Shown here: positions 1 through 29,718 of the stretch, one piece after another
Numbering within the stretch: the first letter of the stretch is position 1
Layout of the letters: each line of letters starts with the position of its first letter
IMG/VR virus record: IMGVR_UViG_3300008450_000306
Span: 1-29,718 of that record
Length of the DNA stretch: 29,718 nucleotides
Source: a virus
Lineage: Duplodnaviria > Caudoviricetes
Reading direction: 5' to 3' (one strand)
Notes under the pieces: generated by a model
What the model saw: only the letters and a program-made list of their open reading frames with translations
What the model was told of the DNA's origin: nothing
The model's database searches: none
Program-made: the position numbers and the translations under genes

Positions 1-431
1 CGGTTCATCATGCGCTGGAACATGCCATTCATGGCAAGGCCCGCCGCTGCATCGCGCACGCCGCCCTGTGCTAGAACGTCCATCCACTTCCGCAGCGTCA
101 CGACGGCCTCCTTACCTGCCGCCGCCTCCACGGAGTTCATAAGCTCGCGGTTGCCGAGCACTGCCTGAACGTCCGTCGCAAGGTCGTAGTAAGCCTTCCA
201 GTAGCCCATTTGCTTCTTGTGAGCGACGAAGGTTTGTAGAGCGTCGCGGAACTCAGGTTCAGCAATAGCCATGCGGGACCGCGTGCGGAGACTGCCCGGC
301 GTCAGAATCGAGCCAGACACCGCCGCGCCGGATACAGGATCGACGATTTCGCCCGCCTTTGCCTGCATCGGTTTTACGGTTAGGGGCGCATAGTTGTCGT
401 GCGCAGGCAGGTTCACGCCGTGTCGTTCGCG
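1..431 (-). CDS. In-frame continuation of the giant virion protein beyond the TAG at 432-434 (partial, runs off window)
   Basis: Same frame stays open for 143 codons to the edge: (LNAL*)RERHGVNLPAHDNYAPLTVKPMQ...YWKAYYDLATDVQAVLGNRELMNSVE...; protein-like composition. Confidence 0.8.
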
Positions 432-3400
432 CTAGAGCGCGTTGAGTTCGCCGTGTTCGCTGCCGTATTTGGCTGCCAACCATGCCATGAAGCTACGCCC
501 TTCCGGCGTGAGTTGCTTCTCTACCTCGTCAATCCATGCCTGATCGTAGGACCAGCCAGAAGTGCGTTGCCCGTTCTCGTCAAACGTGCCTTCCATGTGC
601 CTGCGACCATCCTCTTGCCGCCACATTAGAAGTGCTGTGATGGCCTCAAATTGCGAAAGCTCTACGTCTCCAGCCTTGATGGTCCGTTGCGCCATGTCAA
701 AGCGCAGCCGTTCGCCGTCGAGCACTTTACCGCCAGCCATCGAGGTAAAAAGGGTTTCGAGTTCGTCAGCAATGGCCTGCTGCTCGTCCTCGTAATCATT
801 CGAGGCTTCGCGCTCGCCGTCGATCAATTCCGTAGCCTGCTGCGACTTGGAGCCGAAAGCGTAGCGCAACACCTCGGAGAACGACGACACCGACAGCCAG
901 GCGGACTTGGCTTTGCCGAAAAGCGTCGTCATGGCTTTTTCCATGGCCTGCCGCTCTTTGAGCACGCCGGATTTGCCCGCGTCCGCCTTGAGGGCATCAC
1001 GCACAGCCTGCCGCGCCTCGCGTCGTGCCGTCTGCTTGGCCTTCCATGCGACCACGCCTTGAGAGTAGAGCCGCGTCAGTTCATCAAAAGCCGTAAAGAG
1101 CCGCCCGGAATCCGCGTTCTTCATGTCGCCCACAAGCTCGACAATGCCGCGTTCCAGCACCGCAAGAACGCGTTGATCGTCGGAAAGCGAGTCGTCAACC
1201 GACAAGGCATCAAGCTTTGCCAGTTCACCACGCAGCGCCGCCGCATCCATCGTGGTTGCCGCTTCCGCACGCTGGAAGAGGTAATGCTCATCCGGGCCGA
1301 GCTTGCCTTTGGCCTTCTTGCCCGCCGTGTAGTCGGCAGCGGCTTTCTTGAACAGCCGGTTGATGCTACCCGCGGCGTCCTTCTTGAGCCACTTTTCAAG
1401 CTCCTTGTCGAGCTTGGCAACGCGATCTTCGAGATACCGCAGCGCTGCCTCATCGGTGGCGATGCCGGCCATTTTGACGAAACCGCCCACGCGGGCGCGG
1501 ACCTCGGGAGGTGAGGCTGCAAGAATGCCATCTAGCACGCGCAGCAGTTGGCGAGTTTTTTCGCGTTGAGCCGAAGTGTCTTTGCGTGACAGTTTAGCCG
1601 TTTCAGATTCTTTGCGTTTTTCCAGTTCTCTAATGTTGCGCTCATATTCCAACCGCAAGCTGGCGAGTTTGTTATCGGCATCACGTCGAATGCGTTCTCG
1701 ATCCAATTCGCTGCCTTTGTCTTGTGCAACGCCTTTTATTTCAAAATCGCGGTCCTGACGAATTTGTTTTTCATTTGCTTCTAAATCGGCTCGAAGCTGT
1801 GCAGATTCTTCTGCAAACTTAGTTTCCAAATCTTGCCGCTGTTTTTCGTTGTTATCAAACTGCGCTTGAAGCTCAAGCAGTTGCGGCATGACTCGCAACG
1901 CGCGATCCTTCGCGACGCGAGCCATGACTAAGCGAGCTTCCGGCGAACGCTGAAAGGGCGAGAACATCGCTTCCACGCGTGAGGCGAAGTCGCCGGGGCG
2001 AAGGCTGTATGTAATGCGATCATCCGCAGGGTTGAACCGCTTAGAAAGCGGGATCACGTTGCCCGCGTCGTCGTAGGTTACGGGGTCGGCGGATTTGATT
2101 TGGCTTGGATTCGCTACCGCAACATCCCCCGAAGGCATCTGAATAGATGTTATCCCCTTATTCTCCAAGGAAGCTAACTCAGCATTTCTTTGATAGGCAC
2201 TTTCCCAAGGTTGGAAGTCTTCATCAAAAGTATATTTTCTGGATAAATCAAGATATGCGTCTATTCTTCTATCACCGTAAGTGAATTGGAAATCTTCATC
2301 CAATGACTCATCGGTATTAAACCATGTCCATCCCTTGCTTTTCAGGAATGAATTAAAATCCGAATCTGTTCTGTGGATAAAAGTTCCCACACTATACCCC
2401 GCCTTCTTCGCCGCATCATTTACCATCCGCTGCATCCTAGCAGCCGCCTTTGGATTGCGCTTGATCCACGAATCGACCACCGCTTGACGCTCATCTGGCG
2501 AAGCATCACGCAGTAGTTGATTGAGGTTGTCGCTGCCGCTGTCGCCAGCCTCAACCGCTGCGAGGTATTCGGCGTCTTGCGCCGGAGTCACGCGCAGGCT
2601 GAAAGTTGTATCCGTATTAAATGCCGAACGCGGGCGCAATTCCGTGTCTGTCGCAACAATAACATGCGCCGTGTTGTCATCCATTCCGGCCATTGCCTTG
2701 CCTCTGCTGCGTGAACCAAACTTAGTGTTCACGTTTTTATCAATGATGCCATCAAATCCCAAAGCGTCCATGAAGACACGACGGATAAGCTCGCCAACTG
2801 CTAGTTGTCCATTGTCGCCAGAAGTTGCATAAACAGTCCCTTCGTTGTTACGAAGCTCTTGCTCCAAATCGGCTGCATACATGCCATCTTGATCAAGCGA
2901 TGAAACAAAAGCGCCGGAATCGGTGTCATCAAACGAATCGACCACGCGAGCAATCTTTGCCAATACTCCATCAAAGTCTTTTTCAGCTTCGATTTCATAC
3001 ATGGCGTCTTGCACTTGGTCCTGATAGTCCGGCAATTCGTCGCGTGTAATTCCTTCGCGATCCATGACAAGTTCCTCTGCCTCATCGCGATACTGCTCAA
3101 CGTCGCCTCTAAATTCAATGAATGTGCCTCTGTTGGTAGAATCGCCAACGCGCCCTTTCCATAAAACCACCGGATTTCGCATGGGAATCAACAAAGGAAT
3201 TACCGCGCCGCCATGACCTTTCAGCATGCTTCGCGCCTCGCGTTCCGCCTCGTCTTCATCCATGCCGTCGTTCACCAACTGCTCTTTTGTCAGTTCGATG
3301 CGCTGCGTTAGGTCTGGCCCTTCGCCTGCATAGTTGGCATTTACATCTTCAATGGAAGTTGAAGCATACACGCCTGCCCCCATGTCATTTTCAAGGTAGG

Positions 3401-6400
3401 CCCGCTCATCGGTGAATTGCTCGATTGTGTGCGTTGTGCCGTGATAAGCGCCAATGACAACGGGGCCGCGAATTTCAGCGTCCATTAACTCATCTGGCGC
3501 AATGTATTTGGCGTTGGGCAAAATCTTGTCCAACTGCTTTTTGGTAGGCTTGCGAATACTGAAAGTGTCGCCTATCGCCCCAGAAGTTCCTGTTCGGCCT
3601 TCCGCAATTCCTCTTCCCGCTGCTTTAGCGTTTCTTCCGGCTTGTCCTGACTGAAATCCGCCGGCCAAGGTCGTGCGTTCGACTCGGACTTTGCCGCGCT
3701 CAAGAACGAACTTGACGGTGTTTCCTGCGGAAGGGGAGCCTTCTGTGTAGTAAGTGCCATTTGTGACGGTAGTGTGAACCTTTTCAGCGTCGATATCAAG
3801 ACCAAACGTCGCAATCAATTCCTTGGTCAGGTCGAGTGATGAGTGCCCGACAGCCTCATTTTTAATGGCATTCCAACCAAACCAGTGCATGCCGCCCGCG
3901 TTGGCGTGCTCTCCAAGGTGAAACTGTAGTTCCTCAGATTTGGCAATCGACTCCTCAAGCACGACCTCGAAAGCTTCATACATTGCCAAGGAAAGCGCTT
4001 CGTTGTCACTGTCTATGCCGCCATAAACGCCGTAGACGCCAACCGGGTCAGATGGAGTGTTTGCGCTGTAATTAAAATAGCTTGAAGGCTCATTTGCCTG
4101 CATTCCTTCCATTGCCGTTGGCAACCAAAACTCGACAAATTTCCATCGATCCATAATTACGCCTGGAGTCCCAAACGTAAGGCCGATAAACCGCTGAACC
4201 TTGTTTTTGATGCCGAGCTTGCCCGCCCCAATGTTCCAAAAGCGCCTTCCCATTTCACGGCTGTTTGGCGCGGCATACACATCGGCCATGTCATTCCAGC
4301 GGCCATTGAGCCGCGAAAGCATGAGGTAAAAGTCGTTAGCGTTCGACGTCGCCGCGTTGCCAATCGGGCCAGACTCAACTGCGCTGGATGCGCGAGCGTC
4401 CTGCACCACCTGTTTCCATTGATCCACGGTCATGGCAAACGTGCCGTCGATGGATGACTGAATCGCGTCGAGCACGGGACGGTGGGCGATCAGTCGCAAC
4501 CACATGCCCTCTTGATCAATTGGAGAAAGCATGCGGGATAAAATACCCCACATATTGTGCAAAGCGACAACGAACGGCGCCGGAGCCTTGCCATCACCGA
4601 TTAATTTTCGCATTTCCACAGTGCCGTCCATGCCCTGTTTCGCGGAAGTCTGCGTGTCGCTCAATGATGCTGCGCCGTGATATCCACCGTTTAGCTTGGC
4701 GACGTATGCAGCCGGATTGGCAATGATGTCAGCAAGGCCAGATGGAGGCATCGGGATATCTCCCCAAACGCCAGCCTTGCGCATAAACGTCACCCAGCCC
4801 TTTGCAGTCGTAATCTGCAAAGGGTCTGCCCGTAGCCACTCGATAGCCTTGTCGAGTTTGCCATAAAACTCAGCCCGAACCTTTGGAGAATTAAGAACCT
4901 TAGAAACGCTGCCGCTAATTTTTGGCAACGTCCATGATGGCAAAGCATCCGTGGTATTTGCCACCACGCCCCTTGGCGGCTTTACACTTAATAACGACGG
5001 CGCAATCGAGAACGTCTCGCCATTCGGCCCCGGAGTCGCCTCCGAATATCCGGAAGTGTCCACCTGCTGCGCTACCTCGTCGCGCACCTGCTGCACTTCC
5101 TGCATCGCGCCCTGTTCATGCTTCACCTGCGAATCAATGCCAAGCTGCTTTTCGAGTTCGGCAACCACGTCTTCATTCAGCTTGCCCGCCGCCTTGAGTT
5201 CGCCGAGCTTTTGGGCGCGGTTCACGACGGCTTGCCAGAAAGTCGATTCCGAGTTGAGCGCACCGGCCAGACCGGCACGCATGAGCAGACGCGAGAAGCG
5301 CCGCATGTTGTTCTGTTGCAACGGCTCGCCAAACGACGAGCGCCCGACTAGGTAGGACTGCCCCAAGTGCGACCATGCCTCGACAAGATCGTCGTCCGTC
5401 AGTTGATTGTCCGGGACTTCGCGAAAGAGCTTGTCGCCGCTTTCCTGTTCGTAGTTCCGCAACGCCGCCAGCATCCAGCCTCGCCCGCCACGGCTCGACA
5501 CAATCGCCTTGGCATCGCCTTCGAGCTTTTCTTCAACAAGCGTCAGGACGTTGGAGCCTTCCCACAGCTTGATGGTCGTGCGCAAAACGCCGTCTTTGAA
5601 CTCGTTCCTAGACGAACCGAGAATCTGATAACTGGACAAAAAGCCGTCAGCCTCCGCCGTAGCTCGATCCACCATCGAGGCCGTATCAAAGGCCTCGTTC
5701 GGGTCAATGTCGCCAAGCACCTTGCCCTGTTCGACGCGCCGCTGAATGTCCGGCGTCGTTTGCCCGGCTTCCACCATGCGAACATCTGGCTTGAACTCTA
5801 CGCCAAGCTCGCGGTTGGTGCTCATGTTGCGTTCCATCGAGGTCAAAGCCTCGCGGGTCAAAGCATGCACGCGGCCAAGTTGATCTTCTGCCCACGTCCA
5901 GCGGGCCGTGCTGGCTTCGTCATGCGTGGCAAAACGGGCCGTTGAGCCGTCGTTGAAGGTCAGCAGCCAGTCATTTTCAGCCGTGTGCATTACGCGAGGC
6001 AGCACGCCGCGCCGCTCAAGCTCCGCCTGATAGGCCACAGCATCGCTAGAAAGCGCCTTCAAACGCTCCGCCAGTTTGGTCGCGCCTTGTTCCAAGGATG
6101 TCTTGTTGCCCTCGCGGGAACGCCACAGAGAGGCCGCCTTTGCAATGCGGGCCTCGGGCGTTTTTTCTTGGACGATTTCCGTCGCCTGTGCCTGCGAGTA
6201 GTTGAGCGCCGTCAGGGCATCGACATTGGAAGTCATGCGATCCGAAAGCCGCGCATCCGCCGCCGTCATCACACCGCCAAACACCAGCGCCATCGGGAGC
6301 AGCGTCACCGCAAGTTCAGGCGTCGCATTCGCGGCCCGCGTCTTGTAAAAACTCCAATCCACGTCCGGGACGTCCTTTTCAAGAGCGCCTAGAAGCTCCT

Positions 6401-7883
6401 GCATGGCTGGCACCACAACATTGTCCTGCACCTGCTCCTCGGTGAACTCCGTAGCGCCGGAGATAAGCGAGTTCTGGACGTAGCGACCGACCAGCGACGC
6501 GCCGCCGACAGGACGCGTGAAGCGGGATAGCACCGACTGGACAGCCGGGAACTTGCCGAGGCTCACCATGTTCGATAGGCTTTCGACAGCCGCTTGCAGC
6601 GGAGCCGCCATGACGCCGACCTTCCGCGCCTGATCGGCATCAAGGCCGCTTTGCACCAGTTCGCGCCGGGTATTGGAAGCAAAATCCGCAGTAAACAAAA
6701 GGCCAGCGCCGTAAGGTCCAAGCAACGCCGAGGCACCCATTGAAGGCAAAATAGCCCCAGGAGCTTTAATCAAGCCGGTTTCAATCGTCTCGTTCATCCA
6801 GCCCGTTGTTGGCTTTACCGGGTCGAGTTCGCCGGAAACAATCTGTATGATTTCACCCTCCACATCGCCAATGCGTTCACGATAATCACGTTGCCGCATT
6901 AACGCTTGTTGTTGCTCAGGAGACAAAACAGGCGTTGCAATGGGAGTGCCGTCCAGCATATCCACCGAACGGCCCGACGCTTGCGCTAACGCAATAGACG
7001 CATCAACAGCAATGCCGCCCGTTTCTCCCACAGACGATGCTGCCGCATAAAGTTGTTGGTCGAGAAAGCCGAGCATCTGCGACCAGAAGCCTTTCTGATC
7101 GTAGCCAGCGGCCTCGATCCGGGCAGCAATGGAGCGATACACGCTCTTGCGCTGCGCTTTCTTCATGCCCGCAAGCTGTTCGATCATGCCGCCAAGCTCT
7201 TGCGCTTTGGTCTGGTCAAAGGCTTGTCCGTATTTTTTGGTGGATTGCGCTTCGAGCAATGGCAAAAGCCGGTCAGCAATCGGCAGCATTTCGCCGTCCT
7301 GTTCGAGCGCCTGCTGGTATCCACGCATGAAAAGCCCGGCGTCTTCTTTGGCTCGATCCGCGTTCTTGGCCTGCCATGCCGCCAGCGCCTTCACGCCATC
7401 CTCGCCGCGCAGGGCCGCGTTGACGCCCTCGCGTTGCGTGTCCTCGAGCAGTTTGATCCGCTGCATGTCCTTTTGTGCCAGCGCATAGAACTTGGCCGTG
7501 TCCACATCCTCAGACGCGCCGAACTTCTGCCGGGCAAAGTCGTTGATGAGAAAATCATACCGCTCCGCAACTTCCCGTGGTTCTTTCTGGTATCGAGCGG
7601 ACAGCAAAGCCATGTTGGCGTGAAGCATCTTCGCTTCTTGCGGATTCTGTGAAAACGGCCCCGGATCATAGGTGATTTTGTCCGGTGACTCAAACATGCC
7701 GCGCAAATTGGTTTCACGCTCCACGCGAGCACGTTCGACAGAAGGCCAGTCAGGCTCCCCGTCGTCACGCTGCTGCTGCTGATAGCGGTCCAAAAGATCA
7801 AGCATCCACGGGCGATCCGTTTCAGGCGCTTGGTCAATCGAGCGGGCTATTGTGAGGGCTTCACTTTCGAGAATCTTGGGCAT
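432..7883 (-). CDS. Giant polyvalent internal virion/ejection protein with HhH-glycosylase-like and two ADP-ribosyltransferase-like modules
   Basis: 2483 aa; last gene of podoviral internal virion block; modules bounded by TFSI/TFSL/TYSL linkers; ART-like motifs YHGT..GAGVY..GFDGII and QIKSADPVTYDDAGNVIPLSKRFN. Confidence 0.8.
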   Translation of the reverse strand: MPKILESEALTIARSIDQAPETDRPWMLDLLDRYQQQQRDDGEPDWPSVERARVERETNLRGMFESPDKITYDPGPFSQNPQEAKMLHANMALLSARYQKEPREVAERYDFLINDFARQKFGASEDVDTAKFYALAQKDMQRIKLLEDTQREGVNAALRGEDGVKALAAWQAKNADRAKEDAGLFMRGYQQALEQDGEMLPIADRLLPLLEAQSTKKYGQAFDQTKAQELGGMIEQLAGMKKAQRKSVYRSIAARIEAAGYDQKGFWSQMLGFLDQQLYAAASSVGETGGIAVDASIALAQASGRSVDMLDGTPIATPVLSPEQQQALMRQRDYRERIGDVEGEIIQIVSGELDPVKPTTGWMNETIETGLIKAPGAILPSMGASALLGPYGAGLLFTADFASNTRRELVQSGLDADQARKVGVMAAPLQAAVESLSNMVSLGKFPAVQSVLSRFTRPVGGASLVGRYVQNSLISGATEFTEEQVQDNVVVPAMQELLGALEKDVPDVDWSFYKTRAANATPELAVTLLPMALVFGGVMTAADARLSDRMTSNVDALTALNYSQAQATEIVQEKTPEARIAKAASLWRSREGNKTSLEQGATKLAERLKALSSDAVAYQAELERRGVLPRVMHTAENDWLLTFNDGSTARFATHDEASTARWTWAEDQLGRVHALTREALTSMERNMSTNRELGVEFKPDVRMVEAGQTTPDIQRRVEQGKVLGDIDPNEAFDTASMVDRATAEADGFLSSYQILGSSRNEFKDGVLRTTIKLWEGSNVLTLVEEKLEGDAKAIVSSRGGRGWMLAALRNYEQESGDKLFREVPDNQLTDDDLVEAWSHLGQSYLVGRSSFGEPLQQNNMRRFSRLLMRAGLAGALNSESTFWQAVVNRAQKLGELKAAGKLNEDVVAELEKQLGIDSQVKHEQGAMQEVQQVRDEVAQQVDTSGYSEATPGPNGETFSIAPSLLSVKPPRGVVANTTDALPSWTLPKISGSVSKVLNSPKVRAEFYGKLDKAIEWLRADPLQITTAKGWVTFMRKAGVWGDIPMPPSGLADIIANPAAYVAKLNGGYHGAASLSDTQTSAKQGMDGTVEMRKLIGDGKAPAPFVVALHNMWGILSRMLSPIDQEGMWLRLIAHRPVLDAIQSSIDGTFAMTVDQWKQVVQDARASSAVESGPIGNAATSNANDFYLMLSRLNGRWNDMADVYAAPNSREMGRRFWNIGAGKLGIKNKVQRFIGLTFGTPGVIMDRWKFVEFWLPTAMEGMQANEPSSYFNYSANTPSDPVGVYGVYGGIDSDNEALSLAMYEAFEVVLEESIAKSEELQFHLGEHANAGGMHWFGWNAIKNEAVGHSSLDLTKELIATFGLDIDAEKVHTTVTNGTYYTEGSPSAGNTVKFVLERGKVRVERTTLAGGFQSGQAGRNAKAAGRGIAEGRTGTSGAIGDTFSIRKPTKKQLDKILPNAKYIAPDELMDAEIRGPVVIGAYHGTTHTIEQFTDERAYLENDMGAGVYASTSIEDVNANYAGEGPDLTQRIELTKEQLVNDGMDEDEAEREARSMLKGHGGAVIPLLIPMRNPVVLWKGRVGDSTNRGTFIEFRGDVEQYRDEAEELVMDREGITRDELPDYQDQVQDAMYEIEAEKDFDGVLAKIARVVDSFDDTDSGAFVSSLDQDGMYAADLEQELRNNEGTVYATSGDNGQLAVGELIRRVFMDALGFDGIIDKNVNTKFGSRSRGKAMAGMDDNTAHVIVATDTELRPRSAFNTDTTFSLRVTPAQDAEYLAAVEAGDSGSDNLNQLLRDASPDERQAVVDSWIKRNPKAAARMQRMVNDAAKKAGYSVGTFIHRTDSDFNSFLKSKGWTWFNTDESLDEDFQFTYGDRRIDAYLDLSRKYTFDEDFQPWESAYQRNAELASLENKGITSIQMPSGDVAVANPSQIKSADPVTYDDAGNVIPLSKRFNPADDRITYSLRPGDFASRVEAMFSPFQRSPEARLVMARVAKDRALRVMPQLLELQAQFDNNEKQRQDLETKFAEESAQLRADLEANEKQIRQDRDFEIKGVAQDKGSELDRERIRRDADNKLASLRLEYERNIRELEKRKESETAKLSRKDTSAQREKTRQLLRVLDGILAASPPEVRARVGGFVKMAGIATDEAALRYLEDRVAKLDKELEKWLKKDAAGSINRLFKKAAADYTAGKKAKGKLGPDEHYLFQRAEAATTMDAAALRGELAKLDALSVDDSLSDDQRVLAVLERGIVELVGDMKNADSGRLFTAFDELTRLYSQGVVAWKAKQTARREARQAVRDALKADAGKSGVLKERQAMEKAMTTLFGKAKSAWLSVSSFSEVLRYAFGSKSQQATELIDGEREASNDYEDEQQAIADELETLFTSMAGGKVLDGERLRFDMAQRTIKAGDVELSQFEAITALLMWRQEDGRRHMEGTFDENGQRTSGWSYDQAWIDEVEKQLTPEGRSFMAWLAAKYGSEHGELNAL

Positions 7884-9615
7884 GACGTTGGCGGATGGCG
7901 TTCAGGTCTGGAGCTTCGAGAGATGGCAGTAAAACGCCAGCGGGATTCACCCCGCCAGTCGGTGCCACAGGCGGCAGGTTTTTCTGTGACCGCAGCTTGG
8001 CTGTGATGCGATCATATTCCGCTGCCGCATCTGTGCCGGGCTTGTTGGGATTGGCTTTTTGGAAGGCTTCAAGCTCTTGCGTGGCCTGCACACGAAGCGC
8101 ATTAGCCGACCGAATCTTGGCCTCGTCTTCAAAAACGAACTTGTCGATTTTGACGGGATTCGTTTTGCCTTTGTTTTCTTCGGACAGCCACAAGGCGCGT
8201 GCCTCCATTTCGAGTTCGTCGGCAGTCTTGGGGCGACGGCTCCACATCATGCCGGTTTCTTTCGTGAGGTTCTTTTTGAACGCGTCCACTTCCGCCCGCA
8301 TTTTCGGCGGCAGCGTCGCCTTGGGATCGTCCAGCGTGCTCGTCGTTGGACCAAACACGCCGTTCTTCAAATCGTCGTCCGCTTGAGTAAACACCTTGCC
8401 CCAAGAGCGCGAGAATGATCCGCCGTCTTGCTCACCCGCCAGCGCCTTGTCACGCAGCCCGAGAATGTGAGAGCGATGATTGCCCGTCGCCAGCGCATCG
8501 ACGCGCTTGGTGAAGAGGAAATACTCGGGAGAATCCGGCGCGTGCTGGAAGTTTGCGGCTTCTTTCGCCAGCGTCGAAAGCACAAACTCATCATCCATTT
8601 TGTTGTCGATGGCTGTCATAATTTCTGCCTTGTCGCCTGGAGTCAAAAAGTTGCCTTCATCGAGCAACTTCACGATTTCCGCCTTGGATGCCTTGGCCTT
8701 CATGGCGTCGGCAATGCCAGCGTATTGCTTGCCTCGCTCGCGGGTCTGCACGGTTTCACTGCGGCGTTTCAATTCGTCCAGCCGGTTTGCGGTGATGCGC
8801 CCGCGTGAAAAGTCGTTCTGTGCAACTTCGAGACCGTGAACGGGATTGGTGTCGATCAAGTGTTCAAGCTCCGCGTCCTTGAAGCGGTTCTCCACCTGCA
8901 TGAGCAAGCTCGACTTTTCCGAGTCCGTCAGATCCGCATTGCTTTGAATCGACGCCTTCACCTCGTCAGCTTTGGCCGTGGGCGCGTCCAGCATCGTCTT
9001 AAGTTCGAGGTTGAACCGCTCCCGGCGCGTTCCTTTGGCTGCCTTGCTGGCGTCGTATTCAACAAGCGCCCCTTCTTCGGGAGTGAAGACGCCAAGTTTC
9101 ACGCCATGCTCTACGGTGCTGCGAATCATGGAATCATCGCCGAAGTCAATTGCCTGCTTCATGCGGAGGTCGAGCGCGTCTTTTGTGCGTTTCACCCCTT
9201 GCTTGAACACATCGCCCTGCACGCTGATGGTTTGCGCATCGTTCCACCGGCCCCAGGAGCGCGTTGTATTGAGCCGCGCCCCTTCCGTCATCTTGAGGCC
9301 GTCGATTTGCTTCTGTGCTGTGGACTGCATTTCCTGCCACTTAGGCAGCCATGCGGATTCGTCGGCGTTCTGAGGATCAAGCCGCCACGCGTTGAAGTCG
9401 TTCGTGGTCTGCCGCATGACGTTCTCGGCTGCGATCATGCTGCGAGCGTCCACAAGCTCGGCGTATTTGGCCTGCAAATTGACCAGCGTTTCACCCGCTT
9501 GCCCGATCGCCCGCCCGATTTGTGCCGTGCGATTGGCGTTCGAAGTCAGTTGAACCGGTGCGACGTTGCCAAAAGCTGGAGCGCGAGCGATGGGTGCGAG
9601 AGGAACAAGGGGCAT
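7861..9615 (-). CDS. Internal virion (ejection) protein
   Basis: 584 aa helical Ala/Gln/Lys-rich; between small internal protein and giant protein, overlapping the latter's start. Confidence 0.65.
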   Translation of the reverse strand: MPLVPLAPIARAPAFGNVAPVQLTSNANRTAQIGRAIGQAGETLVNLQAKYAELVDARSMIAAENVMRQTTNDFNAWRLDPQNADESAWLPKWQEMQSTAQKQIDGLKMTEGARLNTTRSWGRWNDAQTISVQGDVFKQGVKRTKDALDLRMKQAIDFGDDSMIRSTVEHGVKLGVFTPEEGALVEYDASKAAKGTRRERFNLELKTMLDAPTAKADEVKASIQSNADLTDSEKSSLLMQVENRFKDAELEHLIDTNPVHGLEVAQNDFSRGRITANRLDELKRRSETVQTRERGKQYAGIADAMKAKASKAEIVKLLDEGNFLTPGDKAEIMTAIDNKMDDEFVLSTLAKEAANFQHAPDSPEYFLFTKRVDALATGNHRSHILGLRDKALAGEQDGGSFSRSWGKVFTQADDDLKNGVFGPTTSTLDDPKATLPPKMRAEVDAFKKNLTKETGMMWSRRPKTADELEMEARALWLSEENKGKTNPVKIDKFVFEDEAKIRSANALRVQATQELEAFQKANPNKPGTDAAAEYDRITAKLRSQKNLPPVAPTGGVNPAGVLLPSLEAPDLNAIRQRHAQDSRK

Positions 9616-9629
9616 GGTCAGAAAGTTGT

Positions 9630-10166
9630 TTAGCCCGTGGTCGTGGTGGCGGGTTTAGCCGTTTGAGGCCGATTGCTGGAAAGGTTGCCGTAAGCGTTAA
9701 GCATGGATGACGCGCCGGAAAGCAACGTTGCGCCCGTGCTAGGCTTGGCCGCATCGGCTGCCGACAAAGCAGATAATCGCCGGTTTTGAATGTCTTGCTG
9801 TTGCAGGTCGTTCGAAAAGGCGAGGTTTTGAAGCTCAAGTTGCGTTTGCACTTCCGTATCCGCCAAAATGTCCAGCGGCGTGCCGGTCATTTGGATGCCT
9901 TGCCCGGAGATTGCTGCCGCTTGAGTCTGCCGAAATCGACGTTGCTCCGCCAACCGTTGCCGTGTAGCCGCTTCCAGCTCGGCTGCCTTTCTTGCGGCTT
10001 CTTGTTGCGCTGCCGATTCCGCGTTAAGATTGGCTTGCTTGGCGGCCTGCTGTTGTGCGGAATATCCGGCATACGTCGAGGCTGCCGTTAAACCCGCAAA
10101 AAGTGTCCAGTAAATTATAACACCCCAATCGACAACGGCCAGAATTGGAAAAGGAAAAAGATTCAT
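9630..10166 (-). CDS. Small internal virion protein (T7 gp14-like position)
   Basis: Hydrophobic N-terminus, Ala/Gln-rich coil, SGQGIQMTGTPLDIL motif typical of the class; ATGA overlap with nozzle gene. Confidence 0.7.
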   Translation of the reverse strand: MNLFPFPILAVVDWGVIIYWTLFAGLTAASTYAGYSAQQQAAKQANLNAESAAQQEAARKAAELEAATRQRLAEQRRFRQTQAAAISGQGIQMTGTPLDILADTEVQTQLELQNLAFSNDLQQQDIQNRRLSALSAADAAKPSTGATLLSGASSMLNAYGNLSSNRPQTAKPATTTTG

Positions 10167-12907
10167 TTGCCTGAGATTTCACATTTGAGAACGTAACCGA
10201 GCATGTTGAAAGGCGTTGGGTCTGCATGCGCAAAAGTCAAGGTCACAGCATCGGTCCAATCCGCTTTAACGTGCTGTTCTTTCCGACCTGAAAACACCGT
10301 AGTTGTTCCTGCTGGGTATTCGATAGCATAAGCCGTTCCGCTCGTCGCGTGTTTGATGGTGCCTCCAAGGCTTTTGTGGAGCAGCAGTTGCGTCCGCTGG
10401 CTGTTAAACTTACGGCCTTGTGCCGTTCCGTCTTGAAGCTGGAACTCCAACGGCATCGGTTGAAGAGTCGAAATATAAGGCAAACCGACAAAAAGAGTCG
10501 TCGCCGCAGCCCCAAGGGTAATCGCCCCGCTCGCAACCGTTTTGCTTTCGCTGGTCGTGCCAGAACGCCACACCTTCACCGTCAGCCCTTCGAGGTGCGA
10601 AAGCCCGGAAACCGCCGTGCTGCTCGCTTGCGTGATTTTTTTCGCGCAGTCGAGGTAACAGAAATCCGTGGCCGTGTCGAAATCGAAAGCCTGCGCAGTA
10701 GGGTAAAACCGCTCGATATACCGCTTTGTTGAACCGTTCACAGTGCGGTTGACAATCATCCAAACGCGATCGGCTTCCGCTGATCCTCGCACAGCTGCGA
10801 TGCTTTCAAACGTGCCTTGCGTGGTGCGCTCGAACCATGCGGTGATTTGGTTGGCTCGATTGTAGGAAAAGCCCAAAAGCCGCCCGTCGCCAGTCACGGC
10901 CCACAAAATAGGGTCCGGTTCACTTTGGTAAGCCAGCGCCACAATGCCGCCGTCTGTTACGTTTTCAGCTCGAAGCGTCATGTCGTTGGCTTCGTAGGCG
11001 TCGGAAGAAAATACATAGGCGAACTCAAAGACCTTGCGCCCGGTAGGTGAAACCCACAAAAGCGCGTCTTTCGTTTGCACGGGCTGCAGCGTGGTCGAGC
11101 CTGCTCGGTTGCGCCGTATGGCTTGCACGTTTGATGGCTTGAGCACTTCGGAGCCGTCGCCACCACCTTGAATGGTCCATTCTTCACCCGTTGTCCCAAC
11201 GACCAGCCCTTGTCGGTAGCTGGCAATCCATCGAACTAGGTTTGATTCGTTTGAGTTCAACACAATGTCGAATCCGTCAGAATCCCCCTCGCCTGTCGAA
11301 AAGTTGAAAAAGTCGTCTACCACGCTGCCACGAACTCGATTTGGCTCTTTGCTGGTGCCACCAAACCACAAGCGCAGATTGTGCAGCCCGACAGCTCCAG
11401 GATAGCCGTTATCCTGCGAAAAGGCATGAACATAAAAGGCCGACGCAGCCACACCAACAGCAGGCTTGGGAGCCAAGCTTTGCCGAGGCAAAGCAGAACG
11501 CACTTGCAGCACCGTCGATGAAGTCAAAGCGCGGATCGTAAACGGCAGCTTTACCTGTGCGTCAGCCGATTCAAGCAACACGCTCGCGGGTGATCCTGAC
11601 AGGGCTTCGCAGTAACCGCCAAGCCGATACCATTCCCCCGCTTTTGCGGCGTCGTCTTCATAAACAAATGTGCCTTGTGAGGTGTCGTTTTGCGTCCATT
11701 CCTTCACTACTTCCCAATTGACGCCATCGAGAGCACGCTCAAGCCGCAGGGTTCCAAGCGGCGATTCGTTGGCTTTCCAGCTTGAGGTTACACTGTAAGA
11801 TCCCTGAATGAAAATAGGCTGTGACGCAGTGTATTCCGATCCCGGCGATCCGCTTGGAGACGTGCCGCCCAATTTGAGCGATGCTCCACGCGGAGAGCTT
11901 GCGCTTGTCGTGCGATACAGCGACGGCTCAATGATAAATTGGTCGCTAACGTCGAGGCCGCTAAACACTGAAGAATTGCTTGCTGTGAGCTTGTAATCAA
12001 CTTCTGCCCCTGTAGCCAGCCGCCAGCGATTGGCCGCAAGATCCGTGGCAAACGTGCCGCTGGTGTGCGCCGTCGTGCAGTAGTAAGCCACGCTCGAAAC
12101 CGTGCGGATGTCGCCCACAACGTAAGCCGTCGAAGTCAACCATGCTGCATGGTCGAAATTGAGTGTTACCGTGTAGCCAGAACGACTCAGTTCGTGTTCT
12201 TTGAGAGGCGGAAAAACGTAACTAATCGGCTGGACGAGGAACGAGTGCGTTACGTTCGTTGTGTTGGCGTCACTCCATGCGGCGTTGCGGATAAAATTCG
12301 AAGTTAGGCTGTCCACCGGAATTGACTCGATCAACTGCGGCGGATGATTTGGATGAACAAGCACAAGCAGCCGGTTGATTTGCTGGATCTGGATGACCGC
12401 CAGTTCGCTCTCGGTGTATTCGTTCGGCCATTCGTAGATGCTGCCAGTCAAAGCGTGCCAATAGCCAGCCGAAAGAGCCGCCGCAAAACTCGAATCTTTT
12501 GCCTCATCATTGTCAACGCGCAGGTAATTTGTGCCGCCACTTGATGCCACATCGCCAAGGTAATACGTCGTTGCCGTCGAATGCGCCGTGACGGAATATC
12601 CGCTTTTGATTTGTAGGTAACCACCCGGATCACTGTCGCGCCAAAATCGAAAATAGCCTTCGCCTACTTCAATAAAGTAGTTTTCTGCAGTCGAAACACG
12701 CAACGGGATGAGCCGTGTTTTTTTTGAAGACGTTTTGACCTCGCCAATGTATTGTGTGCCTGGAGCCTTAAACGCGCCGCCGTAGGGACGCACAATGAAG
12801 TTTTTCATTTGGAGGCAGCCGGTGCGATATTGCTCAAAATCAACTCGGCCTTCCATAAGCGGCGAATAGATGCCGCCGTTGAAATTGACGTGAAGTGAAT
12901 GAGGCAT
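10163..12907 (-). CDS. Tail tubular protein B / nozzle (T7 gp12-like)
   Basis: NFNGGIYSP..GRVD, NFIVRPYGGAFKAPGT, GYPGAV..HNLRLWFGG, YLDC, GLSHLEG, VGLPY motifs; 914 aa. Confidence 0.9.
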   Translation of the reverse strand: MPHSLHVNFNGGIYSPLMEGRVDFEQYRTGCLQMKNFIVRPYGGAFKAPGTQYIGEVKTSSKKTRLIPLRVSTAENYFIEVGEGYFRFWRDSDPGGYLQIKSGYSVTAHSTATTYYLGDVASSGGTNYLRVDNDEAKDSSFAAALSAGYWHALTGSIYEWPNEYTESELAVIQIQQINRLLVLVHPNHPPQLIESIPVDSLTSNFIRNAAWSDANTTNVTHSFLVQPISYVFPPLKEHELSRSGYTVTLNFDHAAWLTSTAYVVGDIRTVSSVAYYCTTAHTSGTFATDLAANRWRLATGAEVDYKLTASNSSVFSGLDVSDQFIIEPSLYRTTSASSPRGASLKLGGTSPSGSPGSEYTASQPIFIQGSYSVTSSWKANESPLGTLRLERALDGVNWEVVKEWTQNDTSQGTFVYEDDAAKAGEWYRLGGYCEALSGSPASVLLESADAQVKLPFTIRALTSSTVLQVRSALPRQSLAPKPAVGVAASAFYVHAFSQDNGYPGAVGLHNLRLWFGGTSKEPNRVRGSVVDDFFNFSTGEGDSDGFDIVLNSNESNLVRWIASYRQGLVVGTTGEEWTIQGGGDGSEVLKPSNVQAIRRNRAGSTTLQPVQTKDALLWVSPTGRKVFEFAYVFSSDAYEANDMTLRAENVTDGGIVALAYQSEPDPILWAVTGDGRLLGFSYNRANQITAWFERTTQGTFESIAAVRGSAEADRVWMIVNRTVNGSTKRYIERFYPTAQAFDFDTATDFCYLDCAKKITQASSTAVSGLSHLEGLTVKVWRSGTTSESKTVASGAITLGAAATTLFVGLPYISTLQPMPLEFQLQDGTAQGRKFNSQRTQLLLHKSLGGTIKHATSGTAYAIEYPAGTTTVFSGRKEQHVKADWTDAVTLTFAHADPTPFNMLGYVLKCEISGK

Positions 12908-12910
12908 GGC

Positions 12911-13744
12911 TTACCAGTTGGTTATCGAAGAGCGTCGAGCGGCGACCAGTTGAGAATTGTATGTGGGTTGAAGCGTGCGTCCCTTGCCGGTGCGTGCATC
13001 ATTCCGGCGCTTTTGCGGTGCCACGATGGCTTCGAACTGCTTGCGGAGGGTTTCTCCCCTGCCGACGCTTTCGGTGATTTCTGCCGCAACATAGGAGGCG
13101 AGCAAAGCCGCAAACGCGTTGATGAAGTCTTGCGTCCAGTTTGCTACTGTTGTGTGCTGATAGACATATTGCAGTTCGATAATGTCGTCATCGGAGAGCA
13201 GCACGCCCTCTTCGATGGCGTAAGGCGCGGAATCTTCTTCGTTGCCCTCGTAACCGTTCACACGCACAACGCGCAGGCAATCGTTTGGCAGCGTGTGCCT
13301 ATAATCCCATCCGTGCAACGGTGCCACGATCCACTCGCCCGTGCCACTTGTATGTGCGCCGGAAAAAACGGAATCATCAAGGTCAAACGTGTTGGCATTG
13401 ATTTGCGTCACATACCATGTTCCATTTGCAGCCGGCACGCCTTGCACGTCCTGCATGTGTATTCGTTGACCGGTTGACAGGCCGTGGCTTGTATAATTCA
13501 CGCGAATTTCATCGGAAGCGCCAGCGTCAGTTAACGCCACGCCTGAAAGCGCAGTCCATGTCAGCGTCAGTCGTGCTCGCTTTGTCGCGAAATTCCACGG
13601 ATGCGAGGCAAGGCACTCGTCACGCGCCGGTGCGAACCAGCGCCGCACCGCCTCCGCCTGTGGCGTCGAATCCGTGTCAATGTCCGTCGCCGTGTTCGCG
13701 GACAAGAGGGAGAGGGCGAGGTTGCAAATTTCAGTCTTGGTCAT
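12911..13744 (-). CDS. Tail tubular protein A / adaptor (T7 gp11-like) with inserted beta domain
   Basis: EICNLALSLL, HPWNFATKR, LPNDCLRV, YAIEEG motifs; internal HGLSTGQRI...NGTWYVTQINANTFDL insert. Confidence 0.88.
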   Translation of the reverse strand: MTKTEICNLALSLLSANTATDIDTDSTPQAEAVRRWFAPARDECLASHPWNFATKRARLTLTWTALSGVALTDAGASDEIRVNYTSHGLSTGQRIHMQDVQGVPAANGTWYVTQINANTFDLDDSVFSGAHTSGTGEWIVAPLHGWDYRHTLPNDCLRVVRVNGYEGNEEDSAPYAIEEGVLLSDDDIIELQYVYQHTTVANWTQDFINAFAALLASYVAAEITESVGRGETLRKQFEAIVAPQKRRNDARTGKGRTLQPTYNSQLVAARRSSITNW

Positions 13745-13758
13745 GGCGCGAAGTGCTC

Positions 13759-13804
13759 AAAAGGAGAACCCTCGCCGCCCCCTGAGCACGAGAGGCGACG
13801 AGGG
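13759..13804 (-). terminator. Putative intrinsic terminator after capsid/decoration genes
   Basis: Imperfect GC-rich stem CCCTCGTCGCC/GGCGGCGAGGG followed by TTCTCCTTTT on minus strand. Confidence 0.5.
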
Positions 13805-13836
13805 CGAGGATTCCACCAACCACGGAGGAAAGCGGA

Positions 13837-14301
13837 TTAGGCCAGCGTATATGCGATGGTCCAGGTTTGCGTGTGAGAAGCGCCGTTCGTCACGGTGCCC
13901 CACGTCACATAAACCCAGGCGTCATCGGCCAGCGTGACCGGCGTAAGAGCCGCGGCGCCAGCGGTGGCACTGAACGACTCATAGCCCGCCGAGCCGCCAA
14001 GCTGAATGCCGGTGCTGTAGCCGTCCGCGTCGCCGGTGCCGTCGTCGTAGATGTAGCCGACAGTTCCCGTGCAGGCGTCGCCGGGGTCTCCGTGATCGAC
14101 CACGCAGAGATGCGGGAGAACTCGAGCACCCTTGGGAAGGCGGACGAGGTAGAGCGGATCAGCCGTCGCAGCGGTGTAGCTGCTCTTGCTGACTTGCACG
14201 ACGTGAAGGTTGCCGCCAGCCTGCTTGAGGTTGGGGGCTGCGCTCATGTCGTTGACGGCATCGTTCTGAGACGAGCCAAAGGTGGTGTAGGTGTTAGGCA
14301 T
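13837..14301 (-). CDS. Putative capsid decoration/cement protein
   Basis: 154 aa Thr/Ala/Gly-rich beta protein with LPKGARV motif directly after major capsid gene. Confidence 0.65.
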   Translation of the reverse strand: MPNTYTTFGSSQNDAVNDMSAAPNLKQAGGNLHVVQVSKSSYTAATADPLYLVRLPKGARVLPHLCVVDHGDPGDACTGTVGYIYDDGTGDADGYSTGIQLGGSAGYESFSATAGAAALTPVTLADDAWVYVTWGTVTNGASHTQTWTIAYTLA

Positions 14302-14339
14302 ATAATGCGAAAAGGAAAAGGGTTCGAAGGTTGAAGGAA

Positions 14340-14364
14340 GGGCGCTGGCTACTCACCAGCGCCC
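14340..14364 (-). other. Intergenic hairpin between capsid and decoration genes
   Basis: Perfect 9-bp stem GGGCGCTGG/CCAGCGCCC, 7-nt loop. Confidence 0.55.
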
Positions 14365-14371
14365 CGAAGGA

Positions 14372-15265
14372 TTACGGGCTTTCGTCCGCATAGACGCGAA
14401 CGACACGCTTGTTCTCAGTGCGGACAGCACCGCAGCGATAAACGCCGCGAATCTGTTTCGCGTGACGGCGAGAGGGCAGCACGTCGATGTAGGTCTGACG
14501 ACCGCCATCGGCAAACTTGATGCCCGACTTCGCCCAAGCAAAGCAGGTGCGAACGTCTGTGCCGCTGTTCAGGCTCAGGCGCTCAGTGCGGATGAACTTG
14601 AACCCGGCGAACATATCGACGGAGCCAGCAGCCAGTGCTCGAACTGTGTTGAAGTCTGCCGAGGTGATCTCAGTCGTGAGCAGCATGTCTTGCAAGCCCT
14701 GCGCCGAGATGGCGAAATAGCGATCATTGTCGTCTACTTCGTTTTCATCGAGGATGCGCTTGGCTGCGAGAATTTTCGCTACTGTGATGCCGCTGTTAGC
14801 AGTCGAGCCGCTGGCGACGTAATTGACGGCGACCTGATTGGCCGTGTCGAAAGCGTCGGTGGTCGTGCCGTTTTCGCCAATGTAGCGAGTGGCGTCCATG
14901 GCCGAAATGATAACGTCATCCTTGGTGCGATTGCTCGCAGCCATCATGCTTGTCACTTCGTCGGAGTCGGGAAGGGCGATGGTGCCAAGCTGCATTTCAT
15001 CGTCTTCATCGAAGATGATGACGCGCTCGAACTTGCGGCGGTAGATCCAGTAGGCGTAACCGGTGCTGTCGCCGTCTGGCGTGTCTCCCTTGCGGGTAGT
15101 GACTTCCTGCAAGGAGCCGATTTCAAGTTGGTTGAACTTCCGGCGTTTGCCGGTGATGGTGGTAGGAGTAGCGGCACCGCCGAGGCGGCTTTCTTTTTGC
15201 TGCGCGAGCATTTCCCAGTTCTTCGAGAACTCGGTTTCGTAGTATGATGTGATTTGGTCAGGCAT
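14372..15265 (-). CDS. Major capsid protein
   Basis: 297 aa; LAQQKESRL, NRTKDDVII, TSADFNTVRALAAGSVDMFAGFKFI, GAVRTENKRVV motifs of podoviral capsid proteins. Confidence 0.92.
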   Translation of the reverse strand: MPDQITSYYETEFSKNWEMLAQQKESRLGGAATPTTITGKRRKFNQLEIGSLQEVTTRKGDTPDGDSTGYAYWIYRRKFERVIIFDEDDEMQLGTIALPDSDEVTSMMAASNRTKDDVIISAMDATRYIGENGTTTDAFDTANQVAVNYVASGSTANSGITVAKILAAKRILDENEVDDNDRYFAISAQGLQDMLLTTEITSADFNTVRALAAGSVDMFAGFKFIRTERLSLNSGTDVRTCFAWAKSGIKFADGGRQTYIDVLPSRRHAKQIRGVYRCGAVRTENKRVVRVYADESP

Positions 15266-15340
15266 GGCCTGTGAATGAGTAAGGAGTTGCGAGAGGCTTG
15301 CCGTTGAGCCGATGGCTTGCCGGGGAGGTGAGTCCTTCTC

Positions 15341-15402
15341 GCGGGTATCTCATTTGAGGCCGCTACTAGGTGTGCTGCGGGTATCCGTCACAAACGGGCC
15401 GC
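15341..15402 (-). promoter_or_regulatory. Tandem hairpins with identical internal loop in capsid mRNA leader
   Basis: GCGG-C-CCGT-TTGTG-ACGG-ATAC-CCGC (15402-15377) and GCGG-C-CTC-AAAT-GAG-ATAC-CCGC (15363-15341). Confidence 0.6.
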
Positions 15403-15463
15403 TTGGCTCTGAATGGTATGACGTGGTGTAAGGCGTGGAATGTCAAACAAAAAAACTTTCTTG

Positions 15464-15492
15464 TTGACGCTATGCGAGCTAGCTTGTATAAG
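15464..15492 (+). promoter_or_regulatory. Sigma70-like promoter of moron 1 with overlapping imperfect palindrome
   Basis: TTGACG-N17-TATAAG, A-tract upstream; TATGCGAGCT|AGCTTGTATA dyad at 15471-15490. Confidence 0.7.
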
Positions 15493-15534
15493 TGCAGCGT
15501 CGAGAGACACAAACCCAAACACTGCACCACCGAT

Positions 15535-15873
15535 ATGACACTTACCCACGATCAACTCATCCGCGTCAAAAGCTTCCGCAATTTCAACCGCATCCGTGTC
15601 CGCACTCAGCAGGGCGTGACTGCTCAGTTTGGGCCAAAGCCCTGCAACGAGCATGGCGAATTGGCGTGGACGATCCAAGAATCAAGCGTGCTCACCGCCA
15701 ATTATACCGGCAAGCAGGCGGATCTTGATGCAAAGCGTGCCGAGATAGCTGCCGCTGTTGAGATTGAAAACGGTCAGCAAATCGAAATCGAAGGCCGTCA
15801 CTACACTGTGCGGGTAGTCGGCGAAAACTTCTTTGATCCAGTGAGCTTCATCCCCGACGCGACGCCGCTTTAA
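15535..15873 (+). CDS. Hypothetical protein, moron 1 gene 1 (112 aa, MTLTHDQLIRVK...)
   Basis: ATG after promoter and AC-rich leader; opposite strand to structural operon. Confidence 0.75.
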   Translation: MTLTHDQLIRVKSFRNFNRIRVRTQQGVTAQFGPKPCNEHGELAWTIQESSVLTANYTGKQADLDAKRAEIAAAVEIENGQQIEIEGRHYTVRVVGENFFDPVSFIPDATPL

Positions 15874-15883
15874 ACCATTCACC

Positions 15884-15907
15884 GGGGCGGCTCTCACGGG
15901 CCGCCCC
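15884..15907 (+). terminator. GC-rich hairpin, possible weak terminator or processing site
   Basis: GGGGCGGC...GCCGCCCC followed by ATTTT. Confidence 0.5.
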
Positions 15908-15939
15908 ATTTTACCCCACACCCAAACACACACCACACT

Positions 15940-16104
15940 ATGAGCAACCTCCCCAAATCTCGCCTGCCGCACACCGGCGGGCGCTACCCGAAACCTCGCA
16001 TCACCGACCGCCGCGTCGAGTTCGCTAACCGTTGGCAAGCGCACCAACGCGCCAAGCTCGGTCTTTCTCCGCGCATCGCAAACCTCAACGAAAATTATCT
16101 ATGA
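15940..16104 (+). CDS. Small basic hypothetical protein, moron 1 gene 2 (54 aa, MSNLPKSRLPHTGG...)
   Basis: Hand-translated; AC-rich leader; ATGA overlap with next gene. Confidence 0.6.
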   Translation: MSNLPKSRLPHTGGRYPKPRITDRRVEFANRWQAHQRAKLGLSPRIANLNENYL

Positions 16105-16250
16105 AATGCATCTGCCCTAAATGCGGTCACCATTTCGACCAACCAGCCGTCAATCAAATCAAAGGTGGCAAGGAACGCTGGAAAGGCAAAACTGCCCAAC
16201 AACGACGAGAAGCCGCGCAAAAAGCCGCTCTTGCACGCTGGAAGAAATGA
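16101..16250 (+). CDS. Zn-ribbon-like + KGG-motif small basic protein (49 aa)
   Basis: MKCICPKCGH...IKGGKERWKGKTAQQRREAAQKAALARWKK. Confidence 0.75.
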   Translation: MKCICPKCGHHFDQPAVNQIKGGKERWKGKTAQQRREAAQKAALARWKK

Positions 16251-16251
16251 C

Positions 16252-16281
16252 AAAAGCCCCGCCTAGCAAGCGGGGCTTTTT
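16252..16281. terminator. Bidirectional intrinsic terminator
   Basis: AAAAGCCCCGC-CTAGCAA-GCGGGGCTTTTT between convergent genes. Confidence 0.85.
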
Positions 16282-16765
16282 ATTGCTCGTTTTCGAGCAG
16301 ATTCAAAAACCATTCGCGATACAGTTTTTTTTCTTGTTTCGATAGCTTGCCATTGCCGCCGATTTGCGGGTGCATGACATAAAATGGATCGTCTGCGTGC
16401 GGAAGCTGGAAGACATGACCAAACTCATGCACCAAACACGCCAAAGCGTCTTCACCGTTGCCAATCCACCGCGCCCAAGTTGACACTGCCCACTTGCGAG
16501 ATTCATCGAGGCGAATTAACCAGCGACTAGGCGCAATGCGTTGGCAGACTGCCACACGGTCAGGGTGCATTGCAGATCGCACTTTCAATGACCATTCAAT
16601 CACCACATCGGCTTGCAATGGCCATGCTGTTTTCGTGATGCCAAGAGGCAGTGGTTGCCATTTGCGGATGTGAACTAAATCCCGCATGACCTCGTTCCAA
16701 ACCGCTGCCGCTTTGCCGGTCACGGTTTCGAGTTCACGCGGGCAGGTGTAGGTCAGGAAATCCAT
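16280..16765 (-). CDS. Metzincin (matrixin/M10-like) zinc metalloprotease
   Basis: HEFGHVFQLPH (HExxHxxxxxH) plus Met-turn VMHP. Confidence 0.75.
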   Translation of the reverse strand: MDFLTYTCPRELETVTGKAAAVWNEVMRDLVHIRKWQPLPLGITKTAWPLQADVVIEWSLKVRSAMHPDRVAVCQRIAPSRWLIRLDESRKWAVSTWARWIGNGEDALACLVHEFGHVFQLPHADDPFYVMHPQIGGNGKLSKQEKKLYREWFLNLLENEQ

Positions 16766-16768
16766 GCG

Positions 16769-17770
16769 TTATGCCGTCATTTGAACGCCTTGCAGCCTCG
16801 CCATAAGGGCAGCAGCCTCTTTCTGGCGTGCGGAGCCTTCTTTGCCGTTGTAGGCGTTATGCCACGGATTTGCAGGATTTCTGCGAATGTCCTCGGCTTG
16901 CGCTTTGCCGTCCATCACGTTTCCGGCCTTGTCAGCACCGACGAGGGCGTCGGGCTTGATGAGATTAGAGACGGTCAGCATGGCCTTGATGAACTTCGCG
17001 TTGTTGGCAAGCTCGCCGTCGTTGAGGTCGAAGCCTGCAATCTGCGCAGCTTTGGCAGCTTTGCCCAGGTTGGCGTCAAAATCCCCTCCCCAATCCTTTT
17101 TAAGTTCGGCAGTTTGCGATTGAATCCACTGGTCGAGCTTGGCCTTGCCAGCGTCCACCATGCCGGTCATTTGTTGTATCTGCCATGCCGCGATCTTGTC
17201 GGCGGCAGCCGGTGGAATGTTGAGGGAATGCGCCAGCTTGGCGAAATCGCCTGCTTTTGCGTCGTCCCATGTCAGCCCCTCGGGCAGTTTTTCGGGTTTG
17301 GTCAGCTTGTAATCTTCGGCCTTCTGCGGAATGCCGAGCACGTCGCGAAGCTGGATGTTGAACTTCTCGACTTCTTCGGGCTTGGCATCAGGAGCTGGAG
17401 CCTTGAGGGTGCTCTTTTGGCCGATGAGCTTTTGAGCGTTCGCCAGACCGCGCAGGGCTTCGACCGGGTTTGGATACTTGCTTAGCACGCCTTCGGCTTG
17501 CTTGAGGTCGTCAGGAAGGCTTTTCGTCCAGTCCTGTTTGAAGTTGCCTTTGTCATCGAGCGAGGCGCGGAAATCAAACGCGCCGCCCTTGCTGTGCTCG
17601 TCATCATCGCCGGAGGAACTGGATACCTGCCGCTGCTGCGTGGCATCGCCTGCGCCGCCCTGTGAGCCAGCGGCGCCGCCGAGAAGCGTCGAGCCTCCGC
17701 CCGATCCGCCGCCGTCGCCGCTGCCTGCATCGCCTGCCTGATTGAAAAAGAACCTGTTGTGGAGTTTCAT
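16769..17770 (-). CDS. Capsid assembly scaffolding protein
   Basis: Gly-rich N-terminus, W..SLPDDL, AQKLIG, LGIPQKAEDY, LKKDWGGDFDANL motifs; upstream of capsid. Confidence 0.82.
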   Translation of the reverse strand: MKLHNRFFFNQAGDAGSGDGGGSGGGSTLLGGAAGSQGGAGDATQQRQVSSSSGDDDEHSKGGAFDFRASLDDKGNFKQDWTKSLPDDLKQAEGVLSKYPNPVEALRGLANAQKLIGQKSTLKAPAPDAKPEEVEKFNIQLRDVLGIPQKAEDYKLTKPEKLPEGLTWDDAKAGDFAKLAHSLNIPPAAADKIAAWQIQQMTGMVDAGKAKLDQWIQSQTAELKKDWGGDFDANLGKAAKAAQIAGFDLNDGELANNAKFIKAMLTVSNLIKPDALVGADKAGNVMDGKAQAEDIRRNPANPWHNAYNGKEGSARQKEAAALMARLQGVQMTA

Positions 17771-17797
17771 GCTTTGTCGTGGTGGTTTGTGGTGTGA

Positions 17798-17980
17798 TTA
17801 TGCAAACGCGTTTTTGATGCCGTTGGCGTTACGTTGGCGGTTGTATTTCCGGCGCTGGCGTTGGTTCAGGCCCGGGCCGTAGCTGGGAGCTGGCGGCCCG
17901 CTCAGGCGCGTCATTCGCAAAGCGCTGGAGAATTGGGCAAAACTGGCGATGTAAAGCATGGGAGCAATTGTGGATTTCAT
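17798..17980 (-). CDS. Small basic hypothetical protein (60 aa)
   Basis: ATG at 17980 after AC-rich leader; NQRQRRK basic motif. Confidence 0.55.
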   Translation of the reverse strand: MKSTIAPMLYIASFAQFSSALRMTRLSGPPAPSYGPGLNQRQRRKYNRQRNANGIKNAFA

Positions 17981-18020
17981 TGTGTTATCGTGGTGGTTTG
18001 TGGTTGGAGTGAATGCGGGA

Positions 18021-18593
18021 TTAGTCGGCCTTGTCCTCGACTTCGCCATCTAGCTTGCGGTTCATGCGGCGCAGTTCAGCGGCCTCGAAGTCACCGAGCT
18101 TTGGCAAGCGACGCGTAGCCGGATACTTGGCTGCAATCTCTTCCGCCGTTGCGTGCGCTTTGAACCACTCGACAAACTCGGGAGCCTTGTCGCCCATTGC
18201 CGGATTGTGAGCGGGAGGTGCCGGAATCTTGCCCTCGGCAGCCAAATCGAGCAGCCGGTCTAGCCCCGTTTTCGAGCTTGCATCGCCCGCCGATTGACTG
18301 GATTCTTCCGGCGCAACGGCAGCGCCCGAAACGCTTGCCGGTTTCCCGGAAATGCTCTCGCCCTCGTTGTTCTCAGTCTGGCCGGACGGAACGACGGGGG
18401 CGATGTTTTGAGGGGTGGAAGCAGCCACGGGAGCGGCGACGTATTCAAACGCCAATTCCGGCTTGCCTGCTGCCTTGCGAATCTGGCCGAGAATGGCCGG
18501 GCCGGGTTTCTTCGGCAAAAAGGCCGTGTCTCCCGTGATGGTGCCGATGTTTTTGCCATCGCGAAGGATGGCCGTGCCTTGAATTTCGATCAT
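18021..18593 (-). CDS. Hypothetical protein (190 aa)
   Basis: Operon-consistent ORF; low-complexity middle, MGDKAPEFVEW motif. Confidence 0.7.
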   Translation of the reverse strand: MIEIQGTAILRDGKNIGTITGDTAFLPKKPGPAILGQIRKAAGKPELAFEYVAAPVAASTPQNIAPVVPSGQTENNEGESISGKPASVSGAAVAPEESSQSAGDASSKTGLDRLLDLAAEGKIPAPPAHNPAMGDKAPEFVEWFKAHATAEEIAAKYPATRRLPKLGDFEAAELRRMNRKLDGEVEDKAD

Positions 18594-18607
18594 GGTCGTG
18601 GTGGTGG

Positions 18608-18892
18608 TTAAAGAGCCTCGCGTTGCTTTTCTGGTGCTGCGTCATCTTCGGACACCGCCAAGCCGAAGCTCAGTTTCTTGGCGATGTGTCGAAGCACGTT
18701 CTTTTCCCCGTCGCGAACCGCTGCCGCTGTCGGGTTGAAATTGTCTTGAGCCGAGAACGACGGCGCGAGGAAACCGAACCTGATTTGCAGATCCGTGAAG
18801 ACGGTTTGAAACTCGGGAGACAGCGCGAGAGAAGCCCAGGCGGCTTTCACCTTGGCCTCATGGTCGATCTTCTTGGCTTGCGTCTCAGTCAT
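18608..18892 (-). CDS. Bbp19-like protein
   Basis: FQTVFTDLQIRFG...TAAAVRDGEKNVLRHI pattern; between portal and scaffold; start reassigned to MTETQAKK. Confidence 0.7.
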   Translation of the reverse strand: MTETQAKKIDHEAKVKAAWASLALSPEFQTVFTDLQIRFGFLAPSFSAQDNFNPTAAAVRDGEKNVLRHIAKKLSFGLAVSEDDAAPEKQREAL

Positions 18893-19232
18893 CGGCGTTA
18901 ATGGTTTCCACGATTCCGAGCTTTTCCTGCTCCACAAGCTTTGCCACTGTGTTCAGAAAGCGAGCGAACGCTTGCAGGCCCATTTCGTAGGCGTCGAGTT
19001 TATCGAAGCCAGCCGCAGGAGGCATGGCAACGCGCCACTCGAAATGCCGCTTCTTGAACGTGAACTTGAAGAGAAAGCAGGTGAAGCCCTCCACGAACGC
19101 ATTTTTGACCGTGTGCGCTGTCTGGTGCTTCATTGATTTCTCGTTGAACTCAAACTCAAACAGGTCGTTGCCTTTCGAAAAATCTTTCGCGAGATCCAGC
19201 TTGGGACGTTGGGGTTCGTGCTCGTTGCTCAT
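18885..19232 (-). CDS. Hypothetical protein (115 aa)
   Basis: Tightly packed ORF after portal, overlaps next start. Confidence 0.7.
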   Translation of the reverse strand: MSNEHEPQRPKLDLAKDFSKGNDLFEFEFNEKSMKHQTAHTVKNAFVEGFTCFLFKFTFKKRHFEWRVAMPPAAGFDKLDAYEMGLQAFARFLNTVAKLVEQEKLGIVETINADD

Positions 19233-19244
19233 GGTCGTAATTAT

Positions 19245-20945
19245 TTATGCAGCTTGCGTAAGTTGTTTGATGCCTTCAGCACCTCCAATAGAGCCAACAG
19301 CCTTTGCGCCTTGCTCCATCATCTGCATTTGCATTTGTGTCGCGGCAGCTTGTGCTTTGGCCTGCATGTTTTGCTGCACGACTTCTTCGGAAAGCAGGTA
19401 TTCACTCGGCACGCCTGAATCTTCGGCACTGCCTCGCGCCCATTTGATCCAGTCAAAAGGTTCGAGCACTTCGGGGCGCAGGGGTGCAATCGAGACGATG
19501 CGTTGAATGTGGCGATCCGCCTGGACGTTGCGCAGGTTCTTGATTGCCAGCGCCAGCCGCGACGAGAACGTGACCACCGGAGCCGGGACAAAGCCCATCG
19601 TATCCGAAACGGGCTGGATGGCTTCTTGCGGCGGTCTCGGCAGCATGCCGTTTTCAAGCCACATGGCAAACAGGGCTTGAAACATCGGCGTGTGTTTTTC
19701 GTTGGCGATGCGGGAGAATGCGGGCGTAATGGTCGTAATCTTTTCGGCAGCACGCTCGTTGATTTCCGTCGCGGTTCTGATGCCGTCCAGCCCTTCAAAC
19801 ATGTTGAAGAGTTGGGCGTGAAACTTGGCTCGAATCATGTCCTGCCGCATCTTGTAGCGATCCACGCCAATCTGGTAATTGCCCTCAACCGGAATAGGGC
19901 GCGGCTCAAACATGCCCTGCGCGATGTAGTTGATGCCGCCCGCCGATAGGATCAAATCGCCTTCCATTCGCTCGTCTGCGATCATCGGCGGCCGCACGCG
20001 CTTTTCCGCCTCGCAGTCCATGACCATTTGGAGGAAATTGATTTGCCGCGTGTCAGGGAGCGCAGCAAAGCCTGGCCCGTAGCCGTAAGGTGCGTTGCCC
20101 GAAAGCGCCGTCCATTTGAGGTAACGGCCCACACTGAAAGGAAAGTAGTCGAAACCACCCTCGCGCAAGATGTGCTTTTGCGCTGACTCGACGTAGTAGG
20201 AGGCGAACTCTTTCCCCCATCCAGCACGACGCGCCAGCGAGTCAGAAGGCCGTTCACTGTCGGAACGACGATAGACAGCATGCAGAATCTTGATTTTGCT
20301 TTGCCGCTCTTTGTCGCCCTCGCACAGCTTTTGCGTGGCTTCGGACAGGTTTTCTTTCCCAAAGTAGTCTTCGGCTTTCTCCACCGTCCATTCAAATTCA
20401 CGGAACAGCGTATCGACCACACCGAAGGCGTTTTCCTCGATGCAGTAAGAGCCGGTTGGCAGGTGCTCGAAGCGCAACTTGCCCTCTTCGATGTTGAAAT
20501 ACATCGCCGAGGTTGCAAAGCCGCAATGGCTCAAAAGATCCTCATGTGCCTCGGTGTAATAGGCCGAATTGCCTAGATATTCTCGAGCAAGTTCCGAGCA
20601 CTCCATCGACCAGCGCCGTGTTCGATCGGAACCTCGAAGCTCGCGAATCGGCTCAAAACTAAACCACGGTTCATTCACCGGCATCGTCCACGACATGAGG
20701 CCGCCGGCCATAGTCAGCAGGGCGTCGCCTGCCGTCGTGTCAAAAAGAGCCGAGTCTTTGGCCGTGTCTGGCATTTCGACTTTGGTATTGATGCCACCGG
20801 AACGCGTAGCCATGAGGTCCGCAATTTCTTGCCAGATGGACATGAACGGCATTCGATCCGCCTGCATGACCTGCCAGCGACGGCAAAGCTTTTCAGCTAG
20901 CGCCGTATCTTGCTTGGGTTTCGGCTTATCGGCGTAATCGCTCAT
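19245..20945 (-). CDS. Portal protein (head-tail connector, T7 gp8/BPP-1-like)
   Basis: 566 aa; FDTTAGDA, PWF, YGYGPG..ALPD, RPPM, RTATEINER motifs. Confidence 0.95.
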   Translation of the reverse strand: MSDYADKPKPKQDTALAEKLCRRWQVMQADRMPFMSIWQEIADLMATRSGGINTKVEMPDTAKDSALFDTTAGDALLTMAGGLMSWTMPVNEPWFSFEPIRELRGSDRTRRWSMECSELAREYLGNSAYYTEAHEDLLSHCGFATSAMYFNIEEGKLRFEHLPTGSYCIEENAFGVVDTLFREFEWTVEKAEDYFGKENLSEATQKLCEGDKERQSKIKILHAVYRRSDSERPSDSLARRAGWGKEFASYYVESAQKHILREGGFDYFPFSVGRYLKWTALSGNAPYGYGPGFAALPDTRQINFLQMVMDCEAEKRVRPPMIADERMEGDLILSAGGINYIAQGMFEPRPIPVEGNYQIGVDRYKMRQDMIRAKFHAQLFNMFEGLDGIRTATEINERAAEKITTITPAFSRIANEKHTPMFQALFAMWLENGMLPRPPQEAIQPVSDTMGFVPAPVVTFSSRLALAIKNLRNVQADRHIQRIVSIAPLRPEVLEPFDWIKWARGSAEDSGVPSEYLLSEEVVQQNMQAKAQAAATQMQMQMMEQGAKAVGSIGGAEGIKQLTQAA

Positions 20946-21217
20946 TGCTCGCCCGTGTAAGGTGTCTGTGAGGTTGCCGAAGCTCCAAGTGTTCGCGCTT
21001 TAGTTTGATCGCGCAGAGAGCCAAGGACATTGCCTTGCAGGGCATCCATGCCGCCGACGCGCCGACGATTGGCGTCGCTTACTTTTTGCTTGGCTGCCTC
21101 AGTGTCAGCTGCAGGGGCTGCAGGTTGCGCCACAGTCGGGGGAGCAGAAGCGCCGCCGCCAAAATGCAAAGCGCCAGACAAGCCGCGAGGATCGTTCAGG
21201 AGACAAATGTTCCACAT
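20942..21217 (-). CDS. Small pre-portal protein, probably virion-associated
   Basis: FGGGASAPP..P-rich, RRRVG, KARTLG; ATGA overlap with portal. Confidence 0.7.
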   Translation of the reverse strand: MWNICLLNDPRGLSGALHFGGGASAPPTVAQPAAPAADTEAAKQKVSDANRRRVGGMDALQGNVLGSLRDQTKARTLGASATSQTPYTGEQ

Positions 21218-21273
21218 GCAACTGGATAGCGGGAATCATTTGGCGTTTGTCAAACCAGAAATTACCACGGACT

Positions 21274-21333
21274 GCCGAACGCCTGCTGCATCAAGCCTCG
21301 CTTCGGCTCGGTTGATGAGCGTCCTTGTTCTGC
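21274..21333 (+). mobile_element. attC-like recombination site 1 (60 bp)
   Basis: GCCGAAC..GCT[G]CATCAA..TTGATGAGC..GTTCTGC; extrahelical base in left arm. Confidence 0.7.
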
Positions 21334-21464
21334 TCCTTGCGGAGTCTTGCGGCCTTTCGAGCTTCCTGCATCGCCGCCTGCTGTGCTGGTGTGATCTTGC
21401 GGCGGCTGGCCTTGCCACCTTTGCTGCCGATCTCCGCGAGGTATTTCTTGAGTTCCTTTTTCAT
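21291..21464 (-). CDS. KGG-motif small basic protein (57 aa), moron 2 gene 3
   Basis: Hand-translated MKKELKKYLAEIGSKGGKASRRKITPAQQAAMQEARKAAR...; ATGA overlap with upstream gene. Confidence 0.8.
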   Translation of the reverse strand: MKKELKKYLAEIGSKGGKASRRKITPAQQAAMQEARKAARLRKEQNKDAHQPSRSEA

Positions 21465-21652
21465 GCCTTCGAGAGATCGACGCCAGTTTTCCAGTTCGCC
21501 ACGAAGATGCGTAGCAAGATCGCCATCGGGAATGATGCCCCTCGCTTTTCGAGGTAGGCCATGAGAGACGGAACGCAGTCAGACGGCACGCGGACCACTG
21601 ATTCGAGCACTCCATTGACGGAGATTTCCGCCACCGATTCAGAGGCTTGCAT
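21461..21652 (-). CDS. Hypothetical protein, moron 2 gene 2 (63 aa)
   Basis: Overlaps both neighbours. Confidence 0.6.
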   Translation of the reverse strand: MQASESVAEISVNGVLESVVRVPSDCVPSLMAYLEKRGASFPMAILLRIFVANWKTGVDLSKA

Positions 21653-21836
21653 TGTAGTCGGCCTCCTGGATGAGATTGTTGATGCGTGATGCCTCCGACC
21701 AGTCAGTTGACCGAGGGCAGGCGCGAAGGATGCGGGCGGCCTGAGTGTAGAGGCGGCGGGCCTGCTCAGGGGTTGAGTCGCACCGGTCAGCGGTGGACAT
21801 AAGGGCTTTGGCGTCGGCGATGTATTCAGCGTTCAT
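21639..21836 (-). CDS. Hypothetical protein, moron 2 gene 1 (65 aa)
   Basis: ATG immediately downstream of promoter (near-leaderless). Confidence 0.65.
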   Translation of the reverse strand: MNAEYIADAKALMSTADRCDSTPEQARRLYTQAARILRACPRSTDWSEASRINNLIQEADYNASL

Positions 21837-21844
21837 GTGTGTGA

Positions 21845-21871
21845 CTTTATCATAAGCGGCTTATGACGCAA
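21845..21871 (-). promoter_or_regulatory. Promoter of moron 2 with perfect palindromic operator
   Basis: TTGCGT-N16-TAAAGT on minus strand; TCATAAGC-G-GCTTATGA at 21850-21866 fills the spacer. Confidence 0.7.
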
Positions 21872-21900
21872 GCGGCATTTTGCATATTCTCACCAACGGA

Positions 21901-21996
21901 GCAGAACAAGCAGGATGCAGCCAATTCGGCGGGGCGGAGTCGTCGTGTCAGCGGGTATCTATCGCCCGCCTTCATGGCTGATCTTGGTCGTTCGGG
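21901..21996 (+). mobile_element. attC-like recombination site 2 (96 bp)
   Basis: GCAGAAC-AAGC-AGGAT[G]CAGCCA...TGGCTGATCTT-GGTC-GTTCGGG. Confidence 0.75.
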
Positions 21997-21999
21997 CAA

Positions 22000-22039
22000 T
22001 ACAAAGCCCCGCTCTCTGCACTCACAGAGACACGGGGCT
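22000..22039 (-). terminator. Putative intrinsic terminator
   Basis: AGCCCCG..TCTCTG/CAGAGA..CGGGGCT followed by TTGTATT on minus strand. Confidence 0.6.
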
Positions 22040-22162
22040 GATACCTTGAGCCTACTTCCTCCCATCGGCGACTCGGTAATGATGGGCAGTCGGTGTTGGT
22101 TATTTCATGGGGATACCTCCGTAGATTCGGAGTGATTGTAGAGGCCAGTAGTGTGACCGAAA

Positions 22163-22555
22163 TCAGGAGACGCGCAAGCCCGAACCATAGCGTTCAACCT
22201 TACCACTAACCGCAAGCCTTTTCAACCGCTCCCATACCACAAAACGCGCCGGGCTACCACGTTGAGCCAAGCCGATGAGCGGCAATTCCGCCGGCAGCCA
22301 GCGCACCGCAACGGACAGTTTGCCAGCCAGCAGCCAGATATACCACGCGTCTGCCGTCTCCAACGGCTCGACCTCGGCAATGTCCGCAATCCTCGACGGC
22401 TCCCAAGTGGACAGCACCGGCCTTGCCATCGCAAACGCGTCAGGAGTCGCCACGACGTAGCCGAACAGAAAATGCTGCTCTAACTCATCCGTGAAGCGCC
22501 GCGTGTCGCCTTGGTAAAGCGCGAGGGCTTGAGCGTAGGGCGTCATCGTCTCCAC
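22163..22555 (-). CDS. Hypothetical protein, possibly GNAT-like fold
   Basis: Overlaps terminase stop; GYVVATPDAFAMARPV, DAWYIWLLAG motifs. Confidence 0.6.
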   Translation of the reverse strand: METMTPYAQALALYQGDTRRFTDELEQHFLFGYVVATPDAFAMARPVLSTWEPSRIADIAEVEPLETADAWYIWLLAGKLSVAVRWLPAELPLIGLAQRGSPARFVVWERLKRLAVSGKVERYGSGLRVS

Positions 22556-23874
22556 CCTCCAAAGCTGAATTTTGCTTGCCTGCGGTTGCGCGGCTTGTCG
22601 TCGTCGTCCTCAAAGGCCCGCGTCACCGTTTGAGTGTTGAACTTCACCAGCCCACACCCGAGAGCTTCCGCGATGTATCGCGCCGCGTCTGCCGTGTGAC
22701 TCGACCAGTCATGCACCGGCTCGCTGGAAATGAGCTTGCCAAGCTCGACCTCTTTCGTGTGGTAGGCTTCAAGGGCTTCGATGCCTTTCTCACATTTGCG
22801 AGCGTGAAACACCATCGACGGGAACAAGCCTTTGAGGCCATTAATGCCGTTCCAGATGTCAGCTGTTCGAGGAAGAACAACGGCGTTTTGAAACCCGGCA
22901 TCGCGCAAGTCTTGCACGAACGTCCTGCCGCTGCGCTCGGTCTGCTCGGCATCGTGCGGAAGAATGTGCTTCCCGTAGGCGTAGCCTTTTGCCAGCATCC
23001 AGGCGACTCGTTGCGTCACAGTCTCGACGCCCTCGATGTAACCCACATCGCAGTCAATGACGCGGATTTCCCGGCCTGCAATTTGCCAATACCAAACGGT
23101 TGTGTTTGACGGGCTGCCCAAATCCCAAGTGGTGTGAACGAGCGTGTCAACAACCGGAAACTCGACAATGCGCTTTTCCCGATAGGCGGCCTCGATGAGC
23201 CGGGCATAGATCGCCCCCGGCCTGCCGACGTTGAAGTCGCATTCCATTTCCTGCGCGTAGGCTTCTGCCGTGAGCTGCGAGCGTAAAGCCCCAAGAGCGG
23301 ATTCCGACAGAATGCCCGACTCGCTGGCCTTGAGCATGAGAGCAAAGCTATCAGGTGCGCTTTGTGCCTTCACAAACGCCTTATAGAACGCGTTTTTGCC
23401 CTTCGGCGTGCCGATCCGGGTATGCCAGCCGTCGTAATCGAGCAAACACGGAAGAATGACGTAATCGAAAGCCTGCGGAGGAATGTCGGCGTCCTCGTCA
23501 GAAACTACGCCGTCGAAATAGAGGCCGCGCATGCGCTCATAGTTCTCGCCCGAGTAAAGACGGACCACCGCCTTGTTGACGAACGTGATCTTGAGTTCCG
23601 ACTCGTTAATGATCGTGCCGGGAATCTTGCCCGCGTAGTCCTTGAGATAAGCCCAAGCGATGTCTTTGGCTTGGTCACGCGTCGGCGCAATGTAGGCATA
23701 CCGGAGCGGCGGCCCTTTGCGCTTGTGCGTCAGGGCGCACTTGATGAGCTTTTGCACCACGCCCACCGTTTTTCCTGCCCGTCGATGCGCTACCAGCACA
23801 GACCAGCGTGCAGACGATTCAAGGTAAGGCCGAAACTGTTGCCTCGGGTTGATCGTCAAGTTAACAGTCTGCAT
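22543..23874 (-). CDS. Terminase large subunit
   Basis: Walker A HRRAGKT, YIAPT, RGLYFDGVVSDE, GTPKG, WDLG, LPHD, HDWSSHTADAARY. Confidence 0.96.
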   Translation of the reverse strand: MQTVNLTINPRQQFRPYLESSARWSVLVAHRRAGKTVGVVQKLIKCALTHKRKGPPLRYAYIAPTRDQAKDIAWAYLKDYAGKIPGTIINESELKITFVNKAVVRLYSGENYERMRGLYFDGVVSDEDADIPPQAFDYVILPCLLDYDGWHTRIGTPKGKNAFYKAFVKAQSAPDSFALMLKASESGILSESALGALRSQLTAEAYAQEMECDFNVGRPGAIYARLIEAAYREKRIVEFPVVDTLVHTTWDLGSPSNTTVWYWQIAGREIRVIDCDVGYIEGVETVTQRVAWMLAKGYAYGKHILPHDAEQTERSGRTFVQDLRDAGFQNAVVLPRTADIWNGINGLKGLFPSMVFHARKCEKGIEALEAYHTKEVELGKLISSEPVHDWSSHTADAARYIAEALGCGLVKFNTQTVTRAFEDDDDKPRNRRQAKFSFGGWRR

Positions 23875-23876
23875 GG

Positions 23877-24281
23877 CTATTCCTCCGCCGTGTTGCCGCC
23901 GATTGTGACGTTAATCGTGAGTTCGTGTTTCTCCGGTTCATACCAGCCCGACGCTTTGCCTACCTCCGTAAGAGCTTTAGTTGACGCACTAAAATCCTCC
24001 GCTGCCTCTGCTTTTGTAGCCAGCCCTTCAAGCCGTTCAAGCCACGTTTCCCGATTCAGTTGCCATTTCTTGTCAGCCATATCACCAGCGGCTTTTTTTA
24101 ATTTTGAAATTCTCAGACTAACCTCAGAAATGTTTTGCAACTTTGAGCCAGTGACCTCCGCTGTTCGGTTTGAACAATTTCCAGCTCGAGAGACGTGCTT
24201 GATGTAGGCTTGGCTTGCTGGCATTCCAGCAGCCACCGATTGCGCAAAGGCTTCGTGCTTTGGGTTTTTGAGTGCTGGCAT
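23877..24281 (-). CDS. Terminase small subunit
   Basis: LKNPKHEAFAQ..AAG...SQAY N-terminus; directly upstream of large subunit. Confidence 0.88.
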   Translation of the reverse strand: MPALKNPKHEAFAQSVAAGMPASQAYIKHVSRAGNCSNRTAEVTGSKLQNISEVSLRISKLKKAAGDMADKKWQLNRETWLERLEGLATKAEAAEDFSASTKALTEVGKASGWYEPEKHELTINVTIGGNTAEE

Positions 24282-24316
24282 TGTGTTAATGCGTGGTTTG
24301 TAATGGTAATTTGCAA

Positions 24317-24381
24317 GGCGAACTTGCGCTGGATCCGACAGACTCGCCTCGGCTCGCTTGCGGCTCAGCTATTTGTTCAGC
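24317..24381 (+). mobile_element. attC-like recombination site 3 (65 bp)
   Basis: GGCGAAC-TTGC-GCTG[G]ATCCG...CGGCTCAGC-TATTT-GTTCAGC (one stem mismatch). Confidence 0.7.
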
Positions 24382-24692
24382 TTTTCCTTGGCAGCGTTGG
24401 CGGCATCGTAGAGTTGCGACATGACCAGTTTTTCAAGTCCGCTGCTGCCGTGGTTTGCTAGGCGATTCGCTTCGTCGTAGCATGTCCGCATTAGCGCGGT
24501 GGCGAGCGCTTCCATTTCGCGGGCGCGGTTGGCGAGATTGTGAATGAGTGAACTGTCGCCAGTGTCGGCGGCCAATATCGCGGCAACCGAAGCTGAACCA
24601 GCCGCTGGAACTGACGGCCTTTCGCACGCCATTCCGTTTGTAGCGCACTTCCCGTAGTTCGGGCACGTTTGGCATGGGTGAAAGTCTTTCAT
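24369..24692 (-). CDS. Hypothetical cassette protein (107 aa) with Cys-rich N-terminus
   Basis: Starts inside attC site 4, ends inside attC site 3; ATGA overlap with upstream gene. Confidence 0.7.
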   Translation of the reverse strand: MKDFHPCQTCPNYGKCATNGMACERPSVPAAGSASVAAILAADTGDSSLIHNLANRAREMEALATALMRTCYDEANRLANHGSSGLEKLVMSQLYDAANAAKEKLNK

Positions 24693-24719
24693 GGCCGCAG
24701 TTCAGCTTTATCGTTCGTG
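24592..24719 (+). mobile_element. attC-like recombination site 4 (128 bp)
   Basis: GCTGAAC-CAGCC-GCTG[G]AACTG[A]CGGCC...GGCCGCAGTTCAGC-TTTATC-GTTCGTG; two extrahelical bases. Confidence 0.8.
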
Positions 24720-24904
24720 TTCATGGTTTGAGCCAAAGGCATGGAGCCTTCCAAAAACTTGCCAGCCTCCTCCCAAGCAAGGCGCAATTCCAAGCGCTGA
24801 TCATCGCTTGGATTTTCTTCGGACATCCTCGCCGTGATGGCAAGATGCAGCCTGCGCATAAGTTTCAGCATGTCGCCGTTGTTGGTTTTATGTGGTGTGC
24901 TCAT
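24689..24904 (-). CDS. Hypothetical protein (71 aa)
   Basis: ATGA overlaps at both ends. Confidence 0.65.
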   Translation of the reverse strand: MSTPHKTNNGDMLKLMRRLHLAITARMSEENPSDDQRLELRLAWEEAGKFLEGSMPLAQTMNTNDKAELRP

Positions 24905-25164
24905 TTGATTTGATAAATGTTTTTAGCTTTGCCTGCGTTGCCGTTGGAACTACGCTGGACAGTAATTAGTCCAGCTTTTTCGAGGGCAATGAGACAACCG
25001 CGTGCAGTGGTTTTGACTATGTTGAGGCGCGTGGCGACGTCGTCGAGAGTAGTTTTTTCAAGTTGGTAGACGACTGCAAGACAGGGGATTGTGGCTGCAG
25101 CACGCATGTCTCTACCGCTTGAGTTAAAGCACTTGATGATGAGAGATGTGGGAATTGAAGTCAT
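24901..25164 (-). CDS. Winged helix-turn-helix DNA-binding protein
   Basis: TTLDDVATRLNIVKTTARGCLIALEKAGLI...KNIY; start reassigned to MTSIPTS. Confidence 0.7.
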   Translation of the reverse strand: MTSIPTSLIIKCFNSSGRDMRAAATIPCLAVVYQLEKTTLDDVATRLNIVKTTARGCLIALEKAGLITVQRSSNGNAGKAKNIYQIK

Positions 25165-25199
25165 TGATATAGGTTGTTGATTACGGTTCGGAGAACTGT

Positions 25200-25628
25200 C
25201 TATGGTTTCGGAAATCCAGCGCCCGCCGTCGCTTGACGCTGGTTGTTCTCCACCTCCCATTTTGCGCACCGCTTGCACTTCCTCACGCAACCGTCGTGCG
25301 GCAGCCAGAGCATGCCGGGCGTTGTGGAGAGGCCGGGGGGCGAGTCGGCGCAAACGGGTTTGCTGTTTCCGTGGCGGAACAAGTGAGCGGAATCGAAATG
25401 AAGGCATTGTTGCCACGACGTGGCAGAGTGTGGTTCATGCCGGGGTTCATGTCTAGCAATTTTGTCTACTGTTGTGCTGGATTCATGTCGGGATTCATGT
25501 CCTCGAAAAAGCCACGTTTTGATCGTGCCAAAATGCAGGCCGGTTTCCCGTGCAATCTGCCTTGCGCTTTTGCCTTTTTGGCGCAGGTCGAGAACGTGTT
25601 GTTTGAAAATAACTGGATGGGCTTTCAT
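25200..25628 (-). CDS. HTH DNA-binding protein with RHE(S/P) repeats
   Basis: LRQKGKSARQIARETGLHFGTIKTWL HTH; CxxCxxC near C-terminus. Confidence 0.7.
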   Translation of the reverse strand: MKAHPVIFKQHVLDLRQKGKSARQIARETGLHFGTIKTWLFRGHESRHESSTTVDKIARHEPRHEPHSATSWQQCLHFDSAHLFRHGNSKPVCADSPPGLSTTPGMLWLPHDGCVRKCKRCAKWEVENNQRQATAGAGFPKP

Positions 25629-25649
25629 CGAGAGCAAAGTGGGCAGGTT

Positions 25650-25856
25650 TTAGCGGGCAGCGTATTTTGTTCGCCATGCGATAAGGAGCGCGGTTGTTGA
25701 TCCGCCTTCGCCGTCGAGAAGTTGGCACTTGCAGGCGTCGCCGCGTTCGCACTGGATGAAGGCGCATCCAGACTCGTAGTCGAGCACGGGGCGCTGTTGG
25801 AGGTGGCAAACGGCGGTTGCGTTGAACTGGCTGCGGATGCGTTCATAATCGGTCAT
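25650..25856 (-). CDS. Small Cys-containing hypothetical protein (68 aa, MTDYERIRSQ...)
   Basis: ATGA overlap with upstream gene. Confidence 0.55.
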   Translation of the reverse strand: MTDYERIRSQFNATAVCHLQQRPVLDYESGCAFIQCERGDACKCQLLDGEGGSTTALLIAWRTKYAAR

Positions 25857-26362
25857 TTGTTGCGATTGGCTTCGACGAGTTCGTTGATGAGCGCGTAACA
25901 CTTGGGGGCTTTGGTGCCCGTGGCCTTTTCCTCCAAATACAGGGCCGTGATGTCGTCCCATCGGTCCACCAATGCGGCCCACACGGGGCTCACGTCGCGC
26001 ATCTTGGGCAACAGGTCGCGAGAGCCGGGCACGGCTTCGAGGAAACGATGGCATCGGCCAAAATCGCCGGCGTCCCACGGGTGGCACCATCGGTTCTTTG
26101 CATCGCGCAAACGCCCGTCCTGATACATGACGGCAGCCATCGTCAGGCTACTGATGCCCGTGTCATCGCTGGCAAGCCATGCAGCTAGGCCCATTCCTTG
26201 CTGGGCCAGTTTGTCGTCGATCCGCATCGCCTCTACGATGATGTTGGCGGCGCGAATGCACTCGTTGAGTTGGCGGGGTGACACTTGTGCGCCTGGGTGT
26301 TGGCGGTCCAGTTCGGTGAAGATGGCGGAGACGAGTTGGATTTGATTAATTAAGAGTGACAT
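25853..26362 (-). CDS. Conserved phage hypothetical protein
   Basis: DTGISSLTM..HPWDAGDFGRC..FLEAVP motif recurrent in phage proteins. Confidence 0.75.
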   Translation of the reverse strand: MSLLINQIQLVSAIFTELDRQHPGAQVSPRQLNECIRAANIIVEAMRIDDKLAQQGMGLAAWLASDDTGISSLTMAAVMYQDGRLRDAKNRWCHPWDAGDFGRCHRFLEAVPGSRDLLPKMRDVSPVWAALVDRWDDITALYLEEKATGTKAPKCYALINELVEANRNK

Positions 26363-26447
26363 AGTGGTGTTGGTTTCAGAGGCACATGGGGAGGTCCGTC
26401 CACGGGATGCCGAGTTGCGGGCAGGTGTCAGGGGGGGGTGTCGATGT

Positions 26448-26765
26448 TTATGGTTTGCGGGTGGTAAGGATCATGGCACTTTTGCCGGAGGCGTTCGGTC
26501 GGCGCTTCCCTGAGTCGTGCAGGTGTCCGAGCCGTTTGAGTTCGGTGCATCGCGGGCGGATCGTGAGCACGGACATATCCATGCGTTCGGCGCACTCGTC
26601 GGCAGTCATGGCACCCACGGTGCGAAACGTCTGGAGCACCTGGGCGCGGATTGTAGCCGCATCTAGCGTAGCAGCAGCGGCGCGGCTTGTGTCCGTGTCG
26701 CGGTAGCCTGCTGCGTAGGGGTAAGTTGGTTGAAATGTATTTAGGTCAAATAAGGTCGTGCTCAT
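26448..26765 (-). CDS. Winged-helix-like phage protein
   Basis: TDTSRAAA..MTADE..IRPRCTELKRLG..DSGKRR. Confidence 0.75.
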   Translation of the reverse strand: MSTTLFDLNTFQPTYPYAAGYRDTDTSRAAAATLDAATIRAQVLQTFRTVGAMTADECAERMDMSVLTIRPRCTELKRLGHLHDSGKRRPNASGKSAMILTTRKP

Positions 26766-26803
26766 GGTATGTGAAGGTTGTCTTCAAGTGTCGGATTGGA
26801 GAC

Positions 26804-27433
26804 TCAATAGGCCCACTTGGCATTTCCCAGCACCTCATCGGAGTCGTGCCACCACTCGTCCCAGCGCTCATTGCTGGCGGCCTCCCACTGCGGAATGCGT
26901 GCCGCGGCACCTTCGGGCGTAAGGCTCACAGGCAGCCACTTGAGCCGGTTGTTCGGGTAGATGGCGATCTGCCCGTTGCTGAGCCGCACCACGTTCCCCT
27001 CCTTGTGCTCATCGAGCAAATCCGCATCGGCGGTGTCGATGACTCCCAAGTGTTGGCCCTCGGGGATGTAGTCGATGGTCCACAGGTAGTGGCCGCGGAT
27101 GGTATGGCCTTTGCCTAAATTCACGATGACCGGCACATCGGTGAGTTGGTCTTTCCGCCACAGCTCGATGCTGCCGGACAGGCATTCCCACATCTGGACT
27201 TGATGCAGATCCAGCGTCCTGTGATCTTTTTCCGGCTCATACCAATACAGGCAGTGCGGCGGCACCTTGTCAAAGCAGGCCGCATACCTCGGCACCCACA
27301 CCTGCCAGCACAGCGGCCGGTGCCTCAGCGCCCGCACACTCACCAGCCACGCCGGCTCAAATTCACTCGCGTTTTCGCCAAACGCATCGCCGCGCACATA
27401 CACTTTGGTTTTTGGTGTGTTAATGTTTCTCAT
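26804..27433 (-). CDS. Conserved phage hypothetical protein (209 aa)
   Basis: QMWECLS, YLWTIDY, EHK, LSNGQIAIYPNNRLKW motifs; start reassigned to MRNINTP. Confidence 0.75.
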   Translation of the reverse strand: MRNINTPKTKVYVRGDAFGENASEFEPAWLVSVRALRHRPLCWQVWVPRYAACFDKVPPHCLYWYEPEKDHRTLDLHQVQMWECLSGSIELWRKDQLTDVPVIVNLGKGHTIRGHYLWTIDYIPEGQHLGVIDTADADLLDEHKEGNVVRLSNGQIAIYPNNRLKWLPVSLTPEGAAARIPQWEAASNERWDEWWHDSDEVLGNAKWAY

Positions 27434-27447
27434 GGTTGTTTGTGGTT

Positions 27448-28233
27448 TTACTGGCGGTAAGAATCCCAACGGCACCAAACGACGCCGCCCGTCTTGTGCT
27501 TCGTGTGCTCGTTGATGCGGTCCATGATCGTCTCGCCTAGGCCGTTGATACGCCTGCCGTTGACCGTCTCGCCGCTGCAAATGCCTTCCGGTGTCATCCA
27601 GTTGCCTATCAACATCGTCGGCCTCCGGTTGCCGTAGCGATCATCCATGATGCTTTCCAGCACGGGCAGGTGTTTCGCCTCGACGGTGTGAACCTCGTCA
27701 ATGCAGAGGAACGGGATGCGCTGGAAGGCAAACAGACGTGCCTGCTTGTCGTGGCCAGAAATGGCCGTCAGGAGATCAAAGGCGCGGACGTAAACGCCGG
27801 AATCGTGGCCTTTGGTCAGTCGATAATAGGCAATGAAAGCCGCAATCTGCGTTTTGCCTCGCCCGCGATCGCCGGCCAGAACCAGCAGCCGGTTCCCAAA
27901 GATGCGAGGGGCAAGCTTTTCGGCCATGACCTTGCCGGGTCCGGTCATTTCATCGAGCTTGCCGGCATGCAGCCGAGGCCAGGACGAATCCAGCTTCCGC
28001 ACCGGAGGCAGCGCAGCCCTTTCGTCCACCTTGATGCTGCATGCGTCGCAGTAGCCTTGGAATCCGACCGCCTCGAACTCGTCGCCACAGTCCGCGCATT
28101 TGCGCAGAAACCGGGCTTCTAGGCGTTGTAGGAACTCGGCAGGGATAATGCAGCCCGAAGCGCCATCGACGCTTTCTAGGCCGGTTTCCGGGGTTCTCGA
28201 TGCCATGAGGGCGATTTTGTCGTGAAGGTTCAT
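27448..28233 (-). CDS. DnaC/IstB-like AAA+ helicase loader
   Basis: CxxC..CxxC, Walker A GDRGRGKT, Walker B LCIDE, DDRY..RPT..IGN; coupled to initiator. Confidence 0.85.
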   Translation of the reverse strand: MNLHDKIALMASRTPETGLESVDGASGCIIPAEFLQRLEARFLRKCADCGDEFEAVGFQGYCDACSIKVDERAALPPVRKLDSSWPRLHAGKLDEMTGPGKVMAEKLAPRIFGNRLLVLAGDRGRGKTQIAAFIAYYRLTKGHDSGVYVRAFDLLTAISGHDKQARLFAFQRIPFLCIDEVHTVEAKHLPVLESIMDDRYGNRRPTMLIGNWMTPEGICSGETVNGRRINGLGETIMDRINEHTKHKTGGVVWCRWDSYRQ

Positions 28234-29021
28234 GCTGCTTTGGGGTGAAAAATGGCGTTCTCGTCTTCGAGGAATGCAGGCAGTTCGTCGTGCTGGCGGT
28301 TCGTCACGTCGGATGCAGCGGGAGCCTGCCAGTTGCGCCAGCGGTCAATCTCGCCCGTCCAGTTGTTGAGCAAGGTTTGAAGATCTTTCCGCGTGAACTT
28401 GGCCTTGGCTTCGTAGGGCGCTTTCAGGATCGCAATGCCTTCCGCTAGGTCGTCGGGATAAATGGCCTTCCATGCCTTGAGTTCCTTCGCGCTCCATTGC
28501 GTCGATGCTCTGCGTCCAAACCATGAGCCGACTTCCAGCTTCTGCTCATCCACCAGCGCAGGCGGAGCCGGAGCGGTAAGGGGTAGGGGTTTAGTATTTG
28601 GTTCTTGGTTCTGGTTCTGGTTCTGGTTAGCTTTCAATTCGGTTTCTTCTGGGTTGCCAGTTGGTTTCTTGTCGGAACCCAGAAATAACCCGGTGGGTTT
28701 TTTGCCCTGTGTTTTCGGCCTTCCACCGTTTTTGCCGTTCTGCCTTGCTCGATCCGCACGGGCCTTGTAATCGGCAATTTCAGCGTCACAACGCGCCTGA
28801 TGCCAGCCCGTTGCGCGGTGCTCGAAGAACTCAGCAAGCACTTTGCTAACCACTTCGGAACCCAAACGTAACCGACGAGAAACCAACTCGGTTTCCAGTG
28901 GGATAGGGCTTTCAGAGGAATAATACAGGTCCAACAGGCGGCGATAGGCCAAATCCTCCAACGGCTCTAAGTGGGCCGTGTCGAGCATGTAATCGCCGGG
29001 ATGAAACGGGTAATGGTGCAT
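28230..29021 (-). CDS. DUF1376/YdaU-family replication initiator
   Basis: HYPFHPGDY.LDTAHL..LEDLAYRRLLDLYY, NGKNGGRP, NQNQNQ linker. Confidence 0.88.
   Translation of the reverse strand: MHHYPFHPGDYMLDTAHLEPLEDLAYRRLLDLYYSSESPIPLETELVSRRLRLGSEVVSKVLAEFFEHRATGWHQARCDAEIADYKARADRARQNGKNGGRPKTQGKKPTGLFLGSDKKPTGNPEETELKANQNQNQNQEPNTKPLPLTAPAPPALVDEQKLEVGSWFGRRASTQWSAKELKAWKAIYPDDLAEGIAILKAPYEAKAKFTRKDLQTLLNNWTGEIDRWRNWQAPAASDVTNRQHDELPAFLEDENAIFHPKAA
28600..28712. repeat. Iteron-like repeats / putative replication origin within initiator gene
   Basis: Tandem GGTTCT and repeated GGTTTCTT/GGGTT units in the linker, as in lambdoid initiators. Confidence 0.5.
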
Positions 29022-29226
29022 TACAGAAAAAGGCCGCCCCCGTTGCACGCTGAAAAACCGGGACAGAAACCGGATGCCTTATAGGCACGCGCAAGCAGGG
29101 GCGATGTGTGTTGATCTGTCATTTGAATGTGTGCTGTTTTCAGTCAGCAAGGAGATTTTGAGCAAAGAAGCGCGTCACCGCAATGTCACATATCGTGCTT
29201 TATCGTGGCTTCGTTTACTGCGTTGC

Positions 29227-29547
29227 TCAGAAAGGAATATCATCATCCTCCATGCCGTCGCGCATCGGCGGTTCTTCTTCGCGTTTCGGCGCTGGCCCGC
29301 GCTCGCTTCTGCCGTCGCCTTGATACTTGGGGCGCGGCTGTTGCTGCCGATCTTCATCGAGCGGATACAGTGACAGCCAGCCAGACCATTCAGGCGATAC
29401 GGGCATGGCGTCGATTTTCAGCGACACGCGCCCTTGGTCGTCCGTGAATGCCGTTCCAACTGTCAGGTATCGTTTCTTTTCCTCGCCAGTCTGGCGGTCT
29501 TTGTAGGTGCCAATGGTGGCGACGATCTTGTTTGTTGCTTTTGCCAT
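29227..29547 (-). CDS. Single-stranded DNA-binding-like protein
   Basis: GEEKKRYLTVGTAF..SLKIDAMP..GWLSLY core with acidic DDDIPF tail. Confidence 0.8.
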   Translation of the reverse strand: MAKATNKIVATIGTYKDRQTGEEKKRYLTVGTAFTDDQGRVSLKIDAMPVSPEWSGWLSLYPLDEDRQQQPRPKYQGDGRSERGPAPKREEEPPMRDGMEDDDIPF

Positions 29548-29569
29548 GGTGCTAGGTGGTAGGATGTGG

Positions 29570-29718
29570 TTAGTCGAGGGGTTGAATGACAATCTGGCAG
29601 CCGCACGGTTCTCCCGCGCAAGCATAGCGTTTCGATATTTCGAGCACCGCCGTTTGAGCGTCGTCGGCCCACACGATGCCGGTCAAAGCGTCTTCGGTGG
29701 ATCGCGCCAGCTTGAGCG
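29570..29718 (-). CDS. rusA: RusA-family Holliday junction resolvase (C-terminal part)
   Basis: Hand-translated LKLARSTEDALTGIVWADDAQTAVLEISKRY...IVIQPLD*. Confidence 0.85.
   Translation of the reverse strand, partial: LKLARSTEDALTGIVWADDAQTAVLEISKRYACAGEPCGCQIVIQPLD

Follow-up and report, generated by a model that had tools for sequence, protein, structure and literature searches.

The stretch of freshwater tailed-phage (Caudoviricetes) DNA analysed here, 29,718 nucleotides in full and referred to below as the window, carries two arrays of integron-type cassettes that lack an integrase and whose genes are inverted. With a probability that we put at roughly 0.6, these cassettes are moved by an integron integrase (IntI) acting in trans, supplied most likely by phages of the same host group that co-infect the cell or reside in it. 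While integrons are familiar as devices with which bacteria capture genes, attC clusters borne by phages have hitherto been read as captured host fragments.

Four hairpins with attC architecture

The first-pass annotation had described four attC-type hairpins in the same orientation, and all of them are found on the + strand, at 21274..21333 (site 1, 60 bp), 21901..21996 (site 2), 24317..24381 (site 3, 65 bp) and 24592..24719 (site 4). Each shows the same order of parts, namely AAC, spacer, three pairs, an extra base, six pairs, a second extra base, loop, right arm, spacer and GTT. In all four, the conserved AAC (R'') and GTT (R') surround an imperfect hairpin with two extrahelical bases of the L'' arm 6 pairs apart; between these bases the stem of site 3 has 5 of 6 pairs and that of the other three sites 6 of 6. 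Read on the bottom strand, the first of these bases is a C in place of G, which also holds for 19 of 25 bacterial sites of the type. A geometry scan of the whole window on both strands returns exactly these four sites at a score of at least 11, compared to a mean of 0.055 and a maximum of 2 sites in 200 block-wise dinucleotide shuffles; the scan was designed after the sites were known, and its 6-base spacing of the extra bases is nevertheless that given for attC aadA7 (G16 and T23; PMC5027507).

The cores had been reported as GAAC/GTTC rather than RYYYAAC/GTTRRRY, which is the case in all four sites; however, what had been taken for an unusual deviation is typical of Planctomycetota and Verrucomicrobiota attC sites. 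Since 13 of 17 chromosomal sites of the likely host group, found independently of our own pattern, also have GAAC/GTTC cores, the consensus does not define the local attC type. An attC covariance search had been proposed as a check, for which we used our own host-trained model, built from 17 bacterial attC sites only (6 of 23 aligned sites were left out) and covarying with changes on both sides at 18 of 22 base pairs. It recovers site 2 (31.7 bits, E 4e-6) and site 4 (25.1 bits, E 2e-4), both of which are host-type, scores site 1 weakly (13.6-16 bits, E 0.05-0.2) and gives no match to site 3; an Rfam search of the window gave no match. Judged by sequence, the four hairpins are attC-type sites. 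Sites 1 and 3 are short array-head sites, and their predicted recombination activity is less certain, as their scores with the host-trained model are weak or absent. A CALIN is defined by at least two attC sites on one strand within 4 kb and with no integrase nearby (PMC4889954), and the window has four same-strand sites, two of them firm model matches, with a largest gap of 2.3 kb and no integrase nearby.

If minus were the top strand, the gene orientation would be canonical; this reading was rejected, as the extra bases mark + as the top strand and the homology of cassettes and attC copies is lost at the G|TT of +. Site 1 scores 16 bits on the minus strand and 13.6 bits on +, too weak to count. 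A reading of the hairpins as terminators, or as inverted repeats that arose by chance, without a part in recombination is extremely improbable: one terminator-like match does overlap site 1, at chance rate (1 found, 1.1 expected), and the minimum-energy folds of site 3 lack the attC shape, but the shuffle control, the model matches and the exact G|TT boundaries and allele series described below contradict it.

The crossover positions are 21327|21328, 21990|21991, 24375|24376 and 24713|24714. Core and inverse core pair as had been claimed, the R'' of site 2 forming 10 contiguous pairs with the upstream G|TT versus 4 with its own, and that of site 4 forming 9 versus 4. The related claim that removing a cassette improves the pairing holds for contiguous pairs, which rise from 4 to 6 at site 1 and from 4 to 5 at site 3, but not for the 7-base R-box match, which stays at 6 and 5, respectively.

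Cassette boundaries at G|TT

Cassette 1 (21328..21990, + strand, 663 bp) carries, besides site 2 as its attC, a palindrome and three small ORFs in inverted orientation, while cassette 2 (24376..24713, + strand, 338 bp) consists of one inverted ORF and its attC, site 4. The body of cassette 1 is 93-96% identical in four other viral contigs (L122, L123, L125 and L126), with homology beginning at G|TT in 4/4; that of cassette 2 is 80-88% identical in 12 other viral contigs, in 10 of which, spanning 8 distinct left contexts, homology begins at G|TT. Across 14 copies of the two cassettes, identity amounts to 33-40 of 40 bases to the right of G|TT versus 8-18 of 40 to the left. Copies of site 2 (L003, L049, L052) match at 38-39 of 40 bases left of the G and at 9-12 of 40 right of it, and copies of site 4 (L052, L119, L120) have other neighbours, with homology stopping at G|TTC. 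The G|TT boundaries are exact in the 14 cassette copies and 6 attC copies, and what is found to move between replicons is the segment that opens with G|TT and closes with the G of the cassette's attC. On these comparisons, both cassettes are mobile between phage genomes as units beginning at G|TT. In run X9, cassette 1 occurs in another context, joined at about 21325 and at higher depth. A 13-bp inverted repeat was ruled out as the ends of an IS or invertible segment, no transposase being present and the boundary lying at G|TT.

Some copies at plain sites (L123, L003) fit the GWT consensus of attG insertion outside integrons (bioRxiv 10.1101/2022.09.11.507474); the cassette 1 copy in L123 lies inside a methyltransferase-like ORF, and in L003 site 2 is followed by G|AT. 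Unlike in attG insertion, most cassettes here are at attI-like or head-attC platforms, and one copy continues with G|GT, outside GWT.

Natural alleles of the right and left arrays

Site 3 lies just upstream of the terminase small subunit gene terS (23877..24281, - strand; PHROG phrog_51), beyond which is that of the large subunit (22543..23874, - strand; PHROG phrog_2, Pfam PF17289). Homologues of site 3 upstream of terS occur in L190 and in the sister phages L067-L070, L078 and L079. The alignment of empty sites that had been suggested as a check bore out the expectation here, in that sister phages have empty and filled alleles exactly at G|TT. Throughout this series the same backbone resumes at G|TT, the alleles being empty (L069, L070) or holding one cassette (381 bp in L079, about 280 bp in L078) or larger contents (about 1.1 kb in L194, three cassettes in L075). 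In contig L190, which is 88% identical, the sequence behind site 3 begins differently, with only 6 bases of it visible. We infer that site 3 serves this lineage as a standing landing site.

The left array is contained in a 970-bp island (21256..22225) that holds sites 1 and 2, cassette 1 and a remnant cassette, and that is missing as a whole block in close relatives. A joint of 21255 to 22226 with 7 other letters between is present in 5/8 runs and in L190, and among 24 relatives with terL and portal in view none has an attC match in the corresponding gap. Because the ends of the island lie away from G|TT, the left pair was not gained in this lineage by simple attC x attC insertion. The sequence following site 2 (21991..22213, + strand) is probably a third, remnant cassette that the first-pass annotation had missed: its start forms 8 contiguous pairs with an R''-like motif at 22178-22185, after which only the left attC arm follows, and a clear gene is absent. 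A 26-base stretch of it was found only in 2 copies of the same phage. Of the proposed gain of genes by attC x attC recombination, the site type, the G|TT unit, the mobility and the site-3 alleles are supported; the left pair arrived within the island.

Within the phage's own population, alternative alleles break inside or outside the sites and not at G|TT (21255/22226, after 24330, before 24892 and 24895), and one joins at 24717, 3 bases off; those joining at 24717, 24892 and 24895 vary the 71-aa ORF right of the array. An alternative allele at site 3 has only the first 14 bases in common (5/8 runs), and neither a precise excision joint nor a circle junction was found in 8 runs, searched as contigs, in which rare variants are dropped. 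The latter two observations, the ends of the left island off G|TT, its truncated last attC and the presence of RecT/Bet and YqaJ genes in the same phage would agree with IntI having made the cassettes elsewhere and with their being passive cargo here, swapped by Red-like annealing, the sites being relics. We regard this as quite unlikely, however, since site 3 has stayed in place in L190 and in sister phages also without TIGR02249 (G421), with other sequence behind it, since those alleles differ exactly at G|TT without flanking homology, which annealing would not produce time and again, and since the geometry is intact at all four sites.

Inverted and frame-locked cassette genes

A cassette gene would be expected on the top strand and to end before attC; here, the bottom strand encodes all four cassette ORFs, two of which extend across G|TT. 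In cassette 1, a basic 57-aa ORF (21291..21464, - strand) crosses G|TT with AAC in frame and stops inside site 1; its weak KGG-like motif (Pfam PF10685, E 0.0035) is under the curated cut-off. It is followed by a 63-aa ORF (21461..21652, - strand) without family, 100% identical in 4 other contigs, and a 65-aa ORF (21639..21836, - strand), likewise without family (weak PHROG match, E 0.007). The 107-aa ORF of cassette 2 (24369..24692, - strand), also without family, begins within site 4, reads across G|TT with AAC in frame and terminates at a stop codon that site 3 supplies. Its start is overlapped by the 71-aa ORF (24689..24904, - strand), which crosses G|TT with AAC in frame and stops inside site 4. 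For the cargo proteins, no family above cut-off was found in Pfam, PHROGs or NCBIfam, and Atlas scores were <0.9 for the 107-aa and 65-aa proteins, the two submitted. DNA methyltransferases are among the accessory genes seen in L003, L075 and G419.

This layout, which had been overlooked in the first-pass annotation, recurs in other viral arrays. At least 50 open antisense codons are found with AAC in frame at 48 of 55 distinct viral junctions, compared to 10 and 6 in the other frames, whereas the same three-frame count gives 6, 4 and 6 of 23 bacterial junctions. The longest neighbouring ORF is antisense at 44/55 viral versus 3/23 bacterial junctions. Our literature search found no publication on the inverted, frame-locked layout or on the phage IntI lineage described below.

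Ahead of the cassette 1 genes, a palindrome (21850-21866) read by eye between possible -35 and -10 boxes (21844..21871, - strand) may represent the cassette's own promoter and operator; similar palindromes stand ahead of related cassettes in L003, L049 and L052, and a promoter scan did not call the region.

Site 1 has a 4-nt R''-L'' spacer. A cognate start upstream is seen for 0/11 viral sites with a 4-nt spacer, about 6 of which are homologues of site 3, versus 35/41 sites with a 5-nt spacer. As a general mark of head sites the 4-nt spacer holds in the viral set but fails in the public virus record KX853513, where ordinary cassette sites have 4-nt spacers.

Host and candidate sources of the integrase

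The host is probably a member of the Verrucomicrobiota, as the capsid protein matches in 32/401 Verrucomicrobiota genomes (best 61%) compared to 4/401 for Planctomycetota (best 35%); terL matches (7/401 genomes at 34-51%) were not decisive. No intI lies adjacent to the arrays, no PF00589 match to a tyrosine recombinase was found in the 97% complete record of this phage (G001), and none of the 13 ORFs outside the window is an integrase. The window contains no exact match to the phage attI motif, nor one with a single mismatch near the arrays. With its own integron integrase gene absent, the phage likely borrows IntI from other phages or the host.

Two phages that share cassette 2, G419 and G423, encode IntI (TIGR02249, 354 and 347 bits, respectively, cut-off 265). 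G419 is complete, with capsid and tape-measure matches, and carries cassette 2 behind a second attI-like site; in G423 it lies inside the intI-linked array. An attI-like site is located 35-70 bp upstream of intI in 14/14 viral loci with a visible 5' end, and in near-identical intI-bearing phages the first cassette differs right at G|TT. In a midpoint-rooted tree sampled by similarity to one phage IntI and without other phyla, 11 viral and 15 metagenome IntIs are separated from 24 chromosomal ones by a long branch (100/100). Tyrosine recombinase matches in the cassette-bearing G417, G420 and G421 were rejected as not IntI, or relic. Of the two sources first suggested, a host IntI or one outside the window, the latter is not borne out by the phage's record; the nearest candidates are the IntIs of other cassette-2 phages, and a host IntI is possible.

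With the same cassettes and crossover, it could be a host chromosomal IntI that acts, the IntI-bearing phages being one reservoir only. This is unlikely. IntI-like genes occur in 86/301 Verrucomicrobiota genomes, TIGR02249 is over cut-off in 3/5 genomes with attC2-like sites, and the host-type nature of sites 2 and 4 would suit such an enzyme, as would the finding that 5/6 phage attC sites recombine with IntI1 (PMC9892861) and the report that SOS can be induced by dsDNA phage infection (PMC8946536). On the other hand, the inverted, frame-locked design is a viral trait absent from the sampled bacterial junctions, cassette 1 DNA was not found in 401 Verrucomicrobiota genomes (short weak matches only, 5/401), and among the other phages known to house the cassettes are some that encode an IntI themselves; one source does not preclude the other.

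Discussion

Integrase-less attC clusters in phages are already published (Qi, Rajabal, Ghaly, Tetu and Gillings, 2023; PMC9892861), and the arrays described here are likewise of this kind. The integrases of that study are of host type, pieces that temperate phages have taken up, and the arrays typical of it are laid out as in bacteria; the parts of the report available to us mention no inverted frame-locked genes, phage IntI lineage, natural empty and filled series or cassettes common to unrelated phages. Chromosomal arrays of Planctomycetota and Verrucomicrobiota (L053-L062, L097-L102, L152-L171) have the same attC geometry, with top-strand extra bases G and A and mostly GAAC/GTTC cores, and one has an attI-like site of similar form; they differ in that genes are sense at 20/23 junctions, head sites with a 4-nt spacer account for 1/20 and their IntIs reach no more than about 50% identity to that of the phages. 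With the canonical integron (class 1, Vibrio chromosomal; intI, attI, Pc and a promoterless gene followed by attC) the phage arrays have in common the G|TT unit, core/inverse-core complementarity and extra bases 6 apart (PMC5027507). Unlike in the canonical integron, intI and attI are absent from this phage, the first bottom-strand extra base is C and not G, and coding frames enter the sites. As the cassette genes are on the bottom strand, a Pc could not drive them, and they would join the phage's own leftward transcription.

Under our preferred reading of IntI supplied in trans, the bottom strand of attC would fold while single-stranded during phage replication, and IntI would excise the cassette as a circle by attC x attC recombination. 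The circle would then insert at the G|TT of attI in IntI-bearing phages, of a short head attC such as site 3 in this phage or, occasionally, of a plain genomic site. Cassette genes would begin within the loop of their own hairpin or be read from a promoter of their own, and would receive their stop codon from whichever site adjoins. The left array probably entered as a block that was already assembled, through recombination that was not site-specific; the phage's RecT/Bet and YqaJ genes are candidates for this step.

More tentatively, and at rather less than even odds, freshwater Verrucomicrobiota phages may run an integron economy of their own, in which helpers carry a phage-specific IntI and attI, while integrase-less phages with a purpose-shaped head attC as landing pad at the terminase promoter use the helper's enzyme. 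The backward, frame-locked cassettes would give a gene in phage direction at every swap, with the recombinogenic strand single-stranded in replication.

In the natural alleles, cassettes are seen to move between unrelated phages precisely at the crossover base, with an expression design suited to phages and a candidate phage-encoded enzyme. This provides a mechanism, exact enough to be tested, by which some of the mosaicism of phage genomes could arise and accessory genes, DNA methyltransferases for example, could spread, and the natural attC variants (short head sites, coding hairpins) are useful for testing the requirements of IntI. If IntI is borrowed from other phages or the host, these phages would form a common gene-swapping network.

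attC sites of the phage

The window covers most of the genome of a tailed phage, in which the genes for the portal, the capsid, the tail, the terminase and replication share the minus strand; a 38-kb record of the same phage (G001) is 97% complete, and the stretch is present in sequencing runs labelled as freshwater or fungus metagenomes. In a comparison confined to two phyla, the capsid protein has matches of up to 61% in 32 of the 401 genomes from Verrucomicrobiota and of up to 35% in 4 of the 401 from Planctomycetota, and because of this the host probably belongs to the Verrucomicrobiota. A 2483-aa ORF at 432-7883 has no Pfam or PHROG match; a protein of a sister phage shares 57% identity with its residues 1-960.

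A geometry scan recovers exactly the four attC-like hairpins proposed in the first-pass annotation (sites 1 to 4 at 21274-21333, 21901-21996, 24317-24381 and 24592-24719), all on the plus strand, versus 0.055 expected, and the claimed core/inverse-core matches between neighbouring sites are confirmed with 10 and 9 pairs. The accompanying argument that removing a cassette restores a better-paired site proved weak, the 7-base box match being unchanged. A covariance model trained on 17 attC sites from chromosomes of Planctomycetota and Verrucomicrobiota, all taken from our own scanner and none containing the site-2 stem pattern, supports site 2 (31.7 bits) and site 4 (25.1 bits), with a weak match to site 1 and none to site 3. 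The GAAC/GTTC cores are present as described, but rather than being unusual they are normal for that host group, occurring in 13 of 17 independently found sites. An integron integrase gene is present in three of the five genomes that have sequences resembling site 2. Sites 1 and 3 are members of a class of short sites, with a spacer of 4 nt, that stand at the head of arrays: an upstream cognate start is found for none of the 11 viral sites with such a spacer, about six of which are homologues of site 3, versus 35 of 41 with a 5-nt spacer. KX853513, from another lineage, is a counter-example to the 4-nt spacer as a mark of head sites.

Cassette mobility at the crossover point

Cassette 1 (21328..21990, with site 2) recurs at 93-96% identity in four other viral contigs and two distinct contexts, and cassette 2 (24376..24713, with site 4) at 80-88% in 12 viral contigs, while two more match site 4 alone. 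Identity switches at the crossover base of G|TT, with 33-40 of 40 bases identical on the right and 8-18 of 40 on the left, in all four copies of cassette 1 and 10 of 12 copies of cassette 2; in L110 and L111 the homology to cassette 2 starts four bases further on. The reverse holds for copies of sites 2 and 4 at six locations, where 35-40 of 40 bases agree on the left and 9-17 of 40 on the right. In one sequencing run (X9), the depth over cassette 1 is roughly fourfold that of its flanks, and the cassette is joined to other DNA at ~21325. The body of cassette 2 has a different attC elsewhere and other bodies sit with site 4; hence cargo and hairpin reassort. Top-strand recombination at R'', described in PMC5027507, could be the cause.

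In viral sequences (L123, L125 and L126 at 3864-4740 in window orientation; G417 at ~5310-5414) cassette 1 lies at G|TT within a methyltransferase-like ORF, and a relic of an integron integrase, its C-terminal part, directly follows the attC of the cassette; this looks like an off-site insertion and an aberrant excision. In the lambda-like phage contig L052 the start of a helix-turn-helix-like cassette occurs twice in nearly the same form (~1750-1970 and 766-952); both near-copies follow the right half of site 4 and are cut short at the phage backbone.

In sister phages, whose terS is 55-62% identical (the capsid of G421 also 57%), terS is preceded at a distance of ~40 bp by a homologue of site 3. 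Nothing is inserted there in L069/L070, whereas L079 and L078 have one cassette each, L194 has ~1.1 kb and L075 has three cassettes; in every allele the shared backbone continues from G|TT. The anticipated empty-site alleles thus exist in sister phages at this homologue, but were not found within the population of this phage itself. In L190, which shares 88% identity with the window, site 3 is followed by a different sequence. In L075 and L195 the head site at this position has lost its hairpin, with R'', 5 bases and GTT left; three cassettes follow nonetheless, two of them encoding, by eye, DNA methyltransferase-like proteins.

Left island and population variants

The left pair (sites 1 and 2) is a recent island with ends not at G|TT, because in five of eight runs the whole of 21256-22225 is missing from a co-occurring strain, as it is from L190, and no attC occurs between terL and the portal gene in 24 relatives. 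From its sequence, 21991-22185 within the island is a probable third cassette whose attC was cut short. The phage encodes RecT/Bet and YqaJ, which we take to resemble lambda Red, and these offer a plausible route for block capture of the island. A conserved 130-aa gene downstream of terL had its final codons replaced by the island (22163-22225), and the C-terminus of the product is longer here than in L190. Inside this remnant cassette, 22005-22115 contains a GC-rich inverted repeat and a minus-strand ribosome-binding-like motif followed by a two-codon minigene; the cassette may be non-coding or have a regulatory role.

At the right pair (sites 3 and 4), an alternative allele in five of eight runs departs from the window sequence after 24330, within site 3. 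No precise excision joint or circle was seen in the eight runs, whose contigs drop rare forms.

Candidate sources of the integrase

The suggestion of an integrase elsewhere in the phage was not borne out, since G001 at 97% completeness has no match to the tyrosine recombinase family PF00589. Such matches occur in 5 of 20 related or cassette-bearing viral records, two of which, G419 (a complete phage) and G423, pass the integron-integrase cut-off (TIGR02249) and both hold cassette 2. Searching with the G419 IntI led to 16 viral loci, with an attI-like site just upstream in all 14 that have a visible 5' end; the first cassettes behind these sites differ between near-identical phages. Similar attI-like sites precede cassette 1 (L122) and cassette 2 (L107, L108, L113). 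In L144 (G419) a second attI-like site at ~11200-11420, far from intI, has its own array with cassette 2 first.

The best IntI match in 301 Verrucomicrobiota genomes is ~50% and that in 50,697 GenBank phage records below 46%; the best 120 homologues (at least 63% among the matches listed) all lie on contigs of at most 44 kb. In a midpoint-rooted tree of a biased sample of 50 proteins (11 viral, 15 of the best 120 homologues, 24 chromosomal), a long branch with full support lies between the viral and metagenome sequences on one side and the chromosomal sequences on the other. The printed names of G421 and G423 share an assembly prefix, as do those of L078 and L184; therefore IntI phages can co-occur with sister phages. 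The public virus record KX853513 (L235, Virus Rctr41k) carries at 3815-8570 an integrase-like gene (44% to the phage IntI) whose sole annotation is xerD; five attC-like sites come after it, and their genes are in sense orientation.

Inverted, frame-locked cassette genes

The cassette genes of the window sit on the bottom strand, and its 57-, 107- and 71-aa ORFs span G|TT with AAC in frame and stop inside the next site. Among 55 distinct viral junctions, 48 have at least 50 open antisense codons with AAC in frame, versus 10 and 6 for the two alternative frames. This bias is absent from 23 bacterial junctions, where most genes are in sense orientation. Inversion combined with a promoter of their own is common among toxin-antitoxin cassettes. 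A viral contig without a PF00589 match in its 14-kb record (L049) has an array of at least 10 attC sites with inverted genes at 930-5050, and another, L119, has two attC arrays of opposite polarity. According to PMC8946536, the bottom strand as lagging-strand template favours attC folding and excision; replication running with transcription would place the bottom strand of inverted genes on that template.

In literature whose coverage is thin for subscription journals, we found no paper that deals with phage cassettes of inverted and frame-locked design or with an IntI lineage of phages; the literature consulted included PMC9892861, 10.1101/2022.09.11.507474, PMC4889954, PMC8876359 and PMC13366799. 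The attC clusters of the window are CALINs by definition, that is, clusters without an integrase, and judging from sequence they may work like an integron array; what sets them apart from described arrays is the orientation and frame lock of the genes, the head sites and the likely source of the enzyme. The cassettes are real, mobile and of the integron type, and the phage that carries them, itself without an integrase, belongs to a wider phage cassette network.
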